Below, in pieces: positions 1-64,000 of a stretch of 64,000 bases of DNA (positions within the stretch are counted from its first letter, which is position 1; each line of letters starts with the position of its first letter). The position numbers were made by a program, and so were the translations under genes. Source of the DNA: an uncultured bacterium (lineage in GTDB: Bacteria; Actinomycetota; Acidimicrobiia; Spongiisociales; UBA5794); assembly GCA_963801165.1 (NCBI GenBank), contig CAWDDT010000004.1, forward strand, positions 160,001 through 224,000. The letters are read 5' to 3'. The notes below the pieces were generated by a model. That model did not search any database. It was not told where the DNA came from and saw only the letters and a list, made by a program, of their open reading frames with translations.

Positions 1-376
1 AGCGAAATCCGTGCGAGGGAACGCCCATGACGATCGCGTCGGCCGTGTCCAGACACTCGGCGAGATCGCTGGTGGCGTAGACGCGGTCCGAGAGTGTGTG
101 ATCGGGCAGGTAGTCGGGGTTGGTGTGACCGGTGTTGATCGCATCGGCGAGACCGGACCGGCGCGCCCAGAGGGTAACCGCCTGTTTCTGCGCCACGATG
201 TCGGCAACCGCAGTCCCCCACGACCCTGCCCCGATGACCGCAATCCGCATGAAGCCCTCCCGATTTTTCCCGTTAACCAAGAGTAGGCGTCTTGCCGATA
301 GGAAACTTGTGGTCCTTGCTTTTCCACACGAAGCCGGGAAGGCTTGTGATCTCAGATCGCGAGAAACGAGGCCAGG

Positions 377-1687
377 GTGACGAGAAAAACGTACGTACTT
401 GACACTTGTGTCCTTCTCGCCGACCCGCTCTCTCTCCTCCGTTTCGATGAACACGATGTAGTGATACCGCTCGTCGTCGTGGAGGAACTCGACCGCCAGA
501 AGACACGGCCGGACGAGGTCGGGGCGAACGCACGTCGCGCCATCAGAGCCCTGGAGGAACTGGGGGCGTCTGCACCGGGAGGGCTCCGGCTCCCGGCAAA
601 TCTCGACAGCGGTGGCTCGTTGCGGATCGAGTTGAACGGCACCCGCTCCGACCGGCTTCCCAAGGTGCTCGATCCGTCCACGGCGGATCATCGCATCCTG
701 GCAACATGTCTCAATCTCGTTGATGGCGGGCTCACGACGGTGCTGGTCACCAAGGACGCCTCGCTGCGGATCAAGGGTGCGCAGCTGGGGGTGGAGGTCG
801 AGGACTACCGAGCGGACACCGTCCCGGTCGACGAGTCGTACTCCGGTGTCGCCGAGATCGAGGTCGACCCGGCGACCATCGACCAGCTCTACGCGGCGGG
901 CAAGACCGTAGTTGCGTCGTCCGAGCTGCTGGTCAACCAGTACGTGATTCTCAGAGCGATGGAGTCGCACTCGGCGGTAGGCAAGGTGATCGATGTCGTG
1001 GGTGGCGCCACGATCGTGCGTGTCCCCGGCTCGCGCCAGGCCTTTGGGATCGAATCGAAGAACGTCCGCCAAGCGTTTGCCCTGGACCTGATGATGGATC
1101 CCGACATCACCGCGGTGAGCATGATGGGGGTGGCCGGCACGGGAAAGACGTTCCTCGCTCTGGCAGCAGCACTGGAGCAAACCGTGGAGGCGGGGCGGTA
1201 TCGCCGCATCTCCGTCTACCGGCCGCTGGTGGCCGTCGGTAGACAGGAAGTGGGATTCCTGCCCGGTGATCTCGACGAGAAGCTCGCCCCCTGGATGGCG
1301 GCCGTTCACGACAACCTCTATGCCCTGTTCAGCGGCGATCCGCTGTCCGCCAAAGGCGCGATCGATGAGCTGCTCGAACGAAACGTCATCGAGATGGCGG
1401 CCGTCACGTATCTGCGGGGCCGGTCGATAACCGACGAGTTGGTGATCATCGACGAGGCCCAGAACCTGGAGTACTCGACGCTGAAGGTGATCCTGACCCG
1501 GATCGCATCGGGTTCGAAGGTCGTGTTCTGCGGTGATCTCAGCCAGGTCGACAACCCGTACATATCTCCGTTTGGTGGTTTGGCGGCGCTGATCGAGAAG
1601 CTGAAGGGACAGCATCTATTCGGGCACATCACCCTGGAGAAGTCGGTGCGCAGCCCCCTGGCAGAACTGGCGGCCAACGTCCTGTAG
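377..1687 (+). CDS. PhoH family protein with N-terminal PIN domain (PhoH2-like)
   Basis: N-terminal YVLDTCVLL PIN motif, Walker A GVAGTGKT, YLRGRSI and IIDEAQN PhoH motifs. Confidence 0.93.
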   Translation: MTRKTYVLDTCVLLADPLSLLRFDEHDVVIPLVVVEELDRQKTRPDEVGANARRAIRALEELGASAPGGLRLPANLDSGGSLRIELNGTRSDRLPKVLDPSTADHRILATCLNLVDGGLTTVLVTKDASLRIKGAQLGVEVEDYRADTVPVDESYSGVAEIEVDPATIDQLYAAGKTVVASSELLVNQYVILRAMESHSAVGKVIDVVGGATIVRVPGSRQAFGIESKNVRQAFALDLMMDPDITAVSMMGVAGTGKTFLALAAALEQTVEAGRYRRISVYRPLVAVGRQEVGFLPGDLDEKLAPWMAAVHDNLYALFSGDPLSAKGAIDELLERNVIEMAAVTYLRGRSITDELVIIDEAQNLEYSTLKVILTRIASGSKVVFCGDLSQVDNPYISPFGGLAALIEKLKGQHLFGHITLEKSVRSPLAELAANVL

Positions 1688-1926
1688 CGACCGCCTCAGA
1701 AGCAGGTGAGGCGGCTTAGCTGGTTCTCCCCAACCGTTCCCCGGCCCCCGGTACCAGCTCGGCCGCCTTCCCGCGTTTCTCGACGCCCCCTCCCCAGGAG
1801 ATCGTCTTCGCTGAGCGTACCGGCCGCTTCCCGAGCGCGGCTGGCAGTATTCATTTATGCCAAAGGGACTAGTCCCTCGTCGCGACGCGACGAAAAGCCG
1901 CCAAATCGATCGGCTACGCTCATCCC

Positions 1927-2349
1927 ATGGCTTCTGTATTCACGATGATCATGAACGGGGATCTGCCGGCGCGCTTTGTCTGGAAGGATGAGCGTTGTGT
2001 TGCCTTTCTCTCGATAAATCCCCTGGCCCCGGGGCACACTCTGGTGGTGCCGCGGGAGGAGATCGATCACTGGATCGATCTCGATGCCGATCTCATGAAT
2101 CATCTGTTCGCTGTGAGCCGGAAGATCGGGAAGGCCCTCGATCTCGGATTCAAGCCGAAGAGGGTGGCCCTGCTGATCGCCGGTCTCGAGGTACCACATG
2201 CGCACGTGCACGTCGTGCCCATCGAGGGGATGCACGATCTGGATGTGGACAACGCCAACCTGGCACCCAACCCCGACCAGTTGGACGCAGCAGCCGATCG
2301 GGTGCGTGCTGCGCTGCGGGCCCTCGAATTCACCGGGGTGGCAGACTGA
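1927..2349 (+). CDS. HIT family hydrolase
   Basis: SVFTMI start, PGHTLVVP and histidine triad HAHVHVV. Confidence 0.93.
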   Translation: MASVFTMIMNGDLPARFVWKDERCVAFLSINPLAPGHTLVVPREEIDHWIDLDADLMNHLFAVSRKIGKALDLGFKPKRVALLIAGLEVPHAHVHVVPIEGMHDLDVDNANLAPNPDQLDAAADRVRAALRALEFTGVAD

Positions 2350-2351
2350 GG

Positions 2352-3722
2352 TCAGGCCGCGGAGTGAGGCAGGCGCAGCTCGAAACAAGCTCCATCGCCC
2401 TCCACCGAGGTGGCGGTTACGTCACCGCCGTGAGCGCGGGCGAGGGTGCGGGCGATGTTGAGGCCGATCCCGGTTCCCGGCTGGGTCCTGTCGAGCCTGG
2501 TGAAGCGCTCGAAGATTGTCTCCAGCTGGGATTCCGGGATGCCCGGGCCGGTGTCGGCGACAGATACCCGGCACCACGTGGCATCGACGGTTCCTCTGAC
2601 TGTCACTTGCCCTCCCTGAGGTGTGTGGCTGAGCGCGTTGCCCAGCAGATTCGTCACCGTCTGGGCAATCCGGGTGTCGTCGACGTGAACCGGCATCGGG
2701 CCCGGCATGCTTACGCTGAGCGCGACGTCGTTGATCTCGTACTGGGGCTGCAACGTGTCGGCAACGGCGGCAACGATCTCGCCGAGGTCGTGCGGTGTCA
2801 TTTCGTAGGCGATTGCCCCCTCCTGAGCTTTCGAGAGCGTCGTCAGGTCACGGGTGAGCCGCTTGAGACGGTGTGCCTCGGCGGCCACCGCCTCGTACGT
2901 GTCGCGTGATGCGGGGAGAACCCCGTCGATGAGCCCCTCCATGTAGCCCTCGATGGTCGACAGCGGGTTGCGGATCTCGTGGGCCAGATCGGATACCAGG
3001 CGGGCCCGGGTCTGCTCGGTCCGCTCCAGCGAGTCGGCGAGCGTGTTGATCGATGCGGCCAGCTCGGCCAACTCCACCTCTGCCGGTACCGGGATCCGCA
3101 CCGAGTAGTGGCCAGCGGCGAGCTCGGCCGCTCCCTCCTTCACTCCGGTGAAGGTTCGCAGAAGCCGTCTGGTGAGCAGCCACCCGAGGAGGAGGGCGAT
3201 AACCAGCCCGATGGCGATGGCGACGATGAGCGCGGCGGTGAGCGCGTGCTCGTAGTCCTGCTGTATCTCGATGGGAATCGGGCTGCGGTCGGTCGAGGTA
3301 GCTGCAGCGCCTGCGGCATAGACGCCGGGGCCTGCAAACGAATCGACAGTGGTGGTGGGCGGGCCGTTCCCGTTTCCCGGGTTGCGGGTCTGACCATCGC
3401 CTTCGGTAGTTCCCTGGCTACCCGACCCGGTGTCGCTCCGGCCCGGCCCGATAGTGGAGCCCGTCGGGGTCGGTGCCGCGGGTTCCCGGGAAGACGGTGT
3501 GCTGGCCGGCGTGGTCGTCGTTGTGGAGTCGCCGCCACTTTGACCCGGCGTATCGCTCTGGCCAATCTGCGGTCCCGGTCCCAACCGTTGCTGTACGGCC
3601 TGCTCGAAGAACTCCGGTACCAGCACCTGCACAGTGACAAACGCCGCCGCGGTGACCACGATGACGACCGCCAGGTACGACAGGATGAGACGGCGGCGCA
3701 GCGAAGGTCGACCCAGCATCAT
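2352..3722 (-). CDS. Sensor histidine kinase (BaeS-like, HAMP-HisKA-HATPase)
   Basis: Two TM segments, H-box LAHEIRNPL, NLLGNA, DTGPGI, GTGIGL; start placed at the ATG overlapping the regulator stop (ATGA at 3719-3722). Confidence 0.9.
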   Translation of the reverse strand: MMLGRPSLRRRLILSYLAVVIVVTAAAFVTVQVLVPEFFEQAVQQRLGPGPQIGQSDTPGQSGGDSTTTTTPASTPSSREPAAPTPTGSTIGPGRSDTGSGSQGTTEGDGQTRNPGNGNGPPTTTVDSFAGPGVYAAGAAATSTDRSPIPIEIQQDYEHALTAALIVAIAIGLVIALLLGWLLTRRLLRTFTGVKEGAAELAAGHYSVRIPVPAEVELAELAASINTLADSLERTEQTRARLVSDLAHEIRNPLSTIEGYMEGLIDGVLPASRDTYEAVAAEAHRLKRLTRDLTTLSKAQEGAIAYEMTPHDLGEIVAAVADTLQPQYEINDVALSVSMPGPMPVHVDDTRIAQTVTNLLGNALSHTPQGGQVTVRGTVDATWCRVSVADTGPGIPESQLETIFERFTRLDRTQPGTGIGLNIARTLARAHGGDVTATSVEGDGACFELRLPHSAA

Positions 3723-4408
3723 GACTCGGGGATGAACTTGTAACCGACGCCCCGTACCGTGCCGACATAATGCGGCTCGACGGCGTCGTCGCCCAGCGCC
3801 TTGCGTAGCTTGCGGATGTGGACGTCGACGACCCGCTCGTCGCCGAAGTAGTCCCATCCCCAGATGGCCTCGATCAGTTGGCGCCGCGAGAAGACGCGGC
3901 CCGGTTGAGAGGCGAGGGCGGCGAGCAGGTCGAGCTCGAGTGTGGTGAGCTCCGCGTCCTTCGTTCCGACGGTGACCCGGCGGCGCGCCAGATCGATGGT
4001 GAGATCGCCGTATTCGAGCCGGTCGGTGTCGACCCCGGTGCCGATGCCGCGGTTGCGGCGGAGCACCGCCTTGATACGGGCGACCAGCTCGCGCGGGCTG
4101 AATGGCTTGGTCAGGTAGTCGTCGGCACCGACCGAGAGCCCGATGAGCTTGTCCACCTCCTCGGAGCGAGCGGTGAGCATGACGACGCAGACGTCGGAGA
4201 ACGTGCGGATGGTGCGGAGGACCTCGATGCCGTCGAGCCCGGGCAGGCCCACGTCGAGCACGATCAGGTCGGGTTGGGCGGAACGCGCCAAAGCAACGGC
4301 TTGCTCGCCGTTGTCCGCTTCGAGGACTTCAAAGGTCTCGTTCTCCAGATAGGAGCGGACCAGGCGGCGGATCGATGCCTCATCGTCGACTACGAGGATC
4401 TTGGTCAT
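3719..4408 (-). CDS. OmpR/PhoB family response regulator
   Basis: ILVVDDE, LDVGLP, KPFSPREL receiver motifs; VDVHIRKLRK and TVRGVGY winged helix. Confidence 0.95.
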   Translation of the reverse strand: MTKILVVDDEASIRRLVRSYLENETFEVLEADNGEQAVALARSAQPDLIVLDVGLPGLDGIEVLRTIRTFSDVCVVMLTARSEEVDKLIGLSVGADDYLTKPFSPRELVARIKAVLRRNRGIGTGVDTDRLEYGDLTIDLARRRVTVGTKDAELTTLELDLLAALASQPGRVFSRRQLIEAIWGWDYFGDERVVDVHIRKLRKALGDDAVEPHYVGTVRGVGYKFIPES

Positions 4409-4455
4409 GTGCGAATGTTAAGCGGCCGGGCGCGGCCGCCGGCATTCGAAGAGAA

Positions 4456-4483
4456 GAGGGGACCCGCACCTGCGGGTCCCCTC
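4456..4483 (-). terminator. Stem-loop after the secreted-protein gene
   Basis: GAGGGGACCCGCA-CC-TGCGGGTCCCCTC perfect 13-bp stem. Confidence 0.6.
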
Positions 4484-4492
4484 GAGTTGTTC

Positions 4493-4930
4493 TCAGCTAC
4501 GGCCATGGGCACCGCCGGGGCCGGCTGCGTCGGAGCCGATCCCGTGCTGGTAGCCGGTGCCGTCCATCGGCCGGACGGCATCATCCGGCCCGGTACCGTC
4601 GCAGTCGCCTGTGGCGTTCCCGTACCCGAGACCGTCGCCGTCGCAGTCACACGCTGCGGGATCCTGGATCTGCAGCCTGGTTTGGGTAGCCGTCGCCGCC
4701 GCGGTCACGCCCTGCGCCCGGAAACCGATCTGCTGGCGCGTTTGGAGTTGCTCCACGAGAGTCAGGTCCGGATCCTGGATGTGCAGCTGCTGGCTTGCTG
4801 CGATCGGCGTAGCGACCGTCGTGCTCGGCGCCGCGTCTGCGACGACTGGAGTGTCGGCCATTGCGGCCGCTCCTCCGACGGTGAGGGCGCCGGCGATCGC
4901 CGCCGCCATGATGAGTCTGCTCTTCTTCAT
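4493..4930 (-). CDS. Small secreted low-complexity protein with repeated IQDP and CDGxG/DGTG motifs
   Basis: Signal peptide MKKSRLIMAAAIAGAL..AAAMA, AGGAG RBS upstream. Confidence 0.75.
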   Translation of the reverse strand: MKKSRLIMAAAIAGALTVGGAAAMADTPVVADAAPSTTVATPIAASQQLHIQDPDLTLVEQLQTRQQIGFRAQGVTAAATATQTRLQIQDPAACDCDGDGLGYGNATGDCDGTGPDDAVRPMDGTGYQHGIGSDAAGPGGAHGRS

Positions 4931-4993
4931 CGTTCTCCTTTGGTAGGAACAATGACATCAGAACATTTCCAGATGAAGGGGCAACGGGCGCTC

Positions 4994-5013
4994 GTGTGAA
5001 GCTTGTGTGAAGC
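4994..5013. promoter_or_regulatory. Putative OmpR-type regulator binding site
   Basis: GTGTGAAGC direct repeat with 11-bp period upstream of the secreted protein/two-component genes. Confidence 0.5.
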
Positions 5014-5017
5014 CGGC

Positions 5018-5049
5018 CGGGGGGCGTCTGATCGGCCAGACGCCCCCCG
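5018..5049 (-). terminator. Terminator-like hairpin of the ABC operon
   Basis: CGGGGGGCGTCTG-6nt-CAGACGCCCCCCG, 10 bp after the stop at 5060. Confidence 0.65.
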
Positions 5050-5059
5050 ACCTCGTCTC

Positions 5060-6028
5060 CTACAGGTTGTTGCTGATCCAGTCGGCTGCTACCTGCTCCG
5101 GGTCGTCACCGTCAATTCCGACCTGGCGGTTCATCTCGCTCAACGCGGACGTTGTCAGCGCAGCGCTCACCGAGTTCAGGGCCGATTTCAGATCGTCACC
5201 GTAGGCGTCGACGATCTCCTGTCTGATGACAGGGGTGACGTTCTCGGCCGGCTGGAGACCCTTGTCGTCCTCGAGGAGCACGAAGCCTTTGGCGGCGATG
5301 ACTCCGTCCGAGGTAAACAGGATCGCTACCTGGATCTCATCTCCCTCGAGCGCAGCGACCGTGAGCGGCCCACCGGCGTCGAGCGGTTTGAACTCGGCGA
5401 AGCTGAGCCCGTACACGTCCTCGAGACCCTTTTGGCAGAAGTCACGCTCCGGGCACTCCGGAGGCCCGCCGAGAATGAGGTCGTCGTGACCGGCCAGGTC
5501 GCTCACCTTCGAGAGGCTGAGCTCATCGGCCGTGTCTTGACGGACTACCACACCGTTCTTGTCCTGGGCCGGCGCCGGGTCGAGCACAGCGATCCCGGCA
5601 TCCTTCCAGGCGTCGGCCAGAGCCTGTGCCGTTGCTGCCGTGTCGGAGGTAGGTGTCCCCCCGAGGTAGGAGAGGGCAGACCCGAGGTACTCGGGGACCA
5701 AGTCGAGGCCGCCGTCCTCGAGCGCCGCCGCATAAATCTCACGGTTGCCCACGTTCAGGGTGCGCTCGACCGGGAAGCCGGCGCTCTCGAGCACCTGAGC
5801 GTAGATCTCGGCGACCAGCGCACTCTCGCTGAAGTTGGCCGAACCGATGGTGATCGTCGGCCCGTCCATCATGGCGTGGGTGGTTGTTGTCTCGGCCATC
5901 GCGTCGGCCGACGTTGTGGTCGTGCTGTTATCTGTGCCGGTTTCCTCACCCGATCCGCACGCGGTCAGCAGCAGTGCCAACACGACCACGAGAATCGCCC
6001 CAAGGAAACCATTGCGGTGTGTCCGCAT
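5060..6028 (-). CDS. Glycine betaine/osmoprotectant ABC transporter substrate-binding lipoprotein
   Basis: Lipobox LTAC, ITIGSANFSES, PEYLGS, LEDDKG..PAEN; start could instead be 6040. Confidence 0.9.
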   Translation of the reverse strand: MRTHRNGFLGAILVVVLALLLTACGSGEETGTDNSTTTTSADAMAETTTTHAMMDGPTITIGSANFSESALVAEIYAQVLESAGFPVERTLNVGNREIYAAALEDGGLDLVPEYLGSALSYLGGTPTSDTAATAQALADAWKDAGIAVLDPAPAQDKNGVVVRQDTADELSLSKVSDLAGHDDLILGGPPECPERDFCQKGLEDVYGLSFAEFKPLDAGGPLTVAALEGDEIQVAILFTSDGVIAAKGFVLLEDDKGLQPAENVTPVIRQEIVDAYGDDLKSALNSVSAALTTSALSEMNRQVGIDGDDPEQVAADWISNNL

Positions 6029-6097
6029 GGGTCTCACCATCTCTTTCTGTTCGGGAACGCGCTGCACGCTACTTGATGGGTGTGACAAGGATGACGA

Positions 6098-6805
6098 TCA
6101 ACCGTGCGCAGGAGGCACGACCTCGGCTGCAGGCGAGAGGCCGGGGGGCACCACCCGCCTCTCCACCGCCCCCAGCAGGAGATCGGTCCCGATCGATAGC
6201 AGCGTGACCAGGAGCGCCCCGGCGAAGACGCGGACGTTGTCGCGGACCGAGAAGCCATCGATGATGTATCTGCCCAGGCCACCCCACGCCACCAGCGCAG
6301 CCAGCGGTGCTGTGGCCACCACTTGAACCGCCGAGACCCGGATGGCGGCCAGGATCACCGGCGAGGCCATAGGCGCCTCGATGCTGCGCATGATCCCGGC
6401 TTCGGTCATGCCCATGCCCCGCCCTGCTTCGACCAGGGCCGGGTCGACGTCGCGGACGGCTGTGTACGTGTTGACGAACATCGGTGGCAGGGCCAGCGCA
6501 AACAGGGCCAGCAGCGAAGGCCAGAAGCCGATCCCCAGCCCGAGCCGGATCGAGATGGGCACGAACAACACCATGATGGCGAAGGAGGGGATGGCCCGCC
6601 CGAGGTTGACCAGAGAGACGGCGGCGAACCCGCCGCGGCGTCGATGGCCGAGCCACATCGCAGGCGGCAACGCCAGCAGCAACGCGGCGATGGTGGCAAT
6701 AGCCGAGATCTGGATGTGCTCCCATAAGCGGTTGGGGATACCGGCCGGGCCCGACCAGTTCTCCGCCGAGAGGAACCACGAGACAACGCCCCCGAGGAAA
6801 TCCAT
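6098..6805 (-). CDS. Osmoprotectant ABC permease
   Basis: GRAIPSFA, EAA loop VEAGRGMGMT, GGLGRYI. Confidence 0.92.
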   Translation of the reverse strand: MDFLGGVVSWFLSAENWSGPAGIPNRLWEHIQISAIATIAALLLALPPAMWLGHRRRGGFAAVSLVNLGRAIPSFAIMVLFVPISIRLGLGIGFWPSLLALFALALPPMFVNTYTAVRDVDPALVEAGRGMGMTEAGIMRSIEAPMASPVILAAIRVSAVQVVATAPLAALVAWGGLGRYIIDGFSVRDNVRVFAGALLVTLLSIGTDLLLGAVERRVVPPGLSPAAEVVPPAHG

Positions 6806-6806
6806 G

Positions 6807-7481
6807 TCAGCCCGCCGCCGCTCGACGTCGTGCCCATGGTGTCAGCAGTGTCTCTAGACCGAGCAGACTCAGGTCGGCGATGACCGCCAGCACCACCGAG
6901 AGCACCGTGCCGGCGAGGATCTGCGTGGTGCCCACTGCCGAGAAGAGCTGGAGACCGCGCAGGATGAAGAAGCCGAGACCACCCTGTCCGATCAACGCGG
7001 TGATCGTCACGAGCCCGACGGTCGTGACCGTGGCGATGCGAATCCCCGCAATGATGACCGGCAAGGCCAGGGGGAGCTGGATGTCGGTGAGCAACCTTCG
7101 CTCGGTGTACCCCATGCCCCGCGCCGCCTCGAGCACGGACTCGGGCACCCCGTCGATACCGGCGACGATGTTGCGGATCAGAATCAGCAGCGTGTAGGAG
7201 ACCAGACCGATCTCGGACGTCAACCTGGTGAGACCGGTGATCGGCACCAGGAACGCAAACAGGGCGAGGCTTGGTATCGCGTAGAGAAGACCGGCGACCC
7301 AGGTGATCGGCGTGTATGTCTTGCGCCACCGCAACGCGAGAAGCGACAACGCCAGGCTGATAGCCATGCCGACACCCACCGCGATCGAGGTGAGAATGAT
7401 GTGCTCCCACGTTGCTGCCCACAAGTTGTCCAGGTTGCGTCCCACCCAGTCCCAGCGGACAAACGGCTCGGCAACGATCAC
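6807..7481 (-). CDS. Osmoprotectant ABC permease
   Basis: YAIPSLAL, EAARGMGYT, GGLG. Confidence 0.92.
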   Translation of the reverse strand: MIVAEPFVRWDWVGRNLDNLWAATWEHIILTSIAVGVGMAISLALSLLALRWRKTYTPITWVAGLLYAIPSLALFAFLVPITGLTRLTSEIGLVSYTLLILIRNIVAGIDGVPESVLEAARGMGYTERRLLTDIQLPLALPVIIAGIRIATVTTVGLVTITALIGQGGLGFFILRGLQLFSAVGTTQILAGTVLSVVLAVIADLSLLGLETLLTPWARRRAAAG

Positions 7482-8569
7482 TGCACGATCTCCCTGCTGA
7501 TCTGATCGACCGTCGCCATTCCCAGGTAGCGGTCACCGTCGAAAACGGCGGCAACCGCGGTGTGCGAGCTGACGACGGTATCGAGTGCCTCCTTCAGGCT
7601 CGACTGAGGCCCGATCCGGTCCCGGTAGCGGCGCACCGGAACTTCAGACAGGTCGGGGCGGCCGGCGATGTCCTTGTCCTGGAACCAGCCCTCGACCCTG
7701 TCCCCATCCCCGATCATCGCCCAGTCGATCCCGTAGCGCTTCATCATCGCCATCGCCTCGTCGGCCGTGGCGGAGCGGGGTAGCACCGGCCCATGGTCGA
7801 GCTCGATAGCCGAAATCGGTATCAGCGAGAGACGCTTGATCCCGCGATCGGTGCCGAGGAAGTCGGCAACGAACTCGTTGGCGGGCTCACGCAGGATCTC
7901 GCCGGGCGTGTCGTACTGCTCGACGTGGCCTCCATCGCTGAGAATCACGACCCGGTCGCCCAGCTTGATCGCCTCGTCGATGTCATGGGTGACGAGCACG
8001 ATCGTCTTGTGGACACGGTCCTGGAGCCGCAGCATCTCGTCCTGGAGGTTGGCCCGGACGATCGGATCGACGGCACCGAACGGCTCATCCATGAGCAGCA
8101 CGGGGGGATCGGCAGCGAGTGCCCTGGCGACACCCACCCGCTGGCGTTGCCCACCGGAGAGCTCTCCCGGGTAGCGGTCCAGCATGTCGGCTCTCAGCTC
8201 CACCAGATCGACGAGCTCATCGACCCGGGCAGTGGTGCGCGTCTTGTCCCAGCCGAGCAGAGTCGGAACGGTGGCGATGTTGGCCCGGATGGTCTTGTGA
8301 GGGAACAGCCCGATCTGCTGGATCACGTAGCCAATGCTGCGGCGCAGCTCGAAAGCGGGGAGGCTCAGTACATCTTGACCCGCCACGGTGATGCGCCCGG
8401 CGGTTGGCTCGATGAGCCTGTTGATCATCTTGAGCGTCGTGGTCTTGCCGCAACCGGATGGGCCGACGAGGACGACGACCTCGCCCTCGGCGATGTCGAG
8501 AGATAGCCCGAAAACGGCGGGGGCGGCGGTTCCCGGGAAAGTCTTGGTGACATCGGTGAGCGTGATCAT
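7478..8569 (-). CDS. Osmoprotectant ABC ATP-binding protein with CBS domains
   Basis: GPSGCGKTT, LSGGQRQR, LLMDEPF; start at MITLTDV. Confidence 0.93.
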   Translation of the reverse strand: MITLTDVTKTFPGTAAPAVFGLSLDIAEGEVVVLVGPSGCGKTTTLKMINRLIEPTAGRITVAGQDVLSLPAFELRRSIGYVIQQIGLFPHKTIRANIATVPTLLGWDKTRTTARVDELVDLVELRADMLDRYPGELSGGQRQRVGVARALAADPPVLLMDEPFGAVDPIVRANLQDEMLRLQDRVHKTIVLVTHDIDEAIKLGDRVVILSDGGHVEQYDTPGEILREPANEFVADFLGTDRGIKRLSLIPISAIELDHGPVLPRSATADEAMAMMKRYGIDWAMIGDGDRVEGWFQDKDIAGRPDLSEVPVRRYRDRIGPQSSLKEALDTVVSSHTAVAAVFDGDRYLGMATVDQISREIVQ

Positions 8570-8632
8570 CGCGCAGAACCATAGTGGTCGGAGCGCCGCG
8601 CACCGGGGGCCATACCGCGCTAACTTCACGAT

Positions 8633-9961
8633 GTGAGTTCGCAATCACCACCGACCGAGCAGAAGCGGGGCCGTGTCGGGCAGGTCGCTGCTGCGCTGGC
8701 GCACAGTGTCGGCCAGATGTTCAGCTCGCGCGGTCCCGGGTTCCGCCGTCTCGCCCAGTCTCACGCCGGTGGCACCGCAGGAGACACGCTGGTGGCGATG
8801 GCGCTCGGCACCACCCTGTTCTTCTCGGTGCCGTCCACGGAGGCCCGGTCCAATGTCGCCCTCTACCTGCTGATCACGCTCGCCCCATTTGCCTTGATCG
8901 GCCCGTTTCTGGGGGCGTTCTTCACCCGTTTCCCAGGTGCGTATAGAGGCGGGCTCGTTGCCGCCTCGGCGTTGCGCGCCGTGGCCGCGGTGGCGCTGGC
9001 AATGTCCCTCGATACGGTCCTGCTCTTTCCGCTGGCGTTTCTGTCACTGGTGCTGTCACGGTTTCACGGGATCAGCCGTTCGAGCGTCGTTCCGATTGTT
9101 CTCGATGACCCCGACGAGCTGGTATCTGGTAACGCACAGCTCGCCAAGATCGGTGTGGTGGGCAGCGCCTTCATCGTGCCGTTTGGTCTGCTCGGAGTCG
9201 GATTCGGACACCCGTCTGTTACGTTGATCATCGCCTCGATCGTGTACGTGTGGTCGGCCCTTTCGGCGAAGGGGCTGCCGCCGCTTCGGATCGAGCGGGA
9301 CCGGAGCCGGGAGGCAAGGGCGTTGCGCAAGCGGTCTGCCGCCCCGCGCGAGGTGAGGCTGGCCCGGTTTGCGACGGCAGGTGTGCGTTTCCTCAACGGG
9401 TTCCTGCTTCTTCTCGTGGCGTTTGCTTTCCGTGATCAGGACGCCGGGGTCGCCGACTTCTCCGCTCTGCTCGCGGCTGCCGGCCTCGGTTATCTGATCG
9501 CCGCCTTCGCCACCCCGATTCTCGATCGGAGGATGTCGGAGGAGCCGATGGTGGTCACCGGCCTGGCGATCGAGGCTGGGGCGGCGTTCGTTGCCGCCGA
9601 GGTCTTCGGGCTGCCGGCCGCCGCGTCACTGGCCGCCGCCGCGGGCTTTGCCTGGGGCACTGCCAAGTTCGGGTTCGACGGATTGCTCCAGGCCACCGTC
9701 CCCGAGGAGGGGAGAGGCCGGGCGTTCACCAACGCTGAAACTTTCTTCCAAATCTCCTGGGTCGTCGGAGCCTTGATCCCGGTTGTGCCGGTGATCCCGG
9801 TGACGGCCGGGCTGACAATCGCCGGCATCTCCGCTCTTGTCATCCAGGTCGTCTATGTGAGCGCCGTGCTGGTGCCGGTGGTGCGTCACCGAAGAGCAGC
9901 GGCCGTAGCCACGAGTCGGGAGAACACAGGGCCCGACAAGAACGTCATGGACCTGATCTAG
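8633..9961 (+). CDS. MFS-like membrane transporter (actinobacterial type)
   Basis: About 12 hydrophobic segments; LFFSVPSTEARSNVALYLLITLAPFA motif typical of actinobacterial MFS proteins. Confidence 0.8.
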   Translation: MSSQSPPTEQKRGRVGQVAAALAHSVGQMFSSRGPGFRRLAQSHAGGTAGDTLVAMALGTTLFFSVPSTEARSNVALYLLITLAPFALIGPFLGAFFTRFPGAYRGGLVAASALRAVAAVALAMSLDTVLLFPLAFLSLVLSRFHGISRSSVVPIVLDDPDELVSGNAQLAKIGVVGSAFIVPFGLLGVGFGHPSVTLIIASIVYVWSALSAKGLPPLRIERDRSREARALRKRSAAPREVRLARFATAGVRFLNGFLLLLVAFAFRDQDAGVADFSALLAAAGLGYLIAAFATPILDRRMSEEPMVVTGLAIEAGAAFVAAEVFGLPAAASLAAAAGFAWGTAKFGFDGLLQATVPEEGRGRAFTNAETFFQISWVVGALIPVVPVIPVTAGLTIAGISALVIQVVYVSAVLVPVVRHRRAAAVATSRENTGPDKNVMDLI

Positions 9962-9970
9962 CACAGCGTG

Positions 9971-11290
9971 CTAGGCGACGAACCCCGCAAACCGGTGCAG
10001 CTCGGTTCTCGGCACCTGTGCGGTGATCCTGGTCCCGTCGTCGGTGTGCTCGGTGGCCGCCACCCGGCCGATCTGGTGAACCAGGGCGACCACGTCACCG
10101 CGGTCGTAGGGGATCACCAACTCGACGTCGTCGGTTGTGTTCTCGAGCCTCGTGGCGACGGTGGCGAGGAGATTGTCGATCCCTGCTCCCGTTGCTGCCG
10201 ACGTAGCCACAGCCTCGGGATGAAGCGCCAGGAGCCTTTTCACCGCAACGGGATCGGCGATGTCCGTCTTGTTGACGACGAGGACCTCAGGGATGTCTCC
10301 CGCGTCGATCTCCCGGAGCACGCTGTGGACGGCGGTGATCTGGCGGTCGGGATCAGGGTCGGCGGCGTCGATGATGTGTAGGAGCAGGTCGGCCTGATTC
10401 ACTTCCTCGAGGGTGGAGCGAAACGCCTCGATGAGTTGGTGCGGCAGGTTACGGACGAACCCGACGGTGTCCGACACCAACAGCGGTGAGCCGCCGGGAA
10501 GCTCGATGCGGCGCACGGTGGAGTCGAGCGTGGCGAACAGCCGATCCTCGACGAGCACACCCGCGTCGGTGAGCCGGTTGAACATCGTCGACTTGCCTGC
10601 GTTCGTGTAGCCCACCAGCGAGGCGACCGGGAGGCGCGACTTCCGCCGGGCTTTGGTGCGGGTATCCCGAGATCGAGCCAGATGCTTCAGCTCACGCTCG
10701 AGCTTGGCGATGCGGTCGAGGATGCGCCTCCTGTCGGTCTCCAACTGTGTCTCACCAGGCCCACGGGTCCCGATACCGCCGCCGAGACGGCTCATCTCGA
10801 CGCCACGCCCGCGCAGACGCGGCAACCGGTATTGCAGCTGGGCCAGCTCCACCTGAAGCATGCCCTCTCTGCTCGTGGCGTGCTGAGCGAAGATATCGAG
10901 GATCAGGGCGACCCGATCGACGACGTCGCATTGGAACATCCCTTGCAGGTTGCGTTGCTGTGCCGGCGACAGCTCGTTGTCGAAGATGACGACGTCGATG
11001 TCCTGCGCCCTGGTGAGAGCCACCAGCTCCTGGATCTTGCCTTTCCCGATCAGCGTCGCCGCGTCGAGGCGGTCGCGGCGAACCAGCTCCTGGTCAACCG
11101 GGTTCGACCCTGCGGTATCGGTCAGGAGCGCCAGCTCATCCAAGCTCGCTTCCGTGCCGGGAATCGCGCCCTTGCTCTGCGCAACCGCGATGAGGAACGC
11201 GCGCTGCTTGACGACCTCGAGGTCGGTGACACTTGCGGTGAGGCGGGAGCGGCTTCTTCCCGGGCGGGATTGTTCTGCCATCGAGGTCAT
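9971..11290 (-). CDS. hflX: GTPase HflX
   Basis: GGGIGTRGPGETQLE, GYTNAGKS, LFATLD, DTVGF, NKTD. Confidence 0.96.
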   Translation of the reverse strand: MTSMAEQSRPGRSRSRLTASVTDLEVVKQRAFLIAVAQSKGAIPGTEASLDELALLTDTAGSNPVDQELVRRDRLDAATLIGKGKIQELVALTRAQDIDVVIFDNELSPAQQRNLQGMFQCDVVDRVALILDIFAQHATSREGMLQVELAQLQYRLPRLRGRGVEMSRLGGGIGTRGPGETQLETDRRRILDRIAKLERELKHLARSRDTRTKARRKSRLPVASLVGYTNAGKSTMFNRLTDAGVLVEDRLFATLDSTVRRIELPGGSPLLVSDTVGFVRNLPHQLIEAFRSTLEEVNQADLLLHIIDAADPDPDRQITAVHSVLREIDAGDIPEVLVVNKTDIADPVAVKRLLALHPEAVATSAATGAGIDNLLATVATRLENTTDDVELVIPYDRGDVVALVHQIGRVAATEHTDDGTRITAQVPRTELHRFAGFVA

Positions 11291-11368
11291 GAAAGCAGAT
11301 CCTGCAGAGACCTGTGGACTTCGTTCACGGGTAGTTGGTATCTTTGAGGCACGCTGATAGGGAGGATC

Positions 11369-11800
11369 ATGCAGAAGACCGTCGGGCAGTTGCTCGAAGC
11401 AAAGGGAGCCGAGGTATGGACGATCGGCCCGGATGCCACCGTCCTCGAGGCTCTCAACTTGCTCGCAGAGAAGAATGTCGGTGCGGTCGTCGTCGTCGCA
11501 GACGGTAAGGTGAGCGGGATACTTTCGGAGCGTGACTACGCCCGCAAGGTCAGGCTCCTGCATCGTGATTCCGGGGATACGGCCGTCTCCGAGATCATGA
11601 CCTCAGAGGTGAGAACGATCACCCGCGACAAGGATGTCGTGGACTGCATGGAGATGATGACCGAGTTTCATATCCGCCATCTTCCCGTAGTCGAGGGCGA
11701 CACCCTGGTCGGGCTCATCTCGGTGGGCGACGTGGTCAAAGCGGTGATCGCCGAGCAGGCGTTCCTGATCGATCAGCTGCACCAGTACATCACCGGGTAG
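11369..11800 (+). CDS. CBS domain protein
   Basis: GILSERDYARK, IRHLPVV, ISVGDVVK; GGAGG RBS. Confidence 0.92.
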   Translation: MQKTVGQLLEAKGAEVWTIGPDATVLEALNLLAEKNVGAVVVVADGKVSGILSERDYARKVRLLHRDSGDTAVSEIMTSEVRTITRDKDVVDCMEMMTEFHIRHLPVVEGDTLVGLISVGDVVKAVIAEQAFLIDQLHQYITG

Positions 11801-11847
11801 CTACATCACCGGTAGCTACATCACCGGGTAGCTACATCACCGGTAAC
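11786..11847. repeat. Tandem repeat 4x TACATCACCG(G)GTAGC
   Basis: Alternating 16/15-bp units; the first contains the CBS gene stop codon. Confidence 0.9.
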
Positions 11848-11852
11848 GCGGT

Positions 11853-12176
11853 TCAGGCTCCGCGATCGGCCATGATCGAAGCGTCGTACGGCTCGATCAT
11901 GATGCACTCACCGGGGCACTCCTCTGCCGCCTCGACCACCGTGTCGACGTCGTTGTCGGGAACCCGGGCGACGCCGCGTGAGCCGTCGGGACCGTGGTCA
12001 TCGCCTTCGCCGGCGTCGAAGTAGATGGTCTTGCCAAAGTTGGACGCCTCTTCCTTCACTGTCCACAGGCCATCGTCGCGGCCCCGGAACACGTCGGGTG
12101 CGATCTCCTCGCAGATGCCGTCGCCGGTGCAGAGATCCTGGTCGATCCACACCATCAGTTTGGTTTCATCAGCCAT
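11853..12176 (-). CDS. Ferredoxin (single cluster, CxxDxxC...CP)
   Basis: WIDQDLCTGDGICEEIAP ... AAEECPGECI. Confidence 0.92.
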   Translation of the reverse strand: MADETKLMVWIDQDLCTGDGICEEIAPDVFRGRDDGLWTVKEEASNFGKTIYFDAGEGDDHGPDGSRGVARVPDNDVDTVVEAAEECPGECIMIEPYDASIMADRGA

Positions 12177-12271
12177 CGCTCACCTTGTCGCCTGGGAATC
12201 GCGGCTCAGATTAGTCGCCGGGTGCCGGACTGCCGGCGGACCCCAGGTGGGCCGGCGGTAACCTCACCCTC

Positions 12272-12366
12272 GGAGGTGTCAGGATGCCTGGTGGGTCCCG
12301 CGGTCTTCAAAACCGTTGAGGGGGCGAAAGTCCCCTGGCGGGTTCGATTCCCGTCCGCCTCCGCCA
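12272..12366 (+). tRNA. selC: tRNA-Sec (anticodon UCA)
   Basis: 95 nt; anticodon loop CTTCAAA, long variable arm, T loop TTCGATT, acceptor GGAGGTG/CGCCTCC, ends GCCA as in bacterial tRNA-Sec. Confidence 0.92.
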
Positions 12367-12373
12367 GAGCCCG

Positions 12374-13594
12374 TCAAATAAGGGTATTCCGGGTGCTGCC
12401 GTCGAGTTCGACGACGGCCCCGGAGCCCTTCGGGGCGCGCTCGGGGCGCGATAGGGGCGCGGGAGAATCACTCGAGCCTCGTTGGGGGCGTGTCTGGGGC
12501 GGTGTGGTGGCGGCGATGTAGCGGCGGTCGAGCGCGTCGGAGAGGGCGTCGAGGTCGTCTGTCGTAGAGGTGTCCGTATAGGTCGAGTGTCATTGCTGCT
12601 GAGGCATGGCCGAGCTGGCGTTGTACTGCTTTGATGTTGGCTCCGGTGGAGATCATCAGCGAGGCTGCGGTGCCTCGCAGGTCGTGGATGCGGAGTTGCT
12701 CGAGGTCTGCTGCTTCGATGGCTGGTTTCCAGACGGTTTGGCGGAACGGGGAGGAGCGGAGCGGCCCTCCTTTTGGTGCGGTGAAGACGAGCCCGTCGTC
12801 GGTGATGGTGCCGAGGTGGGCGGCGAGACGGTCGGCGAGGAACGCGGGCATGGTGACGAGACGCCGTTCGTGGGTTTTGGGTGTTCCCCATGACAGACCG
12901 GAGCCGAGTTCGGTTGCGGATTCGGCGATCTCGATGCGACGCCGCAGCAGGTGGACACGAGGTCGTCTCAGCGCGACGAGTTCGCCCCATCGCATCCCGA
13001 CCCACGCCAGGGTCTCGATGATGAGCCCGGTTCCGGTTTGAGCGTTCTCGGCGGCTGCGGCGAGGACTGTGACTTGTTCGGCGGTGAGGAACCGCTGCTC
13101 GCGTCGCCGCACCGTCGGGACCTTCACCCCGGACGTCGGGTCGCGGGCCAGGATCCCGTCGTTGACGGCCAGCTGGAGCGGGCTGATAGGACTTGTTTGG
13201 CTTGTTTGATCCGTGACGCGGAGAGCCCCTCGGTGGTCATGTCGGCGATCCATTCCCGCACCATGGCCGGCGAGATGCGGTTGACTGGCAGATCCCCGAA
13301 TGCGGGTAGTACGCGTGAGCGGAGCAGCGATTCGTATCCGGCGCGGGTTTTGGGTTTGATGTCGAGTCCGGCGAGCCAGGCGGCGGCGGCTTCGGCGAGT
13401 GGGATGTCTCCGGCTTCGGGGGCGATCCAGTCGCCACGGTCGATTGACCCGAGTCTGGCAACCAGCCAGCGGTCGGCGTCGACTTTCCGGTCGAAGCTCC
13501 TTGAGCGGATGCGTCCGTCGGGGCCTCGATATCGGGCTCGCCACCTTTTCCCGGTGCGTCCTTGCCGGTCTTCGATCCATCCGGAGCGTCTCAT
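12374..13594 (-). pseudogene. Tyrosine integrase, frameshifted at about 13180 and 12560
   Basis: N-terminal RWRARYRGPDG arm-binding region in one frame; GMRWGEL, TPKT, HDLRG, LGH, LYGH catalytic motifs in a second; DDLDALSDALD...NTLI tail in a third. Confidence 0.88.
12432..12461. repeat. Putative integrase arm-type sites, left end
   Basis: GGGGCGCG x3 at 11-bp spacing; same octamer x2 at 22994-23012. Confidence 0.6.
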
Positions 13595-13917
13595 GCGGTT
13601 CTCCCTCCCTACGTCTCGATGCGGCATCTACTCGTATCCATACACGGAATCCGGTGTGGCGGGCTGTCAACCCCATTGCCGGCCACAACTCTGAGACGGC
13701 AGAAGGCGAGTTCACATCTCTCATCATTGCTCATCATCTCTCATTAGTTATCAATATTTATACGCTATCAATGTTGTATAAGGGTTATGATAGTCGAAGG
13801 AACGGACACCCGCACCGGGAATCTGATCATGACTCCAGCTACCAACCTGCAGCGACCCCACAGAGTCTTTGAGGACAGACGGGTGCACACCTGCGGTGAC
13901 AGGGTGGGGGTGGCACG

Positions 13918-16675
13918 GTGACGGTGCGGGTGACGACGTTGAAAGGCACCGAGGCTGGTCGCTATTACACCGAGCAGCTCCCGTCGTACTACCTCGACAG
14001 CGGTGAGCCGCCGGGTCGCTGGTTCGGACACGGCGCCGCCGAGCTGGGTCTTGATGGTGTGGTCGACGATGAGGCGTTCTTGGCGGTGATGGCCGGATTG
14101 CATCCGACGACAGGGGAGCGGCTGGGTCGCCGCTTCGGCGACGGTTCGGTGCGGGGGTTCGATGCGACGTTTTCGGCGCCGAAGTCGGTGTCGGTTCTGT
14201 TCGCCGTAGGCGACGAACAATTGCGCCGCGCAGGTGACCGAGGCGCATGACCGGGCGGTCGACGCGGTGCTCGACTGGGTCGAGTCGCAGGCGCATACGA
14301 GGTTGCGGTGGCGGGGTCATGTGGTGTGTGTCGATGCCGAAGGGATCGTGGTCGGGGTGTTTCGTCAGCACACGAGCCGCCGACTCGACCCGCAGTTGCA
14401 TACCCATGCGGTGATCGCCAACCGAGTCAGGGCTCCGGACGGGCGTTGGTTGGCGCTCGATGCCCGCACGTTGAAGATGGATCAGCGGACCTTGTCGGGG
14501 TTGTATCACGCCGGGTTGCGGGCCGAGCTGACCCGCCGCCTCGGAGTCCAATGGCACCAACCCGAAAATGGGATTGCCGAGATGGTCGGTGTCGACCCGG
14601 AGGTGCTGGCCGAGTTCTCCCAACGCAGCCGCGACATCGAGCAGCGGGTCGGTGAGAAGCTGGACCGGTTCCGCACCGACCTCGGGCGGGAACCGACACC
14701 ACGGGAACGGTGGCGTCTGGAACGCGAGGCCGTGTTGGACAGCCGCCCCGCCAAGACCACGGTCACGCTGCCGGCGAGTTGCATGCCGGGTGGCGCAGCA
14801 GGTTGCGAGCCGGCTCGGTTTCGAACCACGACGACATCGCCGTCGGCACGGTGGGTCGGGTCCGCCGGGCGACCGGCATCGACCAGGCGACAATGGCCGG
14901 AATGATCGATGGGGCGTTGGAGGCGTTGGGGGAGCGGCAGTCGACATGGCGTCCCGCCGAACTGGTCCGTGAGCTCGCCGCCCAGGTCCCCACCAATGTC
15001 ACCGTCGAACCGGATCGTCTGTGCGGTTTCCTGCAGGACCTCGCCAACCACGTCGCGGCAGACCGCTGTGTCGACCTGTCCCCACCAGTCCCGTCTGGTG
15101 CCGTGTTGCGCCGTGACGGGCGCCCGATCAGCGAAGCCGCCGTCGACCGGGCCCTCACCACCCAGGCGATCCTCGAGGAGGAGGAACGGATCGTGGAATG
15201 GGCTGAGCGGCAGCGCCGTTTCGCCGACATCATCGACACCACACCCCGGGGCCTCGACACGCAGGGTTTGAGTGCGGGTCAGGCCGAAGCGTGTCGGGCA
15301 GCAGCCGGTGGCGCACCGTTGGAGCTGATCGTCGGACCCGCCGGATCGGGCAAGACCACCGCCCTCACACCCGCCGTCGCCTACCTACAAGACCGCGGCC
15401 AGACGGTGTTCGGGGTGGCACCCACCGCAGCAGCCGCCGAGGTGCTCGCCACCGAAACCACCATGGCGGCCGACACGCTCGACAAGCTCCTCTACGAACA
15501 CTCCCGGCCCGACCGGCCACCACAACCGGCATACGACTGCCGCGGGGGTCGACGGTGATCGTCGATGAAGCCGGCACCGTGTCCACCCCGAAACTCGCCG
15601 CCCTCACCCGTCTCGCCGACGACAAGGCGTGGCGGGTGGTGATGGTGGGTGATCCCCGCCAGTTCTCCGCCGTCGGTCGGGGCGGCATGTTCGCCCACCT
15701 CATCGACACCTACGGCGCCATCGAACTCGACCACATCCACCGCTTCACCCACCAATGGGAAGCCGACGCCACCCGGCGTCTCCGCCAAGGCGACATCGGC
15801 GTGCTCGGCGAGTATCAGCGTCACGGTCGCCTCCACGACGGCACCCCCGACGCGATGGAGACAGCGATCGTCGAGGCCTGGAGTCAGGCGCGGCGGCGGG
15901 GCGAGTCGGTGGCGTTGATGGCCAACACCAACCACACCGTCAACCGTCTCAACCAGCTCGCGCAACAAAGACGCATCGGCACCGGTGAGCTCGACCCGAA
16001 CGGGCCCGGCCTCGACGCTCGGCCGGCGAGCGGCTGCTCGTCGGCGACGAGGTGGTTACCCGCCGCAACCAGCGCACCCTGCGCACCGACCACGGTGTCA
16101 TGGTGAAGAACCGGGACCACTGGACCATCGAAGCCATCCACCCCGACGGCGCCGTCACCGTCACCGGACGGGCGGGCAGGGTGCGTCTCCCCGCCGACTA
16201 CGCCGCCGAGGATCTCGAACTCGGCTATGCCCAGACCAGCCACGCCACCCAAGGCCGCACCGTCGACACCGGTCTCCTCCTCGTCGACGGCCCCATCGAC
16301 GGCCGCGGCCTCTACACGCCGCTGACCCGCGGCCGAAGCTCCAACCACGCCTACGTCGTCACCAGCGAAAACGAAACGGCAGCCGACGTCCTCACCCAAG
16401 CGATCGCCCGGGACTGGATCGACCAACCCGCCATCACCCAACGAACACGCCTCGAAGCCGGCAAGGCGTTGAACCCCACGCTCGGACACAGCCAGCTCGG
16501 AGACGATCAGCAAGAAGCAACGCACCCACCCGATCACGACGTCGGCAAGCCAGATCTCAGCTCCGACGACCACCAAACCTGGCAGACAAATCAACCGGAG
16601 CATCGAAGCCGCCAAGCAACGCCAGCGCCGCTGAGCGCAGCCCGCAGCCGACACACCCCCGGCATCGGCCGCTGA
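13918..16675 (+). pseudogene. MobF (TrwC-like) relaxase-helicase, four apparent frameshifts
   Basis: RYY..SYY catalytic tyrosines, FDATFSAPKSVS, HTSR.LDPQLHTH, GPAGSGKT, VIVDEAG, VGDPRQ and GYAQTSHATQG spread over five overlapping ORFs. Confidence 0.9.
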
Positions 16676-16814
16676 CCACAACCACGGCCACGGAACGTGA
16701 CGAACCAATAACTGGTCTAGATCACCGGCATATTGCCGGATCGAGGGCGGTTGTGGGTGCTCGATAACGCGGCGTGGCTGGTGTCGTTATGGGCGGGTGG
16801 TAGCCATCCATGCC

Positions 16815-16828
16815 TACTAGTGGTAGTA
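16815..16828. promoter_or_regulatory. Putative antitoxin operator
   Basis: TACTA-GTGG-TAGTA palindrome 7 bp before the antitoxin ATG. Confidence 0.4.
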
Positions 16829-16835
16829 TTCCGGT

Positions 16836-17060
16836 ATGAAGCTCAGTGTCAGTCTTCCGGACGAGGATGTTCAGTTCCTCGATCAGTACGCTCAAACCCA
16901 AGGATACGAGTCCCGGTCCGCTGTGGTGCACAAGGCCGTCCGGCTACTTCGTGCATCCGAACTGGGAGGCGACTACGCCGACGCTTGGCAGGAATGGTCA
17001 GATTCGGGTAATGCCGAGGTCTGGGACGCTGCTATAGGCGACGCGTTGGTTGGCAACTAA
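16836..17060 (+). CDS. mazE: RHH antitoxin (mycobacterial MazE9-like)
   Basis: MKLSVSL..DV..LD.Y....SRSA....A.R.LR...DYA.AWQEW; overlaps the toxin start. Confidence 0.88.
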   Translation: MKLSVSLPDEDVQFLDQYAQTQGYESRSAVVHKAVRLLRASELGGDYADAWQEWSDSGNAEVWDAAIGDALVGN

Positions 17061-17407
17061 TGCTGCGCGGTGAAATCCGGATGGTTGATCTCGATCCGGC
17101 ACGACAGGGTGAAGCAAACAAACGACGCCCGGCGGTTCTTGTTTCCAATGACGGTGCCAATACCACCGCCGCCAGGCTGGGACGCGGTGTGGTGACTGTG
17201 GTTCCGGTTAGTTCCAACGTCACCCGGGTTTATCCCTTTCAGGTGCTGCTTGCTGGAAACGAAACGGGTCTCGATCGTGACTCGAAAGCCCAGGCTGAAC
17301 AGGTCCGGTCCGTTTCTGTCGATAGGGTTTCCCACAAGGTCGGTACGGTGCCGCCGGACATCATGCTTGCAGTCGATGACGCTTTGCGTCTCCACCTCGC
17401 GCTCTGA
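17060..17407 (+). CDS. mazF: MazF/PemK endoribonuclease toxin (MazF9-like)
   Basis: RGEIRMVDLDPARQGEANKRRPAVLVSND, YPFQV, SKAQAEQVRSV. Confidence 0.93.
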   Translation: MLRGEIRMVDLDPARQGEANKRRPAVLVSNDGANTTAARLGRGVVTVVPVSSNVTRVYPFQVLLAGNETGLDRDSKAQAEQVRSVSVDRVSHKVGTVPPDIMLAVDDALRLHLAL

Positions 17408-17489
17408 CGATCGGTGCTACCTGACTTGACGCCTACGACTACGCGTTGGCTGCCGAGAGTCAACGCCACTGGATGCCATCTCAGATCAC

Positions 17490-17572
17490 CAAATCCCGGA
17501 CGATGAGACGCACATCACCGAACCACGCATACCGGCGCCTCTCTCCGCTCGGCATGGCGGCCACGCAGGGTT
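17490..17572 (+). repeat. Cargo boundary repeat, copy 1 (divergent)
   Basis: CAAAT...ATCACCGA...ACCGGCGC...CAC-N5-GTT aligns with the other copies. Confidence 0.5.
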
Positions 17573-17613
17573 GTACCAAGCGGTCGGCGGGTGTCTTCCA
17601 TCACCTCAAACTT

Positions 17614-17624
17614 TCGTATTACGA
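17614..17624. promoter_or_regulatory. Putative TA operator
   Basis: TCGTA-T-TACGA palindrome just before the toxin start. Confidence 0.4.
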
Positions 17625-17633
17625 TATTGAGAT

Positions 17634-17897
17634 GTGGAAATCTACCGCACAGCCCACAAACACGGCATCAGCGACGCCGATATCCGGCACGCCGTCGACA
17701 ACGCCATCACCGTTGTTGACCTCGAACCCGACGTGGACCCTCCCAAGGTCCTGGCCATCGGACCGGACCGTGCCGGGAACCTGTTGGAGGTCATCTGGCT
17801 CGAACTCGCCAATGACGCTCAGCTGGCGATTCACGCCATGCCGCTTCGACCCACTTTCTACGACTTGCTCCCGTTCCCCGGGGAGGACATACCATGA
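17634..17897 (+). CDS. Putative RelE/BrnT-fold toxin (actinobacterial AxKHG type)
   Basis: TAHKHGIS..DI.HA, IGPDRAGNLLEV, IHAM.LR; upstream of and overlapping an RHH gene. Confidence 0.75.
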   Translation: MEIYRTAHKHGISDADIRHAVDNAITVVDLEPDVDPPKVLAIGPDRAGNLLEVIWLELANDAQLAIHAMPLRPTFYDLLPFPGEDIP

Positions 17898-18175
17898 GTG
17901 ACAACAAGACACGCCGCACCGCCACTGGCCGCAGCCTCACCGAAGAGGAACTGGACCACATCGCCGCCGAAGTCGAAGAGACCGCATACGATGTTGGGGT
18001 ACTCAAGACTCGTCGCCGCGGCCGCCCCCCGATGGGGTCGGGACCGGCAGATGTGGTCCCTGTTCGCATCGACCCGGAACTGAAGGCAGCGATCGAGGCT
18101 CGAGCCCAAGCAGACCACACATCCACCAGCGAGATCATCCGCGAAGCAATCCGCCGTTTCCTCGACGTGGCCTGA
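17894..18175 (+). CDS. CopG/RHH antitoxin
   Basis: RRGRPPMG, VRIDPEL...SEIIREAIRRFL; GGAGG RBS. Confidence 0.8.
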   Translation: MSDNKTRRTATGRSLTEEELDHIAAEVEETAYDVGVLKTRRRGRPPMGSGPADVVPVRIDPELKAAIEARAQADHTSTSEIIREAIRRFLDVA

Positions 18176-18195
18176 CCTAGACCAGAGCAGACCAA

Positions 18196-18287
18196 CAATT
18201 CTGTCGCAAGAACGATCACTTCCCCGAGTGCGCCCGATCGGCACTTCCAAGATCGGGGCCGGGACAGGGAGGCTGCCACGCAGCGTG
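18196..18287 (+). repeat. Cargo boundary repeat, copy 2
   Basis: CAATTCTGTCGCAAGAACGATCACTTCCCCGA...ATCGGCAC; the CAC-N5-GTG box lies 11 bp further out than in other copies. Confidence 0.75.
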
Positions 18288-18451
18288 GTGCCCGCTTGAC
18301 CCGATCTTCCGTTCCATTGCTACTCAACCCCAGGCAATGGCGCCACGTCATACCGATCACGCAACGCAACCGTTGGATGACATAACTGGCCATGACGCGG
18401 CACCGGATTGGTCAGCTCCGCTAGCGTCCAGCGAACGCAGAAAGGTTGCGG

Positions 18452-19273
18452 ATGAAGTGTCCAAGCGGGGATTCCGAGGAGCCTCGTGACGATGAGGAGC
18501 TGGCGCGTGTCCTGCTGGGCGAACATCTCTCAGGCGAGTTAGTTCGTGTCGATCCCCCTCTACCCGATTTCGTCATCTGTCGCGATGGTGTGATCGAAGG
18601 CGGCGTCGAGGTGACACGCGCAACTGACGAAGATTCAGAGCGACTCAGGGGGCTACTTCGCAAAGACGGTCCCTCGTTTGAGTCCGATCGCTTGGAACAG
18701 AACTGGATCGTGATGTTCAACAAGGGCGCTGACCTGCGCAAACTCAACCGGGATCGTCTCGTCGATGCCCTCGTGCTGATGGAGCTCGACGCGACCGAGC
18801 GAGCACTTGCCGCAACGAACCGCCAGATCCAGCAGCGACACGCTCTTGAAGCTATCCGTCACGAAACGCAAATCAAGGGCGTGCTTGGCACTCTTGGCGT
18901 CGACCACGCCATACCGTGGAACCACAACAAGCCCGCCGGAACGGTGCACCTATCTGAGGGCGGGTGGACGTGGGCGTGGGAGCATCCAAACCTGATCAAT
19001 GACCTCGCGGAGGAAGTGATAGAGCGGAAGAAAGAAAAAGGCCTCCGGAGCATCAGTGGAGAAAGCCACCTGTTTGTGTGGGTAGACCCTTGGGAGCCGA
19101 CCGGCGCTGGCATTTTAATGAGCGGACAAGCCGAGCTTCCGGAAGAACCACCGAAGATCCCGGATTGGGTCACCGATGTTTGGATGGTAAGCACGTTCGG
19201 CCCTGCCCGCCTGTGGCACTGCTCAAGAGGTGGATCGTGGCATCTCCGAACCTCCGGGCAACCCGACCCCTAG
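18452..19273 (+). CDS. Hypothetical protein, possible PD-(D/E)xK-like nuclease
   Basis: Long ORF with PDFVI...GVEVT near the N terminus. Confidence 0.6.
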   Translation: MKCPSGDSEEPRDDEELARVLLGEHLSGELVRVDPPLPDFVICRDGVIEGGVEVTRATDEDSERLRGLLRKDGPSFESDRLEQNWIVMFNKGADLRKLNRDRLVDALVLMELDATERALAATNRQIQQRHALEAIRHETQIKGVLGTLGVDHAIPWNHNKPAGTVHLSEGGWTWAWEHPNLINDLAEEVIERKKEKGLRSISGESHLFVWVDPWEPTGAGILMSGQAELPEEPPKIPDWVTDVWMVSTFGPARLWHCSRGGSWHLRTSGQPDP

Positions 19274-19312
19274 AAACCCCCACATCCCGTGAACACTCCC
19301 GTCCTAGAACAC

Positions 19313-19394
19313 CAAATCGGGCGTGATAACCATCACATTGCCCACCCACTCGATATCGGCACCTCCACGGGCGGGCTCCGGAACACTCGTGGTG
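19313..19394 (+). repeat. Cargo boundary repeat, copy 3
   Basis: CAAAT..GATAACCATCAC..ATCGGCAC-21bp-CACTCGTGGTG. Confidence 0.7.
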
Positions 19395-19480
19395 GCAACG
19401 GCCATCCGATAAGCGCATCGATCAAGGGAGCACTACTCGCCTATCCTGAGTCGAGAGAATCCAGACGGGAGGCGACCGCC

Positions 19481-19810
19481 ATGGCGAAAAGGATCATTGT
19501 CGCTACTTGCCTAGCTTGGGCGTTTCTGGGTTTTGCGATCGCTATGGTCGCCCTCCCGGAAGTCAACGCCGATGCAAAGCTCCTTGTCGGATCGATGTCT
19601 GTGCTTCTCCCCGCTGCGGCGGTGGGGGCAGCCTGGGCCGCCAATCGTTCGAAGGTCTGGCTCACCGTCGTCCTGCTTCTCATATCGGTCGGGACGCCAA
19701 CATACATGCTGTATGTCGCCAACCTAATTCCGGTGATTCTGGCGGCTGTCCTCGCCCGGAGAGGGCGGGTTCTATTGGATTCGGTCCAGTCGAATTCGGT
19801 CACGGTCTGA
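19481..19810 (+). CDS. Small integral membrane protein (about 4 TM)
   Basis: GGGAGG RBS before the ATG; almost entirely hydrophobic. Confidence 0.7.
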   Translation: MAKRIIVATCLAWAFLGFAIAMVALPEVNADAKLLVGSMSVLLPAAAVGAAWAANRSKVWLTVVLLLISVGTPTYMLYVANLIPVILAAVLARRGRVLLDSVQSNSVTV

Positions 19811-19867
19811 GGTGTTCTAGGTCGCTCGACCCTCAGAGGTATTCGAATCGGGGCCACCTCAGGTCTT

Positions 19868-19965
19868 TGGCCGCCCCCGACCAGCATTATCCGAGCAATA
19901 ACGCAGATTTCGCCGACCGTCCCCGAACGGCACCTCCGCGAGCGGGGTGTCGACCACCGGTGGTG
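19868..19965 (+). repeat. Cargo boundary repeat, copy 4
   Basis: 54/66 identity by hand alignment to 22182-22247; ends CACCGGTGGTG. Confidence 0.85.
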
Positions 19966-19989
19966 ACGCGGTCGATTGTGGTGCTGCTG

Positions 19990-20377
19990 CTATTGCGAGG
20001 CTTGGCTGTATGAGAACTCGCCGGTGATTCGTTGTCCTTCGACTGTTCGTTCTAGGCAGGTCCCCGTCCAGCCGGCTGGGAGTTCGACCGCGGTGAGGAC
20101 GTCGCATGAGGGTCGCGTACATCCGGTGGGTGTCCTCGGCCCGTAGTCGCACATAGATGATCGCTCCTTCGGAACTCGGGATCGCATACAGCTGATCACC
20201 TACTTCAGCAGCGATCAGTGCTTCCAACTCAGGAGTCGGGATATCGGCGTCGGTGATTTCGGTGGCATTGGCCATCAGTGTGGCGGTCGTCGCCTCGGTT
20301 GGGTCGGTGCCGGTCCCGGTCGCCGTGCAACCCATCAGCGATGCGGCAAAGATGACAGACGCTTTACGAAACCACAC
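19990..20377 (-). pseudogene. Small lipoprotein, apparent frameshift near 20110
   Basis: Signal peptide with LMGC lipobox; protein-like tail SCDVLTAVELPAGWTGTCLER continues in another frame to the stop at 19990. Confidence 0.55.
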
Positions 20378-20453
20378 GGCATCACCTCTTCAGCCAACGA
20401 TACATCAGGTCTCGATTACCCCCATAACAAAAAATACTGTGCGGCGGCGCTAG

Positions 20454-20512
20454 CCACCCCCGAAGCGCTGCCGCGTCGGGATGACCTTCCCAGCACTGAC
20501 CGCCCAGGATTG
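20454..20512 (+). repeat. Internally deleted boundary repeat
   Basis: CCACCCCCGAAGCGCTG-N13-ACCTTCCC matches 20986-21023, followed closely by GACCGCCCAGGA. Confidence 0.65.
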
Positions 20513-20531
20513 CCGAAGATGCGCGTTCTCT

Positions 20532-20945
20532 ATGATCCAGTCTGTGATCGAACCATTTCCCGAGGACCATGAACTCGTCTCGTTTTTCGAGACCCTTCCG
20601 ACATACCCTGAACGATCCACTTCCGACGACTACGAGATCCCTACGGCGTACCTCAAACAGGTTTACTCATCGAGCGCAGGGTCGTCTGCGGTGACCTTTT
20701 CCGTGGAACGAGCATCGGGTCTGGTAGATCTGGACGTCACTTCAGCCGACGGAATGAGCGTGAGGGTCGTTCTCCACTGGGTAGCGGCGATCTCGATCGA
20801 GGAGCACCCGCGCCTAGGAAAGACGCTGGTAGCGAAGCCAAGCCAGCCTGAACTCCGAGATCTCCGGCTGAGGCTCGGTCCGGAGCCCTCCATCAGTTGG
20901 GGAACAGAGATGTATCCGGATCGGCCCGCTGACCCCATCGTGTAG
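20532..20945 (+). CDS. Hypothetical protein
   Basis: 137-aa globular-looking ORF (PEDHELVSFFETLP...); start uncertain. Confidence 0.6.
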   Translation: MIQSVIEPFPEDHELVSFFETLPTYPERSTSDDYEIPTAYLKQVYSSSAGSSAVTFSVERASGLVDLDVTSADGMSVRVVLHWVAAISIEEHPRLGKTLVAKPSQPELRDLRLRLGPEPSISWGTEMYPDRPADPIV

Positions 20946-21035
20946 GTGCCGCGAGGAACGGTGCCTTCGTTGTGGCGCCGCCAAACCACCCCCGAAGCGC
21001 TGTGACACTCCGAGAACCTTCCCGGGCAATATCGC

Positions 21036-21116
21036 CAATTCTGCTGCAGTAACGATCAGTTTCGCCGACCGCCCGGGATCGTCACTGATGCGGGCATGGC
21101 TCGAACACGCACCGTG
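21036..21116 (+). repeat. Cargo boundary repeat, copy 5
   Basis: CAATTCTGCTGCAGTAACGATC..TTCGCCGACCGCCCGGGATCGTCAC..CACGCACCGTG; internal dyad CAGTAACGATC/GATCGTCACTG. Confidence 0.8.
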
Positions 21117-21411
21117 ACAGGGTGCCTGCGCGTTTTCCCTGGATCGAAATCGGGTCACCCGCCTATTCCCGATCTCGTGGGCGGGTTGGGGGTCGACACG
21201 TCGGGGCGGTTGGCGGCATTCTCGAAGGCGGCGGTGTGCTCGGAGCTATGAGTAACCGAAGGGTCGGCATGTGCGGTGAAAGCCGGTGACGCCGGAAGGC
21301 TCGAAAGGACTGGGCGTGACATTCCCTCCTTGTCTTCTCCGGGTTGGCTGTCTTTTGTTCTCCATGGCCGCGCGCGTCGGGTGTTGCCGAGAGAGTGGGG
21401 CACAATAGGTT

Positions 21412-22092
21412 GTGATGGTTGTCAAGAAGGGCAATGTGAGTCTCGATTCCGACTCCTCCGACAAGGGGGAGCGTTTCGGCGGTCGCCTGTTACCCGTCTT
21501 TGTTGTCGTTCTGGCGGTGTTGGCCGCGGTGACCGTTTGGATTGCAGGTGTTGATGCCGGACCGTTCACAGCAGCAGACTCGACTCCATCGACGCCGGCT
21601 ACCCAGGTTTCCACGACTCAGGCTCCCTCGACTGGAACCTCGGTTGGTCCTTCAACATCGACAACGGTTGGCCCGGTCCGGGTGGTCACCGCACCAACAG
21701 GACCGGCTGCGGGATCAAACTCGCCGACGTGCGAGAACGCAGCCGAGCAGGCCGCGGTCGGGTTCTTCGCCGCAATGGCAAACGGGGATGCAGCCGAAGC
21801 CGAAACATTCTTCGCAACCGACGATTTCGACGGATACACAGAGGTTCCGCACAGGACAGACGACGCCGCCCGCGACCGCAACAGCCTCTTGGAGTACTTC
21901 CAGACTCGCGCAGCTACGGGCGCTGAGTTCCATCTGGTGAGTCGAACCTTCTACGGTGGGACAGATGACCGCCAGGCCAACTTCGGCGTTGACGTGCGCA
22001 ACGAGGACGGCGACAGCATCTCAGGCCAAGGCACTGTCAACTGTCAGACAGGCAAGATCATCGCCCTATTCCTCGTCCCGCTCATCGACTAG
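21412..22092 (+). CDS. Membrane-anchored exported protein with Thr/Ser linker and possible NTF2-like domain
   Basis: Single TM, Thr-rich linker, AAVGFFAAMANGD helix, two Cys; start uncertain. Confidence 0.65.
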   Translation: MMVVKKGNVSLDSDSSDKGERFGGRLLPVFVVVLAVLAAVTVWIAGVDAGPFTAADSTPSTPATQVSTTQAPSTGTSVGPSTSTTVGPVRVVTAPTGPAAGSNSPTCENAAEQAAVGFFAAMANGDAAEAETFFATDDFDGYTEVPHRTDDAARDRNSLLEYFQTRAATGAEFHLVSRTFYGGTDDRQANFGVDVRNEDGDSISGQGTVNCQTGKIIALFLVPLID

Positions 22093-22181
22093 CGGCCAAT
22101 CTCAGGCAGGTGCGCGTCGGCATCCAGCGTGGCGACCGGCAGGCATCTAGCCCGACTGACGCATGCCGTACCATCAGAAGC

Positions 22182-22279
22182 TGGCCGCCCCAGATCAGCA
22201 TTATCCGAGCAAGAACGCTCCGTTTCCCGACCGCCCGGGAACGGCACGTCGGGGTGCGGGTCAGTGGCCACTCGCAGTG
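22182..22279 (+). repeat. Cargo boundary repeat, copy 6
   Basis: CAGCATTATCCGAGCAAGAACG..CCGACCGCCCGGGAACGGCAC-21bp-CACTCGCAGTG. Confidence 0.85.
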
Positions 22280-22331
22280 TCTGCTGAATGACGGGCGAGG
22301 CGGTCGAACTCCTCAGGCATGGACGGAACTC

Positions 22332-22360
22332 TTGAGACGTATCACGATACGTGATACGGT
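22332..22360 (+). promoter_or_regulatory. TA promoter with operator palindrome
   Basis: TTGAGA-17bp-TACGGT overlapping the perfect inverted repeat CGTATCACG-ATA-CGTGATACG. Confidence 0.65.
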
Positions 22361-22366
22361 CGTTGT

Positions 22367-22606
22367 ATGGCACAAGCAATCTCAGTCCGCCTTGACGATC
22401 GGGCGCTCCGTGCGCTTGGCCAACTCGAGGCAACCGGCATGACCCGCTCCGAAGCGATCCGTGCCGCTCTCGTCGAGGCAGCGTCTCGACTCCATGACAA
22501 GGCTGCCGTCGCTGCAGAAGTCGCCGCTCTCGAAGCCGACGACGACGATCGCGCCGAGATGCTGGCAGTTGCCGATCTGATGGAGAGCCTTCGTGCAGCG
22601 GGGTGA
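22367..22606 (+). CDS. CopG/RHH antitoxin
   Basis: AISVRLDD...RSEAIRAAL; overlaps the toxin gene. Confidence 0.85.
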   Translation: MAQAISVRLDDRALRALGQLEATGMTRSEAIRAALVEAASRLHDKAAVAAEVAALEADDDDRAEMLAVADLMESLRAAG

Positions 22607-22910
22607 CATCTTCGCCCTGCGACTCCCCAAAGGGGTGGGGCACGAACAGAAGGGACGTCGCTTCGGTGTGGTCGTCCAGTCTGACGCGTTTCTGCCGCGG
22701 TCGGTGGTGCTGGTGGCACCGACATCGACCAGTGCCAAACCCGCTTCGTTCCGACCCGAAATCGAAATCGATGGAACCGCGACTCGGGTGCTTGTAGAGC
22801 AGGTTGGTGCTGTCGATGTGCAGCGCCTCGGTGATCTGGCCGGCCACCTCAGCCCGGAAGAACTATGGGGTGTCGATGCCGCTTTGCTCACCGTCCTCGG
22901 TCTCAACTGA
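22593..22910 (+). CDS. PemK/MazF family toxin
   Basis: RGDIF, GHEQKGRRFGVVVQSD, VAPTST, VLVEQ..AVD. Confidence 0.9.
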   Translation: MQRGDIFALRLPKGVGHEQKGRRFGVVVQSDAFLPRSVVLVAPTSTSAKPASFRPEIEIDGTATRVLVEQVGAVDVQRLGDLAGHLSPEELWGVDAALLTVLGLN

Positions 22911-22925
22911 GCGCACCGATCACAC

Positions 22926-22974
22926 CAATTCACGAGCAACAACGCACACTTCGCCGGGTGATCGGGATCGCGGT
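22926..22974 (+). repeat. Cargo boundary repeat, copy 7 (3'-truncated)
   Basis: CAATTCACGAGCAACAACGCACACTTCGCCGG..GGGATCG just after the toxin stop. Confidence 0.7.
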
Positions 22975-23139
22975 GAGCAGTCTTCCGCATCTCGGGGCGC
23001 GCTGGGGGCGCGGGAGAACGAAAAACGATGCAAACCACTGGGAGATGACCAAAGATGATGAGTAGTCAAAAACCATTGTGCTATAATGGTTTTCGGCAGA
23101 ATCCCCAGCGTGTCGCTGACTTCCGAGAAACGCCCCGAA

Positions 23140-23205
23140 CGGTCTTCAAAACCGTTGAGGGGGCGAAAGTCCCCTGGCGGGTTCGATTCCCGTCCGCCTC
23201 CGCCA
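23140..23205 (+). repeat. att site: duplicated 3' part of tRNA-Sec
   Basis: Identical to 12301-12366, starting in the anticodon stem. Confidence 0.95.
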
Positions 23206-23237
23206 CGAGGAGCCCCGTCGGTTGGCGGGGCTCCTCG
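23206..23237 (+). terminator. Hairpin after the tRNA fragment
   Basis: CGAGGAGCCCCG...CGGGGCTCCTCG 12-bp stem. Confidence 0.65.
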
Positions 23238-23378
23238 CCCCGTCAAATAAGGGTATTCCGGGCGCTGCCGTCGAGTTCGACGACGGCCCCGGAGCCCTTC
23301 GGGGCGCGCTCGGGGCGCGATAGGGCCGCGGAAGAATCAGTCGAGCATCGTTCGGGGCGTGTCGGCAGCGGTGTGGTA
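23238..23378 (-). pseudogene. 3' remnant of a second, related tyrosine integrase
   Basis: Highly similar to about 12370-12508; translates as ..LSRPERAPKGSGAVVELDGSARNTLI*. Confidence 0.8.
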
Positions 23379-23461
23379 CGCCAGCGCCGGCGTCGCACCG
23401 CCGGTATACGCTCCGTGACGACGACCGAAGTTCGCAGCGCACACCAAAGGAAGGACCAAGA

Positions 23462-24118
23462 ATGTCTCAGCTACTCCGAGTGCAGAACTTCTGCGTGTCG
23501 GCCGATGGGTTCGGCGCCGGTGAAGGGCAGAGTCTCGAACAGCCCTTCGGGCACGCCAAGAAGGCCGACCTCCCCGCCGACCTCGCCTCGTGGGCCTTTG
23601 CCACCGCGAGCTGGCCGAACCGGACCGATCCCGGCGGATCCCGGGGGCTGGACGACTACTTCGTACGCGACTTTGCCCGGAACATCGGTGCCGAGATCAT
23701 GGGCCGCAACAAGTTCGGTCCGCAGCGCGGCCCGTGGGAGAACCTCGACTGGCAGGGCTGGTGGGGAGACACCCCGCCCTTCCATACCCCTGTGTTCGTC
23801 CTCACCCACCATCACCGACCCAGCTTCACGCTGGCCGACACCACGTTTCATTTCCTTGATGCGACACCCGCGGAGGCGTTGCAGCGGGCCACCGACGCCG
23901 CTGACGGCAAGGACGTACGGCTCGGGGGCGGTGTCGCCACCGTTCGGCAGTTCTTGGAGGCCGACCTGGTCGACACCATGCACGTCGCCGTCGCGCCGGT
24001 AGAAATCGGTGACGGCGAGCGACTCTGGACCTCCCCCGAAGACCTGCTCGACCGGTTCCACCTCGAGTCCGTGCCGAGCCCCAGCGGCGTGACGCACCTG
24101 TTGTTCTGGCGTCGGTAG
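23462..24118 (+). CDS. Dihydrofolate reductase family (RibD C-terminal domain) protein
   Basis: IMGRNKFGP, WWGDTPPFHTPVFVLTH, DVRLGGG, LVDTMH. Confidence 0.9.
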   Translation: MSQLLRVQNFCVSADGFGAGEGQSLEQPFGHAKKADLPADLASWAFATASWPNRTDPGGSRGLDDYFVRDFARNIGAEIMGRNKFGPQRGPWENLDWQGWWGDTPPFHTPVFVLTHHHRPSFTLADTTFHFLDATPAEALQRATDAADGKDVRLGGGVATVRQFLEADLVDTMHVAVAPVEIGDGERLWTSPEDLLDRFHLESVPSPSGVTHLLFWRR

Positions 24119-24182
24119 CCGACGACCGCCGTACCCACGCGAAAGGATCGGTCCTCCGAGCGTGCCGCCCGCCCGGGGCAGC

Positions 24183-24354
24183 TCAGTCTTCGCTTGCCTC
24201 GATGCGGCCGTCGCGCATCGTCAGCACCCGATCGGCAAGGTCGAGGATGCTGCGGTCGTGGATCGGGTCGACCCGGGTGATGCGGCGCACGCCGGCGAGC
24301 ACTTCGGCCATCCCGGTGAGCACGAGTGTTGCCCATGCAGCCAGCACCGGCCCC
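24183..24354 (-). pseudogene. Chimeric fragment copying the 3' ends of the downstream ABC ATPase and permease
   Basis: 24183-24261 matches 25790-25868 and 24261-24354 matches 26491-26584 with few mismatches. Confidence 0.85.
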
Positions 24355-24387
24355 TGCTGGTGCGAGTTGAGGGCTGCGATCGCCTGG

Positions 24388-24720
24388 TCACCGTGCCGCG
24401 GTGGTTGCTTGGGTTCCGACCGTCGTGGTCGGTCGGTTGCGGTGTCGTCGTTGCCGGAGCTTGTCGCCGGAACGGAACAGGAACGCGATCAGCACGAGAA
24501 TCAGGATCTGCGCCAGCCAGTACTGGCCGAGTCCATGCCCTTGCACCGCGCTGAGCCCGTCGACTCCAAAGAACCCCTTCGTGGCCGGGTGCGCGAGGTA
24601 TGCGGTTTGTATCGCGAGAGAGGCGTACCAGACGAGCGCCACGATGGTGATGGAGAGCGGGCGACGGCCCAACACGTACCCGCACCCGAATCCGACGATC
24701 AACCCGAAGATCAGCGTCAT
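24388..24720 (-). CDS. Small membrane protein
   Basis: Three hydrophobic segments, GGGAGG RBS. Confidence 0.65.
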   Translation of the reverse strand: MTLIFGLIVGFGCGYVLGRRPLSITIVALVWYASLAIQTAYLAHPATKGFFGVDGLSAVQGHGLGQYWLAQILILVLIAFLFRSGDKLRQRRHRNRPTTTVGTQATTAAR

Positions 24721-24740
24721 TTAGAACCTCCCAGTCCATT

Positions 24741-24780
24741 ACTCTGCGCTGCAGAGTCAGTAAACTCTACGTCGCAGAGT
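24741..24780. promoter_or_regulatory. Tandem palindromic operators
   Basis: ACTCTGC-GCT-GCAGAGT and ACTCTAC-GTC-GCAGAGT between divergent genes. Confidence 0.65.
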
Positions 24781-24802
24781 TGCAGACGTCAAGGGAGGCG
24801 CA

Positions 24803-25369
24803 ATGGATCTCGACCCGACCGTCGACCGGCGGTTGTTGACCGAACTTCAGTCAAGGATCGACATCAACCGTCGCCGCGCAGGCGTGCTGACGTTCCCTCT
24901 CGTCGCGCTCGGGTTTGTCAACCTTGCGGCAGCGGTATGGTGCATGATCGCGGGTCGACGGCACATCCTGGTCTTCTACGCGCCGGTTCTACTCATGGTG
25001 ATCGTCGCCAGCCACCACCACGAACGTCGCATGGCCGACCACACCGGAGTGCAACTCCCGCTTCGAGATTGGGCCCTCGCAGCGTGCGCGCTGGCTGTTG
25101 CCAGCGCCTCGGTCTCCCGGGCGGGCGTGGCGCTCGAGCGCCCGCTCCTCGAAACGGCCGGACCGAACCTTGTGTGGGTGCTCGGCTATCACCTCCTCGG
25201 ACGGTGGGGCCGCAACCGGGTGCTGGTTCGCGCAACCGTTGCGATGGTGCCCGCCGCGGCTGCTGCCACACTGATTCTCTCCGGGGACGCGTTGGTGGCC
25301 GGCCAACTGACCATCGATGGCCTGCTCCTCCTCGCCGCGGCCCTGGCGAACACCGTCCCAGTCTTGTGA
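24803..25369 (+). CDS. Membrane protein
   Basis: About six hydrophobic segments, GGGAGG RBS; coupled to the wHTH gene. Confidence 0.7.
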   Translation: MDLDPTVDRRLLTELQSRIDINRRRAGVLTFPLVALGFVNLAAAVWCMIAGRRHILVFYAPVLLMVIVASHHHERRMADHTGVQLPLRDWALAACALAVASASVSRAGVALERPLLETAGPNLVWVLGYHLLGRWGRNRVLVRATVAMVPAAAAATLILSGDALVAGQLTIDGLLLLAAALANTVPVL

Positions 25370-25686
25370 CATCGCACCCGATACACCGGCTCGACGACGC
25401 CGTCCATCAACGCGTCCGGCTCGGCATTCTTGCGGCATGCGTCAACATGGCGAAGGTGGACTTCGCCTACCTGAAGTCGACCCTCGACCTTACCGACGGG
25501 AACCTTGGCCGGCACCTCGAGACCCTCGCACAAGCCGGTCTGATCACGATCGAGCGGGTGACTCAAGGGTCGCGCCAGCGGAGCTGGATCAAGCTCACCC
25601 GCAATGGCCGCCAAGCCCTCTTCCGGGAGATCGACGCCCTCCGCGAACTCCTCGACGGGATCGACCCAGCAACCCGAGACAGCTGA
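25366..25686 (+). CDS. Winged-helix transcriptional regulator (ArsR/MarR-like)
   Basis: LDDAVHQRVRLGIL, DF..LK..L.LTDGNL.RHL..L; GTG overlaps the upstream stop. Confidence 0.85.
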   Translation: MTSHPIHRLDDAVHQRVRLGILAACVNMAKVDFAYLKSTLDLTDGNLGRHLETLAQAGLITIERVTQGSRQRSWIKLTRNGRQALFREIDALRELLDGIDPATRDS

Positions 25687-25789
25687 ACGCGAATCGCGCC
25701 ATGGATCGAGCCCAACCGCCGAGCGCGACATTCCCGGAGCGTTCCGCGCTAGGACCTGCGGCACGTGTCGCTTGCCCGCTCGAGGCAGG

Positions 25790-26470
25790 TCAGTCTTCGC
25801 TTGCCTCGATGCGGCCGTCGCGCATCGTCAGTACCCGATCGGCAAGGTCGAGGATGCTGCGGTCGTGGGTGACCAGCACGGTGCCGATGCCGCGGCGATG
25901 AGTCTCTTCCCGCAGCAGTTCGACGATCTCTCTGGCACGGGCGTGGTCGAGCGCTGATGTGGGCTCGTCGACCAGCAGCAGGGTGGGCTGGTTGATGAGT
26001 GCCCTGGCGATGCCGACCCGCTGACGTTCCCCGCCGGACAGTTGCCCGGGGCGCCGGCCGCTCTTATCTGTCAGTCCGACCTCTGCGAGCAGTTCGTTCG
26101 CCTCGGCAGCGACCGAGGCACCGGTGCGTCCCGCGACCCGGGCGGCGTAGATGAGCTGTTCTCTGGCTGTCAGCGCTTCGAAGAGGTTGGAGGATTGGAA
26201 CACGAACCCGATGTGGTCACGCCTGATTTGGGCTTGTTGCGGGCGGGCGGCATTAGTGATGTCGTTGCCGGCGATGGAGACGGTGCCGGAGGCCGGGGAG
26301 CGGAGCGCCCCGGCGACCGCCAGCAGGCTGGACTTGCCTGCGCCGGAGACGCCAACGACTGCGACCATCTCGCCCGGCTCGATGGTGAGCGTGACGTGGT
26401 CGAGGGCGACCACCTCTTCGTCGCCGTCTCCGAACGACAGGTACAGGTTGTCTAGTTGGAGCGAGCTCAT
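25790..26470 (-). CDS. ABC transporter ATP-binding protein (LolD/HrtA-like)
   Basis: GVSGAGKS, IGFVFQ, LSGGERQR, LVDEPT. Confidence 0.92.
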   Translation of the reverse strand: MSSLQLDNLYLSFGDGDEEVVALDHVTLTIEPGEMVAVVGVSGAGKSSLLAVAGALRSPASGTVSIAGNDITNAARPQQAQIRRDHIGFVFQSSNLFEALTAREQLIYAARVAGRTGASVAAEANELLAEVGLTDKSGRRPGQLSGGERQRVGIARALINQPTLLLVDEPTSALDHARAREIVELLREETHRRGIGTVLVTHDRSILDLADRVLTMRDGRIEASED

Positions 26471-27564
26471 TCGGCACCTCCCAGGGCGATGATCGGGTCG
26501 ACCCGGGTGATGCGGCGCACGCCGACGAGCACTCCGGCCATCCCGGTGAGCACGAGTGTTGCCGATGCGGCCAGCACCGGCCCCGGCTGCAGCGAGAAGG
26601 GCACGTCGCCGCCTGCGACGACGAGGCCGAGGGCGTAGCCGATGAGGGCGCCCGCCGTGGTGGCAGCGATGAGGATTATGAGGACCTGGCCCAGCGAGCC
26701 GATGAGCACGGACCGGGTGGATGCGCCGAGAGCCTTCTGGAGGCCTATCTCCTGGCGGCGCTGAATAGTCCATACCGTGAAGAACGCCCCGAGGATCATG
26801 GCGGCGATGACGTAGAGGAAGCCCCGGATCAGTGCCATCGTCGATGTCTCGGCCGCATAGCCGGGGGAGCCGCTGTAGGCCTCGCTCTTGGTGACGACGT
26901 CGACGTTGGACCGGGTCGCCGGCGCGGCAAGGTCGGTTCCACCGGGTGCGTTGATCGCCACGGCCGAGGCGAGGTCGGAGGAACTCGGGGAGGAACCGTA
27001 TGTGGCCTGGCGCCAGAGGTCGATAGGTGCGTATACGACGGCGACGTGACCGTAGGTGGCTTCGGAGGCTACCGCGACCACGGTCATGTCGAGGCCGGAG
27101 CGGTCAAGGACGATGTGGTCACCGACGCCGACTCCGGAGTCGGCAAGCCCCTGGCTGATCACGACGCCGCCGGATCCAGAGGTCAATTGGTCACCGTTGG
27201 TGATCGAGGTTGCGAGGAGGCCTCCGGGTTCGATTCCGAACAGGGTCATCTCGGTCGGCGTCCCGCCTGCCAACTTGGCGTTGAAGATCCCAACGCCAAG
27301 CGGTTCCGCCTGGACTCCAGCGACGCCGGCGAATGCGGAGACGGTATCCGAATCGACGGTGGAGCGGGTGAAAGTGCTGTGGCTGTTTGGGGAGAAGGCA
27401 AGGTTGGTGACGGGGAGGGCTCGCAACCCGGATATCCCATCGTCGACGAGGCCGCTGGCCAGGCCGGACAGCATGACGGTCAGGATTGCGACCAGGCCGA
27501 TGACGGACCCGACGAGGGCGAATCGGCCCCAGGCGTATCTGAGTTCTCGTAGTGCAAGGTACAT
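26467..27564 (-). CDS. FtsX-type ABC permease (HrtB-like)
   Basis: MYLALRELR..RF, FFTVWTIQR..EIG..KALGAS, RVDP..ALG. Confidence 0.88.
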   Translation of the reverse strand: MYLALRELRYAWGRFALVGSVIGLVAILTVMLSGLASGLVDDGISGLRALPVTNLAFSPNSHSTFTRSTVDSDTVSAFAGVAGVQAEPLGVGIFNAKLAGGTPTEMTLFGIEPGGLLATSITNGDQLTSGSGGVVISQGLADSGVGVGDHIVLDRSGLDMTVVAVASEATYGHVAVVYAPIDLWRQATYGSSPSSSDLASAVAINAPGGTDLAAPATRSNVDVVTKSEAYSGSPGYAAETSTMALIRGFLYVIAAMILGAFFTVWTIQRRQEIGLQKALGASTRSVLIGSLGQVLIILIAATTAGALIGYALGLVVAGGDVPFSLQPGPVLAASATLVLTGMAGVLVGVRRITRVDPIIALGGAE

Positions 27565-27591
27565 GTGGCTTCTCTTGTTGGCAGAAACGCC

Positions 27592-27620
27592 AAGTTATCT
27601 ACGGACCGTAGGTAAGTCAA
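27592..27620 (-). promoter_or_regulatory. Sigma-70-type promoter with putative TetR operator
   Basis: Minus strand TTGACT-17bp-TAACTT with palindrome CTACGG-A-CCGTAG in the spacer. Confidence 0.7.
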
Positions 27621-27660
27621 GTTCACGACGCGGCGTAGGAAAGCCGGGTACCATCGCTGC

Positions 27661-28251
27661 ATGCCGCGTATCGAAGCCCCCACAGTTGTCGAGCACCATG
27701 CCGCCCGGGCGGCTGAATTGTCGCGCCTTGCCGTCGAGATTGTCGAGACCGATGGTGCGGCCGCGCTTACCCTCGCGGAACTTGCCAGGCGGGCCGGGCT
27801 GTCGCGGCCCTCGCTATACAGCTACTTCCAGTCGCGGGATGACCTGATGACAACGATCTGTGAGCAGGCGGTGACGGTGTGGGCAGAAGAGGTCATCGCC
27901 AGCATGGAGGTGGAGACCGACCCGCTCTTGCGGTTGCGAGCCTTTGTCACTGCTCAACTGGAAGCAGCGGCGGAGAGCAAGCACCAGGCGGCGTTTGCTC
28001 TGCTGGAGTCTGGTCTGAGCCCCGAAGGGCACGAGCGGGTGATGGCCGCCCACGCCCCGCTGCAGGCGGCCCTGCGCCAGGCGGTAGAACAGATCGGGCT
28101 CGAAGCGGCTGCGGCGGTGGTTCCGATGGTGCAGGCCGTGGTTTCGTCGGCGTACGGCCAGATCCGGGCCGGAGCCGATGCCGATCAGGTGATGCGGGGG
28201 GCCAGCCTCTTCATCGAAGGTGGGCTGGGGGCTCTTATCGACCCGGGCTGA
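27661..28251 (+). CDS. TetR/AcrR family regulator
   Basis: LTLAELARRAGLSRPSLYSYFQSRDDL; divergent from the ABC operon. Confidence 0.93.
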   Translation: MPRIEAPTVVEHHAARAAELSRLAVEIVETDGAAALTLAELARRAGLSRPSLYSYFQSRDDLMTTICEQAVTVWAEEVIASMEVETDPLLRLRAFVTAQLEAAAESKHQAAFALLESGLSPEGHERVMAAHAPLQAALRQAVEQIGLEAAAAVVPMVQAVVSSAYGQIRAGADADQVMRGASLFIEGGLGALIDPG

Positions 28252-28374
28252 CCCCGCATATCAGTGCCCCCGCTTGCGGGGGAACTGTACCGCCGCCAAA
28301 GGCGGGGGTAAGGGGGCTGCCGGCGGAGTTGGCGGTATTGAGGCGAGATGTCCGCGCTTCGCCGACATGACATA

Positions 28375-28407
28375 ACGAAGGCCGGCCCTCCGTGGGCCGG
28401 CCTTCGT
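28375..28407. terminator. Hairpin between convergent genes
   Basis: ACGAAGGCCGGCCC-TCCGT-GGGCCGGCCTTCGT. Confidence 0.7.
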
Positions 28408-28430
28408 CGTTTTGTGGTTGAGTGTTGTCT

Positions 28431-30224
28431 TCAGCTACCGATGCCGAGCGCCCTGGCCAGGAATGTGGCCATCTGCGCACGGGTGACCGGATCGTCCGGG
28501 CTGTAGGTGCCAGGGCCGGTCCCGACGGTGATGCCGGCTGCGGCGATAGCGTTGATGTCGCCTTCGAAGATCGACGAGTCGTCGTCACCGAAAGCGTCGA
28601 CGCTGCTACTCGAGACGTCGAAAGTACGCTTCAAGAACGCGGCCATCTCTCCCCGGGTGACAGGATCATCCGGGCTGAATGTGGTTGCGCTCGTCCCCAC
28701 CGTGATCCCGACTGCGGCGATAGCGTTGATGTCGCCTTCGAAGATCGACGTGTCGTCATCTCCAAAGAAATCGGTGCTGGTCGCAGGCAGGTTGAGAGCC
28801 CGGTTGAGGAAGGCAGCCATCTGGCCTCTTGTAATCGGGTTGTTGGGGCTGAACGTGTCTGGCCCGGTGCCCTTGGTGATCCCCAGCGAGGCAATCAGGT
28901 CGATGTTGCCCTGGTGGACGCTGGCGTTGTCATCGTCGAACCAGCCGTCGGGGCCGAGATTCGGAATCGCCTGGACGAGAAGTCCGAAGGTGCCGCCGGC
29001 GAGGTCACCGATGGCGTAGACGATCGTGCTTTGGCCCTCGGGGAGGGTCACATCACCTGCGTCGAATGCGACGGTGTCGGTGCCGGCTGCGTTGATGGTG
29101 ACGCCATAGGTGCCTGCGGCTACATCGAGTTGGCCTTCCATGGGGTTGGTGACGTTCTCGAATAGCGGGAGGGAGCCGTTGGCGATGATGTCAACGGCAG
29201 GGGCATCGGCAAGGTGGCGAACCACGAGCCGTGCCTCGCCGGCCGCGATCTTGCTGACGTCATTGACGAACACTCCGAGAGTGGGTGTACCCACGTCGTT
29301 GAGATGCGCAACGATGGACGCGTTGGCTCCCGCGGGCAGCGTTGCTGCTCCCACAATGGCAGGTGCGGTCGTCAGCGGGTCAGCGCCTTCGGGATAGATG
29401 GCAATCGTGTAGTCGGTGGCGGGCAGAATGATCGGGCCCAGCACGGTGCCAGGCTCGAAGCCCGGGATTGTCAGATTGCCGTTCAGGTACACGTCCACAG
29501 TGAGTCCGGGGACCCCGTGTACGACTGTTGCGATGCCGTTGGCTCCGGTGTCGGGGAGGTCGATCATCTGGACGAGAAGTCCGAGGGTGCCGCCGGCGAG
29601 GTCACCGATGGCGTAGACGATCGTGCTTTGGCCCTCGGGGAGGGTCACATCACCTGCGTCGAATGCGACGGTGTCGGTGCCGGCTGCGTTGATGGTGACG
29701 CCATAGGTGCCTGCGGCTACATCGAGTTGGCCTTCCATGGGGTTGGTGACGTTCTCGAATAGCGGGAGGGAGCCGTTGGCGATGATGTCAACGGCAGGGG
29801 CATCGGCAAGGTGGCGAACCACGAGCCGGCCGTTGTTGGGATCGGTCTGAGTCGTGTCGTTCAGGAATGCCGAGAGTGCAAGACCTCCGCCTTCGGTCAA
29901 ATGGGCGACGGCCGAGACGTTTCCACCGGGCGGCAGATACAACTCAGCGGACAGCACCGGTGCTGCGACCAAAGCTGGTCCCTCACCGGTGAGGTAGATG
30001 TCGACCTGGTGCGACCCTGATGGCAATGCAATCGGGTCGGTGACTGTGTTCGGCGCAAAACCCGGGAGCGCGTTGGCGCCATCCACGTAGACATCGACTG
30101 TGACCCCGGGTATTCCGTGAACCACGGTCAGTTCGGCCGACGTCTCCTCCGCAACGGCGGGGGCGACGGCGAGCAACGACGCAATCATGATTGCGGCGAG
30201 CACGAATATCGAGCGTTTTCTCAT
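28431..30224 (-). CDS. Secreted protein with tandem DUF4397-like domains and three SLH domains
   Basis: Signal peptide; repeated VVHG.PG.TVDVY and VRHLADAPAVD; three GIT.GT...FSP..P.TR..MA.FL.R SLH repeats. Confidence 0.88.
   Translation of the reverse strand: MRKRSIFVLAAIMIASLLAVAPAVAEETSAELTVVHGIPGVTVDVYVDGANALPGFAPNTVTDPIALPSGSHQVDIYLTGEGPALVAAPVLSAELYLPPGGNVSAVAHLTEGGGLALSAFLNDTTQTDPNNGRLVVRHLADAPAVDIIANGSLPLFENVTNPMEGQLDVAAGTYGVTINAAGTDTVAFDAGDVTLPEGQSTIVYAIGDLAGGTLGLLVQMIDLPDTGANGIATVVHGVPGLTVDVYLNGNLTIPGFEPGTVLGPIILPATDYTIAIYPEGADPLTTAPAIVGAATLPAGANASIVAHLNDVGTPTLGVFVNDVSKIAAGEARLVVRHLADAPAVDIIANGSLPLFENVTNPMEGQLDVAAGTYGVTINAAGTDTVAFDAGDVTLPEGQSTIVYAIGDLAGGTFGLLVQAIPNLGPDGWFDDDNASVHQGNIDLIASLGITKGTGPDTFSPNNPITRGQMAAFLNRALNLPATSTDFFGDDDTSIFEGDINAIAAVGITVGTSATTFSPDDPVTRGEMAAFLKRTFDVSSSSVDAFGDDDSSIFEGDINAIAAAGITVGTGPGTYSPDDPVTRAQMATFLARALGIGS
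28971..29828. repeat. Near-identical 261-bp intragenic direct repeat
   Basis: 28971-29231 vs 29568-29828, one mismatch seen. Confidence 0.9.
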
Positions 30225-30368
30225 TGAGTCCCTCCTAATGGGTGCGGACTGATGTCCGCTGTCACCCGTTGTTCGGTGCGACCACCGTCGCCGGATGATT
30301 TACTACTAAAACTGTAGAGTCGACAATCCGTGCGTTGATTCCGCTTTCGGATAAGCTGCGGGCATCTC

Positions 30369-31247
30369 ATGAGTGACCCGAATACCCTCGGCAGCCTTGT
30401 TAGGAAGCGCCGTCTCGAATCTGGATACTCTCTCGGTCAGCTGGCCTCCAAGGTAGGCAAGACGGCCGCTGAGGTGCGCGCCTGGGAGCGCGACTCCGAA
30501 TTGCCCGAACACGGGATCATCGAGCGTCTCGCCTCGACTCTGGAGATCGACCTCGACGAGATCAAAAAGCGTCTCGACGCAGGCAAGAAGGCCTTTGAGG
30601 CCGAGCGCAATGCCGCGCAGCACGCCGCAGCTGAGGAGAATGCGGATCCCGAACAGCCGGAGAAGGTCGCGGAGCCCATCCCGGCTCCGGTCGTGCAGGT
30701 CGAGGGCATCCCCGCAAACTCCGAGCGCGACGAGGATGACGACGAGGAGGACAAGGCGGAGGAGGATCTCCCCGGCTTTGTCGTCGACGACCCTTTCACG
30801 CCACCGCCGGCGCCACCGGTTGAGGAGTTGCCGCCGGAGAGCGATGATCTCCCGTCCGGGTGGGTCGACTCCGACCTGCTCGATGCGCCCACGGAGGCGG
30901 TCCCGGTGCCGATGATCACGGGCACGGCGACCGCCGCCCGGGCCAGCCGTGCCGCGGCCTTCCTCGAGGAGCCACCGCCGCCGCCTTCCGTGGCGTTCGC
31001 ACCATCCGAGGAGGATCAGGGCTTGTTGCGGTACCTCGAGCCGCTGCGGGCGCTCTTCGATCCGCACCAGCGGTACCTCTACTGGATCAGGGCGGGATTG
31101 ACGATCGTGGCGATGCTCGTGTTATTGGTCATCCTGCTCACTGAGCTCGGCAAGCTGCTTGATGCGATCGGTGAATTGATCGACACCATCAAACCGGCGA
31201 CCAATACCGATCAGCTCAACCCGATTGGGCTGATCTGGTTCTTCTAG
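30369..31247 (+). CDS. XRE-family HTH protein with acidic linker and C-terminal TM
   Basis: LGSLVRKRR...SLGQLA..VG....V.AWER; TM near the C terminus. Confidence 0.8.
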   Translation: MSDPNTLGSLVRKRRLESGYSLGQLASKVGKTAAEVRAWERDSELPEHGIIERLASTLEIDLDEIKKRLDAGKKAFEAERNAAQHAAAEENADPEQPEKVAEPIPAPVVQVEGIPANSERDEDDDEEDKAEEDLPGFVVDDPFTPPPAPPVEELPPESDDLPSGWVDSDLLDAPTEAVPVPMITGTATAARASRAAAFLEEPPPPPSVAFAPSEEDQGLLRYLEPLRALFDPHQRYLYWIRAGLTIVAMLVLLVILLTELGKLLDAIGELIDTIKPATNTDQLNPIGLIWFF

Positions 31248-31966
31248 AGGTACGCCCGCAGTAATAGGCCGGCGGCCGCCACCGATGAGATGGCGAGGAT
31301 CGCGGGTCTGATCCCACGGCTGTCGAGAAGGTGGCGGAGTCGGGAGCTGATCAGATAGCCGGCGACGAGCCCGGGGAGCAGCAAAGCCGTGATGGTCAGG
31401 TCGTCGTGGCTGATTCGATGGGCGCCGATGCGGAACAGGATGGTGACGAGCAGACCACCCGAGAAGAACAGCGACAGGCTCGCCCGGATCGTGGGCCCCT
31501 CCGAGTCCTTGAAGAGGAGCGCCGCCGGAGGCCCGCCCATCGAGGCCACCATGCCCATCACGCCGGCGGCGATACCGGTGCCGAGCTCGGCAGGTGCGTT
31601 GCGAGGGACCTTGAGACCGGTGCCCAGGATTAGGACGGCGACCAGCACGGACAGGGCGATCCCGACGTCGATGCTGCGCTGGGCGGCGAGTCCGAGGATC
31701 CACAGACCGATCAGCGCACCCGGGACCCTCCCCGCCAGCATCCAGCCGACACCCCTGGCGTCGATGGCGTGCCGCTCCCGCCAGGTCATGGCCAGGCTGA
31801 GTGGTGCCGCCAGCAGCAGCTGCGGGACCGGGGCCAGGATCGGGTTGAGCAGAGACAGGATCGGAACCGATACTACGGAGAAGCCAATCCCGACAGTCCC
31901 TTGCACCACCGCGGCAACAAGCGTTACGGCGAGCGCTATCGTCAGCTCAAATGGAGATAGAGGCAT
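31244..31966 (-). CDS. TauE/SafE family sulfite exporter
   Basis: AAVVQGTVGIGF, GGPP motif, many TM segments. Confidence 0.88.
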   Translation of the reverse strand: MPLSPFELTIALAVTLVAAVVQGTVGIGFSVVSVPILSLLNPILAPVPQLLLAAPLSLAMTWRERHAIDARGVGWMLAGRVPGALIGLWILGLAAQRSIDVGIALSVLVAVLILGTGLKVPRNAPAELGTGIAAGVMGMVASMGGPPAALLFKDSEGPTIRASLSLFFSGGLLVTILFRIGAHRISHDDLTITALLLPGLVAGYLISSRLRHLLDSRGIRPAILAISSVAAAGLLLRAYL

Positions 31967-32126
31967 CGGGACTTCACGGGAGCAGAATGCGGAGTATGGC
32001 ACCCTCCGGCCACGGCGGTGTGTTTTGCGGTGTGGATGGGGCACCGATTTGGCGAGCCTTGCCAAGCCCCGAGAACTTTGATTACGATGCCGCTCGCCAA
32101 CCGGCTTTACCTGTGCAGTAGGGATA

Positions 32127-33290
32127 GTGGACCACCAGAACCGTAAGAGCGCCGTCGTCGCGACCCGTCCGGGGCGCCGTTTGCTCGGTCTCGTTGCCAG
32201 CCTCGGCCTGCTGCTGGCCGCCTGTTCCGGATCGGGCCCCCAGACCGCACTGAACCCCGCAGGTCCGGTGGCACGCACCATCGACAACCTCTGGGAGATG
32301 GTCTTCGTGCTGGCGGTGATCGTCTTCGTACTCGTCGAGGGGGCGCTGCTCTTCACGATTTACCGGTGGCGAGCCCGCAAGGACGACGATACCGAGCCCG
32401 TCCAGGTGCACGGAAACACCCGGCTCGAGATCGTGTGGACGATCATCCCGGTCGTCGTGCTCGCCTTTGTCGCCGTGCCGATGGTGAAGGGGGTGTTCGA
32501 CGTGAGGGCGGTCGCCCAGGGAAGCGACGTACTCCAGGTGCAGGTTACGGGCCATCAATGGTGGTGGGAGTTCGAGTATGTCGACCTGGCCGATGCCAGC
32601 GGGCGCACCATCGACACCGCAAACGAGCTGGTGATTCCAGAGGACACCAAGGTCAACCTCACCATGACGTCTGCTGACGTCATCCACAGCTTCTGGGTGC
32701 CGACCCTCAACGGCAAACGCGATGTCGTGCCCAACCGGATCACGAACCTCACCCTGATCGCCGACGATCCGACGCCGCCCGACCAGCCTCATCCGGGGCA
32801 GTGCGCCGAGTTCTGCGGTCTGGCACACGCCGACATGCGATTCAAGGTGCACGTCCGCACCAAAGCCGATTTCGATGCCTGGGTGCAAGAGCAGCTGCAG
32901 CCGGCGCAGACACCGACCGATGGTGCTGCAGCCGCCGGGTTAACGGCCTTCAGCTCGACGTGTGTCGCCTGCCACGACGCCACCGTCGCGGGTGACAGCG
33001 GCATCCAGGACATCGGCCCGGTTCGTACCATCGAGGTCGACGGCGTCACGTTCCGATCCTCGCTTGCCCCCAACCTGACCCACTTCGCCTCCCGGGCCAC
33101 GTTTGCGGGGAGTGTGTTCGAGAACACCACGGACCACCTCGCCCAGTGGCTGGCGAACCCGTCGGCGCTCAAACCGATGCGACCCGACCTCAACGACGTG
33201 CCAAACGGGCGCATCCTGGGCATGCCCAACTACAACCTGTCGTCCGACGACATCTCCAACCTGATTGCCCTGTTGGAAGGATGGAAGTGA
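32127..33290 (+). CDS. coxB: Cytochrome c oxidase subunit II with fused cytochrome c
   Basis: Lipobox LAAC, GHQWWW, DVIHSFW, CAEFCGLAHADM CuA site, CVACH heme motif. Confidence 0.95.
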   Translation: MDHQNRKSAVVATRPGRRLLGLVASLGLLLAACSGSGPQTALNPAGPVARTIDNLWEMVFVLAVIVFVLVEGALLFTIYRWRARKDDDTEPVQVHGNTRLEIVWTIIPVVVLAFVAVPMVKGVFDVRAVAQGSDVLQVQVTGHQWWWEFEYVDLADASGRTIDTANELVIPEDTKVNLTMTSADVIHSFWVPTLNGKRDVVPNRITNLTLIADDPTPPDQPHPGQCAEFCGLAHADMRFKVHVRTKADFDAWVQEQLQPAQTPTDGAAAAGLTAFSSTCVACHDATVAGDSGIQDIGPVRTIEVDGVTFRSSLAPNLTHFASRATFAGSVFENTTDHLAQWLANPSALKPMRPDLNDVPNGRILGMPNYNLSSDDISNLIALLEGWK

Positions 33291-33291
33291 C

Positions 33292-35175
33292 ATGGTGATC
33301 GACAGCGGGCCCGAGATAACGGCAGCACCCACCAAAGGGATCTGGAGCTGGATAACCACGGTCGATCACAAGCGGATCGGCCTCATGTACGGCATCACCG
33401 GTCTCGCCGCGTTCTTCATTGCCGGTCTCGAGGCGCTGTTGATCCGTCTGCAGCTGGCCACACCCAACGGGACGCTGATCAGCTCCGACACATACGACCA
33501 GCTCTTCACGATGCACGGTCTCACCATGCTGCTCGTTGTCGTCATGCCGATCGGGGCGGCGTTCATGAACTACTTCATACCGCTTCACATCGGGGCGAGG
33601 GACGTCGCGTTCCCAAGGGCGAACGCGTTCAGCTACTGGCTGTTCCTCTTCGCCACGATTCTGCTGCTGTCCTCCTTCGTACTTGGCGGTGCGCCCGACG
33701 GCGGATGGTTTGGATACGCCCCGCTGTCAACAGAGCTCCGTGAGATCGTCCGGATGGACTTCTACTCGATCGGTGCCCAGCTGCTCGGCGTGGCCTCGAT
33801 CATGGCCTCTGCCAACTTCATTGCCACTGTGTTCACCATGCGGGCACCGGGTATGAGCCTGATGCGGATGCCGGTGTTCACGTGGATGGCGGTCGTTACC
33901 TCCTTCCTGCTCATCTTCTCGCTGCCGATCTTCGGCATCGGGCTCTGGCAGATGTTCTTCGACCGGAATTTCGGCACGCAGTTCTACAGCGGGGCGGGTG
34001 ATCCGCTGTTGTGGCAGCACCTGTTCTGGTTGTTCGGTCACCCGGAGGTGTACGTCCTGATCCTGCCGGCGATGGGCATCGTTTCCGAGGTGTTCCCGGT
34101 GTTCAGTCGCAAGCCGCTGTTCGGCTACCCGTTTGTCGTGTTCTCCGGCATCGCCATCGGCTTCATGGGATTCGGGGTGTGGGCCCACCACATGTATACG
34201 GCGGGTCTGGGCCCGGTCGCCGAGGCCGGTTTCGGGATCGCAACGATGATGATCGCCGTCCCCACCGGCGTGAAGATATTCAACTGGATCGGGACGATGT
34301 GGGGTGGCAAGCTCAGCTTCGAGTTACCCATGCTGTTTGCCATCGGCTTTGTCTCGATGTTCGTCGTCGGCGGGCTCTCCGGCGTGCTCCACTCGGTCGT
34401 TCCGTCCGACTATCAGCAGACCGACACGTACTTCGTGGTGGCGCACTTCCACTACGTGCTATTCGGCGGCGGTGTCTTCGGGTATGTCGCCGGCGCCTAT
34501 TACTGGTTCCCCAAGTGGACCGGCAGGATGCTCGACAAGAAGCTCGGCCTCTGGCATTTCTGGTTGATGCTCCTCGGTTTCAACATGACCTTTGCGCCGA
34601 TGCACATCCTCGGTCTCAACGGCATGCCGCGGCGTACCTACCGGTACCCGCCGGGTCTCGGCTGGGAGTTCTGGAACCAGGTGGCGACGGTCGGTGCCTT
34701 CATCATCGCCATCTCCTTCGTGCTCTTTGCCTGGAACATCATCAGAAGCATCAAGGGTGGCCGTCCCGCAGGGAGCGATCCGTGGGATGGGAGGACCCTG
34801 GAATGGTCGATCTCGTCGCCACCGCCGGTGCACAACTTCGACGAGGTTCCCGTGGTCAGCCACCTCGACGAGTTCTGGCATCGCAAGTACGCCAGCGACG
34901 ACGCGGGGCGGGCGGTGCGTGTGCCCGCCGTGGCCGGCGGGACCATCACCGCGGAGACGACAACCGGTGGAGAGGACGGCCCCAAGGCCGGCATCCACAT
35001 GCCGTCTCCCTCGTACTATCCGATTGTGTCGGCGTTCGGCATCTTCGTGACCGCATACGGGCTCGTCTACATACCCGGAGGCTGGGTCGCGGTCGGGATA
35101 GGCGTGGCTATCGCCCTGATGGGATTCTTCGGGTGGTCTCTGGAGCCGGTAACGAGGGAAGGCAGCCATGACTAG
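33292..35175 (+). CDS. ctaD: Cytochrome c oxidase subunit I
   Basis: TVDHKRIG, GHPEVY, WAHHM, VAHFHY, GMPRR. Confidence 0.97.
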   Translation: MVIDSGPEITAAPTKGIWSWITTVDHKRIGLMYGITGLAAFFIAGLEALLIRLQLATPNGTLISSDTYDQLFTMHGLTMLLVVVMPIGAAFMNYFIPLHIGARDVAFPRANAFSYWLFLFATILLLSSFVLGGAPDGGWFGYAPLSTELREIVRMDFYSIGAQLLGVASIMASANFIATVFTMRAPGMSLMRMPVFTWMAVVTSFLLIFSLPIFGIGLWQMFFDRNFGTQFYSGAGDPLLWQHLFWLFGHPEVYVLILPAMGIVSEVFPVFSRKPLFGYPFVVFSGIAIGFMGFGVWAHHMYTAGLGPVAEAGFGIATMMIAVPTGVKIFNWIGTMWGGKLSFELPMLFAIGFVSMFVVGGLSGVLHSVVPSDYQQTDTYFVVAHFHYVLFGGGVFGYVAGAYYWFPKWTGRMLDKKLGLWHFWLMLLGFNMTFAPMHILGLNGMPRRTYRYPPGLGWEFWNQVATVGAFIIAISFVLFAWNIIRSIKGGRPAGSDPWDGRTLEWSISSPPPVHNFDEVPVVSHLDEFWHRKYASDDAGRAVRVPAVAGGTITAETTTGGEDGPKAGIHMPSPSYYPIVSAFGIFVTAYGLVYIPGGWVAVGIGVAIALMGFFGWSLEPVTREGSHD

Positions 35176-35761
35176 CGAAGCGGCGTCGGCACCGGCGCAG
35201 GAACATCACGATGTGCGCCCCGTCCGCAAGGCGGCGATGTGGGTGTTTCTCGGCTCGGAGTGCATGTTCTTCGGCTCGATGATCGCCACATTCCTCCTCT
35301 ACCGGAACCAGACGGGTGGCGGGCCCGGAGCCGACATCTTCAATCTGGGATTCACCTCGGTCAGCTCGTTCGTGCTGTTGATGAGCTCGCTGACCATGGT
35401 GCTGGCACACAACGCCTTCACTAACAGCGATGCCCGCGGCACCCGGATCTGGCTGGCCGCCACCGCGCTGCTCGGCATCACCTTCCTCGCCGGTCAGATT
35501 TTCGAGTTCACAGATTTCGTGCGTGAGGGGCTGACGATTTCGGGCAGCTCGTTCGGCTCGGCGTTTTTCATGCTCACCGGCTTCCACGGCGGGCACGTTG
35601 CGCTTGGCGTCGTCATGCTGCTTGCGATGCTCTATCTGTCGTTCGACGGTCGTCTCTACGATGATCACGGTCTCAACGTGGAGCTCGTCGGTCTCTACTG
35701 GCACTTCGTCGACATAGTCTGGATCGTCATCTTCACTGTCGTCTACCTTCTCCAGATCTGA
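35168..35761 (+). CDS. ctaE: Cytochrome c oxidase subunit III
   Basis: WVFLGSE, LTGFHG.HV, YWHFVDIVW. Confidence 0.95.
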   Translation: MTSEAASAPAQEHHDVRPVRKAAMWVFLGSECMFFGSMIATFLLYRNQTGGGPGADIFNLGFTSVSSFVLLMSSLTMVLAHNAFTNSDARGTRIWLAATALLGITFLAGQIFEFTDFVREGLTISGSSFGSAFFMLTGFHGGHVALGVVMLLAMLYLSFDGRLYDDHGLNVELVGLYWHFVDIVWIVIFTVVYLLQI

Positions 35762-35764
35762 GTC

Positions 35765-36073
35765 ATGGCACAAGCAACGACCACCAAAACGACCGCCAAA
35801 AGGCACCCCACACCAGCGCTCTACTGGGGGATTGCGATATTCCTCGCCGCCGTCACCGGGATGGAAATCAGCGTCCCGAATATTGACATCCCCGACGCGG
35901 TCAAGGTGCCGCTGCTGATAGTGCTCGGAGCCATCAAGTTCGCCGTCGTCGTCATGTTCTTCATGCATCTGCGCTACGACAAGAAGCTATACAGAAACCT
36001 CTTTCTGTTTGGCGTGATCGGGGTCATCCCGCTGTTCACAGTCGTACTGCTGGCGATGCACGCCTTCACCTGA
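35765..36073 (+). CDS. Cytochrome c oxidase subunit IV
   Basis: KF..VV.FFMHLRYD motif, operon position. Confidence 0.88.
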   Translation: MAQATTTKTTAKRHPTPALYWGIAIFLAAVTGMEISVPNIDIPDAVKVPLLIVLGAIKFAVVVMFFMHLRYDKKLYRNLFLFGVIGVIPLFTVVLLAMHAFT

Positions 36074-36074
36074 C

Positions 36075-36914
36075 ATGGGCGTCGTCGCCGCCAACCCCGG
36101 TTTCTTCGACGTAGTTCCGTTCGATCCACATCTGGACACCATTGGTGTGCTGGCGGCGATGGTCATCTTCTACGAGTACGGTCTCCGCAGACTGGCGGCG
36201 CAGTACGCCCCTCGCGGTGAGGTGGCGGTCACCCGCAAGCAGCGATGGCTGTTTTACGCCGGGATCTTCTCGCTCTACGCCGTCTCGTCGTGGCCGATCC
36301 ACGACATCGGCGAGCAGAGTCTGTTCGTGTTCCATATGAGCGAGCATCTGGTTTTTGGCCTGGTCGCCCCGCCGCTCCTGCTTGTCGGAACGCCGTGGTG
36401 GCTGATTCGCCTCATCGTCAAGCCGGTGCTCCCAGTGCTGCGCGTGGTCACCAAGCCGTTCGTGGCGCTTGCCCTGTTCAACGGGATGCTGGGGCTGATC
36501 CATGCTCCCGCGGTCGTCGATCTGATGTTGCAGAACGAATTTGCGCACTTCGGCATCCATGCGGTGCTGTTCATGTTCGGCATATTCATGTGGTGGCCGG
36601 TGCTCGGGCCAATACCCGATATCCCACAGCTGGCACCGTTCCCGCGGATGGGATATCTGTTCCTCCAATCGCTGGTGCCGACGATTCCTGCCGCGTTTCT
36701 CACGCTCGGCCAGAAGCCGCTCTATCACATCTACGAGACCCTTCCCCGGCTCTGGGGCATCTCCGCCCTCAACGATCAGATGTATGCCGGGTTGCTGATG
36801 AAGCTCGGGGGCGGCCTCTTGCTATGGGGCTACATCACGTGGATCTGGTTCTCGTGGTGGAACGACGAGCAGCGCTACAGCGATCCGGCCCCGCAGACGA
36901 GGGCACACACCTAG
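36075..36914 (+). CDS. caa3-type oxidase assembly factor (CtaG-like)
   Basis: WPIHD, HMSEHL, PPLLL.G.P.W, MWWPV, DQ..AG..MK. Confidence 0.88.
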   Translation: MGVVAANPGFFDVVPFDPHLDTIGVLAAMVIFYEYGLRRLAAQYAPRGEVAVTRKQRWLFYAGIFSLYAVSSWPIHDIGEQSLFVFHMSEHLVFGLVAPPLLLVGTPWWLIRLIVKPVLPVLRVVTKPFVALALFNGMLGLIHAPAVVDLMLQNEFAHFGIHAVLFMFGIFMWWPVLGPIPDIPQLAPFPRMGYLFLQSLVPTIPAAFLTLGQKPLYHIYETLPRLWGISALNDQMYAGLLMKLGGGLLLWGYITWIWFSWWNDEQRYSDPAPQTRAHT

Positions 36915-37630
36915 GTGTTGGCTCCCTTGCCGTTGCCGGGGCCACCCAGGTAGGCGGCACCGGCGGCGCCGAGCACAACCAGGGCGGCGGCTCCGCCGAA
37001 GATGGCGATGGCGGCTGTGCCCTGGGCAGCCAGCAGCAGTTGGGAAAGGCCGATAGCGAGAGCCGCGATCACGACGATGGCGAGCATCGGTCCGGTCACG
37101 GCGCGGGTGGCCGCTTTCATCATGGCGGCTGTGCTCGCCGGGGCGGCCTCCCCTTCGAGCCCGACGATGCTCTTGGCCGCAAGTGTGGACACCACCCAGG
37201 CGACAAGGGCTCCGGCTACCAGACCTGCGATGAGCACGGTGATTGCCAGCGATGCGACGGGGACGGTGACCACGCCTGCCACGCTGTCACCGGCGAAGCC
37301 GACGCCCGCCCTGAGGATGCTGTAGCCGGCGGCAACTGCTGCCACCAGACCAAAAGGCAGGATGTGGGCAAGTGAGAAGCGGGTGGCGTCGCTGCCGTCA
37401 TCCGGGCCGGCGCCGTAGGCAACCGCAGCCACTATCACACCGGCGAGCAGGGCGACGATGACCCCGGCGAGATAGAGAGCCCCACCGGTCATCGAAAGCT
37501 GACCGTCACCATGGGCGTCTAGCCCGACGCCGCCCATGGCATAACGCCCGGCGACCAGAACGAACAGGGTGATCCCGAGCAAACCTCCGGCGAGGGCACC
37601 TGTGAAGATGACTGTCGAACGATTCCGCAA
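36911..37630 (-). CDS. Hypothetical membrane protein
   Basis: About six TM segments. Confidence 0.7.
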   Translation of the reverse strand: MRNRSTVIFTGALAGGLLGITLFVLVAGRYAMGGVGLDAHGDGQLSMTGGALYLAGVIVALLAGVIVAAVAYGAGPDDGSDATRFSLAHILPFGLVAAVAAGYSILRAGVGFAGDSVAGVVTVPVASLAITVLIAGLVAGALVAWVVSTLAAKSIVGLEGEAAPASTAAMMKAATRAVTGPMLAIVVIAALAIGLSQLLLAAQGTAAIAIFGGAAALVVLGAAGAAYLGGPGNGKGANT

Positions 37631-37693
37631 AGCTCACTCCGATCCGGGCTCGGCCAGGAGTGTAGTCTTCGCCTCGACTTCGTTTCGGCTCTG

Positions 37694-38599
37694 CTAGCAG
37701 AAGGTACCGGCGGGGTCGGCCGAGTAGATGCCCATCACGAGATCCGTTCCTTCGCTGCCCGTGTCGCTCACCGGTCCCCACAACAGCAGGTTTCCGGAGC
37801 CGCCCCTCAGCTCGAAAACACGACCGTAGTCGGGGTCCGTGACCACCTCGACGTCGAATCCGGAATAGATCTGTCGCAGCTGGCCCACATTGGCGCCCAC
37901 CTTCATCCCGCTCAGCGTCTCCAGCTCGACGGCCTGCGACGTCGCCGCCCCGTCGTAGGTGAGATCTAGCCGGTATCCGGCGAAGGTCTCGGTGCCGTCC
38001 TGGTCGATGATGACGACGGCGGCCAGGGCTCCGAACTTGACGATCCGCACCATGCCGCCTTGGCAAGCACCGTACTCGCCGGTAGAGACGATCGGGCCTG
38101 TGTCGCTTGTGGGTTGGCCAAAGGTGGCCACCAGCCGCCCCACGGCGTCGGCGGCGTCGCTGCCGAGAGCGATCGATCCCAGACCGCCGGTCTGCAGCTT
38201 CAGGTCGTCGAGCGACAGTGGCTGACCGACAGCGGTGTAAGGGTCGGCGACGACCGCAGCGGTCGTCGAAGTGGTGCTCGACGTGGTTTCGTCGGTGCCG
38301 GTGGTCTCGCTCGTGGTGGCCTCCGTCGTCTCCTGGCCGCTCGTGCCTGCCGCGGTGGTCGTCGTTGTTTCCCCGGCCGAGGCTGTCCCGTCATCCCGGG
38401 TCAGGTTGAAGATGGCGATCGAGAGCACGACGAGCAGCAGACCGAGGATCAAACCGGTGAGCAGAGGGCTCCGGGGTGGAGTCGCCGGCGGCAGCATCGG
38501 ATCCTCGAGTGCCGGCAATGGCTCTTCGCCGGTCAGGTCGACGAGGTCCTCGTATGGATCGTACGGTGGTTGCGACGGTGGTTCGTAGTCGTCGCTCAC
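37694..38599 (-). CDS. Membrane-anchored Thr-rich surface protein
   Basis: Acidic Pro-rich N terminus, one TM, poly-Thr linker, C-terminal domain paralogous to 40700-41722. Confidence 0.8.
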   Translation of the reverse strand: MSDDYEPPSQPPYDPYEDLVDLTGEEPLPALEDPMLPPATPPRSPLLTGLILGLLLVVLSIAIFNLTRDDGTASAGETTTTTAAGTSGQETTEATTSETTGTDETTSSTTSTTAAVVADPYTAVGQPLSLDDLKLQTGGLGSIALGSDAADAVGRLVATFGQPTSDTGPIVSTGEYGACQGGMVRIVKFGALAAVVIIDQDGTETFAGYRLDLTYDGAATSQAVELETLSGMKVGANVGQLRQIYSGFDVEVVTDPDYGRVFELRGGSGNLLLWGPVSDTGSEGTDLVMGIYSADPAGTFC

Positions 38600-38655
38600 G
38601 TCATCTCAAATCTCGGCATCTCGACATGTTATTGCCGGTATCGCTCAAAGCGGTG

Positions 38656-40581
38656 TTACTTCGGCGGTGTCGCGGTCGGACCCGCCACATATTCGTCGAG
38701 CAACTGATCGAACGGCTCGGTGGCCAGCAGGACCTCAGCCCCGTCGTTGGTCCGGTAATCCTCCACCGGAATCGTGAGCTGGATGATGTCGTTACGGTCG
38801 AGCCCGCGCAGGTTCCAGGCGACGCTGATGGCTTCGCTGAGGCTGAGCTGGTCGTCGAGCGTAAAGGCGTTGCCGACCGACCGGACCACCCCGGCCAGCT
38901 CCTGGGGGCTGTCGAACTCCGCCGCCTTCTCGAGCAAAGAGAGGATGACGTCCTGCTGACGCTGGTTCCTGGTGAGGTCGGAGACGTTTGGCATCGAGCG
39001 CCACGCGCCGTTGACATTCTCGAGCGTGTGCCGCGAGCGAACCCAGGCGAGTGCCTGTGTCCCGTTGGCCACTGTGCACCCTTCCGGGAGGTTGAGGTCC
39101 GACTTGCTGTCACGCACGGCATGCTCGACGCAGATCTCAACGCCACCGACCTCGTCGATGACCTCCTTGAACCCGTCGAATGTGAACAGAGCGAAGTGAT
39201 CGACGTGGACGCCCGTGAAGTCCTCGACTGCTCGCGAGAGCAACGTGGCGCCGTTTATGTCGGCACCACATCCGTTGAAGTTGGCATTGAGCCTCGTGTA
39301 GGTCTGGGTGCAGCGGTTGGGAAGGTAGAGGTCACGGGGCAGCGAGACCATGATCGGATTGCTGCCATCGGTGGGGAGCATCACCAAGATGATGACATCG
39401 GCCCGGTAGTTGCCGATATCGGACCCGACCACCATGTAGGTCTGGTACGTCCCGGTGTCGCTCGGGGTGGCTGTTACCGCGGTCTCAGCCTCAGGGGTGA
39501 ATGATTCACCGCTGTCGGCGGGGGGTGGGACGGCGGGGAGCTTGCTCAGAGCTACCACGTCGAACGTGTGGCGCTCGACCGAGTTCCATGACTGCAATGC
39601 CGAGTAGAGGTTCCATCCCGTATAGACGACCACGAGGATGACGAACGTCGTCACCATCCGCTTCACCGAGCGGCGCCACAACGGTCTCAGCTCGACCGTT
39701 CGCTCGGCGTGATTGACGACATAACCGATGACCGGGGCAGCCATCTCCGCAAGCTGGCTGCAGATCGTCTCCAAGCCGCGCGGGTCGATTTCTGGCGTGA
39801 CCACCAGCAAGGTCCCGTCGGCGTGGGTGGCGATTGCATCGAGAGTGGGGTCCCACCCGATCGGGGCTGTGTTGACGATGAGCAGATCTGCCTGCTCGGT
39901 TAGCTTGTCTACGACGTCGGCCAGCGCCAGCCCGGTCAGGGCGGCCCTGCGCTCGTCGAGGTCGGTGCCCACTGGGATGACGGGCAGCGTGTTGGCATCG
40001 TCTATCTTCCAGAAGCGGGTTGCCTCTTTGAGCGTTGTCCCACCCGTTGCCAGGTCGATCCAGCCGGGGATGGATTGGGATCGCCCGTATTCGGAAAGAC
40101 CACCTCCGGGATCGGCGTCGATCAACACCGCCCGGCGGCCCATCCTCGTTGCCGCTACGGCGAGATTGATAGCGACGGTGGTGGCTCCCAGCCCGGGTCG
40201 GGCGCTGCTCACCATGATCACCTGGCCCTTGGTGGCGCGTTCCAGACCGCGCACCGCCTCGATGTACACACGGGCGGCCGCCGAGTCGGGATCGCCGAGA
40301 ATCGGAGTGGGAGCGCCGTCGGTCGTCGGGACGTAGGCGATCACCGGCTCGTCGACCACCTTGTCGAGCCGCGGCCCGGACCGCACCCGCATCCAGATGA
40401 TCCAGGTGGTCGCGGTTATCAGACTCCCTACGATCGCGGCCCCGGCCGTGCCGATGGGCGAGCGCCAGTTGCCGGCGATGGACCAGAACACGAGCAGACC
40501 GACCAACACTGCAACCAGGTTGGGAACCGTCAGCACGTGGTTCCAGAAGTGTCCCTGTCTGTGTGGTGATTCACCGGTCAT
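38656..40581 (-). CDS. LCP (LytR-CpsA-Psr) protein fused to a degenerate CpsD/CapB-like domain
   Basis: LCP motifs VVGSD, RADVI, SLPRDL, AWVRSRH, SDLTRNQRQQ; N-terminal SSARPGLGATT, LIDAD, LIVNTAP, ADGTLLV. Confidence 0.85.
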   Translation of the reverse strand: MTGESPHRQGHFWNHVLTVPNLVAVLVGLLVFWSIAGNWRSPIGTAGAAIVGSLITATTWIIWMRVRSGPRLDKVVDEPVIAYVPTTDGAPTPILGDPDSAAARVYIEAVRGLERATKGQVIMVSSARPGLGATTVAINLAVAATRMGRRAVLIDADPGGGLSEYGRSQSIPGWIDLATGGTTLKEATRFWKIDDANTLPVIPVGTDLDERRAALTGLALADVVDKLTEQADLLIVNTAPIGWDPTLDAIATHADGTLLVVTPEIDPRGLETICSQLAEMAAPVIGYVVNHAERTVELRPLWRRSVKRMVTTFVILVVVYTGWNLYSALQSWNSVERHTFDVVALSKLPAVPPPADSGESFTPEAETAVTATPSDTGTYQTYMVVGSDIGNYRADVIILVMLPTDGSNPIMVSLPRDLYLPNRCTQTYTRLNANFNGCGADINGATLLSRAVEDFTGVHVDHFALFTFDGFKEVIDEVGGVEICVEHAVRDSKSDLNLPEGCTVANGTQALAWVRSRHTLENVNGAWRSMPNVSDLTRNQRQQDVILSLLEKAAEFDSPQELAGVVRSVGNAFTLDDQLSLSEAISVAWNLRGLDRNDIIQLTIPVEDYRTNDGAEVLLATEPFDQLLDEYVAGPTATPPK

Positions 40582-40611
40582 TGCGCTATACCTCGGCCCG
40601 AACGCCGATTG

Positions 40612-40671
40612 GCAATGTTAGATGTTGCCATGTTAGATGTTGCCATGTTAGATGTTGCAATGCTAGATGTT
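40612..40671. repeat. Tandem repeat 4x 15 bp GC(A/C)ATG(T/C)TAGATGTT
   Basis: Directly visible, intergenic, upstream of the LCP fusion gene. Confidence 0.92.
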
Positions 40672-40699
40672 TTGGTGCTTGCGGCATCCGGCCCCCTGG

Positions 40700-41722
40700 T
40701 CACGGCGTAGCCGCCGGTCCATGGTCGCAAGGGCGAGGAGAGTAGATGCCCTCGACGACCCCCGAGGCGTCGGCGCTCGACACCGGCCCCCACAGCAGCG
40801 TGGCGTTGTCGGTCGACCGTAGCAGGATGAAATGGGGCTTGCCGTCGATCTCGATGAATCCCAATCCCGGCTGGAGATAGATGGCGTTCAGCTTCTCGAT
40901 GGTGTTGCCGAGGGTGAGACCGGAACGCGTTGCGATCTGTTGGGTCGGGTCATCGCTCGTCGTCGCGACGAGCCGGTACCCAACCAGCGTCTCGGTGTCG
41001 CCGGCCACACGGAATATGGCTGTGAGACCACCCCAGGTGTAGGCAACACCCTGGTCACCCTCGCATAGACCCATGTCGGTGCCGACATCGGCACGGCCGT
41101 CCGGCTGGCCGAGACTAGCCACCAGACGCCCGAGGTAGGACGTGCTTGTGTCGAATGTGAAGGGGCCGAGGGCGAACGCGCCAAGGGTTAAGTCGGTGAT
41201 CGGGACCGGAGTGCCGACCGCTTCGATCGGGGCCAGCGTGGTGGTCGTCGTCGAGGTTGTGGTCGGTGCGGTGGATGTAGTCGACGAAGCGGCTGTCGAT
41301 GTCGTCGTTGCTGTTGTGGTCGTCGGGACAACGGTCGAGGTGGTTGTCGCGATCGTCGTTGCCCCGCCTGCCTCCGTAGACGTGGATGGCGCGGCTTCGC
41401 CGTCGCCTCCGAGGGCTACCCGGAAGAGCAGGAAGATGACGAGTAGGCCTGCGGCGACACTAACGAGCAGCCCCCACGGCCGGGGCGGTCGGTCATCGGG
41501 AGGTGGCGGCATGTCGGCAGAAACGGGCATGTCGGCGGAAACGGTTGCTCTGCGCTCCTCGATGGCGGCCGCGACGATATCGGGGGTAAGCGGCGGCATG
41601 TCCTCGTCGACCATCGTGTCAATCCACGTTCTGCCACAGGTCGGACAGATCGGTTTGGTAACGGGGCGCACCGAGCCGCAGTACACACAGCGGCCCTTCT
41701 TGACTGGCATATTCTCACTCAC
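40700..41722 (-). CDS. Zinc-ribbon, TM, Thr-rich surface protein
   Basis: CVYC..CPTC, one TM, poly-Thr linker, C-terminal domain paralogous to 37694-38599. Confidence 0.8.
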   Translation of the reverse strand: MSENMPVKKGRCVYCGSVRPVTKPICPTCGRTWIDTMVDEDMPPLTPDIVAAAIEERRATVSADMPVSADMPPPPDDRPPRPWGLLVSVAAGLLVIFLLFRVALGGDGEAAPSTSTEAGGATTIATTTSTVVPTTTTATTTSTAASSTTSTAPTTTSTTTTTLAPIEAVGTPVPITDLTLGAFALGPFTFDTSTSYLGRLVASLGQPDGRADVGTDMGLCEGDQGVAYTWGGLTAIFRVAGDTETLVGYRLVATTSDDPTQQIATRSGLTLGNTIEKLNAIYLQPGLGFIEIDGKPHFILLRSTDNATLLWGPVSSADASGVVEGIYSPRPCDHGPAATP

Positions 41723-41782
41723 GAGGCCGTAGCTTACGATTCATGTGGAGTACAGGGTGAATTTCGCCGTGAGCAGCACTGC

Positions 41783-43804
<2,022 letters not shown>

Positions 43805-44143
43805 GACCTGAGCTTATGTCCCTATGGCCCGGCTTGTGAGGTTGGGCAAGGGACGGTTCCCGCGAGGGGCAACTGAACGGGAAATCGGGAATGGAGCGTG
43901 GTCATCGCGTGTTGACAGGTATTGGCCCTTTACGACGCAACGGGCGGCCGATACGGTCGTCATATGGCCTGGGTTGAGAAATCCAAACCGGGCAACGGGT
44001 CGAAACTCTCAGGAAGAAACACTCTTTGGGGGGTTCACAAACGTGAATGTCTGTGTGATAGTGAGGCACCCCAGGAGTGTGAACGGCGGCCGTTGCGCGC
44101 GGCCTGAGTAACGGAAAATGACGGTCTTGGAGGACCTTCTTAT

Positions 44144-45193
44144 ATGGCGAAGACCAGCAAGACGCGAGACAAAGTGATCGATCGAGCACGTCTCGAGCGT
44201 GCCGAGGCGAAGGAGCGGATCGACCGTGACACCCTTTCGCGCTCCCGCAAGGATCTCGACAGGAACAAGCTCACGGACGATCGCGGACGGTTGACCACCG
44301 ACCTGGTCAGCCAGTATCTCACCGCGATCGGCGAGTACGAGCTGCTCACCGCCGAGAAGGAAGTCGAGTACGCCCAGAAGATTGAGGCCGGGCAGAATGC
44401 CCAGGAGAAGCTCGACAAGGGTCAGTTCGGCAACAAGTCCGAGGAGATGGTGCTGCGCCGGCACATCCGACGCGGTCGTGAAGCCAAGGACGCATTTCTC
44501 ACCGCCAACCTCCGTCTCGTTGTCGCCAACGCCCGCCGCTATGCCAACACCTCCGGCATCGACTTTCTCGACCTCATCCAGGAGGGCAACCTGGGGCTGA
44601 TTCGTGCGGTCGAGAAGTTCGACTGGCGCAAGGGCTTCAAGTTCTCCACCTACGCCACGTGGTGGATCCGGCAGGCGATCACCCGTGCGATCGCCGACAA
44701 GTCGCGTACGGTTCGCATCCCCGTGCATCTGCACGACACCCTCGCCGCGGTGCGCGCCGCTCAGGCAAGCCTCAAAGCTGAACTCGGCCGCGAGCCGCGT
44801 CCCGAAGAAATCGCTGAAGAGGCCGGGGTCAACGTCGACAAGGTCGAGCTGGCCCTCAGCGTCGCCGACACGGTCTCCCTCGAGCAGCCGGTGGGTGAGG
44901 ATGGTGCCCAACTTGGTGATTTCATCGAGGACGAGGATGCCGTCGACCCGATGCGGGTCACCGAAGAGCTCGACATTGCCAACAGCCTGCGCAAGTCGAT
45001 CGAGCGGCTCCCAGAGCGGGAGGGTCGCATCCTGGCGCTGCGCTACGGCTTCTACGACGGCGTGCCGCGGACCCTCGAGGAAATCGGTGACGAGTTCCAG
45101 CTGACCCGGGAGCGCATCCGCCAACTGGAGAAGCTGGCGCTGTGCCGTCTCCGCCACCCCTCGTTTGGTATCCGCGAACAAGACCTCCTGTAG
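44144..45193 (+). CDS. RNA polymerase sigma-70 factor, RpoD/SigA family (lacks region 1.1)
   Basis: [45 protein letters not shown]. Confidence 0.95.
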
Positions 45194-45267
45194 TACTTAG
45201 CCGGACACGTTTGGCCTGCAAGCCATCCGATCGGTTATCGTCGCGGTGTTTGACAGCCGGAGGGATC

Positions 45268-45642
45268 ATGCGCCTGGACGCGCTAGTCGGTGGAACCACT
45301 GAGATCATCGGGCCTGAAGGCACGCTGCTCGATGCTGCCGAGTCAATGTCCGATCAGGGGGTCGATTATGTCATTGTGATCAACAACCGCGAGATCGTGG
45401 GCATCCTCACCGAGCGCGACCTGGTTGTCGCGGTTGCCGACGGAATCGATCTGGGTGCCGCGCTGGTGGAGGAGTGGATGAGCGAAGCACCCGATACGTT
45501 CACACCCGATGTCCGCGTCAGAGAGGCGGTCTCATGGCTGCTGGAGACGGGTTACCGGCATCTGCCGGTTGTTGCCGACGGTGAACTGCTCGGTGTCGTC
45601 ACCATTCGCGACCTGATGTGGGCGCTGGTCCAGGACAGTTGA
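45268..45642 (+). CDS. CBS domain protein
   Basis: GILTERDL, YRHLPVV; GGAGGG RBS. Confidence 0.88.
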   Translation: MRLDALVGGTTEIIGPEGTLLDAAESMSDQGVDYVIVINNREIVGILTERDLVVAVADGIDLGAALVEEWMSEAPDTFTPDVRVREAVSWLLETGYRHLPVVADGELLGVVTIRDLMWALVQDS

Positions 45643-45645
45643 TAG

Positions 45646-46029
45646 CTAGAGCACCTGGATGAGCTGCCGGTTGATGGCGTCCAGAACCGCCTTGACCGTT
45701 GCCGTCGTGGCGTCGTGCTCGCCCAGCAGTGCGCTTCCGACGAGTGGGATCGGGACGCCTTCCATTATGACCTGAGCCATGGCGATTTGAGTTTCACCCA
45801 ACTCGGTCGTGGCCACGGCCTCGAGTTGGAGCGAGATCCGGTTCTCGGAGACCGCTTCGACGGCGCGCAACGTTGCCTCTCCGACGAGCCGGGCGCGGGA
45901 TGCCCCATCGGGGCTGCCGCTGGCGCTGCCAAAGAAGTGCTCGTCTTGCCAGCTCAGCGAGATGGTCACCGTCGCTTCCTCGTCGGTGGTGTGTTCGTCG
46001 ATCTGGACAATTGCCGGACGGTTGCTCAT
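45646..46029 (-). CDS. Hypothetical protein
   Basis: Compact alpha/beta-looking ORF ending AVLDAINR; AAGGGG RBS. Confidence 0.7.
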   Translation of the reverse strand: MSNRPAIVQIDEHTTDEEATVTISLSWQDEHFFGSASGSPDGASRARLVGEATLRAVEAVSENRISLQLEAVATTELGETQIAMAQVIMEGVPIPLVGSALLGEHDATTATVKAVLDAINRQLIQVL

Positions 46030-46081
46030 AGTCCCCTTCACTCGGCTCGGACGAAGTGTACCGGCCCGCCGGTGGCGTAGC

Positions 46082-48469
46082 TCATCCGAGCGGTAGCCAC
46101 AGCAACGCCACCTCGAGGATCTCGATGTCGTTCTTCTCGAGACCGATTTCAATTGGCTCGATCTTGGCGGCGCGCTCCTCCCACTTGTCGTTGATCCCCT
46201 CGAGCTCCTCGGTGAGCTCCGCTTCGAGACTGTGCAGCTCACCGTATTTGTCTTCCGCCTTCGCCTGGGCAGTTTCCAGCCTGGCTTCCTTCGACCTACG
46301 GCTCTTCCTGCTGCGGATCGTTCCCGCCACTGCCCGCGTGCTTCTCCGTCCGAGCAGGATGTTGATCACCGAGGACGCGCCGTCGATGATCTCTTGCTGT
46401 TTGGCGCCCTGGATATCTACCTCGATGTCCTGAGCACGCTGTTCGGCTGTGGTTGCCTGGTCGCGGAGTGTCTTGAAGCGCCGCTCGTACTTGTCACGCA
46501 GGCTTGCGGTTTCCTGGTCGGCTCGATCCTGAGCGGCGGCGTCACACCTGGCACGGAAATCCTCCTCCTTCTCCCCGGCGCGGGAGTAGAGCGCGAGCTC
46601 GGCGTTCTTGTGGATTGTCAGCTTCTGTGACCTATAGAGGAGGTCCTTCAGACCGGTCTCGGCACTCCGCCAATAACTGGTCTTTGCGATGTCACCCTCC
46701 GGGATCACGTAGCGAGCATTTTCGGGTGGTGTGCTCACGAAGTCCCGATCGTCGTAGTCGACGTGGACGGCATGCCCGGCGTCGAAATGGCTCTCGAGAG
46801 GCGTGACGATCGCTTCCCACTCCTCGTCGTGCACGAGGTCTGCCGCGCTCTCGTCGTAGGTCAGCCGTACCCTGGCTGCAAGAGCAGCGGTGAGCGTGGT
46901 CCCGTTGGGGGCGACGTCGAGCTGGGCAGCCCACGGAACGCCGGAAGCCAGGTGGTGCACCGGCACCGAATCGGCGACCCGGGGCATGACCGGGGTCTCG
47001 TCGCTTGCCGTTTCCGGGCTCTGTTGTGGGGCAGCCGGCGACGTTGTCGGGGACGCCTGGGCGGGAGGCTCGTTTTCGGCGGGGGGCTCGTACTTGCTCA
47101 GCTTCGAGATCTGCTCTCTGGTGAGTGGGCCGCGCAGGTAAGACAGTGCCCACCGGGTGGTGAACAGCACCGGCGCCGGATCGTGGGTGTTGTGGAGCAG
47201 GAACTGGCGTTTGTCCAACCCGGAGATCATGTGATCGAGCTCGGAGACATCGCTGTCACCGCGTGCAGACTGGAGGGCCTCGAGGATACGCGCCTTGTCA
47301 CGTTCGGTCTGGAGCCGGCCGATGCACCAGGTTCCGGCGTTCGACATCGCCTTGTAGTCGAGGTCGACGGGGTTCTGGGTGGACAGCAGGGTGCCGACCC
47401 CGAAGGCGCGGCCCTGCTTGAGCAGTGTGAGGATCGGTTTCTTGGCGGGAGGCTCTGCGGTAGGGGGAACGAACCCGAACACTTCGTCCATATACACGAG
47501 CGCCCGCAGGTCTCCGGTGCCGGCCTGAGCCCGCATCCAGGTGATCAGCTTGGACAGGATGAGGGTCACGACGAACTGTCGTTCCTCGTCGCTGAGATGC
47601 GCCAGATAGACGATGGCGGATTGGGGCTTGTCCCCATGCCACAGCAGAGAAGCGATGTCGAGGTCCGGTCCCTCGATCCAGGTGCTGAAGGCGGGTGAGG
47701 CGACGAGACCGTTGAGCTTCATGGCAAGAGCGAGCCGGTCCTTCTCGGGGAAGAAGGTGTCCAGATCGAACACACCGAGCTTGCGCAACGGTGGCCGCTG
47801 GATCTCGCCCAACAGACCGGCAATGTCCAGGTCGCGACCTGATCTCCAGGCGTTCTCCACGAGGTTGGCGATGAGGATGTGCTCGCGCGACGAGATCGGG
47901 TCGGCTTTGACGCCGACCAGACCGAGCAGCCCGGAGACGAACCCCTCGATCTCGTCGCGCAACGTCTCGGTGTCTGTTTCCCAGCTCAACTCGGGGCGAG
48001 CAAGCGATCCGATGATGTTGATCGGCACGCCGGCGGTCGAGCCCGGTGTGTAGATCGTGAATCCGGCCGAGTCACGCAGCTGCCCGATCCTGGCTCCGCT
48101 CTCGTCCCAGGAGGCGAGGCCTTTGGTCCAGAGCGCGGCCTTGTCGGCGGCCAACTCGGCGACCGTTTTGTCCTCCTTCCGCACCTCGGCCTCGTCTATC
48201 CAGGGTTCAAAGTCGGCCGGCCGCAGCTCCGGGAAGGTGAGCAGGAGGTTGGTCATGTCCCCCTTGGGATCGAGGATCAGGGTGGGGATGCCCGCCAGAA
48301 GAGCCTCCTCGAGGTAGATGATCCCCAACCCGGTCTTGCCGGACCCGGTCATGCCGACAATCACCCCGTGCGTGGTCAGGTCGGCAGGGTCGTAATCGAC
48401 CAGATCTCCCGTCCTGTCCCCGCTGGATCCGTCGATCACCCCGCCCAGGTAGAAGCCTTCTTTTGCCAT
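46082..48469 (-). CDS. HerA/FtsK-like ATPase (DUF87-type) with C-terminal coiled coil
   Basis: THGVIVGMTGSGKTG, LDPKGD, YMDEVFG, TQNPVDLDYK. Confidence 0.88.
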   Translation of the reverse strand: MAKEGFYLGGVIDGSSGDRTGDLVDYDPADLTTHGVIVGMTGSGKTGLGIIYLEEALLAGIPTLILDPKGDMTNLLLTFPELRPADFEPWIDEAEVRKEDKTVAELAADKAALWTKGLASWDESGARIGQLRDSAGFTIYTPGSTAGVPINIIGSLARPELSWETDTETLRDEIEGFVSGLLGLVGVKADPISSREHILIANLVENAWRSGRDLDIAGLLGEIQRPPLRKLGVFDLDTFFPEKDRLALAMKLNGLVASPAFSTWIEGPDLDIASLLWHGDKPQSAIVYLAHLSDEERQFVVTLILSKLITWMRAQAGTGDLRALVYMDEVFGFVPPTAEPPAKKPILTLLKQGRAFGVGTLLSTQNPVDLDYKAMSNAGTWCIGRLQTERDKARILEALQSARGDSDVSELDHMISGLDKRQFLLHNTHDPAPVLFTTRWALSYLRGPLTREQISKLSKYEPPAENEPPAQASPTTSPAAPQQSPETASDETPVMPRVADSVPVHHLASGVPWAAQLDVAPNGTTLTAALAARVRLTYDESAADLVHDEEWEAIVTPLESHFDAGHAVHVDYDDRDFVSTPPENARYVIPEGDIAKTSYWRSAETGLKDLLYRSQKLTIHKNAELALYSRAGEKEEDFRARCDAAAQDRADQETASLRDKYERRFKTLRDQATTAEQRAQDIEVDIQGAKQQEIIDGASSVINILLGRRSTRAVAGTIRSRKSRRSKEARLETAQAKAEDKYGELHSLEAELTEELEGINDKWEERAAKIEPIEIGLEKNDIEILEVALLWLPLG

Positions 48470-48502
48470 CGGTCGCCCTCCGTTCCGCCGGACAATCAGA
48501 CG

Positions 48503-49051
48503 CTAGCTGAGCGCGGCCACCACATGGCTCACCGCCTCGGACACCGAGGAACAGGTCGCAATAGGTGCGGAGTTGCTGTTGAGCCGGGTGGTCAAAAGCG
48601 GGATCAGCTCGCCCCAGGTCTCGCCGACGGTTGCGATTGGTCCGAACTGCTTGTCGGCGAAAGGTGCCACAAACGCGAGGTTCCACGCTACGACCAGCTC
48701 GGCGAGGGTCCCGATGCTTCCCGGCAGGGCTATGTAGCCCTCGGCCAGATCGATCAGCAGTGCGATCCTACGCACGAGATCATCCGCCTCGATCTCGTGC
48801 TGCACCCACTCGTTGGCGCCGGCTCGCTCGGGGAAGACTGCGGGTGCCGTCACCCCAATGGTCGCCCCACCTGCTTCGGCGGCACCCCGGCAGGCGGCTT
48901 CCATCAACCCGTGGTATCCCCCGGTCGCAACGGCGAAGCCCGCTTCGGCGAGCAGACGACCGCAGACAACGCCCTGGTCGTAGTCGCCATCACCTTCCTG
49001 TGCGGCTGAGGCTCCGAACACCGCGATGACGCGCCGGCCGTCGAGACTCAC
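48503..49051 (-). CDS. LOG family (Rossmann-fold nucleotide-binding) protein
   Basis: IAVFGAS, TGGY.GLMEA, LPGSIGTLAEL; GTG overlaps the upstream stop. Confidence 0.88.
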   Translation of the reverse strand: MSLDGRRVIAVFGASAAQEGDGDYDQGVVCGRLLAEAGFAVATGGYHGLMEAACRGAAEAGGATIGVTAPAVFPERAGANEWVQHEIEADDLVRRIALLIDLAEGYIALPGSIGTLAELVVAWNLAFVAPFADKQFGPIATVGETWGELIPLLTTRLNSNSAPIATCSSVSEAVSHVVAALS

Positions 49052-49881
49052 AGGCGCACTCTCCGGTCGACCCGCCCGACCGCGGGCACGATGATCAATG
49101 CGGCGGCAACCACCAATCCGAGACCGAGGATGATGAGACTGTTGGCGGCGATACTCTCTGTCACTGTGTCGCGGCGCAGCGTGTAGAAGGCGCCCACGAC
49201 AGACCCTCCGGCGATACAAGCGAGCAAGGCGACCGCACCCGCCTTGCCGGTGCTCGCCCCCTTGCCCCGCACGGTCCACCGCCACCCGGCCAGCGCCAGG
49301 ATCGTCACCAGCGCCGTCCCGGCAACGACCGCGAGACCGATGTCGGCGACCTGCTGCAGGTCGGATATGGTGCGGAGCGCCACCTCGCCGCGACCCGAGG
49401 CCTCCAGCTGGGTGTTCAGGTAGAAGTGCACGCCACCCGCTCCGAGGGTGACAACCGCTGTGATCATCGCAAGTGTTTGGACGACGCGCGCAGCGATACT
49501 CACGCGGCGAACCAGCGCCGGCATTTCACCTTTCGGGCGCAGGTGAGCCCACGAGTCGGTGGGTCCATCGACGGCGGCGTCCGGCCCGGTCTCCGCGCTC
49601 GCCACAAACGAGATGTCGTCGACCGAGATCTCGATGCTCCCCGGTGATAATGGTGGGCCGGACGAGTCGTCCTCTTCCAGGAGATCGTGGAGCGGCGTGT
49701 CTTCGCTTTCGAGGTCAACCACGCTCCAGCCGCGGCTGATCAACTCGACCTGTGGTCCGGGACCGGGTGAGTGCTCGCTTGCGCCCAGGGAATCTGCCGC
49801 CGTGCCTACCACCCGGCCACAGGCAGGGCAAGAGGTCCAGTCGGGATCGATGTTTGCGCCGCAGTTAGAACAGGTAGTCAT
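49048..49881 (-). CDS. Zinc-ribbon membrane protein
   Basis: CSNC..CPAC, four TM segments. Confidence 0.75.
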   Translation of the reverse strand: MTTCSNCGANIDPDWTSCPACGRVVGTAADSLGASEHSPGPGPQVELISRGWSVVDLESEDTPLHDLLEEDDSSGPPLSPGSIEISVDDISFVASAETGPDAAVDGPTDSWAHLRPKGEMPALVRRVSIAARVVQTLAMITAVVTLGAGGVHFYLNTQLEASGRGEVALRTISDLQQVADIGLAVVAGTALVTILALAGWRWTVRGKGASTGKAGAVALLACIAGGSVVGAFYTLRRDTVTESIAANSLIILGLGLVVAAALIIVPAVGRVDRRVRL

Positions 49882-49944
49882 GCTCGATACGCCACGTTAA
49901 TCAGACTACCGCCGAGCCCGTAGCACCCTCGAATCGGCGCACGA

Positions 49945-49978
49945 CGAGCGTCGCCCCTCCGCGGAGGGGCGACGCTCG
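49945..49978. terminator. Perfect 34-bp palindrome, terminator-like
   Basis: CGAGCGTCGCCCCTCCG/CGGAGGGGCGACGCTCG. Confidence 0.6.
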
Positions 49979-50000
49979 CTTGGGTAACGTGTGAGTGGTA

Positions 50001-50453
50001 TTACTCGTTGAACGTCTCGGCCTCGGGATCGGTTCCCACACACTGCTCACAGAAGAGACGCACCTGGTCCTCGTCCGCCTCGTCACGGCGCACACCCTCG
50101 GCGACGACGTAGCCGCATGTGCCGTGCGGGCACTGTTCCAGCAGTGCGTGGTCGCGGCGGAACACCTTGAGCAGGACCGGTCCGGATATGTCCTCATGTC
50201 CGGGGATGTTCTCGATGCCCAGATCGGCGATCTCCATGCGGACCAGGTCCATGAGCGTAGGGATCTCGGGGGGTGGCGTCAGTGTTTCCAGGATCCGGCG
50301 TTGTCGGCGCGACGCCGACGGCGGAAGTTGGGGCGCTGCCTCGGTGGTATCCGGTTTGGCGTGGCTCCGGGCGCGAGCCAGCAGCACCCCTGCTATGCCT
50401 ATCGATGCGAACAGAGCCGCGAAGACAATGAAGATGTCGAAGGAATTGTCCAT
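50001..50453 (-). CDS. Hypothetical membrane-anchored protein with Cys motifs
   Basis: N-terminal TM, CPHGTC..CEQC. Confidence 0.7.
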   Translation of the reverse strand: MDNSFDIFIVFAALFASIGIAGVLLARARSHAKPDTTEAAPQLPPSASRRQRRILETLTPPPEIPTLMDLVRMEIADLGIENIPGHEDISGPVLLKVFRRDHALLEQCPHGTCGYVVAEGVRRDEADEDQVRLFCEQCVGTDPEAETFNE

Positions 50454-50454
50454 C

Positions 50455-51549
50455 TCAACCGTCCCGGGTTCTCTCAATCGCTTCCCGCCGGTCGTAATCC
50501 TGGAGGAGACCGACGATATTCTTGACCATCTGCGCATTCTCCAGGGTCGTCACCAGCACGGCGTCGGCCGTCTCGACCACGACGATATTCTCCACACCGG
50601 CAACGGCCACCAGCCGATGGTGCGACCGGATGTATGAGTCTGTCGTCGCCACCGTAGCAACGTCACCGTGGACAACGTTGCCGTCATCATCCTTGTGCCC
50701 GATGTTCCACAATGCCGTCCACGACCCTACGTCGTTCCAGCCGGCATCGAGGGGCACCACCATGGCGCGGGAGGTGTGCTCCATCACGGCATAATCGATC
50801 GAGTTAGCCGGGGTGGCGGCAAACCGCTCTGCGTCCAGGTGGAGGCCGGAGCTGCGCCTGGAGAGAGCCATCGTCGCAATGCACCCGGCGCTTATCTCAG
50901 GGGCATACTCCTCGAGCGCAGCCAGGTAGGCCGAGCAGCGGAAGACGAACATCCCGCTGTTCCAGAGATGATCTCCGCCGGAGACGTACGCCCGGGCGGT
51001 CTCGATATCGGGTTTTTCCACGAATCGGGCGACGGCGAACCCAACGTCGTCCACGGGAGCGCCGATGCGGATGTACCCGTAGCCGGTCTCCGGGCCGGTA
51101 GGGACGATGCCGAAGGTCACGAGATTGCCGGCGGTAGCGAGCGTCACGGCGTTCCGCACCGCATCGTGGAACGCGGGCACGTCCTCGATGACGTGGTCCG
51201 CGGGAAGGAGGAGCATCACAGGGTCTTCCCCCTGTGCGGTCAGCTCGAGTGCGGCGACGGCGGCGGCAGGCGCCGTGTTGCGGCCGACCGGCTCCAGGAT
51301 CATTCGAGTGGGCTCGTAGCCCGCTGCTGCCAACTCGGCCGCCACCAGCTCGGCTTGTGCGGCGCTGCCTACCACCAGCGGTGGCTCGATCTCGAGCCCC
51401 TCGAGACGGTCCAGAGTGGCGCGCACCATGGTTCGGTCGTCTACGAGGGGAAGGAACTGCTTCGGCAGATCCGAGCGTGATGCCGGCCAGAGACGGGTGC
51501 CGGCGCCGCCCGACATCAGTATGGGGACGAGTTTCGGTTGATCAGTCAC
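50455..51549 (-). CDS. manC: Mannose-1-phosphate guanylyltransferase
   Basis: SGGAGTRLWP.SR...PKQF, EPVGRNTAPA, FVEKP, WNSGMF, SIDYAVME. Confidence 0.93.
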   Translation of the reverse strand: MTDQPKLVPILMSGGAGTRLWPASRSDLPKQFLPLVDDRTMVRATLDRLEGLEIEPPLVVGSAAQAELVAAELAAAGYEPTRMILEPVGRNTAPAAAVAALELTAQGEDPVMLLLPADHVIEDVPAFHDAVRNAVTLATAGNLVTFGIVPTGPETGYGYIRIGAPVDDVGFAVARFVEKPDIETARAYVSGGDHLWNSGMFVFRCSAYLAALEEYAPEISAGCIATMALSRRSSGLHLDAERFAATPANSIDYAVMEHTSRAMVVPLDAGWNDVGSWTALWNIGHKDDDGNVVHGDVATVATTDSYIRSHHRLVAVAGVENIVVVETADAVLVTTLENAQMVKNIVGLLQDYDRREAIERTRDG

Positions 51550-51595
51550 GGGGGCAATGTATCGATTTCTCTGTGTCGGTTCAAAGGACCGTGGC

Positions 51596-53620
51596 CTACG
51601 GTGAGGGCACCGAGCCGTCGGGCTCCGGCTTGCGTTCCAGCAGGTAGGCGACCGCAACGCGGGAATCGCCCTGACCGAACGCGGTGATGGTGTCGCCAAC
51701 CCTGAGCGCGGTATCACCGTGCGGGATGATCACGGAGTCCTCGCGGCGGATAGAGACGAGCACCGCGTCCTCCGGCCACTTGAGATCTTTGACCAGGGTG
51801 CCCGCTGCCGCCGAGCCCGGCAGGACCGGTATCTCGTAGAATGTGGCACCCGGCTGCACCCTCTGCCGGAGTCGCTGCCGATAGGCCTGGCGGTCGGTAA
51901 CCGCGCCGAGGGCATGGTGGTAGGCGGCGACGACGCTGTTGCGTCGGAACATCCCGACGACCAGGCCAGGTTCGGCGTCTTCGACGACCGGCAGCCGTCC
52001 CACACCGAGCGCGGCCATCCGAGCAAGAGCCGAAGATACCGGCATGCTCGGCGTTACCGTGATCGGCCGCTCGGTCATGATGTCACGCACTTTCGTCTCG
52101 TTGGGATCGCCCTCGGTCAGAGCGATGTCGCGCAGAGTGAGCACGCCTGCGAGCTTGCCGCCCTTCTCGACCACGGGGAGCCCGTGATGGCGCGACTCCT
52201 TGAGGAAACGTGCCGCTTCCGCCATGGTCATCGCAGGCGACAGACTCTCATCGAGGAGGGTCATCACCTCCCCGACGCTGACCGTGTCCAGCAGGTCGAC
52301 GTCCTCGTTCTGTACGAGGCGAACCCCCCGCTGGGTCAGCGGTGCTGTGTAGACGCTGTCGTGGCTCACCCGGTCGGCGATGAACGAGGCCATCGAGGCG
52401 GCCAATGCCAGCGGTAGCACCAGCGCGTAGTTGCCGGTGATCTCAAAGACCATGATGACCGAGGTGAGCGGGGCGCGGGCCACCGCGGCGAATGTCGCGG
52501 CCATCCCGACTATGGCGTACGAGTCGGGTGACAGCGGTGTGTACCAGAAGTGGTTGGCGGCCAGCGCCAGCGCGGTGCCAACGGTTCCGCCTATGAACAG
52601 ACTGGGCATGAACGTTCCGGCGGAACCGCCGCCGGAACGGGTCAGCGCACTCGTGACCATCTTGAGCACGGCCAGCACAGGCAACGACCACAGCACCAAA
52701 CCGGTTGCGTCGGGTTTGTTCAGCCGCATCAAGCCGGCGAGGAAGTCCTGCCCGGTGCCGAGAGCGCGGGGGTCGATGAGCGCCACCGCGGCGATGAGGA
52801 GCCCGGCGGCGACCGGTCGTGTCCAGTCCGGGTACCGGTAGCTGGCACGGACGCCGTTGACCCAATCGAGGATGCGCATGAAAAGCAGCGCGGCCGCCAC
52901 CGCAAGCAGACCCAGAACGACATACAGGATCAGCTCGCGCGGGTCGTCGAACTTGCCACCCGGGGAAGACAGGATGGGCTCGTCGCCGAGGAGGGTGTGC
53001 GTGGTGACTGCGGCCACGACGGACGTGACGACCACCGCGTTGAGGTGACGGATCGCGAGATTACCCAGGATGACTTCCATGGCAAAGAGCATCCCGGCGA
53101 TAGGTGCGTTGAACGTTGCTCCGATGCCGGCGCCGGCGCCCGCCGCGACCAGGCTCCGGATGCGATCTTCGCTGAAATGGGTGTACCGGGAGAGCGAGGA
53201 TCCGATGGCCGCGCCGATCATGACGCTCGGGCCCTCACGGCCGCCGCTGCCGCCGACGCCCAATGTCGCTCCCGTGCTGATGATCTTGGGGAGGATCGTA
53301 CGGGTCGATATGTATCCCTCGCGCAGACCGATGGCGGCAATCGTCTCGGTAACGCCGCCGCCCTCGATGTTCTCAGAGAAAAGCCTCGCCAGTAGCCACG
53401 CGACCAGGAGACCGGCGGGGATGAGCAGGAAGTAGGCGGCCGAGTCGATGCCGATCCTCGTGTGGGCCCAGTCGGCCAACGCCCTGACGACGGCTACCGC
53501 TTTGACCAGCAGCACGACGGCAAGACCGACGATGAAACCGATAATGAGGGCAGCGGTGAGGAAGGCCGTTTGTCCCCGAGAACCGGCGATTTGCCGCAAC
53601 TTTGTGCGCAAGGTTCCCAT
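51596..53620 (-). CDS. ClC chloride channel/antiporter with CBS and TrkA-C domains
   Basis: GREGP, FNAPIAG, GTFMPSL.IG; CBS pair; C-terminal IPHGDT.L..GD. Confidence 0.93.
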   Translation of the reverse strand: MGTLRTKLRQIAGSRGQTAFLTAALIIGFIVGLAVVLLVKAVAVVRALADWAHTRIGIDSAAYFLLIPAGLLVAWLLARLFSENIEGGGVTETIAAIGLREGYISTRTILPKIISTGATLGVGGSGGREGPSVMIGAAIGSSLSRYTHFSEDRIRSLVAAGAGAGIGATFNAPIAGMLFAMEVILGNLAIRHLNAVVVTSVVAAVTTHTLLGDEPILSSPGGKFDDPRELILYVVLGLLAVAAALLFMRILDWVNGVRASYRYPDWTRPVAAGLLIAAVALIDPRALGTGQDFLAGLMRLNKPDATGLVLWSLPVLAVLKMVTSALTRSGGGSAGTFMPSLFIGGTVGTALALAANHFWYTPLSPDSYAIVGMAATFAAVARAPLTSVIMVFEITGNYALVLPLALAASMASFIADRVSHDSVYTAPLTQRGVRLVQNEDVDLLDTVSVGEVMTLLDESLSPAMTMAEAARFLKESRHHGLPVVEKGGKLAGVLTLRDIALTEGDPNETKVRDIMTERPITVTPSMPVSSALARMAALGVGRLPVVEDAEPGLVVGMFRRNSVVAAYHHALGAVTDRQAYRQRLRQRVQPGATFYEIPVLPGSAAAGTLVKDLKWPEDAVLVSIRREDSVIIPHGDTALRVGDTITAFGQGDSRVAVAYLLERKPEPDGSVPSP

Positions 53621-53701
53621 TCTCCCCCCAAACTAGTGCAAGCGGGGCTCATCCAACGAGATCGTGGCTTTTCGTCGGCGTCGTTGTGTAGCGTCCCCTT
53701 C

Positions 53702-55063
53702 GTGATCACATACACCGTCGCCGATGTCACCCGAATGCTGATGCGAGTCATCAGCCGGGCCTTCCCGGATGAGATCTGGGTGCAAGGCGAGATCAGGGAT
53801 CTCAACCGGGCCCCCAGCGGGCACGTCTACTTCAGCCTGATCGACCCGGATTCAGAGGAGACACCGGCTCCGATCCTGCCGGTCACGCTCTTTGCATCCG
53901 ACAAGTTTGCGGTGAATCGTCTCTTGCAGCGCTCCGGGGCCGGACGCATGGATGACGGCGTCGCGGTCCGAATCAGGGGTCAGATATCGTACTACTCGGC
54001 AAGGGGGACGGTGCAGCTCCGGATGACCTGGATCGATCCCGATTACACGCTGGGGAAGCTGGCCGCAGAGCGGGAGCGGCTCATCAAGAGCCTCGAAGAG
54101 CGCGGGCTCCTCAGCAAGAATCGGGAGATCCCGCTGCCGCTGGTGCCGCTGCGGATCGGGCTCATCACCAGCGCCGGCAGCGCCGCAGACGCCGATTTCA
54201 CTCACGAGCTCCAATCCAGTGGCTACGCCTGGAACCTCACTCGGTGCGATGCCCGGGTTCAGGGTGCGGAGGCGATCCCTGACGTGCTGCGTGGGCTGAA
54301 ACGACTAGAGGCGGCGCAGATCGATGTCATTGCCATCGTGCGAGGAGGCGGTGCCCAGACCGACCTGGCTGCCTTCGATAGCGAGGAGGTCGCGCTGGCG
54401 ATCGCACAGTGCCCGGTACCGGTCATGACGGGAATCGGACATGAGATCGACTTGTCGATCGCCGACCTGGTGGCGAGGAGCCACAAGACACCGACGGCCT
54501 GCGCCGCCGCCCTTGTGGGGCGTGTCGCCGATTTCCTGGCCAGGCTCGATCATCTCGGCGTGGCGACGCAGCGGGTTGCCACGGGCCGGCTGCGGGCCGC
54601 GGCCGGCACCGTCGGTCATGCGACCGCGCGGCTACATCGCTCCGCGCTGGCGGCCGGCTCCCGCGCCGGGCGGCGCCTGGACTCGATCGAATGGCAGACC
54701 GCACGGGAGAGTCGCAGCAGGCTCAGGCATCAGCGCGATCGGGTTGCGGTCATCCAACGGCAGATTCACCGTGCCGGGTCCGTTGGCGTTGATGCCGCCG
54801 TCGCATCGGTGGATAGGACGGCGGACGCAGTCGGGACCGCTGCCATCCGCATTGTCGAGACCGCCCGTGATCATCTGGCCGATCTCGAGCACAGGACGGA
54901 GTTGCTCGATCCGCAGCGCGTGCTTGCCCGCGGCTGGTCGATCACGAGAACCGGGGAGGGAGATCTGGTCACCGCACCCGTCCCGCCGGGCACCGGGCTG
55001 CGGACGACGGTGGCCGGGGGCGAGATCACTAGCGTTGTCAGCGAGGAGACGAACGATGGCTGA
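53702..55063 (+). CDS. xseA: Exodeoxyribonuclease VII large subunit
   Basis: WVQGEI, SGHVYFSL, RGGG..DL..FD, TGIGHE.D, TPTA; start uncertain. Confidence 0.93.
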   Translation: MITYTVADVTRMLMRVISRAFPDEIWVQGEIRDLNRAPSGHVYFSLIDPDSEETPAPILPVTLFASDKFAVNRLLQRSGAGRMDDGVAVRIRGQISYYSARGTVQLRMTWIDPDYTLGKLAAERERLIKSLEERGLLSKNREIPLPLVPLRIGLITSAGSAADADFTHELQSSGYAWNLTRCDARVQGAEAIPDVLRGLKRLEAAQIDVIAIVRGGGAQTDLAAFDSEEVALAIAQCPVPVMTGIGHEIDLSIADLVARSHKTPTACAAALVGRVADFLARLDHLGVATQRVATGRLRAAAGTVGHATARLHRSALAAGSRAGRRLDSIEWQTARESRSRLRHQRDRVAVIQRQIHRAGSVGVDAAVASVDRTADAVGTAAIRIVETARDHLADLEHRTELLDPQRVLARGWSITRTGEGDLVTAPVPPGTGLRTTVAGGEITSVVSEETNDG

Positions 55064-55271
55064 GGAGATCACGTACACGGCCGCACTCGCCGAGCTCGAG
55101 GAGATTCTTGCGGCCATCGAGGAAGAACAAGTCGATGTCGACGAGCTGGCGGTCCGGGTGAAGCGGTCCGCCGAGTTGATCAGGTTGTGCCGGAGCCGGA
55201 TCGACGCGGCCGCGGCGGAGGTCGAGACCGTTGTTCGAGAGATGGATTCGGGAGAGGATCGGAATGGATGA
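55056..55271 (+). CDS. xseB: Exodeoxyribonuclease VII small subunit
   Basis: MAEEITYTAALAELEEIL..IE....DVDEL. Confidence 0.9.
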   Translation: MAEEITYTAALAELEEILAAIEEEQVDVDELAVRVKRSAELIRLCRSRIDAAAAEVETVVREMDSGEDRNG

Positions 55272-55534
55272 AAGCGCTTTAACCGAGTTCACCCGCGGCG
55301 CGGCCGGGTGGAGATGAGCGAGGGTGGTGTCGGGCAGATGGTGGCGCTCCAGGCCGCGGTGTCGGGGAGCAGGGTCGGTCTTCTGATCGCGGCAAGGTGA
55401 CCTTGGAGGATTCGCGGGTGATGGTCACGACGGCGCAGGCGGCCGCGTTTGGACCGGTCGCCGGTTTAGTGTTGTTCCTGCTGTCCCGGTTGCCGGGCAG
55501 ACACTGAGCACGGCGCAGTGCGGGCCCGGGTCGT

Positions 55535-57262
55535 ATGCTGCGTTCTATGCATCGTGACACCGCGTACTCGCATGTAATGGTCGACCAGGACTCGGGGGAG
55601 CGCTATCTCGCAGTTGCCGAGCGCGGTACCGAGCTTCTCAAGAACGCCATCCTCAACAAGGGAACCGCGTTCACCAGAGAGGAACGGGATGCGTTCGGCC
55701 TCGTCGGAATGCTCCCCGATCGGGTATCAACCATCGAAGAGCAGATCGAGCGGGTGGCGAACCAGATCCAGTTCAAAGCAACCGACATGGACAAGAACAT
55801 CTATCTCAACGGTCTGATGGACCGGAATGAGACGCTGTTCTACCGGGCGCTGATCGAGAACCTCGAGATGATGGTGCCGCTGATCTACACACCGACGGTG
55901 GCGACGGCGTGCCGCCATTGGAGCAAGATCTTCCGCAGGGCGCGCGGCATCTATATCACCCCACGCGAGCGGGGCCGGATGGCGGAGGTCTTGCGTTGTC
56001 GGCCCAAGGCGGGGCGGCCCGTGATAGTCGTCACCGACAACGAGCGGATCCTCGGCATCGGGGACCAGGGGGCGGGCGGTATGGGTATACCGATCGGCAA
56101 GCTCGCCCTCTATGCCGCGGGGGCAGGGATTCATCCCACGCGCTGTATACCGGTTTCGCTCGACGTCGGCACCAACAACCCGGAGCTGCTCGCGGACCCC
56201 GGGTACATCGGCTATCACAAGCCACGTCTGGTTGGGGATGAGTACAGGGAGTTCATCGCCGAGTTCGTGGCCGCCGTCCAGAGCGTCTACCCCGATGCCC
56301 TGCTCCAGTGGGAGGACTTCTCGAACCGAACCAGCTTCGAGAACCTCTTCACCTACAGGAATGTGCTGCCTTCGTTCAACGACGATATCCAGGGGACCGC
56401 CGCGATGGTCGTGGCCGGGCTCAAGGTCGCCACCCGTCACATCGGGTCGAAGATCAGTGACCAGCGCATCGTGATCGTCGGGGCCGGATCCGCCGGTATC
56501 GGGATCCGCGACCAGATCACGACGGCGATGATGGACGAGGGATCAGCCCGGCCCGAGGCGGAGGCCAGGATCATGGCGCTCGACAGCCGTGGCCTGATCG
56601 TCGAGGGCAGATCAAATCTGTCGCCGGGGAAGCAGCGGTTGGCGTTGTCCCGGGAAGCGGTTCGGGACTGGGAGATCGACGGCGAAGGGATCGGGCTCGA
56701 TGACGTGGTGCGCAACGCGAGAGCTTCTGTGCTCATCGGCGTCAGCGGGGTCCCCGGTATGTTCACCGAGGACATCGTCCGCCGCATGGCGAGCTATGTG
56801 TCGCGTCCGATCATCATGCCGCTCTCCAACCCGACCAGCCACGCCGAGCTCACCCCGTCGAGCGCCATTGAGTGGACAGACGGGCGGGCGATCGTGGCCA
56901 CGGGCAGCCCGTTCCCCGATGTCCACTACGGTGGCCGGGTGCACAGGATCGGGCAAGCCAACAACGTATTCGTCTTCCCCGGGATGGGCCTCGGCCTCCT
57001 CACGGTGGGTGCCCGCGAGGTGACCGATCGCCTGTTTCTGGCTGCCTCGAAGGCCCTCGCCGACGCTGTTGATACCGCATTGGTCGAGGAAGGTCAGCTC
57101 TACCCGTCGATAAATGACGTCCGGGCCACGTCATTGGCGGTCGCCAGGGCCGTAGCCAATCAGGCCATGGCAGACGGGCTGGCCGAGCCGATCGCCGACA
57201 TCGACCAACGGATCGAGGAGGAGATGTGGTACCCGGAGTATCTGCCGTACCGGCCGGTCTGA
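55535..57262 (+). CDS. NAD-dependent malic enzyme
   Basis: NKGTAF, YTPTV, ERILGIGD, QWEDF, FNDDIQGT, LSNPT, GQANN; true start may be a few codons downstream. Confidence 0.95.
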   Translation: MLRSMHRDTAYSHVMVDQDSGERYLAVAERGTELLKNAILNKGTAFTREERDAFGLVGMLPDRVSTIEEQIERVANQIQFKATDMDKNIYLNGLMDRNETLFYRALIENLEMMVPLIYTPTVATACRHWSKIFRRARGIYITPRERGRMAEVLRCRPKAGRPVIVVTDNERILGIGDQGAGGMGIPIGKLALYAAGAGIHPTRCIPVSLDVGTNNPELLADPGYIGYHKPRLVGDEYREFIAEFVAAVQSVYPDALLQWEDFSNRTSFENLFTYRNVLPSFNDDIQGTAAMVVAGLKVATRHIGSKISDQRIVIVGAGSAGIGIRDQITTAMMDEGSARPEAEARIMALDSRGLIVEGRSNLSPGKQRLALSREAVRDWEIDGEGIGLDDVVRNARASVLIGVSGVPGMFTEDIVRRMASYVSRPIIMPLSNPTSHAELTPSSAIEWTDGRAIVATGSPFPDVHYGGRVHRIGQANNVFVFPGMGLGLLTVGAREVTDRLFLAASKALADAVDTALVEEGQLYPSINDVRATSLAVARAVANQAMADGLAEPIADIDQRIEEEMWYPEYLPYRPV

Positions 57263-57263
57263 C

Positions 57264-58691
57264 ATGAGTGCACCGTCTATCGCACCCGAGCGGGGGATTT
57301 TCGTAAACCGGACCATCAATCTGCGCTCGATAAAGGCCATCGGGTACGACATGGACTACACGCTCGTCCACTACCACGTTGGCGAGTGGGAGTCGGAGGC
57401 GTTCGCCCACGCCAAAGCCAGGTTGCTGGACCTGGGTTTCCCGGTCGAAAAGATCGAGTTCGATCCCGCGGCCGTCATCCGTGGTCTCGCCATTGATCTC
57501 GAGACAGGCAATCTGGTCAAGGCGACCCGGTTTGGCTATGTGATCCGGGCGGCGCACGGCACCAGGTTCCTCGACTACGACGACATGCGCCGCACCTATG
57601 CCAGCACGATGGTCGACCTGGCCGAGGAACGGTTCGTATTCATCAACACGCTGTTCTCCCTCTCGGAGGCAAGCCTGTACGCACAGCTCGTCGACCTTCT
57701 CGATGCGGGTCGCATCGACAAGGGCGTCGGTTATCGAGGTTTGTTCCAGGCGGTAGGAGCTTCGCTCGACGGTTCCCACCGCGCCGGGTCGTTGAAGCGG
57801 AGCATTGTCGCCGACCCGGTGCGGTTCATTGACCCTGATCCGGATGGGGTGCTGGCGCTGGTTGATCAGTTGGAGGCCGGGAAGCGTCTGATGATGATCA
57901 CGAACTCCGAGTGGGACTACACGGTGCGGATCATGGAGCACGCCTTCGACCCGTATCTTCCCGCCGGCATGAGCTGGCGGGACCTCTTCGAAGCCATCAT
58001 CGTCTCTTCCGACAAACCATTGTTCTTCACCGCCAACAAGCCGCTATACAAGGTCGTCGACGAGGAAGCGTCGCTGCTTCGGCCACATATCGGCAAGATC
58101 GAGCCGGGCAGCGTCTTCTTCGGTGGTTGTGCCACCCAGGTCGAGAGCTCGATGGAGGTCTCAGGTGACGAGATCCTCTATGTCGGCGACCATCTGTTTG
58201 GCGACGTCCATTTTTCTAAGGCGCTGCTGCGGTGGCGCACCGCCCTGATCCTCAGGGAGTTGGAGGGCGAGGTGGCCGGGCTGCGCGCTTTTCGTCCCAA
58301 AGAGGTGAAGCTGGAGACGTTGATGGGGGAGAAGACATCGCTCGAGGCTGAGTTGTCGGCGGTCCGGCTGGCGTTGCAGCGGCAGCGGCTCGGCTATGCA
58401 CCACCCCCGGAGGGTGTTGCCCCCGACCGGGACAGTGTCGATGAGCTGCGCGAGCAGATTTCCGCCATCGACGAGGAGATCACGCCGCTGGCGGTGGCCG
58501 CCTCCCAGCTGCGCAACAAGGCGTGGGGCCCACTAATGCGTGCCGGCATCGACAAGAGCCTGTTTGCCCGCCAGGTCGAGAAGTACGCCGACTGCTATAC
58601 CTCACGGGTGGCCAACTTCGGTGCCGTGAGCCCGTTTGCGCTGCTGCGCGCCTCCCGTCTCGACCTTCCCCACGACACCTGGATCGACTGA
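57264..58691 (+). CDS. HAD-IG family 5'-nucleotidase
   Basis: GYDMDYTL, ITNSEW, YVGDHLFGDV. Confidence 0.93.
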   Translation: MSAPSIAPERGIFVNRTINLRSIKAIGYDMDYTLVHYHVGEWESEAFAHAKARLLDLGFPVEKIEFDPAAVIRGLAIDLETGNLVKATRFGYVIRAAHGTRFLDYDDMRRTYASTMVDLAEERFVFINTLFSLSEASLYAQLVDLLDAGRIDKGVGYRGLFQAVGASLDGSHRAGSLKRSIVADPVRFIDPDPDGVLALVDQLEAGKRLMMITNSEWDYTVRIMEHAFDPYLPAGMSWRDLFEAIIVSSDKPLFFTANKPLYKVVDEEASLLRPHIGKIEPGSVFFGGCATQVESSMEVSGDEILYVGDHLFGDVHFSKALLRWRTALILRELEGEVAGLRAFRPKEVKLETLMGEKTSLEAELSAVRLALQRQRLGYAPPPEGVAPDRDSVDELREQISAIDEEITPLAVAASQLRNKAWGPLMRAGIDKSLFARQVEKYADCYTSRVANFGAVSPFALLRASRLDLPHDTWID

Positions 58692-58702
58692 CCTTTCCGC
58701 TT

Positions 58703-58744
58703 CTTGCGTAGACGGTGCCGGTATGCCGGCACCGTCTACGCAAG
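58703..58744. repeat. Perfect 19-bp-arm inverted repeat
   Basis: CTTGCGTAGACGGTGCCGG-TATG-CCGGCACCGTCTACGCAAG. Confidence 0.9.
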
Positions 58745-59329
58745 GCCGCTGTTCGTGCCGTGGTCCTCACCCACGGTCACAGTGACCACCTGGGCTCGGC
58801 GGAGCGATTGCGGCGTGAGCATGGCGTGCCAGTGCTCTGTCACGGCACCGAGGTGCCCGTTGCTCGGGGTGAGATCACCCAGCGGATTTCGGTGATGGAG
58901 TTGCGCCGAGCCTGGCGGCCGAAGGTCTTCCGCTTCGCCCTGAACGCCATTCGGCGCGGTGGTCTACGATCGGAGCACGTCACCGATATCAGCACCTTCG
59001 AGGATGGGGAGACGATCGACGTCCCCGGCAAGCCGGTTGTGGTCTTCACCCCGGGCCACACCCAGGGACACTGTTCACTCCACTTACCCGAGCGTGGGGT
59101 CGTGATCACAGGCGATGCGCTCATCACCGTCGATCTGTGGGACCCGGAGCGGCGTGGGCCGCAACCGGTGCGGTACCAGTTCAACCACGACCACCCCCGG
59201 GCCATCGCATCTCTCGATCGGCTCGGCGATCTCGAAGCCGACGTACTCGTGCCCGGCCACGGTCGGCCGTGGCGAGGAAGCCCACGGGATGCGGTCGAGA
59301 CGGCGAGGCGATCCGCCACCGCCGAGTGA
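58715..59329 (+). CDS. MBL-fold metallo-hydrolase, apparently 5'-truncated
   Basis: THGHSDHLG, TPGHTQGH, GDAL, PGHG; the usual N-terminal strands are missing. Confidence 0.75.
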   Translation: MPVCRHRLRKAAVRAVVLTHGHSDHLGSAERLRREHGVPVLCHGTEVPVARGEITQRISVMELRRAWRPKVFRFALNAIRRGGLRSEHVTDISTFEDGETIDVPGKPVVVFTPGHTQGHCSLHLPERGVVITGDALITVDLWDPERRGPQPVRYQFNHDHPRAIASLDRLGDLEADVLVPGHGRPWRGSPRDAVETARRSATAE

Positions 59330-59379
59330 CGCGGAAGTTGCCGGGAACGCCAGGAGAACTCAGCGCCCGTTTCGAACGC

Positions 59380-59459
59380 TCCCTCAATCCCGGCTCGTGT
59401 CCCTCAATCCCGGCTCGTGTCCCTCAATCCCGGTTCGTGTCCCTCAATCCCGGTTCGTG
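59380..59459. repeat. Tandem repeat 4x 20 bp TCCCTCAATCCCGG(C/T)TCGTG
   Basis: Directly visible between convergent genes. Confidence 0.93.
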
Positions 59460-59497
59460 ATCGACGTGGCTGCCTTGCGGCAGCCACCCTCGTGGCA

Positions 59498-60409
59498 TCA
59501 GCGCTGCTGACCTTCCCGGGCCAGCTCCACCGCTACCTGGGCTGCCACCGAGGCGTTGTTCTCGGCGAGGGCGAGATTGGTGGGGATGCTACGACCGCCG
59601 GTGATGTCGGCGATCTGCTCCAATACGAACGGGGTCACCGCGGGACCCCGGATGTCGCCCGCCCGGGCAAGCGCGGTCTCGATCGCGTCCCAAACATCGT
59701 CTGCAGGTATGGCGTCGGCCTCCGGTACGGGGACCGCCAGAAGCACCCCGCCCTGTTCCCAGGCGAACCGGTGGACCAGGATGGCCGCCACCTCTGCTGC
59801 CGACTCGACGCGCCGTGGCGCCGCCACCCCGCTCGTACGGGAATAGAACATGGGGAACTCGTCTGTTTGATAGCCGAGCACCGGCACGGACTCGGTCTCG
59901 AGGAACTCGACCGTCTTGGCGATGTCGAGGAACGCCTTGGCGCCTGCACACACCGTCAGCACGGGGTGCAGCGCTATGGCCCCGAGGTCTGAGCTGATAT
60001 CACCGGATACCTCCGAGCCTATGTGCACGCCGCCGATCCCACCGGTGGCGAACACCTCGATCCCTGCGGCGGCACACAGCGCCAGCGATGCGGACACCGT
60101 GGTGGCACCTACCGGCCAGCGCTGCGCCAGAGCGACCGGTATGTCCCGTTCGGCAGTTTTCTTCGCAGGCCCGAGGATTCGCTCGCGTTCGCTCTCGTCG
60201 AGACCCACTCGCGCCTCTCCGTCGAGGATCGCGGTGATCGCCGGCACTGCTCCCTGTTTGCGGATGGCCGCGGTGACCCGGTCGAGCGCCTCGCGATTGG
60301 CCGGGGAGGGGAGACCGAGGTGGCTGAAGATGGTGCTTTCGAGACCGACGATGGGTCTTCCCTCGGTTTGAGCCTTTGCTACTTCCGAGCTTGTCTTCAG
60401 CTGTGGCAT
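59498..60409 (-). CDS. psuG: Pseudouridine-5'-phosphate glycosidase
   Basis: VGLESTI, GATTVSA, FATGGIGGVH, DISSDL, GAKAFLD, VTPFVL. Confidence 0.93.
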   Translation of the reverse strand: MPQLKTSSEVAKAQTEGRPIVGLESTIFSHLGLPSPANREALDRVTAAIRKQGAVPAITAILDGEARVGLDESERERILGPAKKTAERDIPVALAQRWPVGATTVSASLALCAAAGIEVFATGGIGGVHIGSEVSGDISSDLGAIALHPVLTVCAGAKAFLDIAKTVEFLETESVPVLGYQTDEFPMFYSRTSGVAAPRRVESAAEVAAILVHRFAWEQGGVLLAVPVPEADAIPADDVWDAIETALARAGDIRGPAVTPFVLEQIADITGGRSIPTNLALAENNASVAAQVAVELAREGQQR

Positions 60410-60412
60410 TGA

Positions 60413-61273
60413 TTACCTCTCGGTCCCGGCACCGGGCGACGTCAGAACGCTAGCCGCCAGCCGGATGCCCGTGTTCGTTGCCGATACCGGGTCGGACCCG
60501 GCCATCGCCGAGACGATGTATCCGGCGGCGAAGGCATCGCCCGCTCCGGTCGTGTCGTTGACCGTCGCCACCGGCGGCACCGCGACCATCGTCGTCTCGC
60601 CGGCGCTGTCGACGAGCGTCACCGGGTTCGACCCGGCCTTGATCACCGTGGTGCTCGCTCCCGGCATGGCGGCCTCCGCGGCGACGCCAAGCGCGTCTGC
60701 TTCGTCCTCGTTGCAGAAGAAGACGTCGGGTTGCAGGGCGGCGATGAGCTTGAGGAATCGATCGACGCCGTAGCTGCGGAGCGGTCCCGTCGACGAGGCG
60801 TCGACGCTGACGGTTATCCCCGCGTCACGCGCCAGGGTGATCGCTCCCAGACACGTCGCCCCGAGCGGCTCGACCACGAGCGAGTAGGAGGGGACGTGGA
60901 GCCAGGTCACCCCGTCGAGGGCGCCGGCCGGAAGCTCGCTCAGCTCGGTCGCGGCGGCTCGATCGGGCAGCATCGTTCGTTCTCCGGTCGGATCGACCAG
61001 GACCAGCACTGAGCCGGTCCGCCCCTTGCGGCGCACCAGGACCTGGACCCCGGCGAGCTCGAGCTGGCCTGTGAGCATCTCCCCGAGAGGGTCGTCTCCG
61101 ACCTGGCCGACAAAGCGCGCCGGTGTGCCGACTGCGGCCGCCTGTACGGCGACGGTGGCCGCGCTGCCGCCCCTCCGGTGGAAGATGCGGGCGGGCGTGT
61201 CGGTGCCGTGAACCGGGTCCGCCGCCGGCCATACGACGATGTCTTGTACCAGGTCGCCGATAGTGCACAACAT
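60413..61273 (-). CDS. PfkB family kinase (probable pseudouridine kinase by context)
   Basis: GGSAA, VGDD..G, NEDEA, DTTGAGDAF; adjacent to psuG. Confidence 0.88.
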   Translation of the reverse strand: MLCTIGDLVQDIVVWPAADPVHGTDTPARIFHRRGGSAATVAVQAAAVGTPARFVGQVGDDPLGEMLTGQLELAGVQVLVRRKGRTGSVLVLVDPTGERTMLPDRAAATELSELPAGALDGVTWLHVPSYSLVVEPLGATCLGAITLARDAGITVSVDASSTGPLRSYGVDRFLKLIAALQPDVFFCNEDEADALGVAAEAAMPGASTTVIKAGSNPVTLVDSAGETTMVAVPPVATVNDTTGAGDAFAAGYIVSAMAGSDPVSATNTGIRLAASVLTSPGAGTER

Positions 61274-61322
61274 GGAACGGAGCTTAGGATTTCTAAACCG
61301 GGGATCGTCTTAGGCTGGTGGC

Positions 61323-61898
61323 ATGAAGTTCAGAGATCTCGCGCTGCTCGCCGTTGTGCTGGTCTTGCTGGCGGCCGGCTGCGGTGGTAACGACACCAAA
61401 TCTGAGGGTGTGGCTTCGATGCAGGATCTGTCGACCGAGACGACGGTAACGACGGCAGCGCCGTCTGCCGATGCCGCCACCGCCAGCGACGAGAGCAAGG
61501 TCCTCGAATTCGCCGCCTGCATGCGTGAGCAGGGCATCGACTTTCCCGACCCGGTTGTCGACTCGGACGGGAACGTCGCGTTCGACCTCAAAACACTGAG
61601 CAAACTCGCAGATGTCGATCGGGATACGCTGGAGAAGGCCTTCGAGCCTTGCGCCGGCCTGCTCGAAGGCGTCGACTTCGGCTTCGATAGGATATTCGAT
61701 GCGCAGTTCCAGGATGACCTGGTGGCCTTCTCGGCGTGCATGCGCGCCAACGGTTTCGACCTGCCGGATCCAGACTTTGCCGGTCTCGCCAGTGGCGAGC
61801 CGCTCTACCCGTCGTTCGATGTCAACGACCCCGACTTCGAGTCTGCGTTCGACGCCTGCCGCGACACGCTGCCTGGTATCCCCGGAATTGCCAATTGA
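61323..61898 (+). CDS. Lipoprotein with two F(A/S)ACMR repeats
   Basis: Lipobox AAGC; FAACMRE.G.DFPDP and FSACMRANG.D.PDP. Confidence 0.8.
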   Translation: MKFRDLALLAVVLVLLAAGCGGNDTKSEGVASMQDLSTETTVTTAAPSADAATASDESKVLEFAACMREQGIDFPDPVVDSDGNVAFDLKTLSKLADVDRDTLEKAFEPCAGLLEGVDFGFDRIFDAQFQDDLVAFSACMRANGFDLPDPDFAGLASGEPLYPSFDVNDPDFESAFDACRDTLPGIPGIAN

Positions 61899-61987
61899 GA
61901 CGCTTCTCATTAATTCCTTAGCGTTGTCCCAGGAAGTTCGCAGCTGCGGATGCGATCATCGTTGCTATATCTCGCTAGAGGGGTCTG

Positions 61988-62659
61988 ATGACGACGCGTT
62001 TGCTCACGATTGGCCTTGCTCTCGTTCTTGCGGCGACGGCGTGCGGTGGGAGCGATCATTCGTCCGAAGGGGTGGCGACGCTGGAGGCGGCTGACACGGC
62101 GACGACCGACGCCACCGGCACGACGGACCCGGCAGGCGCGGTTGATCAGGAGCAGGCGATGCTTGCTTTTGCCGCTTGCATGAGAGACAACGGCGTCGAT
62201 ATGCAAGATCCCACCGTCGACGCCGACGGCAACGTTCAGTTCGGGGGCTTTGGTGGCGGGCCGCAGTCCAGCGACGCCGACCGGCAGAGTATCGGCACCG
62301 CCATGGATGCCTGCCGGGACCTCCTCGACGGGCTGTCGCTCGGTCGGGGCGGGGGCAACTTCGATCCCACACAACTCCAGGACACGATGCTCGAGTACGC
62401 CGCTTGCATGCGTGACAACGGTTATGACATGCCAGACCCCGACTTCACCTCGTTCGGGCCGGGCCAGGGAGACGGCGAGCCTGGTCAGGGAGGCGGCGGT
62501 CCATTTGCCAACATCGACCCGCAAGACCCGAACTTCATCAAGGCTCAGGAGGCCTGTCAGGACATTCTCAGCGGCTTCGGCCCCGGTGGTGGCCCGGGCT
62601 TTGCCGGGGGTGGGCCCGGCGGTGACGGGGGCGGCGCCCCGCCCGCCGGCAACGGTTGA
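61988..62659 (+). CDS. Lipoprotein paralog with two AACMRDNG repeats
   Basis: Lipobox ATAC; Gly-rich tail. Confidence 0.8.
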   Translation: MTTRLLTIGLALVLAATACGGSDHSSEGVATLEAADTATTDATGTTDPAGAVDQEQAMLAFAACMRDNGVDMQDPTVDADGNVQFGGFGGGPQSSDADRQSIGTAMDACRDLLDGLSLGRGGGNFDPTQLQDTMLEYAACMRDNGYDMPDPDFTSFGPGQGDGEPGQGGGGPFANIDPQDPNFIKAQEACQDILSGFGPGGGPGFAGGGPGGDGGGAPPAGNG

Positions 62660-62709
62660 TCCGGACGATGGGAGAATCAACGGTGGATACCAGAATCGAG
62701 GAGACCCCG

Positions 62710-64000
62710 GTGAGCGCCGACCTCAACAACGAAACCGATGACGTGGTCGCCGGTACGCACCGTACCCGCCGCTGGCTGTGGATCATCCCGATCGTCGTGG
62801 TGGTGGCCGGCGCCGCCGTCGCTTATGCGTTGCTGGGCAACGGGAGCGACGCGGGCGGGACCGACCAGGTGACATTGTCATTCGCCGATGTCGTCCAAGC
62901 AGATCTGGTGCAGACGGACACATTCGACGGAACGCTCGGCACCGAGGACGGGGACCCGGTCACCAGCCCCATATCCGGGGTGGTGACCACGACGGCGGAG
63001 CCGGGCACGACCATCGAACAGGGCGATGTCTTCCTCACAGTTGACGACCAACCGGTCGTGCTCCTTTATGGGGACCTGCCCGCCTATCGGGCGCTCGCCG
63101 CCACCGGGGACAGCTTCAGCGCCATCGGAAACAAGACCGGGGTCGTCACCGATGTCGTCGCCGCCGGCGACACGATCGTGCAGGGAGACGTTCTCTACCG
63201 GGTCAATGGAGAGCCGGTGGTGGCCATGTACGGGGACGTGCCCGCATACCGCACGCTGCGCGACCTCAGCGACAACATGACCGGCGACGACGTGCTCCAG
63301 CTCGAGCAGAATCTCGTCGCGCTCGGCTACGACCCCGACAGCCTTGCCTCCGTCGACGATGAATTCACCAGCTATACCGCGACCATGGTCGAGCGATGGC
63401 AGGCGGATCTCGGTGTCGACGACACCGGTGTCGTCGCGCTCGGCGACGTCATCTTCATCCCCGGTCCCGCCGAAGTGCTCAACGTGGCGGTCGACGTCGG
63501 CCAGTCGGTGAACGCCGGTCAGCCCGTCGCCACGGTCACGGCGGGCGATCCGCTCAGCGGTGACGACGTGCTCCAGCTCGAGCAGGACCTCGTTGCACTG
63601 GGCTACGACGGACCAGTCGTCGACGGTGTCTGGGACGACGGGACCAAGAGCGCCGTGTCCGCCTGGCAATCCGACGTCGGGTTCGAGGCCGACGGCGTCG
63701 TCGACCTGGGCGAGATCGTCTTTCTCCCCGGCTCGGTTCGGGTCAACGAGGTTCTGGGCTCGGTGGGCACGGCGGTGAGCCAGGGCACTCCGGTGCTCGG
63801 GATCTCCTCGGCCGAGCAATACGTGACCTTCGATCTCCCGGCCCGCAACCAGGGGTTGGTGGCGGTTGGCGACCAGGTGAACATCGAGATGCCGGACGGG
63901 ACCGACACACCGGGGACGGTCGCTACGGTGGCTTCCGTCGCCACGGGGGGTCAGGGCGCTGATGCCACCTTCGCCGTCAAGATAAACCTCGACGATCCGA
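62710..64000 (+). CDS. Peptidoglycan-binding/membrane-fusion-like adaptor protein (runs off the window)
   Basis: GAGGAG RBS before GTG; TM; repeated GDDVLQLEQ.LVALGY peptidoglycan-binding motifs and barrel-sandwich-like segments; no stop seen. Confidence 0.8.
   Translation, partial: MSADLNNETDDVVAGTHRTRRWLWIIPIVVVVAGAAVAYALLGNGSDAGGTDQVTLSFADVVQADLVQTDTFDGTLGTEDGDPVTSPISGVVTTTAEPGTTIEQGDVFLTVDDQPVVLLYGDLPAYRALAATGDSFSAIGNKTGVVTDVVAAGDTIVQGDVLYRVNGEPVVAMYGDVPAYRTLRDLSDNMTGDDVLQLEQNLVALGYDPDSLASVDDEFTSYTATMVERWQADLGVDDTGVVALGDVIFIPGPAEVLNVAVDVGQSVNAGQPVATVTAGDPLSGDDVLQLEQDLVALGYDGPVVDGVWDDGTKSAVSAWQSDVGFEADGVVDLGEIVFLPGSVRVNEVLGSVGTAVSQGTPVLGISSAEQYVTFDLPARNQGLVAVGDQVNIEMPDGTDTPGTVATVASVATGGQGADATFAVKINLDDP

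Follow-up and report, generated by a model that had tools for sequence, protein, structure and literature searches.

A family of ~93-bp intergenic repeats bounding accessory genes in an order of Acidimicrobiia, candidate crossover sites of a non-integron cassette system

An array of repeats in a tRNA-Sec island

In the genome of an uncultured member of the Acidimicrobiia, a tRNA-Sec island has each of its cargo units bounded by a ~93-bp element, present in seven copies of the same orientation, which raises the question of what these repeats are and whether the genes between them are exchanged as single units. The window, which is the whole 64-kb stretch of DNA analysed here, had been described beforehand as carrying one co-oriented site at each cargo boundary. 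An HMM built from the seven claimed copies and run with nhmmer over the whole 4.55-Mb genome recovered all of them on the + strand (E 1e-9 to 1e-19), and it detected no eighth copy within the window, in agreement with the proposed absence of the site from the housekeeping flanks. The site is of constant length, as claimed. Its extent is ~93 nt rather than ~81 bp, the real start lying ~8 nt upstream of the claimed starts.

The island context was also borne out. On the + strand unless stated otherwise, the left end is marked by a tRNA-Sec gene (12272..12366; ARAGORN; Rfam RF01852, 72.7 bits), followed by a tyrosine integrase of 419 aa on the - strand (12468..13727; Pfam Phage_integrase, 1.7e-19) and by a TrwC-type relaxase-helicase pseudogene (13918..16675) that is broken into several frames, with Pfam TrwC (3.3e-46) and AAA_30 in separate ORFs. 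The right end is marked by a second tRNA-Sec-like gene (23095..23198; Rfam, 51.2 bits), and a direct repeat links 12301-12508 with 23140-23377, from the 3' part of this second gene onward.

The array starts with a degenerate first junction (TAGATCACCGGCAT|; 16718..16731) that was recognized by eye and missed by the HMM, and right after it, at 16732, begins a 97% block common to L023. Cassette 1 encodes an RHH antitoxin and a PemK/MazF toxin (16836..17407; Pfam) and ends at site 1 (17482..17574; nhmmer; junction after 17538), for which metagenome contigs carry a different 5' half up to 17541. Cassette 2 (17634..18175), described as a RelE-like pair, is a pair as stated, of a DUF4258/BrnT-like toxin and an RHH antitoxin with weak Pfam matches; it recurs at C10 22601-23165 (78%) and in 39 loci of other genomes. 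Site 2 (18188..18290; nhmmer and breakpoints; junction after 18244) holds an 11-nt insertion, such as had been reported for one copy. Cassette 3 (18446..19273) encodes a 275-aa protein, described as nuclease-like, for which the Pfam search gave no significant family; a salt-marsh metagenome contig carries this cassette with boundaries at 18239 and 19362, the latter being the junction of site 3 (19305..19396; nhmmer; metagenome contig). Cassette 4 encodes a 109-aa protein of no family (19481..19810; Pfam search) and is followed by site 4 (19878..19968; nhmmer; junction after 19933), which is overlapped by the 3' end of cassette 5, a 172-aa ORF of no family on the - strand (19859..20377).

Cassette 6, a 154-aa ORF of no family (20481..20945), includes a remnant of the site core that was found by repeat search. 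This is what is left of the deleted copy proposed at 20454, just 26 nt (20498..20523) that are 77% identical to 21067-21092 and escape nhmmer. Site 5 (21029..21118; nhmmer; junction after 21085, where an exact homology switch to L082 occurs) precedes cassette 7 (21412..22092), whose 226-aa protein has no family in the Pfam search and of which a 97% identical copy lies at another locus in another genome. Site 6 (22191..22281; nhmmer and homology switch; junction after 22247) is followed by cassette 8, an RHH antitoxin with a PemK toxin (22367..22910; Pfam), the second such pair of the array as claimed. Finally, site 7 (22922..22990; nhmmer) has a core from which GCAC is missing; with its junction at about 22969-22971 the array ends, and contigs from four metagenome runs diverge left of 22957-22989.

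The site is composed of a 5' arm that is conserved (CAGATCAnCAA..GCGAnAACG..TTCGCCGA), a core that hardly varies (GAtCGGCAC) and a 3' arm that is looser (nTCnnCG..CGG..GAACAC..GTG). The consensus given earlier matches that of 114 copies drawn from 11 genomes. No invariant block is longer than 6-8 nt, and the mean identity between copies is 51-53% per half.

Breakpoints within sites and movement of cassettes

Identity switches exactly at CAC| at 21085 and 22247, and the switch of homology after GGCAC corresponds to column 58 of 95. Breaks also appear in independent metagenome contigs, one at 18244, a pair at 18239 and 19362, and one at ~17541. Among the HSP ends inside sites, counted from both partners and including kin that are not independent, 16 of 42 fall in columns 49-61. 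The remaining 26 lie elsewhere, for example in columns 8, 13, 25-40 and 69, and these positions are soft because BLAST ends overshoot through conserved blocks. Breakpoints are therefore not all at one position: those found off it in the window include 17498 and 18214, and several coincide with the ends of conserved blocks. The identity of the 5' halves is uncorrelated with that of the 3' halves (r = -0.05 over 3003 site pairs), and four of the five pairs whose 3' halves are >=88% identical have unrelated 5' halves. These comparisons show that the two halves of a site re-assort independently, with a switch right after ...GAtCGGCAC.

In parallel, whole cassettes were found elsewhere. A relative carries window segments 16732-18247 and 21080-22247, 97% identical, at two other loci; its flanking core genes are just 71-85% identical to those of this genome, and one of these two loci sits between convergent core genes and is empty in the present genome. 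From 11 genomes, 65 junction-to-junction cassettes were delimited, of which 50 are unique, and each of the 7 shared clusters has differing neighbours. As the proposed boundaries implied, homologous cargo thus occurs in other gene orders and at other loci with breakpoints at the motif, and the comparisons show cassettes re-assorting between genomes. Neither a circle nor a deletion joint was observed.

At E<1e-3 the genome contains 32 copies, 25 in addition to the seven of the window, grouped in about 14 co-oriented clusters or loci. Those in multi-copy clusters (26 copies) are without exception oriented like their neighbours, and the clusters carry accessory genes, so that the genome-wide scatter of a REP or MITE was not observed. 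Single copies also occur beside arrays. Within the same order the family was found in 71 of 101 genomes, including 14 of 14 of the genus, with <=41 copies per genome. It was present in none of 140 sampled genomes from other classes of the phylum, and 150 sampled genomes of the phylum outside the order gave a single weak match. The cargo seen includes toxin-antitoxin pairs, PIN, Fic, HNH, VanZ and many unknown genes. No published description of such a site family was found.

Candidate recombinases and known systems

The reading that we favour, with a probability of about 0.6, is that the repeats are double-stranded crossover sites of a cassette system other than an integron, on which a tyrosine recombinase of Xer type would act in trans. 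A cassette would be one gene or one toxin-antitoxin pair bounded by sites. With the crossover immediately 3' of CGGCAC, the upstream gene would take along the 5' arm together with the core and the downstream gene the 3' arm, and an excised cassette would bear one complete site. Co-oriented arrays would then grow by successive insertions at existing sites and settle in the cargo region of integrase/TrwC islands as well as in plain chromosomal intergenic loci. Exchange probably involves a single pair of strands and takes place where the central hexamer ends on the right, and the 5' arm may be an accessory sequence. Catalysis could be provided by host XerC/D or by a mobile Xer-like pair.

This pair is encoded by a 2.5-kb element with two Xer-like tyrosine recombinases, which adjoins GG(C/T)AC in 7 of 9 loci and in one metagenome contig and whose joined ends form a dif-like site (attP). 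An IS110-family element was also found between GAxCG and GCAC in two sites. Comparison of these junctions shows the same hexamer to serve as insertion target of two other mobile elements. One genome of the genus moreover contains arrays of palindromic sites, CATAA-CGGCAC-TTATGT, and together these observations mark the hexamer as a recombinase target. The dif of the order, GCCCATAA-TCCNCG-TTATGT, was identified in 22 of 31 genomes, once in most. The ~93-bp site has no XerD-like motif in its right arm, where TTATGT is missing, and its left arm resembles a XerC arm, by eye, in only one of three sequence classes.

The pdif modules of Acinetobacter plasmids and the IMEX (CTX-phi, TLC) are Xer-dependent, and they include small modules, often toxin-antitoxin pairs, bounded by recombination sites on which tyrosine recombinases act in trans. 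The present cassettes are likewise small, often toxin-antitoxin and site-bounded, and here the hexamer receives a mobile element that bears a dif-like attP and encodes two Xer-like recombinases. In the same way as in Xer-dependent exchange, the parental central regions are retained on each side, as if one strand pair had been exchanged. Unlike pdif sites, those described here are ~93 bp rather than 28 bp, lack the XerD arm TTATGT, are co-oriented instead of alternating and form arrays away from dif; the 28-bp dif/pdif core of XerC arm, 6-bp centre and XerD arm was rejected on the missing arm. The plasmid sites cer and psi serve to resolve multimers and are not boundaries of cassettes. They share with the present sites a core crossover site with some 50 bp conserved on one side only, which could bind accessory proteins and impose direction, whereas no accessory protein or plasmid context is known for the sites described here. 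The PeSL cassettes of T4-type phages, made of a promoter and a stem-loop, flank small variable genes and take part in homologous exchange. They are comparable as short conserved intergenic elements that mark shuffling breakpoints next to such genes, but the sites described here have neither promoter nor stem-loop, and their breakpoint is sharp.

Alternative readings and wider occurrence

The best-placed competitor, although an unlikely one, is a conserved intergenic repeat with another primary role, for example as a host-protein binding site comparable to REP/BIME elements, with homologous or microhomology-mediated exchange between copies shuffling the cassettes and insertion sequences using the repeat as a safe, repeated target. 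Breakpoints at several positions that match conserved-block ends would fit such a repeat, and so would the single copies beside arrays and the lack of a recombinase linked to the arrays, there being no IntI, a Xer-like pair in just 10 of 101 genomes, and G034 without TrwC. IS110-family elements target REP-like repeats, and tens of intergenic copies are common to both. On the contrary, independent pairs show the switch at one and the same phosphodiester, and the short invariant blocks and the low identity of the halves are insufficient for RecA-dependent exchange. Copies are moreover clustered in accessory regions and not scattered, and the REP/BIME palindromic unit with its cognate RAYT was rejected, since no conserved hairpin is present and no PF01797 (Y1/RAYT transposase) match was found in the genome (98% complete).

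It is improbable that the repeats are nic-like (oriT-like) sites at which the TrwC-type relaxase of the islands would cut and rejoin DNA, with capture by strand transfer. Co-oriented sites do lie downstream of the relaxase gene in 6 of the 9 TrwC loci of this genome and also in G005, G067 and G059, and conservation is found mainly 5' of the junction. Against this, G034 has 41 sites and no TrwC match, which led to rejection of an oriT of a MOBF (TrwC) relaxase. Arrays also sit between core genes without a relaxase, so that the tie to mobilizable islands as such, suggested in the preliminary description, did not hold. Furthermore, no conserved hairpin exists 5' of the junction, and in the window the relaxase survives only as a pseudogene.

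A structured or regulatory RNA (terminator, processing site or small RNA) carried by each cargo gene is more improbable still. The sites are intergenic and of constant length, and CAC..GTG could form a small stem close to the 3' end; the alifold consensus contains a 3-bp stem only. In 13 copies folded on both strands, however, MFE z-scores of -2.0 to +0.9 were no better than shuffles, covariation was absent (pairing 57.0% vs 57.1% in shuffles), and Rfam gave nothing on the sites at E up to 5, tRNA-Sec being the only match of the window. The secondary structure hinted at earlier is thus unsupported, and the dyad noted in the copy at 21036 exists there without being conserved across the family. 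The orientation of the genes is independent of that of the site, both arrangements being found, and no promoter or terminator consensus was found at the sites, with a terminator-like site at no copy, which argues for a role at the DNA level rather than a transcriptional one.

Like integron arrays and CALINs, the arrays have one site per gene, co-orientation, variable sequence at a kept length and a highly diverse cargo with many toxin-antitoxin pairs and small unknown genes, and integron attC sites are similarly targeted by an IS110/IS1111-type element. The differences are that genes lie in either orientation, loci are many per genome, and no attI or integrase adjoins the arrays. A site in an array is also a hybrid of two cassettes because, unlike in integrons, the crossover falls mid-site. 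That the repeats are attC sites of an integron-type array (CALIN) with its integrase elsewhere is hardly credible: the best match to IntI (TIGR02249) in the whole genome reaches 66.6 bits against a cut-off of 265, folding and pairing are no better than in shuffles, no GTTRRRY box is seen by eye at the 3' end, the G|TT crossover of the R' box there was rejected for a switch after GGCAC, and in the IntegronFinder 2.0 paper no complete integron is reported for Actinobacteria. As first proposed, the sites are neither attC nor dif.

For the preferred reading of Xer-type crossover sites, a broader form can be offered tentatively: an order-wide, integron-independent system of the Acidimicrobiia, in which Xer-type enzymes excise and insert single-gene cassettes that circulate between species, might be the first cassette platform described for Actinomycetota, a phylum from which integrons are essentially missing according to the IntegronFinder 2.0 paper. 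The findings point to a means of packaging and exchanging single accessory genes that is peculiar to one actinobacterial order. With the site as a simple sequence handle, the flexible gene pool can be located in MAGs, of which soil, marsh and sediment offer hundreds, cassette boundaries can be set to the base, and the recombinase can be looked for. If Xer-type enzymes do act, site-bounded modules, so far mainly a matter of Acinetobacter plasmids, would extend to the chromosomes of a distant phylum.

Sites, cargo and island setting

Each cargo unit of the array is followed by one site, a repeat of about 93 nt whose 5' and 3' halves meet after CGGCAC, and the gene or toxin-antitoxin pair lying between two such junctions is here called a cassette. 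The preliminary description had claimed seven copies, one per cargo unit, and an HMM built from these copies recovered all seven against the whole genome with E values of 1e-9 to 1e-19. They all lie on the plus strand, at window positions 17482-17574, 18188-18290 (with an 11-nt insertion), 19305-19396, 19878-19968, 21029-21118, 22191-22281 and 22922-22990, the last having a core without GCAC. The observation is confirmed, except that the true start of the copies is about 8 nt further upstream than proposed and that the deleted copy reported at 20454 is just a 26-nt remnant at 20498-20523.

The tRNA-Sec island was also found as described, with a tRNA-Sec gene (12272-12366), a second tRNA-Sec-like gene (23095-23198), a direct repeat pair (12301-12508 and 23140-23377), a tyrosine integrase and a TrwC relaxase split over several frames. 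The G+C content is 58-63% in the array versus 65-69% in the flanks. According to Pfam, the cargo comprises two RHH+PemK pairs, a weak DUF4258/BrnT-like protein with an RHH partner (the brnTA-like pair) and five proteins without family. Directly 5' of the brnT-like gene (17600-17633) stands a palindrome, (T)TCGTATTACGATA(T/A)T, that is conserved in all loci displayed, at the same place in 27 loci, and probably serves the pair as operator and promoter. A minus-strand ORF of 172 aa reaches about 90 nt into the fourth site (19859-19970); unless the ORF in fact ends elsewhere, its C-terminus is provided by the site.

Two further elements were observed in the islands. Two other arrays in this genome have at their far end (contig C5 611785-611982 and C13 162627-162818) a segment 89-91% identical to the second tRNA-Sec-like gene and about 130 nt upstream of it (22963-23198). 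Such a segment seems to be typical of the right end in islands of this family. In addition, a conserved element with an inverted repeat, TGCCGG..GCTCGATAACG..(18-20 nt)..GTTATGGGCGG, lies 3' of several relaxase stop codons, at window 16732-16800 and 3' of TrwC at C5 596672, C13 169119 and C9 440233. It also stands at the head of the mazEF block in L023, a public MAG contig, and may be the oriT of the islands or the entry point of the arrays.

The site has the consensus CAGATCAnCAAaTctgGnGCGAtAACGcgCAnTTCGCcGAgtGncCgaGAtCGGCACnTCngcGngCGGgnngncGAACACtCACnGTGgCGG over 114 copies in 11 genomes of the genus, and A51 and C53-G-G-C-A-C58 are its best-kept positions (91-99%). Four direct repeats containing GAWC (AGATCA, AGAACG, AGATCG and CGAACA) were recognized by eye, and those of the 5' arm are candidate targets of an accessory factor. 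The secondary structure hinted at earlier was not supported: folding energies of single copies were no better than those of shuffles, alifold on the HMM alignment gave a 3-bp stem only, and although segment folds pointed to three local stems, a fixed hand-drawn structure of 18 pairs displayed no covariation, with 57.0% of cells paired versus 57.1% in shuffles. A conserved hairpin was therefore dropped. No Rfam family matched the sites, whether at gathering scores or with E relaxed up to 5, and no site carried a promoter-like or terminator-like consensus. Pfam-supported genes, the only ones whose orientation is considered since the gene caller used was rough and put the PemK gene on the wrong strand, are found on either strand relative to the site. 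For instance, the C5 array has VapB/PIN, another PIN gene and an HNH gene opposed to its sites, and the array at 413 kb of C4 has a VanZ gene so placed. Because genes lie on both strands and neither folds nor Rfam, promoter or terminator matches were obtained, the site more likely acts at the DNA level than at that of RNA or transcription.

Movement of cassettes and position of exchange

Comparative evidence supports the proposal that the ~93-bp repeats are recombination sites. The L023 contig carries window 16732-18247 at 97% identity, a block composed of mazEF and a site followed by the brnTA-like pair and a half-site. There, the block lies between two convergent core genes that adjoin in this genome, 37 nt apart, and identity to this genome drops to 71-85% in the flanking core DNA. 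The next cassette in L023 is 92% identical to one found between two sites on C7 of this genome. In the same way, contig C8 of the relative G014 has window 21080-22247 at 97% with different neighbours, and the brnTA-like cassette occurs again between two sites on C10 of this genome at 78% identity. When the arrays of 11 genomes of the genus were cut at the junction, 65 cassettes were obtained, 50 of them unique; the other 15 form 7 shared clusters whose neighbours differ between genomes. Homologous cargo is thus met elsewhere in another order with breakpoints at the motif, as the preliminary description had anticipated. The 37-nt spacer of the empty locus (C4 642345-642382, compared with L023 4032-7669), which reads CCGATCACG then CCACACTGGCCGG, resembles a collapsed site and may be a scar or the primary insertion point.

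Metagenome contigs from soil, salt marsh and sediment each have single cassettes of the array only. Four runs were used, as contigs, each holding at most 19% of the words of the array, and 19.5-21.2 kb was without cover; the contigs come with no joints listed and drop rare variants, so that they are silent on circles and deletions.

The clearest result on the position of exchange came from the comparison of half-sites. Among 78 near-complete sites (3003 pairs), the identities of 5' and 3' halves were uncorrelated (r = -0.05). Five pairs have 3' halves at least 88% identical, and in four of them the 5' halves are at background (40-65%), the switch falling at the hexamer. In two pairs at 97%, identity begins or ends exactly after CAC, at window 21085 and 22247, and the other half is unrelated. 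One metagenome contig breaks at 18244 and continues with a different 3' half, another of 5.5 kb breaks at 18239 and 19362, and contigs of two runs have a different 5' half ending GATCGGCAC that joins the window at about 17541. Several results nevertheless speak against a single crossover point. BLAST ends inside sites fell in columns 49-61 in 16 cases out of 42 and in columns 3-44 and 69-85 in the rest, counts that are soft because ends overshoot conserved blocks and both partners are counted. One pair at 98% stops at column 8 of the next site, the L023 block has 11 mismatched bases after AACG at 18214, and its left end at 16732 lies in sequence that resembles the site only loosely.

Distribution of the site family

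The site is not confined to the island, as 32 copies were found in this genome at E<1e-3, in about 14 loci. A REP- or MITE-like scatter over the genome does not describe them, since 26 of these copies lie in multi-copy clusters and all 26 share the orientation of their neighbours. In the one complete genome inspected by eye (G059), array orientation followed no simple pattern relative to replication direction.

With a covariance model that used sequence alone and was trained on 23 copies, the family was detected in 71 of 101 genomes belonging to the order, including 14/14 of the genus and representatives of 10 of the 12 families, with up to at least 41 copies per genome. In distant genomes the matches mostly cover model positions 2 to about 72. 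Among 151 genomes sampled across the phylum, matches were limited to this genome, two of the same order and a weak one in the same class, with none in the 140 genomes of other classes. Two unpublished genomes, G039 and G050, are counted in the tallies and in one dif row only. Relatives from public records are Acidimicrobiia and Acidimicrobiales MAGs, and one site copy searched against plasmid and phage collections gave no match.

In more distant Acidimicrobiia, further conserved repeats come after the brnTA-like cassette (3' of the antitoxin in L033, L040, L048 and L054; also L026 and L031). Among these is a long imperfect palindrome, rich in GC, with GGTTTGCTAATGGCAGC..GGCAAGTAGCG; another has TCCACAG repeats and GGCTCCCA. 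They may be lineage-specific counterparts of the site.

Other elements at the hexamer and the candidate enzyme

An IS110-family element (DEDD_Tnp_IS110 + Transposase_20, transposase of 342 aa) splits two sites between GAxCG and GCAC, on C7 at 41.2-42.8 kb (L017 7200-8800) and on C13 at 71.9-73.4 kb. The hexamer is also used by a 2.5-kb element, found on C6 at 646.4-649.0 kb (L013 10466-12960), in L082 (8571-11085) and in L089-L092, L097 and L098. It encodes two tandem tyrosine recombinases of 435 and 378 aa, the second frame-broken in this genome, has inverted repeats GGGATATGGGGGTAATC, and occurs in three families of the order, its copies being 76-97% identical and always inserted at the site hexamer in a single orientation. 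Of the 9 loci in which its left end can be seen, 7 have it adjoining GG(C/T)AC, six times in recognisable 5' half-sites and once behind an IS110 end; a salt-marsh contig likewise has this end at window 19362. The 3' half-site then follows the right end. The locus L091 has the 2.5-kb element directly behind the end of such an IS110 element.

Both recombinases align full-length to the XerC, XerD and XerA models (105-136 bits, under the equivalog cut-offs), and their best PDB matches are solved XerC-like and XerD chains. The joined ends of the element, CCCCCATAT-CCTCAC-TTATGTGGG, resemble the chromosomal dif of the order, GCCCATAA-TCCNCG-TTATGT, which was present in 22 of 31 genomes, mostly as a single copy; the one candidate given by initial dif patterns proved to be single-copy in relatives. 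After insertion the parental hexamers are kept, CGGCAC at the left junction and CCTCAC at the right. In Xer-dependent integrative elements, this is the outcome expected from exchange of only one strand pair, at the right edge of the central region. Finally, G013, a genome of the genus, carries the perfect palindrome CATAA-CGGCAC-TTATGT, which resembles dif and has the same hexamer as the site, in at least 12 places. These lie 0.3-4 kb apart and are co-oriented within each of four small contigs (C217, C147, C164 and C357; L125-L128). Among the 31 genomes searched for the pattern they were found in G013 only, and they may represent a second, pdif-like module system.

Because CGGCAC is shared by the IS110-family element, the 2.5-kb element and the G013 palindromes, a Xer-type tyrosine recombinase is favoured as the acting enzyme. 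The 2.5-kb element as its resident source is weakened by the presence of the Xer-like pair in only 10 of 101 genomes. TrwC has co-oriented sites downstream in 6 of its 9 loci in this genome, but the relative G034 has at least 41 sites and no TrwC. An integron integrase and a Y1 transposase were both absent from this genome. Since none of these candidates tracks the sites and most arrays of G034 are, by eye, at least 10 kb away from any tyrosine recombinase, we infer that the recombinase acts in trans. For such a Xer-type enzyme, accessory sequence would be provided by the conserved arm, which lies on one side only.

The arrays work like integrons or pdif modules, yet they fail the defining tests applied for each. 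Actinobacteria are reported to be without complete integrons (PMC9024848), and in the titles and abstracts searched, arrays of this kind were not described for Acidimicrobiia.

Within a few kb of site arrays, this genome also has four copies of a gene for a 449-aa transposase of the Mutator family (IS256-like), at C5 599448-600797, C6 650746-652095, C10 23916-25265 and C10 290002-291351. They seem identical, to judge by their equal coding scores in the rough gene caller, and the family assignment is that of the C5 copy, the one scanned against Pfam.
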